The notes under the pieces: model-generated | The model's database searches: none | Told to the model about the DNA's origin: nothing | The model's input: the letters and a program-made list of their open reading frames with translations, nothing else | Shown: positions 1 through 64,000 of the stretch, piece by piece | How positions within the stretch are numbered: the stretch's first letter is position 1 | Layout of the letters: each line of letters begins with the position of its first letter | Made by a program: the position numbers and the translations under genes | From: Trichoplax adhaerens | Lineage: Eukaryota > Animalia > Placozoa | Direction: 5' to 3' | DNA: 64,000 nt | NCBI RefSeq assembly: GCF_000150275.1 | Contig: NW_002060953.1 | Coordinates: 1,461,693 to 1,525,692, forward strand

Positions 1-1010
1 ATTGTTTTCCCATCCCGTTTTAAATTATGGGTAGATATAACTCAATAATGATTATCATATAATTCTACAACTGGAGGAATCATAACAATACTAGCTGTCG
101 TTTAATTTACAATTGCAAGAGAAAAGTAGATGGCAGAACAATCAACAAGTTGACAGATCACAAGGTGGCAGATAATAATTCTATCCAATCTACCTTAGCA
201 TTGTTTGATGCTATTCAAATCATATTAATTATTGTTATCTATCCTTATCATAATGCCCAATAGCATGTTGTGTATTTGATTGACTACCGAATTTAAATGA
301 TAAATTTGTTTGTTTAATTAGTCGACTCGATTGTATATATTTACGCTATGTTCACCTTTCTGATGTGGCAGCAACACCCTCTCGACCAGTATAGTTTACT
401 ACATCATCTTGGATTGACATATTGAAAAGTGGGCAGACATTAACAAGTACTAATACTTATGTTAAAAGGGATATATACCCAAGTTGAGAATAGTATTATT
501 GTGAAGTTGGGCATATTCCTGTTTAGTAAGGTCGTTAATGGATGTGTTTTGACCGATGGTATGTTTTACAGATGAAATGTTATGTAAAGTGTCTTCACTA
601 TCTTGTATATAGCCGTAGAATAATAGTTTACCAATGGGATTACTTGCCTAGGTTAAAATATTGAACTGTTAACATTAACTTGAGAAACCGAACAAAATAT
701 GGAAATTTGTATTCTTCCTAACCACGTTCTAGAATCACGAATAGTGATAGCCTTCTTTTTTTTTATTTAATTTAGCATTTAGGTGAACTGCTTTCCGCTG
801 CTTTTACCCAAAGAGATTGGAAACTTGTACTTCATTTTTTTGCAAGTCATCAAGTAATTATAATCGGAAATGTGTCTTAGCTTGACCACCTAGCTAAAGA
901 CCACTGCTAATGAACTGAAGAAGGAAAGAAAAACAATCTCTTCACGTACTGTATAAACTTATCATTTACGTCACAATTACAACCCTTCCATTCAGCCCAG
1001 ATTAATCGAC

Positions 1011-2165
1011 ATGCAAGTTGTTGTTAAATCGCAATCAGGAAATTTACTGTTGCTCCAAGGTGAAGCCAACGATACTGTTCGTGATTTAAAGGAGAAGTTA
1101 TATTATCATGTACATAATCCGCCATCACAACAACGTCTAATCTATCGTGGTAAACAACTTGATGACGAAAAATTATTAACATCTTATTCTATTGCCAATA
1201 ATGCTTTAATTCGCTATTTACCAGTATCAAAGGAAGAAATTCGATTGAATTGCAACCTGTTTACGGGGCAGTTTCTATCGCTCAATGTTGAGTTAGATCA
1301 AAGCATTTGTCATGTTAAAGAACTGTTACATCAACAAACTAATATTCCTATGGAAAAACAACGATTACTATTAGCTAATAAGCAATTGAAAGATACGGAA
1401 ACATTACGTTGTTATGGAATGCAAGAAAATGATACTATCAACATGGTATTGAAATTACCTCGTCGTATACCTTTACATATTAAAATGAATCATGATAAAA
1501 CTATAACTATTGAAATCGAATCGAATAGTACTGTCGCTGACATTAAAGAAGTGGTGTTTATTAATAATAATATGCCGCCAAATAAACAACGTTTAACGTA
1601 TAACGGGAAAGTCATGCTGGATTCAACAACAGTCGATGACTATGGTCTTAAAAATTATGATACTATCTACATGATACACCGTCGGAAATCACGAAATCAA
1701 GCCGTTATTGTTCAAATGGAAAATGATCAGACTTTAAGTGTACCAGCTAAAGAAGATTCTACCATTCAAGAAATTAAACATTTAATTGAAGAACAAACAA
1801 ACATACCTTGGCGTCAACAACGATTATTACATGATGACGTTCTACTTAATAATTCCTCGACATTAGCTGATTGTCAACTGCAATTGCCTTGTCAATTGCA
1901 ATTATTTTCATCAGATATCTTGCAGATTTATATACGACTTTCAGTGGGTAAGCAATTGTCACTGGAAGTCTTAGAAATGGATAAAATTTATGATATTAAA
2001 GGTAGGATTGAAGATAAAGAAGGCATATCTATTTTACAGCAAACATTACGATTTAAAGGTAAAATTTTGAAAGATCAAACCACTCTAAAGTCTTGTGATA
2101 TCGGTAGTGGGTCTATTCTGCAACTTAAAATTAATGTAGATGATCGAAATTGTTGTGTTATGTGA
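1011..2165 (+). CDS. Intronless poly-ubiquitin-like protein (5 diverged UBL domains) with C-terminal CaaX motif (CCVM)
   Basis: The 384-aa ORF has five ~75-aa repeats with ubiquitin signatures (e.g. QQRLIYRGKQLDD, KQRLLLANKQLKD, KQRLTYNGKVMLD, QQTLRFKGKILKD). No repeat ends in Gly-Gly, and the protein ends NCCVM-stop. TATA-like TATAAA at ~952. Confidence 0.9.
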   Translation: MQVVVKSQSGNLLLLQGEANDTVRDLKEKLYYHVHNPPSQQRLIYRGKQLDDEKLLTSYSIANNALIRYLPVSKEEIRLNCNLFTGQFLSLNVELDQSICHVKELLHQQTNIPMEKQRLLLANKQLKDTETLRCYGMQENDTINMVLKLPRRIPLHIKMNHDKTITIEIESNSTVADIKEVVFINNNMPPNKQRLTYNGKVMLDSTTVDDYGLKNYDTIYMIHRRKSRNQAVIVQMENDQTLSVPAKEDSTIQEIKHLIEEQTNIPWRQQRLLHDDVLLNNSSTLADCQLQLPCQLQLFSSDILQIYIRLSVGKQLSLEVLEMDKIYDIKGRIEDKEGISILQQTLRFKGKILKDQTTLKSCDIGSGSILQLKINVDDRNCCVM

Positions 2166-2589
2166 GATATTTGCAAGGAAGGAAAGTATCTCACGGGTTA
2201 TATTCGTTATTGGTCGTCAATGTGAATCGATCGCTTATAGATGCTATTTTTGAATATAAGACTATCATGGATTTATGGTATCATTTAGATGAGGTAATAA
2301 CAGTTAGAATAGCATGTTCGATTGTAAATGTTCCTCTTCTATTGATTATAATAATAATAATGAGCTTGTTTCCTCTGCTGCGACATAAAAATGTTCATAT
2401 TATAATTCTAATGAAGACATATCATAAATAGGCTCAATAGTTCCATTAATAAGATTGCGGTTACAGATTAGTGGAGATTCGATTAATGCAAAGCCTAGTA
2501 TTGCAAGTGCAAGACGGCTTAATGTCAGAATTGCTCAATGCAATCGTGTGATAGGCTTGTATTTGATGAAATAAGAATTCGACTCCATC

Positions 2590-3210
2590 GGTAATTTTGT
2601 AATTAGGATATAACGATGGTATCATATCACCGAGGGTATAATAAATAGATACGAGTATATTACGAAGGATTGAAATTAGCACGATTATTACTGAATTAAT
2701 ATGATTCTTGGGTGACTTGATTAATGTTATACTATATATTCATCTTATTTTATTGCTAATACTGAATTAAAGTGTTTCTCGCGTGGTATGATTAGCGTTA
2801 TGCCTAATGTTATTTCATGGCTAATAAATGGCTAAAATTTTACTAGCTAGAATTGGAGTCGATAAGTAATTTTGTAATTAGAATATAGCAATTCTATCAT
2901 ATCACCTAATATATAATAAATAGATGAAAGTCTAAAGGATTACAATTACTATGATCTATGATGATAACTACTAAATTAGTATGATTTTCGTGTGACAAGA
3001 TTAGCGTTGTTTCGTGGCCAGTGAATGGCTAAAATTTTAATAGCTTGAATTTAGGTCTATCGTTAACTTTGTAATTAAGATATAACGATTGTATCGTATT
3101 ACTTAAGAGACAATAAATATATAGGATGATAGCTACTGAATGAATGTGATTCTTGCGTGGCAAGATTAGCGTTATTTCAGGGCCAGTAAATGGTTCAAAT
3201 TGGATTAGCT
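2590..3210. repeat. Degenerate tandem repeat (~3 copies of a ~200-270 bp unit)
   Basis: A block like taattttgtaattag.atata.c.at..tatcatatcacc recurs at ~2591, ~2866 and ~3064. A block like tactgaatta.tatgatt.t.gcgtg.caagattagcgtt recurs at ~2689, ~2760, ~2969 and ~3134. Confidence 0.75.
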
Positions 3211-6029
3211 ATAGTTCCAGTTATTTGCCTACGGCTAAGGGAATAATGATCGGTGTACGCGCCTGTTTTGCTAGATATGGGGTATAACTCGCTTGCAGGC
3301 TAATTCCAATCGGGCTCTAAACAACATTTATTGATATTGCATTTTCCTGCTTTTCGTCTATAGAAGTTAAGCTAATTGGAAATACGAGTTCATGGTAATC
3401 CATTTGAAATAATGGCTAACAACGTCTGCTGCAATCTTCAATTTTACACATATTTACTTAAAATATGTAAGTAGCACCTGATTACGATTTTATTTTGCCA
3501 TAGCTGATATTGACTTGTTCCAATCAAGTTTTAGCTATTGCGGCACTATCCACTCATATTATGACCAGCCACAATGATTAAGTGTAATCTTTATTTACCT
3601 TTGTAAGATATACATTCTACGTATGATATCGATTATTTTGCGTGAATGTTTTTAAATGAAGGCCATGCCCATAATTTGATTCATAGCCGCATGATATCTG
3701 AATAATTATGATTGAGTAAATGGATTGTAGTTCAGAGCGATTATCTAATGTGCCTTATAACATTTACTTCTTTTCTCATCTCTTTTTTTAAAGAAGAATT
3801 GACGGGTAGCATTAGCTTCGTTCTTTATACTATTCTTGATTGACATTATTAGCTAGTGGCTCCGATATGAAGCGCCGAGATCTTTTCTTAGTTCACATTT
3901 TCATCGTTCTAGTAAAGTAAATTCCTCCTGTTACAACATTTCTCCACCTCATTCATTGTCACTTTTCTAGTTCGAGTAGGTGGGTGTTACAAATTGGTTT
4001 TGTAACAAGAAAAGAGTTAATTAAACTAATTTTACGGTTTTATCATTAATTACCTCCAATTCTGGGGTACGTTAGTCAATCATTTTAATAGTTCACGATC
4101 ATAGCTTTTATATTCATGTAAGGATTGCACAACAGCAAAGTAGGTTATACTAGTCGTCCACTCGGGAGACGACAGCTCACGAAAAATGTTGCAAACAGGA
4201 CCTTAGTTAACGCTAGTCTATTTCTTTAAATTACTTAATATATATATATACAGATCCCCCAGTAAGTTACAGATCAATGCTTAGTATATCATATCGGTAA
4301 AGTATAGTCGTAACAGTGGGTTGTCATCAACAGGTTTAATATCCAAGTGATTAATGGTGGATAGAGGCATAACTGTCCACTTTTGTGATTGGTATACAGC
4401 ATATTAAGCCTGTACACAATACTGTACATTGGCTCGCTGATGATTCAATAATGTATTAATAAGAACATTGATTTATTCAGCGTCCTTCTTTACCCAGCAG
4501 TTATTTTGAATTCAATACTGTAGTTTTTCAATATTTTTTTTTTTAATCAGGGTTGAGGTTGATCAAGCGGTTACATTTACAGCCTACCTACGTGTATACT
4601 AGGGGTGTTTACTATCGAGTTAGGACTCAAGCTGATCTCTAAATTTCAGCAATGTTCCAGGTGATTTAACCTCACTACTGCATGCGTATGTCATTGCTTT
4701 ATCTCATGGATTTAGGCGCCTTGTGAAATGGACTTCGTGGCATGATTCTTTTCTTTAACCGGCCATCTAGGTTAGGATGCAAAGGCATGTCCACATGTGT
4801 CCAACACTGGACGCACTAGCGTGCCATTAGGGCAGATGTCCTATTGATATCGAGGACTTGTGATGAGGGTAACAGCTGGAAGAATACAATGCTAGTCACC
4901 CATCAATATTTTTACACCTTGTTATCATGGATGGATAAGATGCACCTTCATCTCTTCTACAGTATAGACACGATCGAGGTCAATAGAACCATAGAAATGG
5001 CTAGAAATATGCAAACGTTGCTGTTGTCCTTTGCAATGAAGAAAAACATTTGCCACCCATCTTGACAATGGATAGGCGATCCTGCTGTGCTGACGTGGTG
5101 ATGGAATCGATGATGCAGAAAAGGGACAAGCTCGTTGGGTTTCTTTTAGCTCTATGAATAGAATACACGTAGTAGAAAGTAGCATGTGTCATGGAAACAC
5201 TGTGGAGTTTTCTCTCTCCTCTGGTGTATGATATTGCAAATTCTAAGTCTGAAAGATGAGTGCATACATCATTGCATATACACTGTTCTTCGACCTAAAT
5301 TTAACGGACGAATGTATGATTTAGCGGTATTTTGATGGACCCATACCGTTCTTTACATCGAGGTAAGAGATTTTTCTTCCCTCGAAGACTATCTCAGGCT
5401 GTTGATTTGGATACTATGCCGTCGAAAATGACTGCGGCTCTCATGGCTCATACTCAACCATGTTGACAGCGATTTGTTCTTGAAGAGTATTTCTCTTCCA
5501 GCAGAATGACTACTATAGTACGCTACTGCATACCGTACCGTACTAGAGTGGTTGATCACATCGTTATTGAACAGTATCTTCTAGGCCACCGTACTTACCT
5601 CTAATCTCGATGCATTTCCATTCAAGAAATCGTAGATCTCCATACTCCAACTACTCCATTGGCCGTCCATTAAGGAGGCCATGGATTTATTTAGTTTATA
5701 AACTAGCCATGTTGCCATTTTTATTTTTGGAGATGAGGTCATGCTTGACCGCTGGTACGGTACCAGCGACAGGGTACGATACGGAAACGCGGACAGGCAG
5801 ACTGCAATGAACCAGTAATGAGGATGATGATACAGCCCAGCGAGTCTGATACTGTGACTATCATGCGAATGATTGATGCTGGTACTAGCGGCTCCGTGTA
5901 CAGTATAAAGTACTGTAAACTGGATACTGTAATGACAGTACTATGTATCGATACTGTCCCGGTCCCGGTCCGGACTAATCGAGTCCCTAGACTTGGCCGG
6001 AGCGATTACTTCTTCCAATCTAGCGCAAA

Positions 6030-9000
6030 ATGGCTGACAAATATCAATACGATTGGCGCCAGGATAAGTCGTTATTCCAGGCTCCAGGTAATGAAATGAT
6101 AATTATAGTTAGCGTGTTTGATAGGCAATACAATGTCCATCTCGGTTCGAGTAGAGTGTATGCATGTTTTAGACTTGACATGGTTTGATTATAAGGTGGA
6201 GTGGATAGTCCTTCGACTCCGTTTGGACAACAACAATAACAACAATTAGGCTTGACCGTAGTAAAACAGATAGAAAAGAGGGCCTAGCGTTCAAGAATCA
6301 TCATTCTAGGACAATTTATTCTTCGATTGCTATCACAGTGATCGATCAACTCCATTATACGATATAGTAGACATCAAATAAGGCACTAGGATTCACTATC
6401 GATGGAGATAAATGAAAGTAATCATGTTCATCAGTAGGGCACCAAGAGTGCTTTTACCTTACGCAAGTAGGATCGGTACTTACTATCGAGTCGACTTATT
6501 GACAACCCAACTAGGATAGAGTTGTCTACCCACTGGAAAGCGTAGACTTACTAAACTGGCAGCTTATAACTTAAAATGTCCATCTACCCATGTTGTAGCT
6601 CAATCCATACGAGTGGAAATGAGAATAGAATAAACAACAACTTGCGACCACGTCATCACACTATCACAGTGCTATCCAAATCTCTCTTGAAAAATGGCAT
6701 CAACTATGCAATTAGACCCAATAGTGAAGCCCATGGAATGGCCCTCTCCATGGAATTGCCTAGATAGAAATTCATCAACGTCAACGCTGTATGCCTACAT
6801 TATGTTGTTTAGCTTTTACTCTCCCCACAATCCGGCCCCAAATCCATTCTCAGACCTGCTGCATTAAGCATGTGAAATGGCAATGATTATTATTTTCCAT
6901 TTCCTTCAACTTGTTCTCCATGACCGATTGCTTTCCTTTCATGATTATATAATAAGGCAAGGTTGAACACTTGAAATGATTTCCTTTTACTTCCATGTCC
7001 TTCCTGAAGTAAAGGGACCTTTGTGAAGGTTGTTAGAGTCATGATTCATTTAAAATTGATCATCATGTCTGATTTATTGTATCAATGGAATTTAAAACTG
7101 TCCAAGACCGTCAAGCGAGAGAAAGTAAAACATGCTGTTTTCCTTTCTGTCAGTTTATCCGATCAGTTTGCTTCGGATTTATCCATTTCATCGATCCTTA
7201 TTTCTCTCCCATTTTATCAAATGTTTTACTGTTAAAATATCAATCAAGAGACTTTCAAGTTGAAGTGCATTCTCCGTATATAACGTTCACTGTGTAATAC
7301 AATCTCCATCAACTTATATTTGATGTTCCCTCTTTCAGTCACTACTTCCGATAGTGCTCACTGGTATGATGTAGCACCAAACCTAACGGATACCGCAAAG
7401 GAGATCAGCACGGAACATAGACTAGCCGACATGATGGGCCAGGAAAGAGAACAACAGACACGTTTACAAGCTGATGAAGCATTATTGAAAAAATTTGAAC
7501 TCGAGAAGCAAGTCAGGTGTGTAGAAATGTTGACCCACCAGTCAATGGTAGTTTACATTCCTCTTGGAAGCTACCTTTCAGAATGAAATAAATATTTTAT
7601 TACTTCTCGTTAACACTATTATTTAGAGAACGCCGAATCGACCACATACAAACTGAAATTGATACGGAGATAAGGTAACTATTGAATAAATTGACGTAAG
7701 AATGGATAAATCCAGTCGTTTGACCATAATGCTTCTTACCAAAGTGACCTTGTGATTTCAACTATCTGGTCTCATCGATACAGTCTATGCCGTAGTTATT
7801 GAATACTGTCAACTGCAAAAAATTTTAGAATAGTCTCATTATACGATCTGGCTTGTGATTAAAATGATACAGAAAGTAGCGTAATAATCATGATTAAAAC
7901 TTATGTAAATATTAATAAGTAACAGAGTACACCATGTTCGATTGTAGTCTAGCCTGAAAAACGATATCGTCATAAGTGATTGTAATGATTTAAGCTAATT
8001 ACAGTAGTTATGTCTAAGAGTTAAGAACCCATACACAATCCTGATAAACGGTTTAGGGTACAGAAATTGGGCCATCCCAAATAATTATAACATCTTTTAA
8101 ATTACAGGAGTTTTAATGAAAAATCCGATAAAGATGTCGAGGAATGGATAAAATCGCGCTATGTTGAAGCCGATGCGGCTGCATCTAGATATGCTTCTAA
8201 AACTGAAAGTAAGAACTTTGTTAGTTGATTCAAGTTTCTTTTCTAGAAGTTACATCATAGCTTAATGCACTACGACTTAAATGGTACACACAAAACTCGG
8301 TACATTTTAATATGTGATGTTGAATGTGCTACAATAGGTCAAGGAATGCGAGAGAAAGAGAATGGTCAGTATTCAATTAGAGTATTTTATGATACACTTT
8401 GTAAAGTAATATCACCATTGCTGGGAAACTTTTAAATAAGTACTGAATGCTTTTTGTAAAAATTGTTTCATTACATATTTAATGAATACCACTTTCTCAT
8501 TTTCTTATCATGTACTAGCAAAAATAGCAGAGTCATCCTCTTCTGAAGTAGTGAATGCTCCTTCTGCACCACCTTCATGTATGTGTTTTGGGAGTATAAT
8601 TTGAATTGACGTTCGATATCATAATGCAATACTTTAACCTTAGATTCTGAAATTGAATTCGAAAGTCTTGTTGCAAAAAGCCATTATCCAGTCGAATTTC
8701 AGTCCCATAAGTCAATTGAGGTAACATAGCAGGCGTAGCATCATGAGAGCTATGCGTTAATCCTTTTCGTAATAGAAGCTAGTTACAGTACATAGATTTG
8801 ATTTTAAAATATGGCAACAAACTTGTTTTCTTTAGGGACAATATGCTGCTTCTATACGGTTGCGCCCATTAAATCCTGACGCGGATAATCTGTAAGATAT
8901 CCAAGTTATATTCTTTGAGATAAATGATAAAAACTTGTGATTACAACAGGCTAGTACTGGCATGTATAATAATTGATTTATTTTATTTTATTTCTTGCTT

Positions 9001-10484
9001 GTATTCGGTACCGTTAGTTGTTGGAAATGTTACTCTCAGATTGAAGACAAGGCTGCTTGCGAAGATGCCGAAGGCAATATTTTGCACCAAGATTGCTACT
9101 TTGACATAAAATGTAAGTATTGAGATTTTTTGTATAGACTGTAATTACTAATAGCATGTATATTTGCAATTAGTAGCCTATAGTATGTAACAGTACGAAT
9201 TGAAATGAACGGTTTGTATATATATATTCCTTGATGAAGTAGATTTTTTATAACTCCCAATATTTATATTGCTATCGTAGTTCCCAAGTGCGATTGGTGC
9301 TTTTACAAAATAAGTCCTGCGGAAGATAAGGTTCGACTTATACTATTAATAACATTTTTAGCTTATCGAGAACAAATTTAAAACAGTTATTATTAATTGC
9401 ATTGAATTAAGGAAGAAGGAGTGAACTTAAACTTTGTTATTTGTAAAAAAGAAGACGAGTATTGCACTTTTCTCAAATGATTGTAAATTATCGCTAGGTA
9501 ACAAGTGCTCATCCGTGCATTTTATAAATATTTTTCAGCCTTCGTTATTTAGGCCCTCTGACTATACGATAATGTACAATGCGGAACTGTTAAATAAGAT
9601 AATAAAAAAAGCTATGATTACTTTTCATCAGGACCGGTAACCTTTTCGCGAATTGAGATCTACCAGCATAGTTTATCGTCAGACCTTTTGTAGTTACTGT
9701 AACTCGTATACAAGTGGGAACGCAACATTACTCTTTTCGTATTTTCAACCTACTATGAAGTAACTAGTTTTAATTACCCAGTGACTGACCCTAGTTACGG
9801 TAAAGGAATGACCACAACATAAAAATTATTATCCTTGAGTTACTGTACTGTATACATGTTAATAACAATCTGTCGGAGCTCATAGTAATGTTATGTATCA
9901 GCAATATTCCTTAGAATCTGTACTGCAATCATTTCAATTGGGATCTTACGTACACACTAATTGAAACATTTTTTTTCTTGATAAATTTTGAAGAAAATTT
10001 CGGGATTTTGGTGCAAATTCGAAGGTAAAAGATATCATCGAGAATGCTATGAGAAATATTCAGGTCCAAGGTCGGTTAGAAGTTAATTTATTACTTTCTA
10101 AATCCTTATCACCCTAACTAGTAATAATTGTGTCGACATGATTTATTTATTTAATTCCGCCTTCAATGGGCTGTATGCGTTATCATTATGATTATGGTTA
10201 TTGTCAGAGGCTATTTTCTTGCTGATGAAATGTATTGTAAAAATTAGGTGTACCGTTTGTTTCGATGTCATTATTACAAGACCTACTCAGGATTTCTGTG
10301 GCAAATTTATTCAAAACAATGATAAGGTATTGCCTGATTTGAAAACCTACCGTAAATTCTATATTGAAAACATTTGGATTGATATGTAAATTCTAATGCA
10401 TTATCAATATGTATTTTTAAGCTCTACCATTTGGAATGCTACAAGAAAAGAAAGCTAGCAGAATTGAAAGCACGCCGAAGTTAG
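6030..10484 (+). CDS. 13-exon gene: coiled-coil N-terminus plus three tandem CxxC-x(n)-HxxC zinc fingers (LIM-related)
   Basis: ATG at 6030 (MADKYQYDWRQ...). Exons start at ~6030, 7339, 7627, 8108, 8338, 8519, 8644, 8836, 9018, 9281, 9994, 10248 and 10422. All 12 GT-AG junctions are phase-consistent and give one open frame to TAG at 10482-10484. The C-terminus reads CWKC..HQDCY, CDWC..HRECY, CTVC..HLECY. Confidence 0.85.
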
Positions 10485-12230
10485 AAACGGAAGCTCGATT
10501 ATTATAAAGGGATTATCATACCTATAGCAACAATTTGCTGATGTACTATACGTTATCACGGAGGAATATTACTTTCTTGCCATCATTTAGATATTGTGCC
10601 CATGGTACAAACAAACAGTATTACTCGGGGCTGTAATAATATTGAATATGATTGATTATTTTCAATTTAGCATCAGTGATTGATCCTATTATAATTTATT
10701 ATTTCTAGTTGGCGCTACGCGTCGATATCATTGCTGTTGAGTCGAAAATATAAAACAGGGAACCTGTAAATTTTAATTCATTGAAAAACTTCTAGCCTCT
10801 CACTATTGTAAACTTGAGAATAAAGATTTATGCGTGTGCTAGTATGTATCCATAGTAGTGATTTTAGAGTGTAGTTACTGTAGCTAATTTCAATATGATA
10901 ACGTAGTATTGTTGAATACAGTTGTCATTTCTTCTATCGTGTAATATACTTGGACCAATGACCTTGCATTTTAATTCAATGATGAATCCACTTTTTATGA
11001 GTATATAAGACTCTTGCTGGTCGACAATAGTAATAACATTGTAAGGCTAGCGCCTATCATCATGCTCTGTATAACTTTCATTTGTAATTATCGATAGGAA
11101 ATAATATATGAGTAGTCAGACTACAGTTTTTTAACTTAATTTTAATGGAATAAAAAATTTAGAATAAGTTGAGCTGTTTGCGTTGGTTTCGGGAAGGCAT
11201 GCACAATTGAATTCTCCTGTCCTGGCAAAATTTTTTATATTAATGGTGGAAATTTGAACTTTATTAAAGCATACGAACCTACTTTAAGTGATCGTTCCCC
11301 TCTCGTAACTATACAATACTGAATTAATAATATTTAGCTGTAGTAATGTTGCATCTGCTTACGTGTCTTTAAGTCCAATTAATACACATAGGATCAAATA
11401 ACTATTAGCTATCGTGTTATAAGCGTTTGTCTGATAGTTCAAAGTGTGTAGCTCAATGCATCCATTACCCATTTCCTAATAATTGTTTTATGAATAAACG
11501 TGCTAATACGAAGGCGCTGGCTTGTGTCAACAGGTAATTTTATTACTACAGTATAACTCTACTGTACTGCTTGTCGTTGCTGATTGTGTTGGCAGCCATT
11601 AACTGTAAGTTTAAGCTTAACACATAACAGCTTTGCAAGATCCAAGATCTAATGATCATTAGCTTTGCTACTCACAAAGCTATATACTTTACAGTACTTC
11701 CAAAAGCAACTACTACAACAGTGTTTTCCTGTCAGCATACAGAAACTACAGCTAGCTTGATAAATAAATACCTAAAATGATTCTGTAGAGAAATCAACTA
11801 CTTCCCAAATTATATCAAGGTAGCGTGGAATAAATCGTATCCAGAGGATATGGTTTAATGGCCATTTTAACAGCGAACCATCACTAGAAACAGTTTAAAC
11901 TAGCTATCGATAAAGATGCCATCAGGTGGTTTTGATGGACTTGGCTAAATGGCTCACTTTGCATTAAATTATGCAAATTAAGAACTGTATAAAAACAAGT
12001 CTATAGTGTTATACTATACCGCTAGATATTATAGCATAGGGATAATACTGTTTAATAACAGGCTGTGATAACTTGTAATAACACTAAGTAATGTATTTAT
12101 ATATCATACTGGATTCAGATTTAGTTATAGCCAGCAGCAAAGTAATCTAGCATCGGCGGACTTGATCGCTTACAATTTTACTGTGTTTACTCATTTTAGA
12201 ACTACATTGATTTCATTTTGCTAGCCGAAA

Positions 12231-13283
12231 ATGATGAAAGCTGCACAAGTTGTAGAGGCAGGTGCCCCTCTCCAACTTCAAGAAGTCCCACTGCCTAAAG
12301 CCACTCATGATGAGGTTGTGATCAAAGTGATTTCTGTAGGCGTTTGCCATAGTGATCTGCACTTATGGGATGGTGGTTACGATCTTGGTGAAAAAGGATT
12401 CATGAAATTTGTAGAGAGAGGAGGCCATTATCCAGTAACCCCTGGCCATGAAATTGTTGGTAGTGTCCATCAGATGGGTGATGAAGTAGTTGATTTTGCT
12501 GTTGGGGATAATGTTCTTGTATTCCCTTGGATTGGTTGTGGTCAATGCCCGATTTGTCAAGCGGGCGATGACAATGTTTGCGATAAACCGAGATCGATTG
12601 GCATTTTTTGCAATGGTGGTTATGCTGAATATGTTATTATTCCAAGTTATAAATATCTTGCTAAGATTTCTGGTGTTGATTTCCATGCTGCCACATCGCT
12701 TGCTTGCTCAGGTTTAACTGCCTATAATGCAATCAAGAAAGCGAATGTAAGATCTCCAGAATATTTGGTCATCATAGGTACTGGTGGGCTGGGTCTGATG
12801 GGCATTCAATTGGCGAAAGCAACAACTCAAGCGAAAATCATTTGCGTTGATATCGATGATCAAAAATTAAATATAGCAAAGAATTTAGGCGCTGATTTTA
12901 TTGTTAACTCTAGCGATGGCAATGCAGTGCAGAAAATATACTCCATCTGTCCTAAAGGCGTCGATAGTGTTGTCGATTTTGTTAACGCCTCTCCGACGGC
13001 AAAGATAGGATTATCCATACTTAAGAAGCGTGGGAATTTAGTGCTTGTAGGATTATTTGGTGGTTCTATCGAAATCTCTTTAGTGACAATACCACTAAAG
13101 ACCTTAATTATTCAAGGCGCTTACACAGGTACTTATAGGGAAATGGTAGAGTTGCTACAATTGGCCAAAGAGGGGATCATTAATCCAATTATTTCAAAGC
13201 AGTATTCTTTACAAGAGGCTAATACCGCATTAAATGACTTAAAACAGAGGAAGATTGTAGGGCGAGCAGTAATCATCCCATAA
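12231..13283 (+). CDS. Zn-dependent medium-chain (MDR) NAD-linked alcohol dehydrogenase, prokaryote-type, intronless
   Basis: The 350-aa ORF has the catalytic-Zn motifs VCHSD, GHE and LACSG, the structural-Zn motif CGQCPIC..DNVC, the Rossmann motif GTGGLG and an acidic residue (CVDID) consistent with NAD use. Confidence 0.95.
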   Translation: MMKAAQVVEAGAPLQLQEVPLPKATHDEVVIKVISVGVCHSDLHLWDGGYDLGEKGFMKFVERGGHYPVTPGHEIVGSVHQMGDEVVDFAVGDNVLVFPWIGCGQCPICQAGDDNVCDKPRSIGIFCNGGYAEYVIIPSYKYLAKISGVDFHAATSLACSGLTAYNAIKKANVRSPEYLVIIGTGGLGLMGIQLAKATTQAKIICVDIDDQKLNIAKNLGADFIVNSSDGNAVQKIYSICPKGVDSVVDFVNASPTAKIGLSILKKRGNLVLVGLFGGSIEISLVTIPLKTLIIQGAYTGTYREMVELLQLAKEGIINPIISKQYSLQEANTALNDLKQRKIVGRAVIIP

Positions 13284-13820
13284 CGCTGTAACAAGTGACT
13301 TTCTTTTACCAATTGGCTATTAATCGTTGATACTTTACTTCGTCTAAAACGTTTAGCAGAGGATGATTCTGGGCTGGATGATAATCATCTTGTACTGTCT
13401 GCATACGTAGAATTAATGATAGTGTTGCATAATGGAGTTGTCATATTATGCGGTATAAAGTCCATGTTCTCGTATTATCCTCCTCCTCCTTATATTAAGA
13501 ATATACGTAACTACTCTCTACTGGCGTTAGTAAGGTTGCCATTTAGATACTTCAATTTTCAGTGGATAATGATTTGGGTAGTTGGTAGATGACAAATTTT
13601 AAACCATTTCCTAAGCTTAACAAGCACAAGCTAGGTGATTCATAAATTCATGATCACTAAATTACGGTACTACAATGTTTGGCTAAGCTACTATTGCTTA
13701 TTGTTACCATGTCCTATCGAAGAAATTGAGCCATATTGAAAGCGTTCTTTTACTGACAGACAAGTTTATTATATTGTACATACATATACCCTTAAATCTT
13801 GCAATTGTAATAAATCAAAA

Positions 13821-14730
13821 ATGGCAAATACCAGCATGATTATGGCATGGCAGGGATCGCAGCAACAGCGAGATTATCCAATAATTATAATCTGTTCATT
13901 ATTTTTATATGTATTAATAGCTATCTTTGTCATTCTTAATTTGATTCTCTATCAATTATTGCATGCAAGAAATTTTATATGATTTCTATTTCCTAATTTG
14001 CTACCACTAGATGATAGCAAAGCCACAACGCTATTTGTACATCCTTTTTCAATCCTAACAGTACTATGGATTCCATTTGAAGAACGAATTAATGCATACG
14101 TTGGTCTATTGCAGGATAAATTTTTATGTTGAACATATAATCTTGATATTTCTAAATTACTTGTATCTGCTACAATAAATAATAATCGAACTCTGATATT
14201 ATTAAGTTAGTTTCTGTGTGATATATATAATTTACGAGATATTTCATGCCATGGACACGTACGTGTAGAATCGAGTACAGACTTATAGGCAGGATAAAAA
14301 TAAATGAGTGGCAGTTACGGTAGAAGATGGAAGATTCCTTTATCCTACTCGTATAGTTGAATATTTCCGGTGAACAGTAAATGGATAAGAACTTACCTTT
14401 CTATAGCTAGAATTAGCTGTAATTAGTTGTAAAATAATACGGTTATACTGTTGATACAACGACAATGCTGCTAAACATCACCAGCGTTTTATTAATTTCT
14501 GATAGTCTTTCATATTGGTGTAACAGATCTGGCAAAATCATGTCTAATTTGTTGCAGCCAATTAGTTACAGGTAAGCACTGGTAAGATGTAACTATACAC
14601 AATTTTTAAAATTGCTGAAGGGTACATGATAACTTATGTTAACACGCTACACGTATGATCAAATCCAATCATGACATTAATGTGTTGTAATTGAAATGTG
14701 CATACATAAACATTTACAGACCATAGCAAT
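13821..14730 (+). pseudogene. Decayed rhodopsin-like GPCR pseudogene
   Basis: From ATG 13821: MANTS (N-glycosylation site), a TM1-like IIICSLFLYVLIAIFVILNLIL, an in-frame TGA, TM2-like FLFPNL..D..LFVHPFSILTVL and DKFLC (start of TM3). Further on, TM6-like TTMLLNITSVLLIS (~14460) and TM7-like SNPIMTL (~14660). Many stops and frameshifts. Confidence 0.55.
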
Positions 14731-15155
14731 AGGAGGCAATCGTTAATTCACACTTTTTAATACCCAGAAATTGAAAATTTTGTAACATACAGTACAAAGG
14801 TTTCTGAGTGAATTCCCCTTATCAAAGGAGATTAAGTATTCGACATATTATGTATAGGTTTATTTATTTAGATATAATTTTTGTGATGATAAATTGAACT
14901 GTAATGTTAGATTGAATTAGAGTTGAGAATTGTGAAACAATCTCAGCAATACTATATTATGTAATTAATAATATCAAAACTCGAATACAATAAGGTATAG
15001 GTTATGTTAATTATTATCGCGATGACAGTATCCTACATTGATATTACGTTACAGTACGAGAATTTTATCACATACAGTACATCCATTTGAATTTGTGTGC
15101 ATCCTAAATAATACAAGTGCTTTCAGTGGTCAAGATATTACAGTAAATATTTCTT

Positions 15156-18100
15156 TCATTGAGGCAAGCTATCTTTCATGACTAATTCTACGTTCCATAT
15201 CTGAAAAATAAAAAAAGAAAGGAAGATTAAAAGACTTTCTAAGTGGTTACTGCTTGTTACCGATTTCCCATACTTTAATTGATCTATCGTTACTGCAGGT
15301 AACAAGCAAATGCTTGCCATGATGGTAATTCATGGAAGAAATGCCACATTTCGTGTCAAAAAATGTGGCTAACGTTTGCCGACTGAATTAAATAGACAAA
15401 AGCATTTCAAGTATTAAGAATACAGTTTACTAAAAATTATTGTGAGATATACAATAAAAGTATTATAAATATTCTAGCTTACTCTGCGTCAGTTATGGTT
15501 TCATAACAATCGTTGCATACACGAACTGGAAATTCAAACCCTAGGGATGGCATTACAGACGTGTTTTCACTGCATTTGGCGCAGACTGCTATACCACATT
15601 TGCGACAATGATGCTGCAAATATCATTAAAACTAGCAGTTAAATTTAAAGATTTACAACAAGCCACTTCTGAGGCTTTATGTATTGCCATATTAATAGCA
15701 ACCGTTCAATCTGTAGGATCGCGCTAGAATGCAGATATTGACAAATGTTCAAGATACCTGTCGAAATCCAATCTTTTTTTCACTCCACATTTGCTTGACA
15801 TTCCAAAAAAATGGAACATCGCAACGCTGACATGAATCAGATTCAAGCCACTCTTTCGTCTTTAAGTAAGAATAAATGAAAACAAAACTGAATTGGTTGT
15901 GAATGAGTGGATCGGCAATCTTGAAATAGCGATATTATAATTTAAATTGATGGGCAGTACTATTGCTTTACATACCTCAACTCTGTCTACATCCATTTTC
16001 CATGTAACTATGAAGCCATCATCGGCAACTGAAATTAGCTTGCTTGCCTCGCGAACATAGTGGAGTGCCCGTATTTTATCGCTTTGGGTAATAGCAAGTG
16101 ATCCATTGTGAGAGTAAGTCCAGATGAGGAGGAGGCCATCAGTACAACATGTAATGAGAACGGTAATTTATGTAAGTCAATAAAGTGCTCTTTAAAACAC
16201 CCAATGATGGCAGCTTTTTCTACGTTATGCTACAAACCCGTGTCCATGCAATTGGTAAACGGTGCCTTTTCTACCTCCGATATCCCAGACCAGAATAGTT
16301 CTGTCAAAGCTTCCTGAAAATAATAACTGTTTATCGGGATCCCAAGCTAAACAGCGAATACTGCCTATAACCGAATAGGAAAAATACGTCGTATAATTCA
16401 GCTGCAATGCTGGCCATTTCATATTTCAAATCATATCATCAAGTATAATTTGCAATCCAGAAGTAAATGATAAGACTTTATTATTATTATCTTGTCTCAG
16501 ATACCTGAATGGCCTTGTAACGTTGTGACGGGCACCAAACTAGAATTATTGTCTTTAACTCGTAACACAGCGATGCTGCCGCCATAATCACCAACAAAGA
16601 TATGCTTACTATCTTGATCAAATCTGTAATTTCAGTTAAGGCAAAATAGACTGCGGCATGATCTCCATGTTACGCTTATTTTTAAAACTACGTAAACGTA
16701 AAACATTATGGGATATCAGTTCAAGTTCTACCCATATACAGCCTATTGCAATAAATATCAACATTCTTGAACTCTATTTCTACGCCGAAAATTAAGTATC
16801 GAGAGATTACTTGGTGGAAATTCTATCACGGGCGCTATACATAAACTTCAACTAAAATGTCTAATTCTAAGTTAGCTATCTGTGGTAGATCTTGAGAACG
16901 TCAACTTTAAAAAATAACTGCTATACAATTTATTATTGGATGGATACTCAAGAGCAATGCACCAAGCATTAGCCTGATAACCGCCTAAACGTCGACCAGT
17001 TTCACAGCAATGCCACTGCATATATTTGTCTCGACTGACACTTAACAACCAATTTAAATTCGGACTGTAAATTATTCCATTAACACGTCCTGAGTGGGCT
17101 AAAGAGAATAAACGAAATATTCTTTATATTGTAATAGAGAGAGAGAGAGAGAGATGTCACAGCACTGTCCTAATTACACTTGTCTATTCGATATCTCTAT
17201 GTATGTTCAATTACAGTGGGCTAACCATCATAAATAAAATCAATTGACTTCATCGAGTATATGGCAATGTTATTCGCAACTTCTACAATTTACTCAATAA
17301 TATTAAGGACCGTGATATACATGGGGTAATTACTCTTTGCTCGTTAGCATATGGGATTGCAAGAAAGCAATGAAGAAATTCATCTTACCGGCATAATCAC
17401 GCTTGTGAGTTATTTTGTTGAAATCTTCGGATAATTCAAATTCCTGTATGAATAGTGCAAATAAAAGGCGTCATTAACTGCACAATTACAAGCTATTAAC
17501 TAGTACAACATTAGGATTAAAATTTACTGCGGAATGTCTCATTTTCCTTTAGCTAAAGTAAACGAGCGATTGATGGGATAAATCAGACCGTCAAACAATA
17601 GCATAAAGCGGTTGCAACGGACATTTATTCCTCTATCCATTTCAGCAAGAAAGATACACATTTATGCTTTTGTTCATGATGGATGAACGTTTTCCACTAT
17701 GCTGAGCAAATAGACTGTCATTCTAATTAATGTAGGTCTTGTTCAATTCGATCTGACTTTCTAATTAGTAAATTTTGCTGTTAATAATGCTCTAATGAAA
17801 AGTGGGCATGAGTTACTTCAATAGTAACTACAGACATCAAATGATGCATAAAATTGTATTCTTGTTCGTTTGCATAGCTCTATTTGTATGAGGGAATAAT
17901 CCATTCAAGTGACGATAGCATCATTAGCGAGCAATGAATTACAACATCGGCACTGAATGTTTTTGACATGATGTTTACTTTTCAGTCAGCGTAAGTTTAC
18001 AGCACTACAAAATGAAACTATTCATTCTTGTCAACTAAAAATCAACGGATCCATTTTTGTCATGATACGCTCACAAAATGTAGTTAGGGTTTTATGCATA

Positions 18101-19885
18101 CGTGTATATACAGTCAGAATTTGAGTTCTAGGTTGATCTGATCCATCGGTTAGAATGGAGTACAGTTGGTGAAGATGATCAGTTAAGCTTTGAATACATC
18201 AAGGTTACCCTTTGTATTCAATTAATCTTACTTAGCGTTACTATTAATAAACATTTTTCATTATAATGGGGCTTGAACTAGTCCGTGATTGAAAATTGAG
18301 AGAAAAAGGTTGATTCAATTGAGCAATTCTTACCGAAATCAATCCGGTCTCGATGCCACAAAATAACTTTCTATCTTGACTGCTGAAATAGAGAGCGGTG
18401 ACAGGAGCTAGATAAAAATAAGGAAAGCAAGATTGAGAATAATTTGATCAAGCTAAATCATTGGCTGTTGATAAGCTAAAAATGATCATGATAGGACTAC
18501 TGTAGGGATGTAGTATTTCTAAAAGCAATCAATGTATATTTTTATTCCTTGGTAAGATAAAGTACGAGTATAAACAGAACCAATATTAAATTGGAAACTT
18601 TATCCATAGCAAAACAAACGCCAGTAAGGCGGATAAAAAGAGTGATGGCGACGATAAGCCCTAAAGATAAGCAGAAAAATGTCGCTAATGATGCTACCTA
18701 CCGCTCATGGTATGACAAATACTCGGCCAATATTGACCACTGTCTCGCTTGAGCCAAACCATGACATTGCTAGCAAGAATAAGAAAGATTGATTAACATG
18801 AATACTGTCAAATCATCGTTGGGAGAGACATTTTATTGCGATAATACAATATCATCATCGTTGTCATCGCAGGTTTCGAAGAATACAAATCAAAATGAAT
18901 TAAATTTCCTTTCAATGGCTCTTTGCATTTTTGAACTGTATTCTCTCATCAAATCGATTCTACATTATCTACAGTCGATAGGAGAGTTCCACATGGACAA
19001 TCGTTTGACTATCCCCATGGATTGTAAGTTGAAACTCGATAAGATGAGAAGGAAAGTGCAAGTGCAATGGAGGTTAATCTGTATCCGATAGGGCACTTCA
19101 TGATTGCAGTAGAGTAGTAGGAAAATGAAGACCAGTCTTAACATTAGTCTCTCTTTCTAGTCGATGTTGGTCGTGGTTGGAATATTTCTACTCTATCACC
19201 GCTATTCCAACTACTTGGTATTTTCATGGTAGGAAATGAGATCCGTCTGGATGGATCTCGTATCTTGACCATGGTGGAGAATCCTGTATGGACTTATGCC
19301 GAGTAGAATACTATTGTACAACGAAATGGGATAGTAGAAACAAAAATGATGATGCTTCGTTCTATCCATAGAGTCGTTCAGGCCATTGACCGACATCTTA
19401 CCAGTCTAAAATACTTTGACAAAGGTTGGAAATGCTATCTTGATGGAGATACTAGTCGTTTTGAGTCCAGCAATACTTCCATCAACAAGACAAAACTACT
19501 GGATTACAGTAAGGCATAGAAAAATAGCCTTGGCATCACAACAGAATAGCAAGACGACACAATCGACACAAGAATTGTCGTTTGCGATTCCCCCCCCGCC
19601 CAAGTTAAATCACGATCACTCCAACTGCAGTCACTTAAACTGGGCGATGATGGATCCCTACTACTCCTCCTTAAAACGATTATCCAGTGGAACTATTCCT
19701 ACTCAGCATCGACCATTGCTGGCAGCCATGATTGAAAACATTGCCTACCGATCATCACTAGCGCTGATGACACCATCTTCTTCGGGTATAATAACTGCTG
19801 CATTGAGGGTACCGTTGATCCCTTCCAGTTTATTCAACAGTTCGGGATTATTCAAACGAATTCCATCAATGACTGCGGTAGCCAT
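15156..19885 (-). CDS. WDFY2: WD repeat and FYVE domain-containing protein 2 (multi-exon)
   Basis: Exons translate to family-diagnostic segments: [97 protein letters not shown] (FYVE) and [15 protein letters not shown] at 19885, TGA at 15156-15158. Confidence 0.93.
16624..16947 (-). other. U12-type (minor spliceosome) GT-AG intron in WDFY2
   Basis: Donor GTATCCAT (consensus GTATCCTT) at 16947. Branch site CCTTAAC at 16641-16635, ~12 nt before the CAG acceptor, with no polypyrimidine tract between them. The junction restores ALE/FDQDSKH. Confidence 0.8.
17136..17154. repeat. (GA)n microsatellite in a WDFY2 intron
   Basis: Uninterrupted AG dinucleotide run of ~9 units. Confidence 0.9.
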
Positions 19886-20398
19886 TACTGCAGCAATAAC
19901 TCAATAATCAATAGCAAAAGACGATGCAAATGGAGCCAAAAATGGGAAAATCACTTGGGCTTTGGACGATTTCTTTCTATGTTGACTTTTTCCCCTTGAT
20001 GCAGGCACTATACCACGCTTGATTCGCTAGCGAGTATCCTCGCCTTGACTAGCCGATCGGACGATGGATGGAGTGGAAACCACCTTCCCAACGACCTCTT
20101 TCATACAGTACCCTCTCAGTGTTCCTCACCACTGCCTGCCGGCCTTAGCGATGACGTATTCCATCAACCGATCCCAAACAGTACTCGCAACTGGACCTCT
20201 TTTTTTGTATACAGAATTTTTATTGTGACTAAATGGTTAGCTTATTCAACTAATTATTGATTACTGTTTGAGTATGTAGATACCAAAAACGAATGGAGGA
20301 ATATAGTCTACAGTTGACGCTGATACTAGGGTGAAGGAATTCATGGTTGATATACAGATAGTGAGTAAAAGCTTATTACTACTCTAGTTCTTGACTAC

Positions 20399-21100
20399 TG
20401 TTTGAGTAGAGAGACTACCGATAATCTTTGGGTACCAGTACCGTTCCGGAACGGCTCATCGCATCCATGCAGTACTGTACACAGTATAGCGATTTCCATC
20501 TCTCTGTCATGTCCTAATGCTCAATCAAGAATAATGATAATAATAATAATAATAACAGTAGTAATAGTAGTCGTAAGTCTTAAGTGAGTAGCATTGACCG
20601 AGGCTAATGTTTGAGTAGAGAGACTACCGATAATTTTCGGTACCAGTACCGTTCCGGAACGGTTCATCGCATCCTTACAGTACTGTACTGTACACTGTAT
20701 GTACAGTATACAGTCCTGAGAATCGATTTCCATCTCTCTGTCATGTCCTAATGCTCATGGCTCAATCAATAACAATAATAATAATAATAATAATAGGAAT
20801 AATATTAATAACAGTAGGAATAGTAGTCATACTGTATGTCCTAAGTGAGTAGCATTGACCGAAACTACTGTTTGAGTAGAGTGAATACCGATAATCTTCG
20901 GTACCAGTACAATACTGGAACGGTTCATCGCATCCATACAGACAGAGAGATGGAAATCGATATACAGTACTGTACTGTATATCGATTTCCTTCTCTCTGT
21001 CATGTCCTATTGCTCATTGCTCAATCAATAATAATAAATAATAATAATAATAACAGTAGCAATTGTAGTCGTATGTCCTAAGTGAGTAGGATTGACCGAG
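20399..21100. repeat. Composite tandem repeat, 3 units of ~210-260 bp, with internal (AAT)n and TACAG microsatellites
   Basis: Units start tgtttgagtagag.ga.taccgataat at 20399, 20608 and 20869. Each has ggtaccagtac..ggaacgg.tcatcgcatcc, cgatttcc.tctctctgtcatgtccta, an (AAT)n run and aagtgagtag.attgaccga. Confidence 0.9.
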
Positions 21101-22240
21101 TTATGTTAACAGAGTAGAACACATGTACAATTGCATTAGTAGCATTTGGTATTCGAATATTGCACTTGCAATACTTGATGTATTTTGTGCAGTAATAAGA
21201 TTTTGAAAATTAGTTTTATCACTGCGAAATCAAGGTTAAAAAGTTGAGAGAAACGCTTAGTTATGGGATAGCTTGCATGGGACTTGTAATGAGAAAGAGA
21301 TGCCCGTACACTGGCATACTCAGATCCAATTGCATAGCACATGGATGCTATTTGCCTAGCCATTTCTTCTCGTATGACTACAGGGATAGGCATTGTATTA
21401 TACAGTAGCATATCAAAAGAGTGACAAGCTTCTCGGCGAGAAGCTAAATAGAAACACGCTATTCTGGAGATAAGCACAAGTTAATTACTACATTTGCAGC
21501 CATTCAGCTTACTGTGGATGTGAAAGATACACACTGTTTCTGATATCCATGTATTCAACTGGATAGACAGATAGACGAAATTCAGTGGTAGTGCATGGCT
21601 TTTCCTGAACCCTAATTAACGCTGACTTTATAAAGAAACACCATTTTATACTGCACACGATCACTGTATTCCCAAATACTGAATTACTGTCATGAGCTGA
21701 AATCATGGCATCAGCCATACGACGTACATTGAAGTCGAATAGAAGAAAGTATCTATATCGAGGATCAGTCTATCCATTACAACGATATTAACAGATCTTT
21801 ATTTTCTTTCCAATGGCTAGCGTAGATGACCAACGCTTTCAAATAGTGAGCGTACTCGGTTGTATGTAGAATATCGCGATACGTAAGGCATTGAAAGTAT
21901 AATCTACAAGATAAGGATATCCTGCGATTTTTTTCATCACGCTACAATTATACGACAGTAATGATATAGTATATATTTTATTCAGGAACAGCACTTTCAT
22001 GCACCCATAAATTATAATATGCTCCCAATAAGCAATCATTAAAGATAGTAGACAATGTATTAATAGATTCCATTTCATTTATATATAAGAGAATTACATA
22101 GGTCAATACATTGATATCACAATGTCATTGCAATAAAAGCAATTGATTCTTTCACTTACTATCTACTTCACATTGAGGTCAATATTACGTGTATGTACGT
22201 ATTAGCCTCATAAAATAAGGCACTTTTGCAGCTTGTCGGC

Positions 22241-24006
22241 CTATTTTTGATTAATCTGAAATTCCGAAACAGACTTTAACATTTCCTCACTTACAATAGG
22301 CTGAAATAACTTATCTCTTTTATTAAAAACATAACAAGTTGCATCTTTAATATCAAACCACAACGAGTATAGCTTTACGGTTCCGGCTGCAATTTTCTCC
22401 TTCATAAAGCTATAAGAATTGACGTGTAAAAGTTGCTGCAACGTATTAATCTGTTGGCAGTATTACAAGTAAATGATTCAATATCGAGAAAAAATCCACG
22501 ATGCGACAAGCTCAAAGTATTGTGGATGAATGCAGCAGTCTATAAGTTATCGTAATTTTTAGTGCTTGATGTTCATTTTGCAGTAAATACGAGCAGAATG
22601 ATCATAATATCCATTTCGAGTGTACCTGAGATAACTGGTCCTTTGGCAATAGGTTTTGGTTAATATTAGCTTCGAATTTTAAACCGTTTTCATTAAATTC
22701 TAAATGCAATGGTTGGTCGCTATTCGATCGATCAACGAGTGTCGTCTTTTCCCATTTAGTGTAAGTCTGACTAGCAAATCGATAGATCCAGTCTAACACA
22801 AACGATGATTCACTAGGCGCAGTTCCGCCTAAAGAGTGCAATCCGTCCATCGCCTGCAATTACGAATTTATTAATTAGTTCTAAACGCTGATCATTTATA
22901 TTGATCTTTCACAGGATAAGAGTGTAGCCAAGGCTCTCCAAGCTTCTAAAATCAACAGTCAATGTTTAATCATCCTATCATTTCGGTTACTGATAGTCAA
23001 TTCTAATATTATCGTCCTACAGCGCTTGCAAAGGATTGTTCTATTGCGTAGACGTTAACAGTAACAACATGATATTACCACAATCGATGTCATCGCTTAG
23101 CCAGATATGATTGGCGAAGTGAGTATCCCACTAGAAATGCATGAGGATACTAACCTTACAATCGGAGTGTCCACACACCACAACAGAGCTGACTTGATTG
23201 CGAACACAAGCTAGTTCTAAAGCAGCAGCCTCTGCTGGTGTCCAACGTTCGTATATAAGTTTAGAATGGGGAACAATATTGCCTGCATTTCTAACAATGA
23301 AACTTTCACCAGGCGCAATGGAAGCAATGTTGGATGGAAATACCCGACTGTCCATGCAGGTAATGAAAATGCAGCTTGGCTATAAAGGCAGAGAAGATTG
23401 ATAACCAATTAAAAAGTATCCGGTCTAAGTATCGATTGAAATGACAGTATAGGCATTACTGAAGTTGTAAGTAATTAGCATGGACTGTCTTCTAGTGGTC
23501 CAATGGTCAATAGTCATGATTATAGTACATTCTAATAGCCCAGTTATCCACATGTTGTGCACTGTTCTGTACAGTATATTCCATCTTTTAATTGAAGTAA
23601 GATACTGATGGGCACAAAATACCAAGTTTTGCAGAACTTTGGCTTGTAGCTCAACATGTCTACGGAATAGCATGGCACTAACACTGTTACTTTACTGTAT
23701 TGTTATCCCATTGAATTATCTGTTATAATTGAACTAAGTTCTGTGAGGTAGGTATGCTAATCCTGTTGATTGCATCAACTGGTGATCCTTGTACGCTGGC
23801 TAGAACAACTGCTCGATATGATCATTTCAACCACTGTACAAGTCGATTTGTCCACGTCAACGGAATCACTTGCCGTTGCAATTTATCCAGCAAAAGGGTA
23901 TGCAACTTACCTGCACTTTTTCAGCTACCTGAGCATACAGAGTCTTATTGGCAGAACTTAAAGAGGCTGAATACCGTAAAACCCCACGAATGACTTTCTC
24001 AATCAT
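22241..24006 (-). CDS. Beta-class carbonic anhydrase (4 coding exons)
   Basis: Exon MIEKVIRGVLRY..KVQ (ATG 24006), exon PSCIFITCMDSR..RNAGN..AALELAC..VCGHSDCK, exon AMDGL..LSQ, exon INTLQQLLHV..WFDI. The beta-CA Zn ligand motifs CxDxR and HxxC are present. An acceptor at ~24049 indicates a further upstream exon. Confidence 0.92.
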
Positions 24007-24139
24007 CTTTGATACAGTATTTCCAACTGGCGTGGTAGTCCCTAGAATCTGTAGATGGAACTAACGTACAGTAAGCTTGCGAGATCGATCATCGATCGGA
24101 TTCGATTTTGCATCAAGTTTGTTCTCTAGTCAACATTGC

Positions 24140-24815
24140 AATGGTACCAGTACAGTGTACAGTACTGTACGTACAGTATTGTACTGTATGATGGTAACGA
24201 TGGCAAAGTAGTGTACACTGTACAGTACAGTACGGTACAATGTACAGTACTGTACAGTACATCAAATACGATCTGCTCTACCGTACACGGTACAGTACAG
24301 TACTTCAGTGTCTTGTACTGTACACTGTACAGTACAGTACAGTACAGTACTGTAAACTGTAAGATACAGTACATGTACTGTACAGTATACTGTACAGTAC
24401 ACACGACGGTGGGCGTCAAAATACAGTACAGTACAGTACAGAACAGTAAAGTAGACTCAGTACATACTGTACAGTAGTTTACTGTACATACTGTACTGTA
24501 CTGTACTGTACAGTATGATGGTAACGATGTTAAGGTACTGTACAAACAGTACAGTACAGTACTGTACACTGTACAGTACAGTACATCAAATACGATCTGC
24601 TCTACCGTACACTGTACTGTACAGCACAGTACTATAAACTGTAAGATACAGTACATGTACTGTATACACACGACGGTGGGCGTCAAAATACGGTACAAAA
24701 CAGTACAGTAGACTCAGTACATACAGTAGTGTATGAAGGTAACGATGGTAAGGTACAAACAGTACTGTATACTGTACAGTACAAACGACGGTGGGCATCA
24801 AAATACTGTACGGTA
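24140..24815. repeat. TACAG/CTGTA satellite with higher-order repeat structure
   Basis: Dense TACAG and CTGTA pentamers interleaved with recurring unique blocks (tatga.ggtaacgatg at ~24187, 24513, 24732; cgacggtgggc.tcaaaata at ~24404, 24670, 24786; catcaaatacgatctgctctaccgtacac twice). Confidence 0.92.
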
Positions 24816-24889
24816 CAGTTGACTAAGCGCATAGTGTGATATGTACTGTAGACATCAGAAAGGGTAGTTGTACCCGATGTAGCTTCCCA

Positions 24890-25216
24890 TACGTGAGTCC
24901 AGTCTCAGTCAAAGCGAGACACGTCTTCCGTCATCATGGCAACCGCCATCCAATCTTTCTGACTACTCGACTTCCACGACTATCGTCGCAAACCAATAGT
25001 TGGCTGCAAGCCGTTATTTTCGAAACGAGAAATCAAGGTGGCGAGTAAAGTAGTCGAAGCTTGACCAGTCTCAAAATAATCGTTTCATATTCTTGGTGTA
25101 CACTTGCACGATCAGTCTACAACTTTCCTCCAGTCTTAGTGCTTAGTTGTTGTTGAATTATTCCCTTATTTGGACGATATTACTATCATCGAATAACAAG
25201 CATCATTCAATGTGCA
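24890..25216. promoter_or_regulatory. Probable bidirectional promoter between beta-CA (-) and the RG-rich gene (+)
   Basis: GC/CpG-richer island between the divergent 5' ends, with CCAAT at ~24950 and ~24993 and an X-box-like GTCATCATGGCAAC at 24930-24943. Confidence 0.5.
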
Positions 25217-27751
25217 ATGGAAGGTAAGTTACATACCTGTCCATGGATTACTGGTATGACTTGAATGAACAAGGGCACCAGTGCCATCCATCAAGAGCTG
25301 TATTTTAAACCGATCATATACTTTACTAGACGTAGAATGGTAATCCTTCCCATCGAACACAAGATAGTATGGCTAAAATACAATACATCCCATTCTATCA
25401 TGACCATGCCTACTAGACAGTACAGTATAGTGTATCCCAAACAGTTTGGAGAGAGACGCATACAGTAGTTTTAAAGTAGGGATAGCTTAGCGTGGTTGTC
25501 GGCAATCAATGACAGGCTACGCATTCAAGCTGGAGCAGTAAATCATTTCACTAGCTTTGTCCAAAACGACATGATTGTTCAGGATGACTTTATTCACTTT
25601 TGTACAGCAGTAAAATGGACGCTCGAGATGTTATGGACTGTTGACATTAAATTAGATTAGTTAATACAAGTCGTGTTAAGCGCAACTACGAGCATGGACA
25701 ATTCATTTTATTGGATGCCCTTCGACACTATCTGTTATAGTAATAACCCATTAGCTACCATAGTAAATCATGGTATACTTGCTTTGATTCTGTAAAAATT
25801 AGTCTGCCATGAAAGGATTATGGGTTAATAAAAGTAGCCATCATAATACGATCGTACCCTACTTCACGCGATCGGCAGTACCAGCGATATTAGATGCAGT
25901 AACACCTTATTTAAAATTCATCATGGTTTGTCGACTTGATCACCCTTCTGCTCTAGTGTGTATTTTAACTGAACGCTAATATGTCAATGAATGAAGATTG
26001 TTCCAATGAATACGTCGATGATTGTTGCAACAGCGAGTTATTTAATTAGAGACGAATTATTAGTGTAAAGATAGTAAGTTATGATCGAACATGATCGTCA
26101 AGTCAAGTGCTATGACGAAAGTGAAAATACAGCTGATACTATAATTGGAGTACTTGCCTACTACAGGATTGACATTTGTATAAATTGTCGTAGTAAAATG
26201 TTCAGATCGAAAGGTCTGTCATTTTCTTTACAATCTTACTTTGATTAAACCAATGATCGTTCATAGGATGTTAATTAATGTTGTTAAGGTTCTAATTATG
26301 ATGGTCGAGGTCGTGGTAGAGGTAGAGGCAGACGCAAGGGTCGAGGTCTGAATAGAGGTAACGGTAGAACAGCCGCTAACCGTAGTAATGATGGAAGAAA
26401 TGAGGATACTGACACATCCAGAGGTGAGAATCGTTTTGTCAATAATACAGATAGACCAAGTAGGGGTGCTTCAAGAGGTGGCAGACGTGGAAGAAGAGGT
26501 GGACCAGCGGTAAGTAATATATATATATACCTTTCAAGCTAAGCAAGTGTAGCGTAATTGTTAGAATCTAGCTATACACTATGGTCTTATTATCATGTGG
26601 ATACATTGTAAACAGGCATATCTATAGAACATTGTACAACATGGACAAATTTTCAACTGTGAATGACATCAAAATAATCGCTTTAGTTAACACTTCAACT
26701 CCATATCAAATAGATGCACAACAGTGTTTTCAATGAATACTAATTGATATCATTATTTACCACTATGAATACATATTAGTATTACTCACAGCCGCAATAC
26801 TATGATGATGAATTCCAAGATCAAGTGGAATACGATGACTTTGATGATAGACGATTAAATAACCCCCGCAATAGAAATCGGCAAAATAGAGATGCCCATA
26901 TAAGCAAGGCAAGACAGGCAAATTTAGCAAAAAAAAGGAATTTTTATAAAGTAAAGTCACTAAAATAGAGAGTATCGCACAAAAGTTGATGAAGAGGCTG
27001 TACTTCTCTAAAGAAAATAGTTTCACGTAACTTTCAACCATTGTAGTTACTTCAGGCCCAGTAGCCAGGTAATAACAGTCTTATCTGCTTTTCATTTATC
27101 TGTCATTGATGAAATTACAGAATCGAAATGAAGAACGAGAAAGCTCTGGTAATAGGTAAGCCATTAAATTATGTCTTGATAGTATGGCTCAACTTTAGGT
27201 AAGTTTTGGTGTATCTATAATTTCGCAGATATAACAACCCTGACGGGCAAATGTTAACTATCACCATTCCAAATCCTGACGCAATCATGAACACCAAATT
27301 CAGGTAATTTTATTTAATGAATAAATAAGGTCGACATTATAAAATGATAACAATATGTGTGCAATTCATTGTTTAATCTATATGAAGAACTAGTGGTCGC
27401 AGTTCTGAATCAAAATCAAGAAGTAGAACCTTTCCTCCACGTTTTCGGGATAAACAACCTATACAAGACAGTCAACAAGTTATATTCGTTGCTCAAGATA
27501 ATGCGAGAAGCAGATCACGCGGAAGAAGTCGACGTAAATATCGAGGTAGAGGCCGAGGAAAACCGCAAGAAGAACAGAATTTTCGTTCAGAAGATCAGGT
27601 TCGATACACAAGAATTGCGTGAATAAATTCATTACAACCGTAAAAATTTACTCTTATCAGTATTGCTTTTGACTTTCCCTCTCAGTCCTACAACGCAACA
27701 GAAAGAGAGGTGGCATTCATCCCTAGCGGCCGATCTGTTAAAATGTATTAG
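25217..27751 (+). CDS. RG/RGG-rich low-complexity protein, putative RNA-binding (multi-exon, unknown family)
   Basis: ATG GAA G/gtaagt at 25217. The exon at 26290 encodes GSNYDGRGRGRGRGRRKGRG..RGGRRGRRGGPA. Further exons at ~26780, 27121, 27229, 27394 (SRGRSRRKYRGRGRG) and 27686 end VKMY-TAG at 27751. The donor after the 26780 exon is uncertain (possible GC donor at ~26909). Confidence 0.72.
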
Positions 27752-28322
27752 AAATAGCCGAGATTCTTCACGAGGATCATGAATCAGGATAACAAAGTTT
27801 ATTTCCCAATTTTTTCAGTGTAGATACTTGCTTTAGGCAATTAATATCATATTATATGTAGAGTCTAATTAATTCATTGTTGTAAATGAGCAAAATTTAT
27901 GATAGATTTAGAAAGTTTAGTAGCTCATCATTTATTCATCTACTCGTATTGGGTGCGTTATTTTATCATGCCTGGCAACTGCCAATCCATTAAGAATCAA
28001 TGCCATTGAAATTACACCAAAACGGTACTATCAATACGAATATGAACTAAATCAGTTATCCCTTGCTCATATTTTATTGTGTATTCAATGGATGTTCGTA
28101 ATGGTAGTATCTTATTGCAGTCGCATTGTTAATAACATTATTTTCAGCAGGTTTTTAATTAATAGCAATATAAGACTGCTTTCTTTCAATTGTAGAATAT
28201 TGTATGAGTTTCAATAGTATATAAAAATAATCATCACCTGTAAAAGTTTAAAATTAATGTATATTATTTTTAATATTATCATCATTTTCATTATCATTCA
28301 ATGATTTTATGAATTTTGATGT

Positions 28323-31300
28323 TCAAGCTGCGGGTTGATTAACTTCGGCTGCAATTACGAAGCGTCGAATAAAATTGTGTATCAGACATGAAAATCAAAC
28401 TTGTGTCTTATTATAAAAGTGAGAGAATAAATGGCATACGATAATTATATTCTCAACTGGTAGGACAGTTACAAATTCTGATTGCTGACTGATGTGGGAA
28501 TTTTTTGCACCATCAATCAAACCTAATGTTCACGAGGTGTTAAGAAGCCTATCCGAAATAAGACCCCATGGCGTTGCTTTATTTCGTTCACGTTCTATCT
28601 TCGTGATACGGCATATTAATTTCATTTTTATATCTTACGTGGCCATATTCTCACGCCTTCTCTCCAATTTAATTATCCCTAAATTAGCAAATAGCAATTT
28701 AACATAAAATAATTTATTTAGGTATTTACTCAGTACCGATAAAACCGAGTCTGTTTTCCAAACGCAGTTTATTAATCAAAATGTTATAATTAAAATTATT
28801 CATGGCATAATATTTTAAAGTCAGAGTAATCAATTTATTCACAAACTACAGCTACTTACAGGTTAAAATCATGCCTAAAGCCAATAAACCAATTAAGACA
28901 CAATTTGCGATTAAAGTATGGGATGGACGATTAAGAATTCTGTCCATGATACTTATTAATGATATTCCAAAGATCTGATAAAACAAAAATTATACTCTGA
29001 GGTAACAAGTTTATCTACCGTTTGCAACGAAGGAATCAACGATGAGCTAATCATCAGGATTGCCCTCCTTATTGCAAGCGCCAAACATTAAATGAAAACT
29101 CAGTATTGTAACTATCTCGTAGACACAGCAGTAGTCTAACCTCTTTTCAAAGTATTACTTAAGAACTATTGCATTAAAAACCGTCAGGCGTAACAGTAAT
29201 GCAATGAATAGAGTTTTAGTCTCTAAGATTCGAAATCCACTCAGTCAAAATTTGAAAACGACTCTACTGTGATTTTATGTTAAACTAGCAATAAATCATA
29301 AATCTATTTATGTCTAGTAAATCTAACCTGAGCAGAACAATTTAACAAACCAGATGATAGCCCTTCAGAAATAGGATACGTCATTTCAGCCGCAAACTCA
29401 AATCCAACGGGCAATATGGCCGTAGCAAAGAATCTATTCGAAAAAAAGTGAAGATTGCTTACGCACAAAGAATTCTTCGCTATGTCCAGCAATGAACTAC
29501 TGTATAAATTATTCAAAATGAAGAATTACCCAAAAGCACCACAAATAAAATAAAGTACTTCAAGTTGTTTAAAATAAACTCCTAGGGTGAACGCTACAGC
29601 GGCGATGACGGAGAAAATGTAGAACGTGACCGTAGTCCCTCTATAGAGAATCATTAAGGTAGAAAACTGCAGTTCCAAGGACATACCATCATTTGAACTC
29701 AATTATAGGCGTATATGGTAACGAATCAAGAAGTGTAAATACTAACTTGAATCGCCTAGTCCAATCAAGCCAAAATCCAACCAGAAAGGCTCCAACTAGA
29801 CCACTAATAATAAGAATAAAGCCCATAATACCCACAGCCACTTCTTGATTCTATTTCAGTCAGTGAAATTTATCAAAACGTCTAGTTTGGCGTATACCTA
29901 AGCCTAATCTCCTGCCAAGATTATATTTTTATTCATTAAATACAAGAGCATGCAATTACCGGTATTTCCGGTAAGATAATTTCGCCTAGAAGTGTCGAAA
30001 TTGCGTAGTAGCTTCCAGTAATTATTCCTAAATATTTGCAAAATAGATTCGTAAATACTGTAGGCTCAATTTTATTGAATAGATTTACTTTTCATGATCC
30101 TGTACCATACTATCCGTTACGATATGATTATTACAAATGTAATCTAGAGAGGACAATCAACTTGCTGGCAACGTATTCTTCGAATAAAATGGATCACATA
30201 CCATAAGATATTAACAGAAGCATAAAATTTCGATTCATTATTAGCATTTTTATGTCTCTCGTAAAGGGATGTCTAGGTGTAACGATGATGTGATTTTGAT
30301 TCCCTGATATACTCTCTTGATCATCATCACGCGCTAACTGTAAGTCTAAGAAATAAAACGAAATTTAAATAAGTTACATATTAAATGCCTGATAGCAATC
30401 GCAAATAGTACTCTATTCAAAATGTGAAAAGATTACTAGCCTTTATGGCTATTAATACAGTCAAGAATGCAGAATCAAACAAATCATGACTACTTAAAAT
30501 AAAGCAAACTACCCCCTGCGTTACCTAATACTGACGGAATGTTCTCGTTATCATTATATTGCGCAGTTCCTGTTAATGAAAAGTATAATTTCGTGGAATT
30601 AATACAGTTATAACCAGTGGATATTAAAGTGAGTTCAAGATCGTCTCTTAGAAACGGTATTATTAATCAACTATTAATGACAAATTTGGGTTCACCATAA
30701 CGGACGTTAAGGTCCTTGCTGATATTATTATTCAATTTTTCCGTTCGTGGCTCTTGAGGAAATACTATATATTCATGATAAGATCATTAAACAGTTCAAG
30801 CAATTTAAATTTCAATAAAAAAAATCATATAAAGTGCGTGGTGGCACCAAAATACCTATGAAAATTAAAATGATGATGATCATGCATGAGCATGCTTGAG
30901 CTAATAGTAAATTCGATAAGTTATGGCTGAACACAGCTTGATTAATAACCACTGGGACCGATATAGGAGAAAGAATAAAGCCGATAGCAGATCCGACCTG
31001 TGGAATAATTCTGTTTAGTAAACGTATTAACGCACTAATTGAAATAGTTTGAGTTTTCGACAGATAACAATAATTTTTACTTAAAGCTCACCTGATTAGC
31101 AAACACAGCTATTGCTGTTGCTGCTGATCGCTGATTCATAGGAAACCAAATAGCTGCCAACCTAAGAATATTATAATAAATGTAAAAATTGATCCTCTAT
31201 TATGAATAGTCTAGCCGAAGAAAAATGATATTCATACGTAAATACCAAGCTTTTTAACCTCCTATACTAAAATGACATCTGAAAAAAATTCTATCATTTT

Positions 31301-32771
31301 TATGCCAGAAATCAAATATTAAATTTTCTCACGACCAGCTAGGAACATGTCAGAAATAGAAAGCCTACTTTGCTGGAATTCCTAATGTGAAGGATTGAGC
31401 CAATGAAGAAACTATCTGGCCTACCATCAGCAACCAAAACGTATCAGGATGACTTCCTGAGTATCGTAACCATGCACCAATAGCATTTAGGAGTCCTCCA
31501 TATGTAACAGCCGCTTTTAAACCATCCGTTTCCAGCAACCAGGTGGAAGGTAAAATAAATAGAATGTAAGTAGCCATGTATATTTGAGATAACCAGTTAA
31601 TCGCCGTGGAAGTAACATTATAATAGCCTATCAAAGGCATCAATGAGTCAATCTGACCAATAACGCAATTGAGTGAGATCATATTGTGAATACACAGATC
31701 AATTTTAGAAATATGTGAATGAGGTATGGGTTCAGTTTTTATTAAAGAGAGACTAGTGGTGGTGGCTATTCCTCCTAGCAATGGAAAGCTCGTCAGTGTT
31801 GTAGTCATATACAGTAGTCTATAGGTGGGTGTCGGAAAGAATAAAGCTACCAGCAAGCTGACAGTAAATAACTTTCTAGCTGTAGTTTTAATTTCCTAGT
31901 TACAAATTTCATAGTAAAGTATTAAAGCCTATTCTATCGACAAATATCGTTGCAGGCAGTAGTTTGAATTTCTTAACCAAGTACTAACGCCTATTCTATG
32001 AGCAGATACAGTATACTTGCAACAACATAGCAATGTAGCAATGGCTTTAATCCCCTTGTTCTAAATTTCCCAACTGACTACTAAAAAGCCTACTGTATGA
32101 ATATTACGCGTATGAGCAGATATCCTAGCGATAATCAAGCAATCTAGTAATTTTAATTTTCGTTATTTTGAAGGAGTTTCCTAACAGTACTAAAGCTTAT
32201 CCTATGGACAGATACCTTTGCGACAATCAAAACAATTTAGCTGTAATGTTTAATTTCCTAACAAAGTTCTAAAGCCTATTCTATGGACAGATATCCAGCA
32301 ATCACTGTACAGTATGCTCTATACTGTAGACTAGAAGGTGGAAAAAAATGCTGAGATTTCCTTACTTAGTATTTAGGTTAATGACTTCGGGGACAGTGAA
32401 TTAGCATTGCTAAGCTGTTGTACCTTACTCGCTAAATTTTGCCAATTGAACTGCAGTTCTGTCATTGTGTGTTCAAACATGGCAATAATAAAATATAATG
32501 CAATAAATAGCAAAACGATGATGTAATGCAAACCTTCCAATTGCACAGCGATTGGCGCAAACGTTATCCATTGCATTCCATTGCTACCAGTTAATAACGA
32601 AAAAGCAAAGAGAGCCATAAAACGCTTACGTCGATTATCTTTACTAGTAAGAGAGTCATTTGTAGATTGGCACTCTTGTTTGCTATTGCTAGCGATGATT
32701 ATGGGAACTGTGTCGGCGTTTTCATCGCTTTCATGAGTTACAACATGTTGTCGATTTTCCATAGGGATCAT
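28323..32771 (-). CDS. MFS transporter of the FLVCR/SLC49 family (choline/ethanolamine/heme transporter-like), multi-exon
   Basis: Segments [84 protein letters not shown] and [35 protein letters not shown] are typical of FLVCR. The last exon EVNQPAA-TGA at 28323 is phase-consistent; an alternative stop lies at ~28636 if that intron is not spliced. Confidence 0.88.
31860..32310. repeat. Degenerate minisatellite (~60-70 bp unit, ~5 copies) in an FLVCR intron
   Basis: A motif like tttcctaac..agtactaaagcctattctatg.acagata recurs at ~31920, 31970, 32080, 32178 and 32255. Confidence 0.75.
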
Positions 32772-35700
32772 TAATTAGTTATGGATAGCACTATAGGTAT
32801 ACAATCTGTTTAGAGACTAGATTAGCCAAGTTGTCCTTGCTCTTGAAACCAAAAGATAGTCAGGGTATAACAACGTAAAACATGTACAGGATATGTATTA
32901 ATTTCCACCAACCTTCGCGTACATAAAAAATGATTCTGTTCACCAATGTCGATGAATTGTTATACTTCCTCACACTGTTCTTGCAGTAGAATTATGCCAA
33001 ACTATGTCTAATACCGTAATATCTTGACCCTGACGAATAAAAATGGAGACTTTGACAGGAGCTATTTGGTTGCAGCGAGTACAATCATCAACATATAATT
33101 TATCAACCACTTGCAATGGATGAAATTTGGGTTAATTTTTTCAATTTTGACCTAGTAAAATGATTCTTCTACTATAAAACTGTAACAAGCTGCAGTGAAT
33201 GATATTTATATGCGAATGTAGCATGTTGATTTATTCGATATAGTTATATATCAATGTCCATCCAGCAAATGGGCAAGACAGCAATAAGCTTACGTTAATA
33301 AAATATTTCTTTCCACAATGAGTAATAGTGCCAGGATTGATAGACTACTGCCGCGATTGAAGGCCTAGTCTAACTTTGTAACTCGCTTTTCCAATTGGTT
33401 ATAACGTTGATGTAATAATCAAGCGAACAAATTATTCCATACTGTCATTGGGCTTCACCAAGAAAGAATAACAAAGTACAGCGGTGGTGCTTTGCTTCCT
33501 TTTAGCTAATGTACTAGTGTACAAGTTCATTGCTCGTAAGTAAGTAACATGTCAGTATGAGGTAGAGTACAGTTTAATAACATGGACTGAATATTAATCG
33601 GTAGTGGCCATGACAGTGGACAGACATGACTAGACGACAGACATACGGTAAACGAAAGAGACGAGAAGTCAGTCAAGGTCTCATGGACTACTAAAAGAGC
33701 GAAATCCTCCTCTAAGTTTTGTCTCTTTTACTAAACCCATCCGTTTAATGATGATAGTAATAAAGGCAGAAGTAAGAGAAAAGATTTTTGCCTCTATGCT
33801 AAACAGTATACGGTACAGTAGTTGCAAAAAACGTTCACAGACCGTTTCAAAGTCTCCATAACCCAGACCGTATTTTAGCACCATTGCTTTGCCTCTAAAA
33901 TGTCAAAAATAATGGATGCTCATTTTTGTATCATGCAAATCAACTATGGAGAACAGATTGTAATAATGCTTTTCTACTTCATGCCAATGAATACAAATAC
34001 AATCATGATGCAAAATCGACGCAATTGAGTCATAATCAATTTTGTTACTTACTGTAGTTAACGTCAGAATTCTTACTACAATTTATCAAATACGACGCCA
34101 GACTACGAGCACTCTTTGGTTGAAATGGCTTATTGCATATGTGATCAATAGGATATAATTAATTAGTTAACTTCATCACCGACAACATACAGTACTTGCG
34201 ATCGAACCTTGAACTAGAGTAACGAGAAACCATACTCCAAAAAAAAAAAATGAGGGACGAAAAGTGGCATTCAGTGCAAAAAATAAGAGGGAGGCACATC
34301 ATTTTTCCGGCCATTTCACTTTAATAGGTTACCATGAAACCATTTATCATACTGCACAAAATCAATCTAGCTGCTAATTAATATATAATCAATTCGAATG
34401 TCATCTGCAAGCAGCCATCGACTGGTCTGCAATAGAAAGTGATGATTTTTGGTCTTTGAAGGGGAAGTAAGAAATTGGTATTTCTCACAATTTTAGCAAA
34501 TATTTGAACCATAGGTGTGCCATTTCAACTGTACCGTATTGCGATGGACAAATAACGCTACAGTCAAAAATCAAAATAGGTTTCACAATAGTGATCTCTC
34601 TAAGTAGCATTATTGATTCGATTTTAGACCAGTACAGTACTTTCCAGTGACATTCTACTAATGGACTGTTTTCCATAATTTGTGGCTGTGATATTCAGTA
34701 GAAAGATGTTCTCGTGTTAGAGGTAAGCGTAAACATTTGACATAATAAAATGCCGATGAATGAGTTCATAACTAAATAACTACCGCTTGCTTCGCTGGGC
34801 ATATAGAATTAATTGTTTAAAATGATTAATGCTGTTAATTTCAAAACTGGTATGATTAATTATTTAAATCCAATTTTATGGTGTTGCGCATTCTCTGGTA
34901 AATCTTCTCTACACTTTTATCAAATGCAATAGGGGGTAAGTTGGTTGTAAAATTATAATAGTAATGTTAAGATCTATGATATGAATTCAAAAAAAATTTC
35001 TTACGAAAGAATCACATATTTTTCATATAGTGCTAATATTACAGTTTACGTATTTATGCCTTGGGTCTATAAGTCAAAAACATATTTTGATATTTAAGCA
35101 TTATATTTGGAGAGTTGTAACTTGTCATATTACAATGAATAGATCAAATCAAGATGGATGTTTCTATATTATAAATTTTACTTTTCAATATTTATTGAAT
35201 CGACAATTCCAATGTATTTACAAGTGTTCATTATAATTTTAAATCATTTGTTATATGTGGCCATTCCAATCTATATATCCACCAAATTTACTGGAACGAA
35301 CAGGGCGTAAGTTGATACTTAATAACAATAACTTATGATGATACGTATGTGTGCTACAGTATAAATTGAGCTAATTTATCTATTAAAGTAGGTAAATTTA
35401 ATATAGAATGATGATACTGGGTCAGTTTTATATTGTATCAAACATCATACTGAGATAGTTATGTACTAAAAAAGTCTTATATTCGTAAAATATGGCAGCA
35501 GAAATCAGATAGCTGGTAAGATGCAGCTAATATTATAACAATAATAATAATCTAGACTGCCTTTATAATGAGAATATATTTGTTTATTTTGTTCTTACAT
35601 AATTGAAGCAATAGCAGAATTATAAATATTAACGTTAAAGACTATTAGCACATAAAATTTGCTATTTTAGATCAATTTTCAACTATTAATTATTTTCTTA

Positions 35701-38147
35701 TTAAGCCTAAAAATGACGAAAATTAACATTCCTAATAATGTAGTAGAGCATTAGTATTCAATATTCTTCATTCCACCATCAAAGTGAATTATTCTAAATT
35801 TTGTCTTGGCACGGCGACTACAATAACTCATTTTGATATGATTTGAAAAAAGTATTGAAATATCGTTAGGTTTTTAATATTTAATGCCTTTAATTATAAA
35901 TCTAATCCTATTTTCATTTTATCTTTTTCATTATGCTTCATATTTAAAACAATTCATACCTTGGGTATTTGAAATTATATAGAAGAAATCATTTCGTCCA
36001 AAATCGGTATGTCCTCAATATAGCTATTAGAATTAGTATAAAAATGGAAGACTGCGCACCTGAAACCTATTTTTATAATGATTGTATCTAATATATTCTT
36101 AATAAATTTCTTAAAAATAAAACAGTAACTTGATAGCTTTCAGTTGAATAACAAAACTAGCATTAATCGTAAAGAAGAAATTGATCGACGGATGGAAGTA
36201 CCGGTATCAACAACTGCCAACAAATTCCGTTCGCCTCAATTAATGTTAGCCTTGTAGTGATTAAATGTAAAACTGGAACGACTTTTATGACCATAATCTA
36301 GACTGAAAGCCAGTAATATGTTACCATGTTGACATTATCATTGTATCTTGTTCCGTTGAAACTAGTAACTTAGATAGTTTGTGCGTAGATCGATTAGTTG
36401 TACGAATTTTTGAAGTCTACTTCAGCATTTACTGTTAAAAATAATGGTCAGCTTTACTTTTAAAGCATACAGTATTGTTGTGCGTGGTGAATATAGACTT
36501 TAATGGATTAATAAAATCGATCAAAAAAGTACTACTATTGCAAGAAATAAACTGATTGCGTTATATTACTCAGTACTATCAGTTGGCTGAATACTACTTG
36601 AAAAGCTTTATATATTTCACATTCCATACGAAATATTAGTAGCGCTAAATAATAAGCTGCCTTATTCATTTTAGTGCTAAACCTTGGATTAAGACCAAAA
36701 TCTTCTTTGCGTAATTTTGCATATTTTAAGGTTTTGATTAATATTAATAGAACAACCGCAGTCGTATAATAATATTTCCTGTAAAATCTATACGATCATT
36801 CTCTTTGCATTTGCTATTTATCGATGAATTTCATTAAAAAGTATTCAAAATTCTATCATTCCACACTGAATTTTTAAGCACACATTTATCGTAACTCCCC
36901 TAGCTGTTACGATAGCAAGCTTACTAACAGCTGATAGCAAGTTATAAACCTCGGACCTGACTGTGTCATATATGTAAATTATATAATCATTGCATCGCCG
37001 GTGTGTAGCTTTGCCTAGTTATGATATCAAATATAAACTATTGCGAGATAATATACTGCAGATTGAAAAGCATGCTAAGCTTGAACATTTAAACTATATA
37101 TGGTCGTAGTATGAGCGTTTCAAAAGTACCCATTGCGATGGACTACTTTAAGCAGGTCTTCTTTTGGTTTTCCATGATACCTGTATACTATATGGTATAC
37201 AGCAGAAGCAGGCTGTGACTAGTCACTCTTTTTGACAGACAGACAATTAGGCTCTAACTTTATCTCGTATACATATTTTGCCAAACCCTTCATAATGACA
37301 GTACTTCAGTATGGATAGTCGATTCTGAATCGAGCGATTTTTCTACATTAACAGTTGGTAATGTTACGTTAAATCTTATTATCTGTTACCAAGTTTAGCT
37401 TGATTACAGCTATATAAAATGTATTTGAATTAGCACGAGTGATTTAGAAAACAAATATGGAAGAAGATCTGTACTATGTTCCGTAACTATTTTCGACTTT
37501 TACGGTCTTATCTGGTTAGCAAAGTCCGTTAATCGATAATACTGTATAGCTCAGCAGGATTTACCGTTAATCGCATTAAACTAAATTATACATAATTGTC
37601 GATTAAAGCAGTTCCCGAATAATTATAAATGATATAGTCATGTTTTTATTTCATTTTGAGCCGTTTCAGCGGCATCTTTGGATATATCGTAGAAAAATTA
37701 TTGGGTCTAGTGTATAATTTAGCGAAGTAAAAAACGACTTCACATAGGAGAAATCATGTTGCTTTATTAATTATTAAATTATACAGGATTACCGATTAAT
37801 TCAACTACTTTAAATTCGTATAAATGTCAATCAGTGTTTTCTTTTACATATCGAATAGACAGCCGCGACATGCCGATTATGAACTCTATCTGAGTGTTCA
37901 AATTATTAGACAATGCTGTCAATTAATATGCCTAAAATGGAGCGTTTGGTATACATCAATTCTAAGGAGGTTCTTTTCAAAATTGCGAGGCCTTCCACGG
38001 CTCTTGGTGTGGAGCTAGTCAGCTGACCTTGTTTACTGGATTGCATAAGAATGTACTGCACATGCTCGGTAACAGGCCAACTGGATTGCTTGGAAACGTG
38101 AGAGAAACCAACCTGAACTCGTAGTCAAATTGGAGAACTTGGATATC

Positions 38148-38744
38148 ATGGCCAATGTAACAACCGCAAATCGGAAGCCTCTTATGGATAAAACAGGACA
38201 AGCTCCTGCTCCAAGTAAAGATTATCATCAGTTATTGGTCACACATGAAGAAATTATCTGGCGATGGTGGAAAATTTCTATGCGAAATAATGCCATTGTT
38301 TTTCCAGGGGAAACTAAGATTCCATCGGAAGATTTCGATTACGATGATCGATTGCAGACTGAAATTTTGCGTATTTTTGGTAAGGAAACATTGGAAGAAG
38401 TAAGACGATTATCCATGTGTAAAGGCGATTGCTTAGCTAGTCTACCACTTACAGTATTGATGCAAATTATTGCTAGCTTGCCGCTGGAAGATATACTGAT
38501 GTTATCCCAAGTCAATCATTACTTACGATATGTTACTTCGCTGGACTCGCTGTGGAAGGAAGTCTACATTAATTTATGTGGTGCACCAAATGAAGAAATA
38601 CGCTCCTATGCTAATGAAAATGGCTGGAAGAAGACCCTATTTACAGATAAATTGAAATTAAGAGTTCAATTAGCACGAAGGAGGAAAGACATGGAATCAC
38701 CCAAAGCGAATACGTTCATAACGTCTTCTGATTATATAAAGTAG
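38148..38744 (+). CDS. FBXO36: F-box only protein 36 (intronless)
   Basis: GQAPAPSKDYHQLLVT..IWRWWKISMR, F-box LASLPLTVLMQIIASLPLEDIL and GWKKTLFTDKLKLRVQLARRR match the FBXO36 pattern as I recall it. The first ATG is 38148; the ORF track starts at a TTG. Confidence 0.88.
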   Translation: MANVTTANRKPLMDKTGQAPAPSKDYHQLLVTHEEIIWRWWKISMRNNAIVFPGETKIPSEDFDYDDRLQTEILRIFGKETLEEVRRLSMCKGDCLASLPLTVLMQIIASLPLEDILMLSQVNHYLRYVTSLDSLWKEVYINLCGAPNEEIRSYANENGWKKTLFTDKLKLRVQLARRRKDMESPKANTFITSSDYIK

Positions 38745-40615
38745 TAAACTGTCAAACAACGTCATTAGCACGATTAGATACGATACCACCAGTGCGAATG
38801 CAATTTAATCCTTGTACTTAAAGTATCTTACAGCGATAGCTTGAATTGTGAGTATGACATAATTCAATAACTAAAACATCAAAAATAATCAGATACTCCG
38901 TTATCGCTAATTTACTTTGCCAAAAAATTATGAAAGTCAAACCGAAAAAAATTTGAACTGCCAATTTGTTAATGCTTAACGCCAACGATAGTCAGTAAAT
39001 TGGTACCATTACTATATGACTAGTAGTTAAAGGAATTGTACTTAATTTACATTCTTGTAGATATTGACTAATATATTCTGCGGCTAAAGCAACTGTTAAC
39101 CTGTTAGCGGATAGCTTAGATCATTATTTCTGTATCGCACTGTTCATAATACTTTATATCTTCATAACTATATTTAAGCATTGTAGTTAATTATTTTTAA
39201 TTGAAAATGAAGACCAAATAACAAATATTATTCTTAAATGATATGAATATACAATTAATTCACGATGCATAATTTTATAATGATTTCGAATGCCTATTTA
39301 TTACAGTGGATATTTTAACCTATAAAATTTTCATTTGTTGCGTATTAAATATGATGGAATAAACGTTCAGCTTTATAATGCATTGGTGTAGTAATTCCCT
39401 TCCATCTTTTGGTTTACCAAACTTGAACTGTACGCTACGATATACGCTTAAGACTTCTAAACGGTACTGAAATTTACGAACTCAGTATAGAGCTCGCTTT
39501 TTTAGGCAAGCCCGGTTTCTAGATACCTTACCCGACAGTTAGATTTCTAAACGTCAATGGGATTACCATTAATTTATTGGCTAAATCTTTGCATTAGGTC
39601 ATTATAGTCATTATATAGCTTCTCACTAAATGTACCACGAATGATAGATTGGAAGTAAAATTTACGTCCATATGGTCCTATATGGATAATTCACCATGTT
39701 TAAATGCAGTATTGTATAGCTTTTACTGTCCTCTTAAGATTTTTACTATAACAAGTGTTTTAAAATAAAGTAGCGTCTCAAATTTATCCTATTAATATAC
39801 AGTAGAGTAGTATCATCAATCTAATAATAATATTGGTCTTCACTCATTGCAGTATTATGCTGTTGTAGCTATACCGTACTTAAGCATTGAGTACAAGAAT
39901 TTGTCTCTTCATCATTTTCATTTATTACTAATTATATTTATTATATATTAGAGCCTCTAAATGAAAGACAAATCCAGTGTTGTCAACAAGATTATGATGT
40001 ACATATTCTATTATTCGGTGAATGGTAAAATTTGTAAGATGATTAAATCTTGTAATTTACTATTGCTTTTTAATATAGTAATAATTAACTCATGTTAATT
40101 ATCTTGCAATATGATCTACACGAGACACATACATCATAATATGAACAATCTAGGCCTTTTAATCCGTAATAACGTATTATATTGTTGGAATAAAATGCCT
40201 TCAAAATATTAAAGAACCAATATTTCTTGTGAAATTGAAATATATAACACATAGTCCGGTTTATCCAACAACACTAAGAAGTATCATCCTTTAGTCATCT
40301 ATCCACAATATATATACACGTACATTACACCAAGATACATTCAACTTCAAATTTTCTTTGTAAAGTCTGACTATGTTTCGTCTTAAAGTAATTTTGGGAT
40401 TTGATATTTTGCGAAGTAACTTTACAAAAGTGCTTCATCAATTTTATTCACAGTCAAAATCAAGGTAATAAATTATTCGAGCATTGAAGCTATTTATTTA
40501 TGATTTAAATCCGGTAAAGTTGAGACACTAGTAAACCTTTATTCACAATTTAAATGAGAAATTCTAGTAAAGTTTTTATATCTAATTGTGGTAATGAAGA
40601 TATTAAAATTATTCT

Positions 40616-40837
40616 TTAATGTTTGTTTTTACAGGTTCTGTTAACATGGCAACTATTTTCATATTTCAAGTTGGCCTTAAAACATTTGCAGTGTTTACCT
40701 GTGCAAGATGTAAAGCAACAGCAATGGCGAAATCCTTGTTTACTTACAAGTGGTTGTAATCTAGCAGCCTTTCGAAGACTGATTGTAACATTATCGTAAA
40801 CTTCAAATAAATTAAACCAGTGGAAACTTCTTTTCAT
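40616..40837 (-). mobile_element. Remnant of the Cys-rich C-terminus of a Ginger2/KRBA2/SCAND3-type integrase transposase
   Basis: ISLRKAARLQ..QGFRHCCC..SCTGKHCKCFKANLKYENSCHVNRTCKNK resembles the (S)LRxAA..QG(F)xxCxC..CxxxRCxC....CNSxCH...CxNK tail of these transposases. No integrase core is visible upstream. Confidence 0.65.
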
Positions 40838-41561
40838 CTTTAAGGTATTATCTAAGTATTTAGATGAATAAATATAAGCTACTATGGCACTGTACGAGGG
40901 TTCTTAAAAATTCTTTAAATTTTTAACCACATCTAATTTATTAGTTGCATTAAATTTTTTCTTGAATTTTTTAGTCTAAATGGTTTTGGTTGAAAATTTT
41001 AATAAAGAGGAACACACTATTTTAAAATTTTATTTAGTAGCAAGTTACGTTATGATTATTCATTTCTTTAATTCCTTAACTGAATCAAGCTTTACTTGAA
41101 TGAAAGTAAAATAGCTAATTGCTATTTAGATCTATGTCAAGTATAATTTACAAGAGAACAAAGGTAACAGATTGCTTTTTATAAATAGTAACCTAAATTG
41201 AGCGCTCTAAAAACGTAGAGAATTTTTATAAATGATGCCAATATTTCATTTCGTATATCCAATTGAATGGGAAGTTCCGAATTTTGTATCAGTACTAGTT
41301 TAATAGAGCTTACCAACACCCTCAGAAATCAATCCCACCTAGTGCTAGTATTAAGGTGATAATTATATCGATATACGAGAAAGCAAACTGGGCAGTCCAT
41401 TGATGTTTTGATCAAGTTTTAATCATTTACTTGTGATAATTTTATCCCGATATGTAACATTTGAATATGTTCTAATATTATATTTTATATGCACGAAATA
41501 TAGAAATCGCCGTAAGCTAATTGATAAAATTCGCTTTGTAACATCTTTGCATCAATATAGA

Positions 41562-43750
41562 TCATACTGTAGTTAAAGCCATTGCAGGTTCTTTATTTGG
41601 AGGATAAGATTGTAATGGCGATAAAAGTGGATATAGTCTATCTTCTAAACCAGCCTTTGGAGTCAATTTATTATCTTGATTTTTAGCAACTAATTGCTGG
41701 CCATTACCATTGCTACTAGTACGCGGACCACCGTTGCTACGTTTTGAATATCTAGATGCCCTCGATGTCTTAGTATAAGTTGCTTGCAAACTTAAACGCA
41801 ACGATGCACGACGCCGTCTCCTACTAATTCCTAGTAAATTCCATAAACCTCGCCTCATTTCGGAGTTCATAAAATTATAAGCGATCGGATTAATAGCGCA
41901 ATGAGTGAAACTAATTAGAATAGCTATGGAACTAAAAAATCTGAAACCTTCCCTACTAGGATGGTAGGGATCGTCATCAAAATAGTTTATAATGAGGACA
42001 ACGAAAAATGGAGTCCAAGTAAGATAAAATGTACCAATAATGAATACGAAAATAAGAAGTAATTTAAAATCTTTTGATGTAATCGGTCTTTTAATATCAG
42101 CAGCTCGACTTAATTGACGGTGAAGGCTATTTTGTTGTTTAATTTTTTGTATATGGCCACAAGCCGTTTTAAATACTATAGAATAAAGAACTGATAGCAG
42201 CAATGCTGGTAGAAAGATATTGGCAATAACTAAGATCAGAAAATAGATTTTCTCTCGTGTATGGGTAATAACATGACCGCACACATTGATATCCACTTGA
42301 GTATAATCATGCCATATTACCATAGGTAATAGTGATAGGATAATCGGTTGCATCCAGATATAAGCACTGGCAAGTATAAATAATAAAGTAAAGTTAAGCC
42401 TGTGCTGAAGAAATGGATAACAAATTGCAATATAGCGATCAATACTAATTGCACAGAAGTTTAAAATGGAAACCATGACTAAACCAATACCACATGCATT
42501 ATAAATGGCGCACCAAAATGGCGCAAATGGCCAATAGCCAAGCAATGCTTGTATCACCATGCCTAAAATCACTATTAAGGCAAACAAAAGATCGGCAATA
42601 CTTTGACTGATCATGAAATAATTGGTTGTTGTGCGTAAAAAACGGTTACATAATATAGTAGCAATCACTATTACATTGCAAACCACGCTGATAATTACTA
42701 CAGCTAAGCTGAATCCAATAACTATCCATTCACTTGGATTTAAAGGTAGAGCTTCATCAGTGTCGTTAGGCTTGGCTGTATAACCATCATGTCCCGATGA
42801 TGTTACATTTTTTATTTGATAAGTCAAATTCCATAAGCTAAATGAAATAGATTAGAAAAAGAATCTGTTAGTTTTCCCTTATTAATACGAATTAGTCAAT
42901 GAAATTTTCTTTTATTTTTGATGTGATTTGCATATTTTTTAACGATCTTAACTAAGCAACAATTTATGTAAAAGTATAATGATACTAAAGTTATTACACG
43001 AGTAAATTACGATCTATTAATTTAGATATCTTTTAATCAAAATTTATTAGGGGAAGGATAGAGCCTACACTTTAATGGCGATATGCATTTTAGTAAAGTA
43101 ATTACCCTCTATGAGACATTACATTAAAGTTAAGATTTCTAGAAATAAGTATTTGACGTTGAAAGACATCAAATTCTATTAGTTTAATATTATCAAATTT
43201 AAACAAAATTTTTAAAGAAATTTTGGTAATAATTGCCATAGCAGTTACATATGAAACTTAAAGCCTGATAAATTAAAATTTAATTCCTTCTGTCTACTTT
43301 TAGCAATATTCTGTATAATTAAGCACATCTACACTACATAGCTTGAGCAAACATAAACATACGTTAATCGATATTTTGGTAATAAAATCAACTAGCTTAA
43401 TTTTGAGTTAGAATTGTTGATTTAGGTCGATTACATCGCTACAGTTACCGATATTTTTAAATTGGTACCTTTGTTTGCGATTTCAGTGAATAGGAAAACC
43501 TTATACCTACTATTAACTTTAGATTTTATAAATCAAATTACTAGTTTTGATGAAAAACAGAAACAATTGTAGTCATAAGGTTTCTGTGTCAGGTTAAATG
43601 GATTAGTTTGGTGCTTCATAAGGGTGTACTGTAACGTTTGGGATAGTAAACACTAGTTAAGCATCATTAAAGATTTGAATAAAGTCTTGGAACAAAAGCT
43701 ATATAATAGATAGTGCAGTAAATATATTACCTCAGAACATTCAAATGCAT
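41562..43750 (-). CDS. Class A (rhodopsin-like) GPCR, amine-receptor-like orphan, 2 coding exons
   Basis: The main exon 41562-42837 has 7 TM segments with CN(1.50), AD(2.50), DRY, TWTP and NPIAY. It has no early ATG, but a phase-2 upstream exon ATGCATTTGAATGTTCTGAG/gtaata (43750-43731) joins in frame (MHLNVLS-LWNLTYQ). Confidence 0.88.
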
Positions 43751-43913
43751 ATTTCTTTTCTAAAATGCTAACTAAAACAACTTATAGCAGATATATACAA
43801 GGTATAAATATAGAAAAAAACTATAACGTTCAAAATGTAATAATTTTAAGATAAATCAAACTTTTTCGAACTATCAATATAAAATATTTAGATTAGACTA
43901 AAAAAAGAGGCAA

Positions 43914-44086
43914 TTTTAATTTTAAAAGTGATCATATTTACGTCTAATCATAAGTATATGATAAGACTTCAACTTGTAAGCAACATAAAATTACAGCTGA
44001 TTTTAATTTTGTAAGTGATCATATTTATATCTAAATATAAGTAGATGATGGGAGTTCAACTTATAAGCAACATAAAAAAATAGCTA
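43914..44086. repeat. Diverged tandem duplication (~87 bp x2)
   Basis: ttttaatttt..aagtgatcatattta..tctaa..ataagta.atgat..ga.ttcaactt.taagcaacataaaa occurs twice consecutively. Confidence 0.85.
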
Positions 44087-45879
44087 CCCTGATGATAATG
44101 AATTATTGGGATTTTTCTACTCGTAGCAACCGATACTAACAATAAAAACGTTGATATTAGTGGAATCTAAACTTACTGTCTATTTTCAATCTATGGTTAA
44201 TCTAATGTAATTGATACTAATAAAATGGAATGAAGCATAATATTTTTCCTAAAGCTGTCATCGGATTTCCTATACGTAATTTCAAGCTATCGAAGTATCT
44301 CCCTGTAATTGATAATTTTAAAACTACTATTTATCGGCAGAATTACACATAACACATATATGAATATGTAATAATCAACTAGAATAATAGCAATGAAACT
44401 AACTGGCATTCGATTGGTTTACTTTTCTGATATCATATTTATTATAGATGCATTACTGTAATATCTTTAGCTAATTACGGTAGTTTTACTTTTCAAACGT
44501 ATATTAGGTATGTAAAGTAGTTCATTATGCAAATAAGAACAGTCGGCCAGCTGTATTTCGTGCCAATTTTAATGCTTAAATGATCTTCAGTAAATTTTTC
44601 ATTTTCATGTTACTATTCAGTGGTATATCGATGAAATATAATGATCGTTAGATTGAAAGTCATATTATACAACTAATTTTAGTGGCAATGTTTAGGAATA
44701 ATTCAAATGCAAATTATCAAGATGACGATTGCCCTATACATTCAACAATGATGTAAAGAAAGAAACCGTCATTAAAGTAGACTATTTAAGTTTATCTCTA
44801 TGAATAAACTAGGTAAGATCTAAATAGAATGAGTAGGATTAAGTTAATTTTATACCATTTCGTGATATGAAAGCATCATATAAAGCTATCAAAATCTCTT
44901 TGGTTATAGTAAATTTTATCCATACTATATACAGGTTCGACCGAATGATACCAAATAAATCACAATTCAAATATCTTGAGGCTGCCCATTAACTAAAACA
45001 TTGTCATTTAATAAATACTTGAGAAAATACATTGTTGTTTTCTATGATAATTAAAAGCAAGTCATATCATTTATGGAAGTATATTATCAAATTGTTCATC
45101 ACTTTTCAAAGTAATGTTTCATTTTTCATGACATTATCGTTGTATGAAATTTAGACAATTAAATACTGCAGATACACTTCAAAGTACCTCTAAAGTCATG
45201 AGTTATCAAACAGAAAATAGCTAATTTAAAGTTATTAACCGGACAGATTCGTTTTAAAATAATATTGTAATGGTGGTTTAATTCCTTTAAAAAGCAATAA
45301 GATTGACGAAAGTAAGGTGAAAGTAAGATCCCTTCAATCATAACGATGCTAACACTTATAGAGATAGATCTTATTTTAAATTGTAAATGCAATTTGCCTG
45401 TTTTCATTTTAAATGGAAATCGACAGAAATAACAAATTTAGCAATATTTATCTAAAATTTCAGATCCAAGAAGCAGTTGAAGCTGAACATAACGAAATTA
45501 AATCTTGCCAATAACAATTGTCCAACAAAAGGCTCAAAAATATTAAAAATTAGCAATTCTGATAGCAATACGAGTATAACCAAGAACAGCCATCACTACT
45601 TTAACATTTTATATGTACTTCGGTCGAATTATATGATATTCCAGAATAGTAACGCCGTAAACTTATCTGACTATAGCGAGTCAGTATTAAATTTGGTAGT
45701 GCGGTTACCTTATGGAAGAATAAAATAATGTAAGTGCTTTAATAGAACCTGTGAGAAATGCGATAAACTCTTTGGTTAAATTTAAAGACTTTATATTGAA
45801 TGAAGTTGTGAACACGCTAATACTTTACTTTTCTTTTATCAAAATTGACAGACTAAAAATTAGTAAATTTGAGTTAGAA

Positions 45880-46800
45880 ATGGCTATGAATATATCATAT
45901 TTTAGTAGCTGCAAGGGGCAGCGGTAGTACTACGAAAAGTTATCTTGTTCTTGAATGACTAGACCAAATGCACAACCATGCAGATTTAACGTGCTATGTG
46001 TTTTGATTTCAACTATTTTATAAGATATACTTTAATAGCTCATAAATCTAGTCCTTTTATAGCTAATGTTGTCAAAAGATGAAATAGCAATGGTATACCC
46101 AAATATCAAGCAAATCTACCATTTTGATTAATAAAGTTGAATACATAGATATATGCCTTGTAAGTCTTCAGATTATTATTAAAATAAAAACAAATATTTG
46201 AGATGCAACTTACTCCATCTTAAGCATTGGAATACCACTAGGGTGGATTAGGATTTTGTTGAAGCTGAAGATCAGCTAAATTATGGCGTTATAGAAGAAT
46301 TGCAATGGAATAGAATATAAAGTACAATCCAGTCAATACTATTCTTGCAATTGGTTCAGCTCTTCTGTAGCCGTTACCAGAAATGGATTTATTTTTCAAG
46401 TTTCAATGTGTATTCTACTATTTGAATGTCAGCAACATTTAGTAATATCGAAACAATTAGCCCTCGTATATAATTAAGAATTTACAAATATGGTTAGTAT
46501 TTATTTTTCGTGTCACTTTTAGCGTCTAATAAGCTGGGAAAATAGAAGATAATAGCCTATTTAATATGGTTGCAGACTGAGTATACAAATAATATATTCA
46601 GTTCTTTCATATTCTCTACGTTGACCCAAGTTTAGATTCGGCCCAATTAGCAAGGGGGAATTTCTTATTGTTATTACTATCAAGCAATTTTGAACTTTAT
46701 ATCAATCTTGTTATTATTCGTTGCCTAGAGGAATAAGAAGATCTCTCTTGAAGCCATGGAGAGTTCGATTTATGGTTCTAACAATAGCTAGAGACAATAA
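45880..46800 (+). pseudogene. Possible highly decayed WD40-repeat (TBL1-like) pseudogene
   Basis: Fragments in different frames: LVAARGSGSTT, YTLIAHKSSPF..VVKR*NSNG, NI*DATYSILSIGIPLGWIRI, VIEELQWN and NIKYNPVNTILAIGS. Many stops. Confidence 0.4.
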
Positions 46801-48729
46801 CTTAGCTATGCAATTTATTATTTCCTAAGGAAATTCCGTGCGTGATCAGTTTTATCATGTTTACAACGGAAAGAATGAACGATTGGACAAGTAAACTCAG
46901 AGTTAATAATAATTATAATACATTTTTTAAATGATAGTATCATTTAGAAAACAGTCTTAATTGATGAACCTTAACCATAGTTAATAGTCAATTTATTAAA
47001 TGGAATAGGCAATTAAAATTATATACAAAATTACGTTAAAAAGTAAAATATTCGTTCTATTTGATATCTTTTTATTTACTTACTACACGAATTAAAACCG
47101 ATATTTAGCATCGAAACAAATTCTGAATCAATTTATCTGTCGAATCAAGTGCTAATTTTTGGCATGTATCGACTTTTGATGCATTTTATCGCCATATTAC
47201 CTATCGAACCAATCTGATAGAGTTCTTTTCAAGTAAAATCGGATCAATCATAACCTTAATGAATAGAAAATAATTAACGAAGTCGTCATAACTCAAGTAA
47301 GGAATTTTAAATAATCACTTTTCTTTGAATCGAAAACTTGAATTAGGTACACCTGTCGTCTAAACAATAATCTTTTATTGTCTCAGTACAATGAAGGAAT
47401 AGGTGTGAGCAAATAAATATTCATTTTCATTCAGTTATTGAGAAAATTTGACAAAAATCATTGCAAGTAAATTACGAATTATGAGAATTAATTACGTGAT
47501 CTACCATTTCGGTACCTATATTTCAAACTTTCTAAGTATGCAATTTTTAGAATGTCAAAGATGACATTTATGCTGAGGTCGATTACCTCTAGCCATAGTT
47601 ACTAAAATTAAGTTTATATAAAAATCAAAATTAATGATCAACTCATATATCACTTTCATATATTTTCATATTCCAAAATTTGAATGATTTTTCCTCGCAT
47701 GTGGTTTACAGATTCACAATGCAATAACTTCATATCTTGCAAAATGGATATTAGGTAGAGAAATTCATTATTTTAAGTCTTCCTTTTCTTTTCTATTACA
47801 AGAGATTAGCAATAGTGTAATAACCAACGTAAAACAAGAGTAAATAAATTTATTGTCTTTTCTAAAGATAGCATAAAAGTATTCAGTATTGTGACTATAT
47901 TGTATTTAAATAAAAAATGAGAATGATCTACTATAAATCTCGAGGAAATTAATTATTCTGATTATTCCTTGAATAAAATGATGTCGTTATTTGGACGAAG
48001 AATCTGAGAATTATATCGGTCCTTTCCAAATTGGAATTATTTCTGACTAATGAGAAGAATCTTAATTATACAGACTTCAAAAAATTTGAACATATTGACG
48101 TAACTTAGACCGGAAATTGGCAAACGACTAACACTTACATAAATTGAAGTTGAATTTATATTTGACCAGTGTTACAAGGGTATGACTTATTAATTCTCGT
48201 GCAGTACAGGTTTCGACATAGCAAGCGGACGTCATTAAGAAAAAATAATTAATAATCATATTTTTTATATGCTAGATACCAAATCTAAGACTAATGAATT
48301 TTACTAAGGTAATAAAATTTTCATAACTTGCTTTGTTTACCATTGCTTCTAGTACAATGTTTTCAAATTATGTTTTGTCCTATACCTACCTTAAAAACTT
48401 TTTAATTAGTGTAATAAGTTAAAAATCGATTGGATATGTAGCAAAATTACGCCATCCATATTTACAGTATCGTAAAATCAACAATCATTCAATTTCCAAT
48501 TCGCACTATTGATAAAACGTACCCCGACAGATTCTATGAATACGAATGTCTATATATGTTTCTTATCGAATTTATTTTGCTGCAAGAAAAAGCAAGCAAA
48601 CTTACGGGTAATAGATTATGCATTGTACAAGCTTCATTTTAATAGCATTTATAATTATGACTTGCACATGCTAGTGATTAAAGAGATATTACTACTTCTT
48701 GGAACAGATACATTTGTGGGTAACTTCTA

Positions 48730-49030
48730 ACTGCCAATTGGAATCAACTTTATCTACGAATATTGAAAGATATTGCTGTTGAGATCGAAGTAACTAGTAA
48801 TGCATTACTTTAAAAAATAGAACAAGTGAAACATGAACCTTTATATTCTATCATATTATTAAACAAGCTGCCACATTTGCCGAAAAAGAAATTCTATTTG
48901 AATGAAATTGTCGCAAGCCGATGCTATAAATGAAGTGGCTGATGAATTATAATAACGAAATACTGTATCGTTAGCATATACCAAATCCTCCAATTTTTTT
49001 ACAGTATTGGAATCAAACATCGATTCTCCA
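48730..49030 (+). mobile_element. Possible decayed CR1/L2-like LINE reverse-transcriptase fragment
   Basis: NQLYLRILKDIAVEI resembles the DGIHPRVLKELAxEI motif, and later TVSLA..TVLESNI resembles RPVSLTS..KVLESII. Frames are broken. Confidence 0.3.
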
Positions 49031-52000
49031 AATTAATTGAAAAATTCTCTTTACATTAAACTAATGCATATGAAATAGCCTTATTGCTTATGTTTTTTTT
49101 AATTTTGGTTCGCAATACTGTTTGAGCCAAGCAGTAAATCTTGTTTAGTGAGTAAATACTGAAATTTTTAGAAAGCTGTAGCGTAACTAAGCTAAGGTAG
49201 ATTTGGTAGTTATTATAAATGTGTAAGCATAAATCAGTATAAGTTATCGCATTTGTAGTAATGATAAATTAAGTCACACCTAAATACAGAATGGACATCG
49301 ATGTAAAAGTAGGATTAGCATAAAATTAACCATTATCAAAATAACTACTAAAAAAAATAATTCACAAAACAAAGAAATCCTTTGAAATAGTTACTCAGCA
49401 TGCTTGTCCATGAATTACGAGCTTGATAGTCTATTTTAATTATATTTAATAGATAATCTGAAGGTTATACTGAGAGACTCTGAAGAATGACAATGATTTG
49501 AGATCCTGATGAGTCAGGTAAACATTCCCAGTCTAGATATGGTTGCTAATTAGTATAGCAAGATAAGTGTTCTCAAATTCTGGTCGTACTGCAATAATGC
49601 AGCTCAAATTGCTTATTTAGATTGCACGGCACAAATAGACTAGTTCTAACTTATTTACATACTCGTGTTAGCTAGGAAACAACTGCGTTCGAATAAAATT
49701 TTTATCAAAATTTATGAAGACTTCGTAATTCTTTTCTAATAAGCGATCGATTTTTATGCTTAATAAGGTGAACAGCGTACTGTGTATACTTATATCTAGA
49801 TAATGCACAATATTAAATTGTGCATTATTTCTGTTATACAGTTTGCTCTTCGAAAACCCCCGAAGAAGCAAACAGATTTTAAGTGTTAAAATGTTTAAAA
49901 CTGCCGTTTAATTCGTCATTGCATGCTATTGTTCAATCAAGCTGTAAATTCTTTACTGCTCTATAAGTAATGATAATAATTTCGAGATGATAAGCATATT
50001 AGAATAAATTACTGTATAGTTAACAGTCGATTCATAAGTTTCAAGTTATAACTTTCGACTTGTTTCATTCTTACTTTCGTTAACCTAAGATCTATTATAT
50101 AATTTTGTTTTTATGGGGGTTCAATAGCCTCACGATTTTGATTGAATCCTGTAAGTATGAGTCACAGTGTTAATCTCATAAGATTACTTAGACTCATTTG
50201 ATGCATTTCTAACTCGCTATGAATGTTATTCGTAGATTTACCATGGGTTTTGCACTTCAATGTCACAAACGTAGTTATCATACAACTACGAAACAGCTAA
50301 AAAATTGTTTTCGATACTGATGTATTTGATTGAATTTTCGTAATGGTAGGCACATAGTCGATCATATTAAAATGATATCAGAATACAGTAAAAGCCTTAT
50401 TTATGGGTTTACCATCTATCTTTTTGTGACGGAGCTCGCTCCGAAATGAATAATATTTTGATCTAATATGTGTCATAATGTTATTATGGAGGTTGCCGAT
50501 CTCGACAACAACCTAGTTATAAATTGAGTTTTGTTATTAATTATCGTAGTAATATACAGCATGGATATGGTGTTAGCAATTAAAATGTCAATCTGTGAAG
50601 ATTATTATGTTAGTTAATAAGGTGCTAATTAATAATATTAATTTATGGCAAGTAATAAGAACACTCGATCTAGTCGAATCTATAGTAAGCCTGTATTGCA
50701 CATTCTATAGTTTAATGTGAAAGATTAGCACCGATATTATTTGTGTGACATATGAAACTGTATATAAGCTTGATTATTACTTTTTAATCTCAGTTCCACT
50801 GAGGCTAACGTAGGGTACACTGGTACAAACGTAAGCAAGCTAGTAATAAAGATATTGATTAACCTAAACCTATCGTTTTGACTTGATTACTATAGTATAG
50901 GAATAAGTTAGTTTTCTCTTACTGAGGATCTCCGGAGTTAGTCGGAGAACCATAAGAGTAGATAGACTAGTTTAGGTACGTTCACAGAAGCTGTTTTGTG
51001 ACACCTTTTGGCTTTTGAAAGATTTACACTAGCCACCAGATACCTCATAACAAGGATGAAATTACATTGTCGACCATTGTTATGATGGGAAAAATCGCTT
51101 AAAATTTAAGAGCTTTTTGAATTCGCCTAAGGCCTTTTCCTTAAGAATGTTTCACCTCATTAACCAAAGATATTGCATGTTTAAATAATATTGTAAATAT
51201 TTTATAGGAAAATGATTTTTTATTGTCCTGCAGTAGTCTGTCTCTTGGCTTTAATATTTTTAACGTATTATGAAACGATTTCTGATTGGGCTAGTCGTAT
51301 CGAAATCTTTTACGAGCTATATTTGCAGAAATTAAAAAGTTAAAATGCATTTTTGATGAATTACGAAATATTCATAAAAATATAAGTACAATAGATAAAA
51401 TTCTGTTGATTGAGTTAATAGCTTCTTTAAAATTTCTGCTATTTATTCATATTGCTTAATCCTTAATAGCAATGATAGTTTCAAACAATTAAAGGATGAT
51501 TTGAAAGTAAACGTAAATATTTTGACTGTTTTTAAAGCCGACATGCGTGCCTGCGGTTGCCAACAAATATTCTAGTTATCTAAACAGTTAAATCCGTTAT
51601 GTCCGACAGTAATCGTTGCAGTAAAGGAGCAAAGGAGAAAATCACTATTCTTTTTATCATGAATAAAGTTAGTTGCAATTCTAACTTTCGCCTGCAAGCT
51701 ATTTATTAAACTTGCAAGTTAATGTATTACAAGTCAGGGTACGAGTTTTACGACGGATTCGCGGTAAAATTATCCTTAACTAATGTGCCTGATCCTAAAT
51801 CAAATTCTGATAAAATAATTGTCTTAGTCAAGACACAATTAGGATAAAGGGCTTTTATTACAGGCAATAAGAATAGTAGAGTAAAATTAGTTATAAACCA
51901 AAATCTAATCTAAAGTATCTTGAGCTCATAAAAGTGAAGCAAATTCAGGCTCCTATCTGCAGTTCTTAAATACTTTTAGTATAATTTATTTAGGGCAAAA

Positions 52001-52377
52001 AATTTGCCCGCAGTCTGAATTTCATTTTTTAAGGGGACAACTTTTTCTAAAATTTAGCAATATATTCTTGCCGTATGAAGCATGCAGCTTACAATATTCT
52101 TTCATATTTATTACTGTTTAACATTGTAAGATGTCAAACATTTTGCACAATTGCATTACCTCAAGTCATAAATCTTCTACTATGCTTTCCTACTTGACTA
52201 ATATTAGTAGTTAACAGCGTCTAATACTGTAATTAGCAATCATCTTATATTAGCATAGCAATAAAATCTATTATTAGAAACTTAATGATTTCAAATATAG
52301 CTATCAATGTAATCAAATATCTGATACATCTATACAGCAGTCTTTACTATATTACATACTAATTTATTGATACTTCT

Positions 52378-52465
52378 TAGGCACCTAGCTATTTAAAATA
52401 TCAGAAAAGTAAAGTAAATAATAGGCACCTAGTTATTTAAAATATCAGAAAAGTAAAGTAAATAA
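52378..52465. repeat. Near-perfect 44-bp tandem duplication
   Basis: taggcacctag(c/t)tatttaaaatatcagaaaagtaaagtaaataa x2, with one mismatch. Confidence 0.95.
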
Positions 52466-55400
52466 TAGGTGTATGAGAGTACTTTTCCTTTACAGTGGGC
52501 AACTTTTATAATTTAAACATATTAATCAATTTTCAAAGTATTCGCGTTCATTAATATCCAACTATTTAGCTTGGATGAAATATGGAAGCTAAAGTAAGAC
52601 AATAAACTTGACGAGAGCGAATTCCGAGCTTGTTGATGAAATAGATAGAACCTAGAATTACACAAAAACCGTTGCTGTGAATTTGGGTTATGCTATATGC
52701 AATTTTTAGCAAAATGCTCCCGATTCATAGCAGTGTGAGAGGGCAAAAAATATTGAAAATCTAGAAATTCCTATTTCTCGAATGTCTGAGCCTGTAAGAT
52801 ATTCCAGGTAAAGTTGTAGTACTTAATACAATACGCTTAAGCGTAAATTAGACTAAAATAGATACTATACATCCAGATCGTGCTCATAATTTCATCAAAT
52901 GTACGACGTGTGTAGGATCCATGTGGTCTAATATGTTGATTACAGCTATTTATTTATCATTAATTTTATCCGCATAAAGTTCAAAGAAAAATGTGTTTAA
53001 TTAATAACTACGAATAATACCTTGACTTCTATGCATAAATGTAATCACCTCCGTATTATTCAAAAGTCGTCATTCCGCTTCAGATTGATAAGCTCAGAAG
53101 TGGTGACTGATTCTCTTCCTTAAAATTAATCTTCAATTTAATAATTTAGAATTTTAAAATATTAAGTGGTGTCACAAACCAGCTTCGCGACAAGGATTAC
53201 GTAAAACAAATCTCTAAATTACTATAGTCTCCGGGATTCAGTATCCATTAACTACTTCACAAGAATTTAGACGCCTTTGATTCTATGTTAAACTCAACTA
53301 GACAATTGAGAACTGCTTTATTCCAACTATCTGACGGGCTTATATACCCTTCTACAGCAGCTAACATTCACGAGTCATCTTATAAAAATACTTAGGTGAG
53401 AACATCTACTAATTTTTCACAGTCGGACTACAATATGTCCATTCACAGAATCGTTTCAGTGCACATTACAGCACAGCATTAAATTTACTGTAACACATTT
53501 ATAATTAGACTAATTCCTGTTGTAAGTAGATAGTTGTAATATATTATCACTATATTATATTAACCAAATTTAGATAGCTATTTCTTCACGGTAGTTCGTA
53601 CCGTGACAAGTCGGTATTCTTGTATTTCTCTTTAGGAGTTCTATAGAAAGGCTGTAAAAATATTAAGAATTCCTATTTATCCAATTAAAATTTGATGTCA
53701 TCCGTATTTCTATTTATAAGTAAATGATAATGTTTTGAAAGCATCTAACTTCTACAATCGAATTTAAAAGTGCATAGAAACTATTCTGTGATGCATTTAT
53801 TTGAACCTTTGCTCCTATTATCTATCTTATAAGACTTGTTTTGTAATGAAATGATTTTTTTTAAAGTTAATACTTTTATTGATTGACGTTAGCTTCTAAT
53901 TAGATTCGATTTATCACTGTGTAGTGTTTTTAAATATTTGACTAAAAAAGATTAATGATAAAGCTTAACTTTCATGCTTAAATAGTTTAGTTATGGAAAA
54001 TCGTTTTTTTTAAGAAAAATATATGAACAATTGTCTAAGTATAGTCTTAAAGAATACTAAAATTGTAATCAATACTCGATCTTACGCGTTACCCAATAGC
54101 TTTTATAAACGCAAGCTAAGAAGAATTTTTTACTTGTTATTATTTTCATTTTAGACTGCAGAAATTACTAGGCTTAAATACGATATCCTAAGTAAAGATC
54201 TATTAATAGGCATTTTGATTATGTCAAATTATTATCCTGAAACTGTTACTGAAAACGCTGGATCAGAACACACTGCAAAAATTTATTGCTTATCCATTGA
54301 CAAATTTTGTAACATACGAGTAGTTGCACATGCTTTCGGCTGTTGCTTTTCTACAAATTTTAGTTAATTACTCATATTTGATATGGTTATTGCTCAAATG
54401 AATCTTCTGTTAATGCCTGGAAGAAAATTACTTTTATTGTGCAGTATTTCTAATACTGTAACTGCATTCTTCTCTAGAATAGGAGAAAAGTCTGAATGAT
54501 GTAATAGATTTATTTAGTGTCACTTACGGGTAATTATTGCCGTATTTTTCACTTAATAATTAATATTTTGTTTAGTAACATTGATAAATAGTTACTCAGC
54601 AGATTGGGTGATAGAATATACCGATGATGGAATTCTGAAGACTTTTCTTTCATAGCTAATTCACTTTGCACGTAATCGAAAAATTTTAATTATTCGATTA
54701 TGCTTTAGTTCCTGGATAAGGAAAAACAAAGTACTGCATTAATAAATAAAGTTTTTACTGTAATAAAGTTGTTAGTAGTTATTTACAATTACTTTTCGAT
54801 CATTAAACACCTAGCAATTTTAGATTCCTTGTAAATGAAGGCGAAATCTTCGGAAATAAATTAAGAGATTTCATATAGATTGTTCCTGCAATTTTAACTC
54901 TGTCGTTTATGAAAGCTTGGCTTAGATGATTTACTTTAGAGATAGTTTAATGATAATATGCGTCTAGGAAAATTTACTACCAGTAATTCATATTATACTA
55001 ATTAAAAGTCCTATAAGGTAATACATGCAACGAAAAGTTAGAACAATGTTTAGATTTTCGCGTTAAACACCTTGCTTGATTGTTATGAACGAATAGATTT
55101 TTAATTCAATTCCAGATTGTATGATCATTTTTCTGTACACATATTACTTTTTCAATTTTTTGTCGGAGTTCGTGTAAAGATTTGCTTCAAGTTTAGTGAA
55201 TTAATATTCATATTGGTTTCTTTACACAACTGTACATTCCTAATAGTAAGCAAGAACATGCTTATATGAGTTTATAGACGTCATTACGTTTGATTTATGT
55301 TTACTTATCAGCTTGCTTAGACTTTTTAGGCGTTCATTTACGAAATTTTAAATGTTACCATCTAAGTTCATAATTGGAAATTAGAAAATGTAAGAATTTC

Positions 55401-58400
55401 CCATTCTGAAATCTAGCTATATCTATCTATAAGCTGGAAAATATTTCGTAATTGCTTAAAGTTCGTAGGGTATGACGATTGAATAAAATTTTTAATGCAA
55501 TTTTGAATTGAAATTCATGCTAAATTGAAAGCACTTTCGTCACAAAACAGCTTTGCAACAAGAAACACTTTTGCTCTGCTAGCAGACTACACAAAGACTT
55601 AAACGCCTCGTATTTTACGTTAAACACTAAGTTGGACAATTCTTCTTTGTTTCACGATATACTGCATTTATATACTGTTCCTCAATAGTTCATGAGTCAT
55701 AGTTAATACAATTAACCTCGGAATCATTTACTGAATTAAATATTAATTTTAGCTACTGCTCCCTTAATGCGGACAACAGTATTTACGAACATAGACATGT
55801 AATGACTAATACAGAATAGTCAGATTACGATATGTCCTATCACGGAACATTTCCATGATAATTTACAGTCTACCATAAGTAAATTACAATCACAATGATT
55901 CGAACTGTAAGCAGATGATTTGCATTCCCTATTATAACTATTATAATTTCAGTATGTGTATAAGTGTCACTGTCATAAAAAGTCAGTGCTATATTAAAAT
56001 ACAGTATATCCAAATTAGAAGTTAACTAAATAAGGATAGTCTAACAGAATTATCCTAACATAGTTATTTCTACTGTAATACAGTATTTAACACTGTAACA
56101 ACTTTACATTGAGCTTTGTCTATTATAGGAATGATGCGATTATTTGATTCTTATATTATAATTAATTCCGCTATAATGATTACGAAAACAACCCTTAGTT
56201 TTGTATTGGCATACGAGCTAAATACTATTTCCCCTTTCCAAGCTTAATAACTAGCGGTCAATTGCGTGTTCTCAAATCTGTTAGAGTATTCACTTTATTG
56301 CGCTGAATAGCCCTAAGAATTAATAATCCAGAATTTTAATTTTTAATAGTAAACTTTATGTCCACCAGCTCAACATTTATAGTGTGTTGAACTCTAGTCA
56401 TTGTTATGTTAAGAGAATTTGACGCAATTATAGTATAAGTGACGAATTAAGATATTAAAGAGAACACTGATGCTATTATTTTATCGTAGAATGAAAATCC
56501 ATACAATTAGGATTACGTTCATTATTTGCTAATATGGATTAATAATTAAGACAACAAGACACCACTTGATGCCATGTTGATTCTAAGAACAGCCTACTTA
56601 AATTTCATCTTCTCAATCAAACCAGTTAGGAATAGATTCGTCATTTTAACAAGCGATCTTATACATTTATTAGAAAATAATAACTTCATAAATATTATGA
56701 CCATAAATAACAAATGTACATGCGATTATATTTCGGTACTATTATCCTTGGCATTTTAAATTGTGCCGTAAATCATCCACAAGATACTTCATTGTAGACT
56801 TGGATTAGGAAGACACTTTCCCAAAACCGAAATTTAATATGTCTTACTTGAAATTAGCTACGCTACAAAATATATAACAATTCCTGGTAAATCGTTCAAT
56901 TTATTACAATAGAAGCTATTTCGAGCATTATTTTTCTATGACAGTAGCTTTCATATTTTTAAACACTATAAATTGACATTACAACTTGAAGATTTAAGAC
57001 TATATCTCTACCGATCAAAATATTTTAATTTCAAGTTAATGCAATGCGAAATAAATTTTGCATCTGTTGTAAATGCTTGTCAGTAAACCAACGCTCATTT
57101 TATTAGAAATTTGGATACTTCAAAACACATAATTTACTAATGTTGTTAGTAAGAGCAACCGTTAATTTTTCAATGATTCCTTCGAGAATTGGACATTTGT
57201 AATTAATTGTTTCATTCAACACTATAATAAATGATGGTGTTTACCTCATAATGACATCCTGGTAAGGATTTCATTAATAATGTATTTAATTAAAGATTTA
57301 AATGATATATTTTCACAACTGATATTCATTTTTATCGCATACTGATACAAAAATTATATCTGAATATAGCATCAGTTAATCATCCGTGTCTTTGGCAAAG
57401 AAATGAATTTTTAAATTATGAATATTGGTAACATTTGATTGTTTAATTTCTAATTAATATTATAGAACTATTTTGACGACGGAACAAATGTATCAATAAT
57501 TAAATGATACATCAAAATATAGATCGTCTATGTCATCAACTCAATAACCAATTAATGAAGATGAATAACACCTGCCATTATCCAATATTTAATAACTTAA
57601 GTATTCATTACTCAAAATATTATTTTATGGCAGAAAAAAAATTGGATTAAAATGCAATAGACGTAATGCCTTCAATATACGACTCAATTTAATTCAAAGC
57701 ATCATGGCTATACGAAGACAAAGAAAACTCGACCCAATTTCAGATTATGCTATGCAAAGTTAACTTATCTATCAATGCAGCTACTCAATAATTATGTGAA
57801 TGGAATGCTTTACACAGCTTTTGGTACATATGCAAGTCGACTGTTAATTTATTACTAGTTTAACTGTAATCATTAAAAATACTAAGAAAAATAAATTTTA
57901 CATTACTTAAATTTGATTATTAACTACTGTAAAATTTATTTTTCGTATACGCAAATGTATGAAGCAATTTAGACAAGTAAGTTATAGCAACATAAATTAA
58001 TTTTATTACATAGTATAGCTTTCAGTATTAAATTTTATAAGTTTGGCAAACTTGTAAGAAAGCTATTTTACTGTATTAAAATATGATATGTACGTATAAA
58101 AAGCTAATTCGGTCTATCATGGCAACATTTAGATTATAAGTACATATTTTTAGTGGGTCTATTTATTTCAAGGTTTCGTTATATTCATAATGCTAAATGG
58201 AGATCATGAAACAGGCAATAGATAATTTGAGAGTGAATCTAATGATATCGTAATTTAAAAGTTCGAAATTAAACATTTTAACGTCATTCATGTAAAATTA
58301 TCAGCTCTCCTGGAAATTACATGTAACATACGTATATTATATATTGAAATGGATCGCTTTAAACATATAAGCAAATTTCTGATCATTAGCGTATGCCTAT

Positions 58401-59719
58401 TATGACACCATATTGCTCGTTTGGAATAATTTAATTGCAAATGTCAATACGGAACATTATAGACTATTGCAGAAAAAATTAAAATTTGGATTACTAATAT
58501 GAGCGCCTTAAATTTCTATTTTCTAAATGTATTATCCTTTTATTTCAAACAAGAGAAAACTTAATAGCTGATAAAAGATTCAGTCGCTCATTGTTTCATC
58601 TTTTGAGCTCAAATAGTTTAATTTATTCACTCTTGTACTTTATAATATGCGAAACTCGCTTCAGCAGCATGCTAAATTACTACCGCGAATGATCTTGCTT
58701 TGCAATTGATGACTATGTGGGGTTATTATATTAAAATATAATGTTTCTGAAAAAGAAAATTTATTTCTCTTATTAAATCAAAACCTGAAAGCTAGGTCAC
58801 AAAAAAAATCGTAGTATCTTATCGGTTACGCGTTAAGCTATACCGATTTAGTTTGACATTTAATACTTCTGCGGCTTTTAATAACATTTTATTATAGTTT
58901 TCTATTTTTTCTATTTTACTTATTGTACATCTTTATTTACAATATCTGAATTTGTTCTTTATGTTATTTAAAAGTTTCTCTTGCATTTAAAATCTGTCGT
59001 GGGAGGTATGCTTTATGTACGTCTAATATCATATCTTTTGTTCATTCAAACTAGAAAAATACCTCTGTCGTCATATGTAAAAGAAGGAATTTACCTTTAA
59101 CTTGCACTATCAATCCATTGGCATTAATGTAAACTAGCGAAAGAGAACTAAATCCGGAATTATCGTCGCTATTTCACCACAGTATTTTCTTCGAATGAAA
59201 GCATTTCATACATTTTCTATGAATCTGTTGGAAATATAGCGAACTTTTTCATGTAAAACTGTTAATTGCATATACAGTCGACATATAATTAACAAGAACA
59301 AATTTAACCTGTTTTTTCTTTTCGATTTGGGAATCATCTTAATTTAGATCCCTTTGTAGAAGAATTTTCAAGGTAGTAATCTTACAGGAACAGACTTGGC
59401 ACTAGTAATTTTTGCAGTGTAACTCAGATTTATTGAGGCTTACGAAATGAATACTTAAATTTTCAAAACGCACAAAGAAGTTTTTAAATTTATCATTTGA
59501 TAGAAATTTTGGTAGTTTACGAAATATCTTATTTCTAGGCGCATACAACTATTTTGGAATACTTTTCATCTAGCTATACCACTAAAACATTGTCAAACCT
59601 GCTGCTCCATGCTGTCATATTTCGTCATCGTTTATTACTAGCTGATATATCTCAAAGTTTTTCCTTGCTCAAATTTATTATAATTATCAATCGATTCATT
59701 ATACTTACTTACTAAAGAA

Positions 59720-61000
59720 ATGTGGGCCAAGGAAAGCAGTCGATTTTTATTGATTATCTATATTCATATATTATTCTTCTCAATTAAGTCTATGGCGATA
59801 GAATTTGGAGATATAAGAGTTGAAGCAAAAGGTTTTCCCCCACTTAGTGGCAATCATGTGGCTGGAAATCAAGTGTCGAATATAAATGGTCGCTATGGTC
59901 AAGAAATAGACTTTAAGACGGTTTATATCTTTACCGTATTCATCACCGGAATTATCTGCAATGCCATCGTTATTGCTACTATTGCTTATAATCGCCAACT
60001 TCATTCTGTAACTAATTATTTTATTGTCAGTCAATGTTGCGCTGATTTCTTATTTGCGGCTTTAGTTTTACCTGCATACTGTCTGCAAGGTTTATTAGGC
60101 TATTGGCCATTTATGCCAGAGTGGTGCGCTATCCATGCTTGCTTATCAATTAGTTTAGTAATGACATCATTACTCAATTTATTTGCAATAAGTCTGGATC
60201 GATATTTGGCCATATGTCGGCCTTATCAATATCACACTTGGATGACTACACGCTTCGTGATTGGAATGCTGCTATATATTTGGTTTCAGCCGCTTCTGCT
60301 AGCCTTGATTCCAGTATTTGGTTGGAGAGGTGTTCAATCAACTATTGGCAGTCATTGCGTTGTCGATTTATTTCTATACATAAAACAAGAGAGAATTTAT
60401 TTGTTAATTATTACATTAATTAACTTTTATATCCCAGCAACAATAATGTTTACTTTATATATCCTGATATTTAAAGTTGCTATCCGCCATATTCATAATA
60501 TTGAACAACAAAGGAATGTTCAAAGAAAGCAACATTATTTTGGATCTATTCAAGATCAACTTAATCATCGTTATTTGCGCTTAGCTAAAAACGATTTTCG
60601 ATTAATACTTGTCTTTGTAGTTGTTAATGGCGCATTTTATTTATGTTGGACGCCATTTATGACATTTGGCTTAATAAGCTTATTCCATTTAGGACCTGTA
60701 ACTGATAACTTAGGAATTGCTTGTAGTCTAATGGCGTTTACAAATTGTACACTCAATCCGATCATACATAACTTTTTTAATCGAGAAATTCGAAGCGGAT
60801 TTTTCAGGATGGTTTGCTTCCATACCAGACGCAAGCCTATCAATAGGAGCAACACGCATATGTCAGGCACTCAATGTTCGTCTACTCATGGGAGTACATT
60901 TGTTATACGTCACGATCTTATTTCTGCTAAGGATAAAGCGATTATCGAGCAACTGGTTAACGTGAGCAGGATGAAAGCAAAGAAAGTGACTTATATTTGA
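59720..61000 (+). CDS. Class A GPCR, amine-receptor-like orphan, paralog of the 41562-43750 gene
   Basis: Seven TM segments with CN, CAD, DRY, CWTP and NPIIH. It shares CNxIVIATI, TNYFxxSQxxAD, QxLLGYWPF.PxWCAI, YIWxQP and KxDFxL with the minus-strand GPCR. The true start may be ATG 59792, which follows an acceptor-like ttcttctcaattaag. Confidence 0.9.
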   Translation: MWAKESSRFLLIIYIHILFFSIKSMAIEFGDIRVEAKGFPPLSGNHVAGNQVSNINGRYGQEIDFKTVYIFTVFITGIICNAIVIATIAYNRQLHSVTNYFIVSQCCADFLFAALVLPAYCLQGLLGYWPFMPEWCAIHACLSISLVMTSLLNLFAISLDRYLAICRPYQYHTWMTTRFVIGMLLYIWFQPLLLALIPVFGWRGVQSTIGSHCVVDLFLYIKQERIYLLIITLINFYIPATIMFTLYILIFKVAIRHIHNIEQQRNVQRKQHYFGSIQDQLNHRYLRLAKNDFRLILVFVVVNGAFYLCWTPFMTFGLISLFHLGPVTDNLGIACSLMAFTNCTLNPIIHNFFNREIRSGFFRMVCFHTRRKPINRSNTHMSGTQCSSTHGSTFVIRHDLISAKDKAIIEQLVNVSRMKAKKVTYI

Positions 61001-63123
61001 GATTAGGCAGTTTCAGTAATATATGGTTGCATAACATTTTCTAATGCGAAAGATTCATTTATTGCCATCTCTCCTTATAGAAGATTTCCAAGCTTAAGTT
61101 TCAAATCCACCGTAAAATTGCTAAATATTACCAGAGCCATACTCATATAAGTAATTTTGCAAGAAATATGAGATTAAAAAGAAATAATATTCTCTTTCAT
61201 TATAAAATAACTTTAGGAATAGAAATACTGACATAATAATTTTTGAGAGGTGAATATTTTAAATTCCTTTACTAAATCATAGAAAAATATTTCTATCATC
61301 AAGTTTTGTAGTTTAGTCGTATATCTGGAACATATAAAGGTATATTTGTATAGTACCTATTTAATTGAGGTTGATAAACTCTCTTCATATATCATAATTA
61401 TTGACTATCTTAAATATTTTAATGAAGGTAATTCTGACGCTAGATATTAGGATTTATAAGTATATGCCATGCCAAATTTTTCCCTCGTAACCTGGAATAG
61501 GCATTTGGTAAAATGCCAATTTTCCTTTTTTAAATCTCATCTTTAAGAAGTTGTTGACATGATGTTATGTGTCACTAGTAAGCGAAGTAACTATTTGGGG
61601 TAATTTAATTAAAATCAAAAATTAATAACCTCCAAGCATAGAAAGTTCAGATGAATAAAACAAACAAACCATTTTAGTGATATGTAAACTAAAAGATACT
61701 ACGGTGTACTTTGTAGTATTAGCTTAGAAGATATCAATTATTGATACAATTGTAGTAGGATTTTGAAGAAAAAATGAAGCTGTAACCAAATGATATTGTA
61801 TAGGAAGGCATTGATATTATAATTTAAATTTATGATTAAATAAAGGATATCATAACAAGAAAATACTGATTCTACATTGAGTAGATTAAAAGTTTGATTA
61901 AAAGTTCAGTGTGTCTTATGTGCTATCTACTGTATTTTAGAAGATAAAATTTGCAGTATATGCTTGTACAGTAAATGACTAGGGTTACATACGCTTAACA
62001 ATCCCGCTCAAGGCTGCTTTTCTTACAGGATAGTTTATGCTGTTGGCATAACGATATCGATGTTAATTATTCACTTAATGCCAGTTATAGTTGTTATAGT
62101 TAAGTATATCGTGATGGGAAGGAGCAGGGATTAGCTCACGAAGTACTCCGACTATCGAAACGTTGGTATATTCGACTTATTGACTCGCAATAACTTGGAA
62201 ATCTTCGGTTAAGTAGTACTCCTCTTCTCGATTAGCTACACTGCCAGTAACTGCGAACTAAGAATAATGTAATGCACGTGTATCCTAAGGTATTGCCTGG
62301 TGATGCAGGGCTTCTAATCTCTCAGGAGAAATTCAAGTTACTAATTGTACATTTCGACTACCAATTTTGAAGAAACAGCTGACTCCCGAATACTTGAATA
62401 CTATACAATCTAAATACAAGTTTTCGTTATGATGTGTGCGAACAGACAAGACTGATCGGTCCTTTACGCCTAATTTACATTCTAAACCGCAAGCGAGTAC
62501 AAAACTAAGATTAAAACAATAGCCCTTTTTTTGATCACTAAGCTTGTGAAACTTCAGATTTTATAAATGGTTTAAGTTACGTACACTATTGCTGCATTTT
62601 TTGATTACTATTATTAAATTATTCAAGTTCTATTCCGTCACAAATCGTAATTTGTAATTAACAATATGGCTTATAGAGTAAAAATTGACGTTAGGAAAAT
62701 ACTGTCAATATCTTCAAGAGTATTTACAAAAAAATCTTATGAATAGTACTAGTACATTATTGTAGCAACTACATCAAACGGCCGAAATGAGAGAAACACA
62801 GTAAAAGCACTATTCTTAACTTCTTAATACGATCCGCTTAAATATATGGAATACCAATTTGTTATCGAACCAGAATATTGGATAACCTCTGTTATTCCGT
62901 TAATACTCTCTGTAGGATGCGTCAAGAGTTCATTAATTAAGCATCCTATACGAGGCGGCATCTGACAGGAAAGAGAAATATTGCAAGGATGCATTTCTAG
63001 TTTCCTCTTCATAATCCCAACTGTAGTTTTCGATCGTTGCTAAGTTACTCCATATAGCAAAATTATCCAAGTACTATGGTCGAGCGTTCACTAATTCAGT
63101 ATGAAATCTGTTTTCTACTGAAG

Positions 63124-63790
63124 TATGCGGACGGTCGATTTTGAGTTGAATCATTTTTTCTAAATTTAGTACTATTACTTTAAAATTGAATTTTATTATC
63201 TATGACTAAGTTTTGCTTAGAAAAATTTCTATAAGGTTATCAATATTAGTACCAGTAATATAGGAAACAGACGCGGAAGATCATTAATCGAGTAGCCATT
63301 TTTCGAAATTTATGGCCTCCTTTGGTGAGAAAAGTCCGCACTGTCAGCCGATTGATCGATCTTGGATGGACAGACGTTTTCAGCCTCATCGCGTTAAATA
63401 TCTGTACCAAACAGTCGGTTATAAATATAATACTGTATATAGGTCTAGCTGGACTTTACCGGTAACAGCCAGCCATTACTGGTAATGGCCGGATTCCCGG
63501 CTATGGCCGTAACATATTTGACTATGTCACACTATACGGACGGTCGATTTTAAATGGACTGATTTTTTCTCAATTAAGTAATATTACGTTGAATTTTATT
63601 ATCTTTTACCAAGTTCCGCTTAGAAATAGTTATGTATAAGATTGTGGACGTTATTTAATTTACTACCAGTGATTTGGAAAAGATACTAAGAAGGAAGTAG
63701 GCATAGTACGATATTTGCAGCCTCATTTGTTGCTGAAAGTCCGTCTGTCTAGACACTCTTGGACGGACTGACATTTGGAACAAGATCTGG
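63124..63790. repeat. Diverged direct duplication (~250 bp blocks, ~410 bp period)
   Basis: tat.cggacggtcgatttt..ttttttct.aatt.agta.tattac..gaattttattatct....c.aagtt..gcttagaaa starts at ~63124 and ~63533. Both copies continue to gcctc.tttg.tg..aaagtccg..ttgga.ggac.gac. Confidence 0.75.
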
Positions 63791-63832
63791 TTAAAATATT
63801 GCGCCAGAAGCAAAATTTGTTACTGTTACATT

Positions 63833-64000
63833 ACGATCGGGACGCGAAATGATGACACCCCTCGTCCTGTCTTTCTGTCCTTCCATTTGGTAATGATGGT
63901 ATACACTGCGGTACTGTATATGATGCAAAATATCTGTCGGCAGAGTACAAAACAGCAAGACTGGATGACGAGGAGTGACATCTTTTCGGGTCCAGATCGT
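63833..64000. mobile_element. Fold-back/MITE-like imperfect inverted repeat, possibly truncated by the window edge
   Basis: Left arm 63833-63878 acgatcgggacgcgaaatgatgacacccctcgtc..gtctttctgt is roughly 80% identical by eye to the reverse complement of 63952-64000 (acgatctggacccgaaaagatgtcactcctcgtc..gtcttgctgt). Confidence 0.55.

Follow-up and report, generated by a model that had tools for sequence, protein, structure and literature searches.

The window analysed here is a 64,000-nucleotide stretch of the Trichoplax adhaerens genome (contig NW_002060953.1). On its forward strand, positions 1011 to 2165 form a single uninterrupted open reading frame (ORF) of 384 codons running from ATG to TGA, as given by the ORF listing and its translation. 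It encodes what we call the penta-UBL protein: five ubiquitin-like (UBL) domains arranged head to tail, followed by a short hydrophilic tail and a terminal CaaX box. A word-index protein search recovered an ortholog, P0002, which also has 384 amino acids and is 75% identical with zero indels. The features of the locus are as follows.

1011..2165, + strand: entire coding sequence of the penta-UBL protein in a single exon, 384 codons and the TGA stop (ORF listing, DNA alignment with the ortholog, dN/dS)
1011..1238, + strand: UBL domain 1, residues 1–76; PF00240; 34% identical to ubiquitin; lysine at the K48-equivalent position; I44 kept, L8 replaced by Q; Gly-Gly sites EE
1239..1466, + strand: UBL domain 2, residues 77–152; PF00240; 34% identical to ubiquitin; lysine at the K48-equivalent position; Gly-Gly sites RR
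1467..1697, + strand: UBL domain 3, residues 153–229; PF00240; 29% identical to ubiquitin; lysine at the K48-equivalent position
1698..1919, + strand: UBL domain 4, residues 230–303, the most diverged; PF00240; 26% identical to ubiquitin; lacks the K48-equivalent lysine
1920..2132, + strand: fold of UBL domain 5, residues 304–374, the most constrained; PF00240; 39% identical to ubiquitin
2133..2150, + strand: hydrophilic tail linker NVDDRN, residues 375–380; all six residues identical in P0002 (protein alignment)
2151..2162, + strand: CaaX box C381-C382-V383-M384 (translation); C-S-I-M in P0002
2163..2165, + strand: stop codon TGA; TAA at the matching position in P0002 (DNA alignment)

Five diverged ubiquitin-like domains in one chain

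The Pfam profile PF00240 matches five stretches of the protein (E = 1.1e-80, with 265.8 bits for the whole protein), and when the domains are scanned alone, domains 1 to 5 score 58.7, 64.6, 67.8, 50.7 and 62.3 bits against a curated cut-off of 25.4 bits; each domain thus passes by itself, bearing out the five diverged head-to-tail domains that an earlier, sequence-only reading of this DNA had proposed. Domain 5 spans residues 304–384 when the tail is included. The domains are 24–39% identical to the genome's own ubiquitin, with the 6-repeat polyubiquitin gene of contig C1375 (G000) as reference, and 16–28% identical among one another.

In the AF2 model (mean pLDDT 84, pTM 0.34) the chain forms five repeats of the beta-beta-alpha-beta-beta-3/10-beta order of the beta-grasp fold, a result shared by the ESM Atlas model (pLDDT 0.78, pTM 0.31). 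The models thus predict five confident ubiquitin folds, apparently with no fixed packing between domains. A basic linker at the end of domain 3 (residues 226–229) has pLDDT below 50.

Every domain has lost the residues on which ubiquitin processing depends. The positions equivalent to G75-G76 hold EE, RR, SR, a gap and DR in domains 1 to 5, the four domain junctions read KEE/I, PRR/I, SRN/Q and SDI/L, and RGG is absent throughout the protein, so that the sequence-only reading was right to find no domain with a di-glycine end. At every junction both M1 of the proximal unit and R72-L73-R74-G75-G76 of the distal unit are replaced. The K48-equivalent position has fared otherwise: as had been noted before, it is a lysine in domains 1, 2, 3 and 5 and is missing only from domain 4, where it is V (I in P0002), and four of the five domains keep it in both species. 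The patch formed in ubiquitin by L8, I44, H68 and V70 reads QIRL, FLNV, NTYI, ELQF and SRQK in domains 1 to 5; at best, judging by residue identity, a partly hydrophobic patch may be kept in domains 1 and 2.

Domains 1, 2, 3 and 5 each have ubiquitin as their top match, and for domain 4 ubiquitin scores within ~3 bits of the top match. Over residues 1–225 the alignment with solved polyubiquitin chains is gapless, and the ~76-residue head-to-tail period of polyubiquitin has therefore been retained. The simplest history consistent with these alignments would be duplication of a five-repeat polyubiquitin gene whose repeats then diverged independently.

Selection on the coding sequence and distribution of the gene

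P0002 was assembled out of three public sequencing runs, presumably from a second placozoan lineage. The contig carrying it runs colinear with the window, and the shared stretch takes in a conserved block ~800 nt upstream. This block, at window positions 214–330, is not a tRNA, a member of an Rfam family, coding sequence or a repeat.

Comparison of the two coding sequences gives a dN of 0.149 and a dS of 1.34, hence a dN/dS of 0.11; the values for domains 1 to 5 are 0.10, 0.11, 0.15, 0.20 and 0.04. All five domains are constrained, domain 5 most strongly (85% identical to domain 5 of P0002). The ORF is under purifying selection, and its make-up lies well outside what chance would produce. Nucleotide differences number 79, 35 and 159 at codon positions 1, 2 and 3. 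Coding DNA is 76.3% identical with zero gaps, compared with 44–52% and many gaps in the flanks: the 200 nt upstream of the ATG are 43.5% identical, and identity drops from 81% over the last 200 nt of the coding sequence to 52%, with 48 gapped columns, in the 200 nt past the stop. DNA conservation is thus confined to the span from ATG to stop, upstream of which the frame stays open for just 18 further codons (402 against 384 amino acids). Because conservation collapses directly past the stop, translation very probably ends at the CaaX box in both species, and the idea that transcripts splice past the CCVM stop finds no echo in the alignment, where conservation appears to halt at that codon. The limits of conservation and the 18 open codons upstream likewise give no support to a larger gene with this ORF as one exon, or to splicing beyond the stop.

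On these comparisons the penta-UBL gene appears to be functional and lineage-restricted, not a decaying retrocopy, and we hold it highly probable that its product is a functional, polyubiquitin-derived and non-processable penta-UBL. P0002 was the only ortholog found by word-index searches and by an exhaustive profile search, considered over the best 150 of 18,520 matches, in which relatives below ~50% identity could hide among polyubiquitin-like matches. In that profile search the protein's own cluster scored 843 bits; the remainder of the best 150 were all long polyubiquitin-like proteins with many repeats, whose scores, summed over several stretches, did not exceed 575 bits. The exact penta-UBL protein has no record in the other assemblies searched. 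Within the Trichoplax genome (105,631,681 bases in 1414 contigs, AT-rich) the paralog search that the sequence-only reading had suggested returned no multi-UBL paralog, the sole other tandem UBL array being the true 6-repeat polyubiquitin. As far as these searches show, the gene is restricted to two related genomes.

A CaaX box behind the last domain

The translation confirms that the chain ends in CCVM and then stops. CaaX boxes are permissive at a1 and aliphatic at a2, and farnesyltransferase is favoured when X is M, S, Q, A or C; CSIM is the box of prelamin A, and CVVM and CVIM are Ras boxes. Both species satisfy this substrate rule, with a cysteine at −4, an aliphatic a2 and methionine at X. 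Between them C381 and M384 are invariant while a1 changes from C to S and a2 from V to I, a conservation that rests on two sequences; read against the substrate rule, the changes at a1 and a2 appear to stay within what farnesyltransferase accepts. Conservation of the terminal cysteines, on which the earlier reading had made its proposal depend, therefore holds in part: the CaaX cysteine at −4 and the methionine are kept (CCVM against CSIM), whereas the second cysteine is a serine in P0002. With it falls the suggestion of a dual prenyl and palmitoyl anchor of the CCaX type, which is not a conserved feature.

The last strand of the AF2 model comprises residues 369–374, which leaves just six residues between the fold and the cysteine. 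The tail is hydrophilic, with pLDDT below 50 from residue 378 through residue 384, and is predicted to be disordered, so that it may be accessible. The genome holds three loci matching PF00432 (prenyltransferase beta-subunits) and one matching PF04140 (ICMT). From motif, tail and genome content we consider that the penta-UBL protein is probably prenylated. Conservation of the last four residues may simply reflect their place in the region of the protein under the strongest constraint, domain 5 with its tail.

Stable membrane attachment of CaaX proteins follows a two-signal rule, in which the second signal is a polybasic stretch or a palmitoylatable cysteine. The penta-UBL tail has neither a polybasic stretch nor a conserved second cysteine, and for this reason endomembranes would be a likelier destination than the plasma membrane, or else binding would be weak and dynamic. 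Two features of the tail bear on the anchor in their own right: a six-residue linker could limit the access of farnesyltransferase, and a single farnesyl lacking a second signal has weak membrane affinity.

These features have to be weighed against a soluble, non-lipidated multi-UBL protein of the cytosol or nucleus, whose CaaX-like end is incidental and which serves in proteasome delivery (as a UFD-type fusion, in the style of FAT10) or as a scaffold. A K48-equivalent lysine in four of five domains of both species would suit such a protein, as would the mere six residues ahead of the cysteine, and FAT10 is among the solved-structure matches (E ~1e-12); diverged multi-UBL proteins that lack a CaaX box are, moreover, numerous, with 698 clusters reaching E ≤ 1e-30. 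The end of the chain, however, does not behave as an incidental one: the cysteine at −4 and the terminal methionine are invariant across a dS of ~1.3, the middle positions have changed only to CaaX-compatible residues, the stop position is exactly conserved, and the tail, hydrophilic and predicted to lack order, resembles that of genuine prenylation substrates. Most of the I44 patch, through which proteasome receptors bind, is gone as well. We therefore regard a soluble protein as unlikely, while taking it seriously.

A proposed membrane-tethered adaptor and comparable proteins

The explanation that we prefer overall, with a probability of about 0.6, is that the penta-UBL protein is a polyubiquitin-derived, non-processable chain that is farnesylated and tethered to membranes as an adaptor. 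Lacking Gly-Gly, the junctions would resist ubiquitin-specific proteases and the C-terminal end would escape adenylation by E1 enzymes; with neither cutting nor activation, the protein would therefore remain one permanent 384-residue string of five independent beta-grasp domains. Cys381 would be farnesylated, after which the last three residues would be removed and the new carboxyl terminus methylated, and the lipid would fasten the chain, by the tip of its last 'ubiquitin tail', to the cytosolic face of a membrane. The bound chain might then act as a multivalent adaptor. Since the domains differ from one another yet are conserved between species, domain-specific partners are suggested in place of generic ubiquitin receptors, and from the sequences we judge a multivalent adaptor with such partners likelier than a generic linear-polyubiquitin mimic; the adaptor role itself is a guess.

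The mimic had been the function put forward in the sequence-only reading: a membrane-anchored imitation of linear (M1-linked) polyubiquitin that serves as a decoy or platform for UBA, UIM, UBAN, NZF and proteasome receptors. The head-to-tail spacing is that of linear polyubiquitin, as the gapless alignment demonstrates; a CaaX box is present; and the junctions, without their Gly-Gly, would be uncleavable. What the chain presents to a receptor is another matter. The L8/I44/H68/V70 patch is mostly lost, and M1 and the R72–G76 residues, which are the contacts of linear-chain-specific readers, are gone at every junction; the domains, at 16–28% mutual identity, do not make the chain a repetitive ligand. 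The loss of both the I44 patch and the linear-junction residues weakens the mimic or decoy to the point where we consider it improbable. A non-functional locus, whether a polyubiquitin retrocopy or pseudogene in decay or a lone exon from some larger gene, would account for the missing introns and for the absence of the exact protein from the other assemblies searched, but is rejected by a dN/dS of 0.11, with constraint on all five domains, by a 1152-nt frame free of indels and stops in two diverged genomes whose synonymous sites are near saturation, and by conservation that runs from ATG to stop with 18 further codons open upstream, and is to our minds highly improbable.

The preferred reading, a farnesylated penta-UBL adaptor, can be set beside several known systems. 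With polyubiquitin precursors (of the UBB/UBC type, and the genome's own 6-repeat gene) the penta-UBL gene shares the ~76-residue head-to-tail period, the lack of linkers and an intronless coding region. The repeats of polyubiquitin, however, are identical or nearly so, whereas those of the penta-UBL protein are 24–39% identical to ubiquitin and 16–28% to one another. Each polyubiquitin repeat ends in LRLRGG, from which deubiquitinases release it, whereas RGG is missing at the junctions and at the end of the penta-UBL protein, which is therefore no source of free ubiquitin; and in place of the GG plus one capping residue with which polyubiquitin ends, it has a CaaX box.

Downes et al. reportedly described, in 2006, membrane-anchored ubiquitin-fold proteins (UBL3/MUB). 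Among prenylated ubiquitin-fold proteins, no other family has been characterised (PMC1847700, PMC6158211, PMC4996978). The penta-UBL protein resembles them in having a ubiquitin fold, no GG conjugation and a C-terminal CaaX box for prenylation that is conserved in orthologs, and the CC pair of CCVM recalls the CCVIL of UBL3. UBL3/MUB proteins, in contrast, have a single PF13881 (Rad60-SLD_2) domain where the penta-UBL protein has five of PF00240 type, and usually have leucine at X, leading to geranylgeranylation, where the penta-UBL protein has methionine and a second cysteine that is not conserved. Scanned singly, domains 1 to 5 give no PF13881 match at E ≤ 0.01, and the whole-protein match of 26.3 bits lies beneath the far stronger PF00240 match. 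A separate UBL3-like locus lies on G000 contig C1410, with PF13881-type exons, the last of which, each exon being read singly, ends in CCTIL. An orthologous relationship to UBL3/MUB is thus rejected, the genome having its own UBL3 gene and no penta-UBL domain matching PF13881; the earlier separation of the two proteins was correct.

FAT10 (UBD) and ISG15 also consist of fused, diverged UBL domains that deubiquitinases do not separate; they have two domains, end in the GG that E1 activation and conjugation require, and lack a CaaX box, whereas the penta-UBL protein has five domains, no GG and a CaaX box. ATG8/LC3 conjugated to phosphatidylethanolamine (PE) would be an analogy in mechanism only: there too a C-terminal lipid keeps a ubiquitin fold at the cytosolic face of a membrane, where the fold recruits partners. 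ATG8, however, is a single domain to which an E1/E2/E3-like cascade attaches phosphatidylethanolamine, reversibly, at an exposed Gly.

A full-text literature search turned up neither a CaaX-ended multi-UBL protein nor any such report from placozoans. The penta-UBL protein is probably a lipid-anchored variant of the ubiquitin fold with five polyubiquitin-derived domains; the literature searched contains no account of this combination. As a rule, enzymes write ubiquitin-like signals, which are later erased. If our reading is true, a chain that is encoded, uncuttable, unconjugatable and probably farnesyl-anchored would amount to a ubiquitin-like signal that is constitutive and resides at the membrane, occurring in one of the earliest-branching animal lineages beside canonical UBL3, and would offer a simple case of a polyubiquitin gene converted to a new function.

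The architecture, which the sequence-only reading had not recognised from characterised animal families, is not unique, since unrelated multi-UBL proteins end in a CaaX box as well. A polyubiquitin-like protein of the lamprey Lampetra fluviatilis (isoform X2, XP_078740965.1) is a predicted multi-UBL chain ending in CVIL, and P0110, an unnamed 822-amino-acid Logan protein, is another, with four near-identical variants that all end in CVIS. Like the penta-UBL protein, both have diverged, mostly GG-less ubiquitin repeats and a CaaX box 6–8 residues past the last strand, a placement that therefore recurs. They differ in having ~8–9 domains, and their identity to the penta-UBL protein is 27–28% (measured for P0005), no higher than that of ubiquitin itself. 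The best match of penta-UBL domain 5, moreover, is not to the CaaX-bearing last domains of these proteins; given this and the low identity, the lamprey and P0110 architectures look independently evolved, and common ancestry with them is unsupported.

These CaaX-ended proteins hint that the conversion has happened more than once. We can speculate, as a long shot, that polyubiquitin genes have repeatedly given rise (in placozoans, the lamprey and at least one other eukaryote) to lipid-anchored, non-processable poly-UBL chains, which would make up a class so far unrecognised, and that the placozoan chain is a hard-wired membrane signal which recruits sorting, ESCRT-like or degradation machinery without E1-E2-E3. 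Good CaaX ends occur in two other multi-UBL proteins among the 156 retrieved, where, on a rough estimate, ~0.3 would be expected by chance.

A conserved non-coding block upstream of the penta-UBL gene

DNA alignment of window 214-330 with the start of L004 and L005, the contigs carrying the ortholog of the penta-ubiquitin-like (penta-UBL) protein, gave 70% identity, whereas the surrounding flanks were only 44-52% identical. In both genomes the penta-UBL ATG follows approximately 800 nt further downstream. The block is present as a single copy and is non-coding, with stops interrupting all of its frames; comparison with tRNA and Rfam models returned no match to either. Within it, the 19-mer ATTATTGTTATCTATCCTT is perfectly conserved between the window and the ortholog contigs, and the block also holds a TTTGATTGACT motif. 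Possible identities for the block are a cis-regulatory module and a 5′ non-coding exon.

Closer to the gene, both species show a purine at position −3 of the start context. Conservation with the ortholog contig does not extend to the TATAAA sequence that lies at window 952-957, 54 nt before the ATG.

Neighbouring open frames

Two further open frames were found, one of them in L008, on the upstream side of the penta-UBL gene:

L008:5695-6531, minus strand: 278-aa open frame, ~4.5 kb 5′ of the penta-UBL ATG
Window 12231-13283: 350-aa intronless ORF

The former, whose transcription is divergent from that of the penta-UBL gene, resembles exon 1 of a multi-pass membrane transporter, and the latter looks like a zinc-type alcohol dehydrogenase.

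Other CaaX-ended ubiquitin-like proteins

The same genome also carries a relative of the prenylated UBL3/MUB family:

L007 (G000:C1410:4405613-4408771), minus strand: UBL3/MUB-like gene with a PF13881 match and a CaaX-ended last exon

Read exon by exon, this is predicted to be a canonical UBL3/MUB-like gene, with one domain and several exons. Its first matched exon provides the PF13881 match. The protein end encoded by its last exon reads GGCCTIL, which gives a CaaX of the geranylgeranyl type, as in human UBL3.

Diverged multi-ubiquitin-like proteins with a C-terminal CaaX box occur elsewhere, namely P0005 from Lampetra fluviatilis (XP_078740965.1; CVIL) and, in Logan assemblies, P0110 and P0157-P0160 (CVIS). 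These appear to have originated independently of the window's penta-UBL protein; in all of them the CaaX box lies 6-8 residues past the last strand.

Follow-up and report, generated by a model that had tools for sequence, protein, structure and literature searches.

An archaeal-type alcohol dehydrogenase gene integrated and transcribed in the genome of the placozoan Trichoplax adhaerens

The genome of the placozoan Trichoplax adhaerens contains a transcribed alcohol dehydrogenase (ADH) gene, lodged between intron-bearing animal genes, whose closest relatives belong to ammonia-oxidising archaea (AOA). We put at roughly 0.9 the probability that an ammonia-oxidising archaeon belonging to the Nitrosopumilaceae lineage was the donor of this gene and an ancestor of Trichoplax-type placozoans its recipient. 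Members of the Nitrosopumilaceae are marine ammonia oxidisers and also common animal symbionts, and placozoans are one of the earliest-branching animal lineages. An archaea-to-animal transfer had originally been predicted from the letters of a 64,000-nucleotide stretch of forward-strand DNA (the window, to which nucleotide positions below refer), and this prediction has held up: the gene is nested among AOA, linked to host DNA and transcribed, and none of the three findings named beforehand as speaking against transfer, namely grouping with a broad animal clade, best matches to bacteria or failure to link to the flanking genes, was made.

The acquired gene is a zinc MDR alcohol dehydrogenase at positions 12231-13283 on the plus strand, an uninterrupted frame from ATG to stop (350 codons plus stop) with no second long ORF close by; the window itself lies at G000:C1404:1461693-1525692 of an assembly of 105.6 Mb and 1414 contigs. 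The public T. adhaerens model TRIADDRAFT_29716 describes the same protein except that it differs at the first Met and lacks the 11 residues 54-64, where it cuts out 33 nt (12390-12422, plus strand) as an intron. Every archaeal homologue has these residues and the RNA contig contains the 33 nt; the intron is therefore spurious, and the public gene model is corrected here. The protein matches the Pfam families ADH_N (PF08240; 95.7 bits against a cut-off of 23.5, E 2e-27) and ADH_zinc_N (PF00107; 91.3 bits against a cut-off of 31.8, E 6e-26). With a single ORF, both domains and RNA contigs that cross it without gaps, the expectation of an intact, intronless 350-aa MDR ADH was correct. The top NCBIfam match, the AdhP equivalog NF006940, scores 214.9 bits, under its curated cut-off of 344, which makes the protein a non-member, and the Thermoproteota acryloyl-CoA reductase model NF041172 scores 153.1 bits, below its curated cut-off of 500; the enzyme thus falls outside every curated equivalog.

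In alignment to PDB 2eer, the catalytic zinc ligands C39, H73/E74 and C159 are present (residues counted by hand), as is a complete structural zinc lobe (C103, C106, C109 and C117). The dinucleotide fold G183-T-G-G-L-G188, with D207 following V206, occupies the same positions as in the NAD-dependent 2eer, and a preference for NAD is predicted for the Trichoplax enzyme. The N-terminus is colinear with the archaeal proteins from residue 2 on, so that no N-terminal targeting extension has been added. The product would be a cytosolic, NAD-dependent, oligomeric enzyme resembling Sulfolobus ADH and interconverting alcohols and aldehydes or ketones, its activity, cofactor and location being predicted from sequence. 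The papers on the thaumarchaeal HP/HB cycle give no function to this ADH.

The resemblance to archaeal proteins is close and extends along the whole protein. In a search of 5.8 billion proteins, the 119 best matches after the Trichoplax model itself are 350 aa long and 65-69% identical, and hundreds of 350-aa proteins match at full length within this range. The names among the best 119 are all Nitrosopumilus or Nitrosarchaeum save one, a 'Desulfobacterales' MAG. This sequence (P0043) comes from a 4-kb contig and is nested deep among Nitrosopumilaceae, and its bacterial label looks like a binning error. When one genome per prokaryotic species was scanned, 9 of 11 confirmed loci belonged to Nitrosopumilus/Nitrososphaerota, several of them in single-cell genomes. 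The likeness to Nitrosopumilus-type enzymes, which the original prediction had proposed, is in agreement with both the database matches and these genome loci, and the suggested BLASTP comparison returned archaeal rather than bacterial best matches. In blastp, AOA proteins score 477-506 bits, Balamuthia 275 and the best animal protein 223, a gap between AOA and animals of 283 bits (506 - 223).

On the archaeal side the family is widespread: of 401 sampled Nitrososphaeria genomes, 349 contain a match at E <= 1e-40. The matches fall into a first tier at 60-68% identity, mostly from genomes of 1.1-2.2 Mb, and a second tier at 46-54%, often from genomes of 2.5-3.9 Mb, below which lie distant MDRs. 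In the 60-68% tier, ScpB-ScpA-ADH synteny occurs in 40 of 41 loci, and it is missing from the lower tier; such fixed synteny implies that the gene is resident and vertically inherited in Nitrosopumilaceae. The closest archaeal proteins adjoin TFB, SRP19, ribosomal protein S8e, ScpA/ScpB and eIF-1A, and the two ADH-bearing archaeal genomes that were examined both encode archaeal AmoA. Some genomes of the nearest archaeal group are unusually large and rich in transposases.

The main maximum-likelihood tree (IQ-TREE, LG+C20+F+G4, 76 rows), of the kind proposed as a check in the original prediction, placed Trichoplax inside a 30-row AOA clade with support of 99/95 under this mixture model. The next node adds a Nitrosopumilaceae paralogue (L009-type) to give 31 rows (100/98), followed by a second AOA clade from larger genomes (2.5-3.9 Mb), with support of 92 in a quick tree. 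A pairing of Trichoplax with P0092 reached only 85% SH-aLRT in the quick tree. In AU tests on a 33-row subset (LG+F+G4), placement of Trichoplax outside all AOA was rejected (ΔlnL 57.5, p-AU 0.020), and placement as sister to the Nitrosopumilaceae crown was not (ΔlnL 12.9, p-AU 0.12). There is strong support in these trees for assigning the ADH to the Nitrosopumilaceae 'AOA1' group, with nested and sister-to-crown positions both fitting, and on this placement the donor lineage split off at the base of the sampled Nitrosopumilaceae crown or close to it.

Animals do have relatives of this enzyme. Representatives in the library at 38-46% identity include the amoebozoan Balamuthia and an animal clade whose members come from the sponges Corticium and Sycon and from Branchiostoma, Asterias, Styela, Owenia and Dimorphilus. 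This animal family is real, and its place in the same broad MDR subgroup would be expected if Trichoplax ADH were a divergent, vertically inherited member of it whose likeness to AOA had arisen by convergence. Such a history is scarcely credible: Trichoplax ADH shows 34-38% identity to the animal clade as against 65-69% to AOA, the AU test rejects its monophyly with that clade (ΔlnL 44.9, p-AU 0.029), convergence does not explain such identity along the whole length, and a gene with no introns has no intron positions to share. A broad animal clade, the first of the adverse findings that had been anticipated, therefore exists, yet Trichoplax stands outside it.

The direction of transfer has been weighed against the reverse, in which the ADH would be native to placozoans or early animals and have been taken up by an ancestor of the Nitrosopumilaceae. 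This reading draws on a FastTree analysis in which AOA plus Trichoplax had an animal/eukaryote group as its unstarred sister (support 90), and on the position of Trichoplax near the base of AOA1, where a sister-to-crown placement survives the AU test. We consider it very unlikely. The animal clade moves away from AOA plus Trichoplax under LG+C20+F+G4 and is not its sister, and two more AOA lineages, the paralogue of L009 type and the clade found in genomes of 2.5-3.9 Mb, branch outside Trichoplax plus AOA1, so that Trichoplax is nested in two successive AOA clades, with its placement outside them rejected as above. The family is widespread in Nitrososphaeria and its AOA1 copy sits in conserved archaeal synteny, and the placozoan copy is intronless in an intron-rich genome. 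These comparisons show archaeal ancestry and a transfer that ran from archaeon to animal.

The scpB-scpA, CxxCxxCC and eIF-1A neighbours of the archaeal gene have left no trace at the Trichoplax locus, and tblastx of positions 10000-16000 against nine archaeal loci found no remnants of donor neighbours outside the ORF, as would be expected of a single transferred gene. With no donor flanks left, the immediate source has left no trace either, which leaves some room for an indirect route in which the Nitrosopumilaceae gene passed through a bacterial symbiont, a virus or another eukaryote, and further candidate transfers of prokaryotic type, some of them rickettsial, are known in the Trichoplax genome (PMC3641634). 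Of the rows to which a name could be given, however, no non-archaeal one comes between Trichoplax and AOA, and the sole bacterial label, that of P0043, lies deep within AOA. An intermediary is thus unlikely, if somewhat less so than a reversed direction, and direct acquisition from the archaeon is the reading that we prefer.

The ADH gene is integrated into the animal genome. Public sequencing runs from two placozoan organisms (A and B) carry this stretch and were mapped onto positions 10000-15999, all read evidence being in the form of Logan contigs. Upstream lie the 3' exons of a spliced host gene on the plus strand (10000-11110; introns 10069-10245 and 10323-10417, GT..AG), whose RNA extends to about 11069-11110. 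Downstream, on the minus strand, lie the 3' exons of a WDFY-like host gene (14486-15859; exons 14486-15200, 15274-15382, 15483-15613 and 15758-15859), the introns of which (15200/15274, 15382/15483 and 15613/15758; CT..AC on the plus strand) are skipped in RNA contigs. With a FYVE domain at 15479-15619 and a WD40 exon further along at 16225-16422, this spliced, minus-strand gene had been rightly recognised as WDFY2-like, and splice joints in RNA contigs on either side substantiate the description of the ADH as flanked by intron-bearing host genes. In organism B, a single DNA contig of 9460 nt (run X4) spans 11060-15999 with 28 differences (99.4% identity), at a depth of 66.7 compared with 61-63 in adjacent contigs. 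Linkage to the flanking host genes, which had been proposed from one assembly, is thereby seen independently in a second placozoan and at host depth.

These observations bear directly on contamination, that is, on an ORF from a cohabiting archaeon joined to host DNA by misassembly. Base composition alone cannot separate the two sources. The ORF has 40.7% GC, the flanking DNA 32-33% and the archaeal donor locus 0.34; the original prediction was right that the surroundings are AT-rich, but its use of this as an argument against a contaminant is weak, since the donors are AT-rich too, and composition is a poor witness where host and donor are alike in this way. The GC3 of the Trichoplax ADH (0.32) is nearer to that of a small sample of host exons (0.37) than to the mean of the archaeal orthologues (0.22). 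The ADH is just 67-70% identical in nucleotide sequence to any archaeal gene, the independent assembly of another placozoan shows identical junctions at host depth, and a decayed duplicate, described below, has host flanks in common with the intact gene. In addition, no archaeal AmoA was found in the Trichoplax assembly by a search that recovers amoA in two ADH-bearing archaeal genomes. Contamination is thus already refuted as far as the contigs show, and we give it a negligible probability.

The gene is transcribed in the host, as seen in RNA runs from two studies and two organisms (X19 and X15). In organism B, a true RNA-Seq run (X19) yields a 1344-nt contig that covers 12416-13753 without gaps, and in organism A, run X15, whose other contigs are spliced, yields a 2013-nt contig that covers 12140-14152, again without gaps. 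The transcribed leader accordingly occupies 12140-12230 on the plus strand, its left limit being the start of the X15 contig rather than a mapped transcription start, and the transcribed 3' region occupies 13284-14152 on the same strand, reaching 13753 in X19 and 14152 in X15. AATAAA motifs occur at 13809-13814 and 14174-14179. RNA depth is zero over 11200-12000 in both runs and, in the run from organism A, in the 14200-14399 bin between the ADH contig and the WDFY-like contig. Gapless contigs with zero-depth stretches on either side imply that the ADH is transcribed unspliced and separately from its neighbours, and that the public model's 33-nt intron goes unused.

A segment carrying the ADH has been duplicated within the host. 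A broken copy lies on the minus strand at G000:C1413:3720972-3721268 and retains codons 1 to about 98-100, with two in-frame stops and with Lys substituted for the Glu immediately after the catalytic His. This pseudogene fragment is 57% identical in amino acid sequence to the intact copy and 34-40% to archaeal proteins, and it is also found in organism B and weakly represented in the RNA runs. The left part of the duplicated segment (11809-12523, plus strand), comprising upstream non-coding DNA and codons 1 to about 98, matches G000:C1413:~3.7197-3.7218 Mb (minus strand) at 74-79% nucleotide identity, and the right part (13715-14970, plus strand) matches at 70% over 1284 nt and overlaps the last (3') exon of the adjacent WDFY-like gene; the second copy lacks 12524-13714. 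Because host flanks are shared at both loci, the duplication took place within the placozoan genome and involved at least 3.1 kb. Divergence since the duplication is about 30% in non-coding DNA, and organisms A and B differ here by about 0.6%. Two other origins for the second copy were considered. A retrocopy was rejected, as the two loci stay homologous for about 420 nt of untranscribed DNA ahead of the ORF and for about 1.25 kb of the 3' flank, and carriage as transposon cargo was ruled out by the presence of both flanks just twice in the genome, at these loci alone.

The ADH is present in two placozoan species, A and B, and the five differences between them in the ORF are all at third positions and synonymous (0 non-synonymous, n=5), a pattern that would fit selection on the gene, although five differences are too few to estimate dN/dS. 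In a third and more distant organism, C, whose WDFY-like exons are 83-87% identical in nucleotide sequence, a 331-nt contig matches 13047-13116 at 80%. By eye, both loose ends of this contig are stop-free in the ORF frame and contain a residue motif in common with Trichoplax that is absent there in archaeal sequences. This one contig suggests that an ADH orthologue exists in organism C, so that the gene may be present in a third species, and an apparent orthologue in a more distant placozoan would make the transfer old. A fragment search with residues 250-350 for partial placozoan orthologues gave archaeal fragments only. It is conceivable, though we hold this tentatively and regard it as rather doubtful, that the transfer predates the split of the sampled placozoan genera and that the donor was a host-associated Nitrosopumilaceae lineage. 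Were this so, the ADH would record, at the molecular level, that AOA and early-branching animals were closely associated in ancient times, and would rank with the oldest archaeon-to-animal transfers still retained, its digestive or detoxifying redox function being the reason for its retention.

As we infer the route of uptake, an ancestor of Trichoplax-type placozoans would have acquired the ADH from an ammonia-oxidising archaeon branching at or near the base of the present-day Nitrosopumilaceae crown, and the ORF alone has remained recognisably archaeal DNA. The integrated gene sits between two spliced host genes and produces its own unspliced mRNA. After integration, the segment of at least 3.1 kb with the ADH and its host flanks was copied to another chromosome region, where the copy lost about 1.2 kb (12524-13714) and decayed into a weakly transcribed pseudogene. 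The donor family can be named, and enough time has passed since the transfer for a duplicate to have decayed, which makes the ADH a datable marker of contact between placozoans and AOA. It also provides a clean test case for how a prokaryotic gene that stays intronless comes by eukaryotic expression signals, and the enzyme itself is a candidate for a part in the feeding or detoxification biology of placozoans.

Horizontal transfer into animals is itself well documented, and what is unusual here is that an archaeal donor can be identified. To our knowledge, the great majority of transferred genes retained in animals came from bacteria or fungi, and we know of few cases with an archaeal donor in which linkage, host depth, expression, phylogenetic nesting and presence in more than one species come together. 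In the literature searched we found no paper that names TRIADDRAFT_29716 and none that links placozoans to a transfer of Nitrosopumilus type.

Several known systems invite comparison with the Trichoplax gene. The closest is the Nitrosopumilaceae ADH, annotated as 'propanol-preferring alcohol dehydrogenase' and located between scpA and the CxxCxxCC-protein/eIF-1A gene. The two proteins have in common their length, colinearity over residues 1-350, the loop and the zinc motifs, and they differ in genomic context, animal in one case and archaeal in the other, and in terminal branch length, 0.30 for Trichoplax in contrast to roughly 0.05-0.15 in Nitrosopumilaceae. The closest solved structures are the NAD-ADHs of Sulfolobus tokodaii and Saccharolobus solfataricus (2eer, 1jvb and 1r37), matched at full length with E values of 4e-85 to 1e-83. 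Common to Trichoplax and the Sulfolobus-type ADHs are the positions of the catalytic Cys, His-Glu and Cys, the structural zinc lobe and the NAD-type Asp. The first structural-zinc ligand, however, is Cys in Trichoplax and Glu in the Sulfolobus enzyme, and the Trichoplax protein, unlike Sulfolobus ADH, is of non-thermophilic origin. The loop at about residues 48-66, which had been read as the insertion of a microbial, putatively 6-hydroxyhexanoate-dehydrogenase-like MDR subgroup, is indeed there, but it is found in the Sulfolobus-type NAD-ADHs as well, in a form five residues shorter than in Trichoplax. The nearest animal relatives, the 'alcohol dehydrogenase-like / AdhA-like' proteins of 358-387 aa, belong to the same MDR subgroup but form a separate, well supported clade without the Trichoplax ADH. 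As regards gene transfer into this host, Driscoll et al. (2013) reported bacterial-to-Trichoplax transfers that include dapF, murA, rsmE, photolyases, GNATs and others (PMC3641634); their survey screened for bacterial genes and mentions neither alcohol dehydrogenase nor Nitrosopumilus (PMC3641634). The present gene resembles these cases in being a prokaryote-type gene that lies on a large scaffold amid eukaryotic genes, recognised by the same criteria of scaffold context, introns and phylogeny (PMC3641634). It differs from them in its donor, which would be an archaeon in the case of this ADH, whereas the transfers described in 2013 are bacterial (PMC3641634).

The public Trichoplax adhaerens model of the alcohol dehydrogenase (ADH) gene, TRIADDRAFT_29716, starts at the second methionine and splices out 33 nt (window 12390-12422) as an intron. 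These 33 nt are retained in the RNA contig and in all homologues, and the annotated intron is therefore a gene-model error. Elsewhere in the window, the minus strand carries, at 23131-23355, an exon for a carbonic anhydrase domain of the beta class (Pfam Pro_CA, E 1.5e-17), and a degenerate GTACA-based minisatellite of about 70 copies with 65% matches (24220-24585) gives rise to spurious long ORFs on both strands.

A truncated duplicate of the ADH, interrupted by stops and accompanied by host flanks, is located on the minus strand of another Trichoplax contig (G000:C1413:3719713-3721815; about 242-2343 of locus L013). This broken copy is weakly present among the RNA contigs, and is also found in organism B, the second placozoan. 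The Trichoplax genome additionally contains four tandem MDR matches (L014, L015, L016 and L018; G000:C1400:1159183-1170307), with open frames of 248-349 aa without internal stops and 28-30% identity to the ADH. The top match of L014 (337-aa ORF), the one of the four that was scanned, was the NADPH-dependent aldehyde reductase Ahr, at 321 bits, below the cut-off of 470.

The proteins P0126, P0168, P0171, P0172, P0201, P0211, P0221 and P0237 include MDR members named 'alcohol dehydrogenase-like/AdhA-like' that form an animal clade of patchy distribution, with two sponges, amphioxus, starfish, a tunicate and two annelids; the amoebozoan Balamuthia falls outside this clade, on a branch of its own that is related to it.

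Among the archaeal-type sequences, P0043, encoded on a 4159-nt contig, carries the MAG label 'Desulfobacterales bacterium', but its ADH is near-identical to Nitrosopumilaceae sequences and nested among them; this contig is probably archaeal and mis-binned. Within AOA1, the Nitrosopumilaceae ADH orthologue group, scpB-scpA synteny is lacking only at the single locus of the archaeal genome G253 (L022/L023/L031, on a 3.2 Mb contig), where the neighbours of the ADH are transposase genes (IS1595 and DDE_3) and genes for haem synthesis. G253 and a further archaeal genome, G039 (4.3 Mb), stand out within the family by their large size; both are members of the archaeal group closest to Trichoplax.
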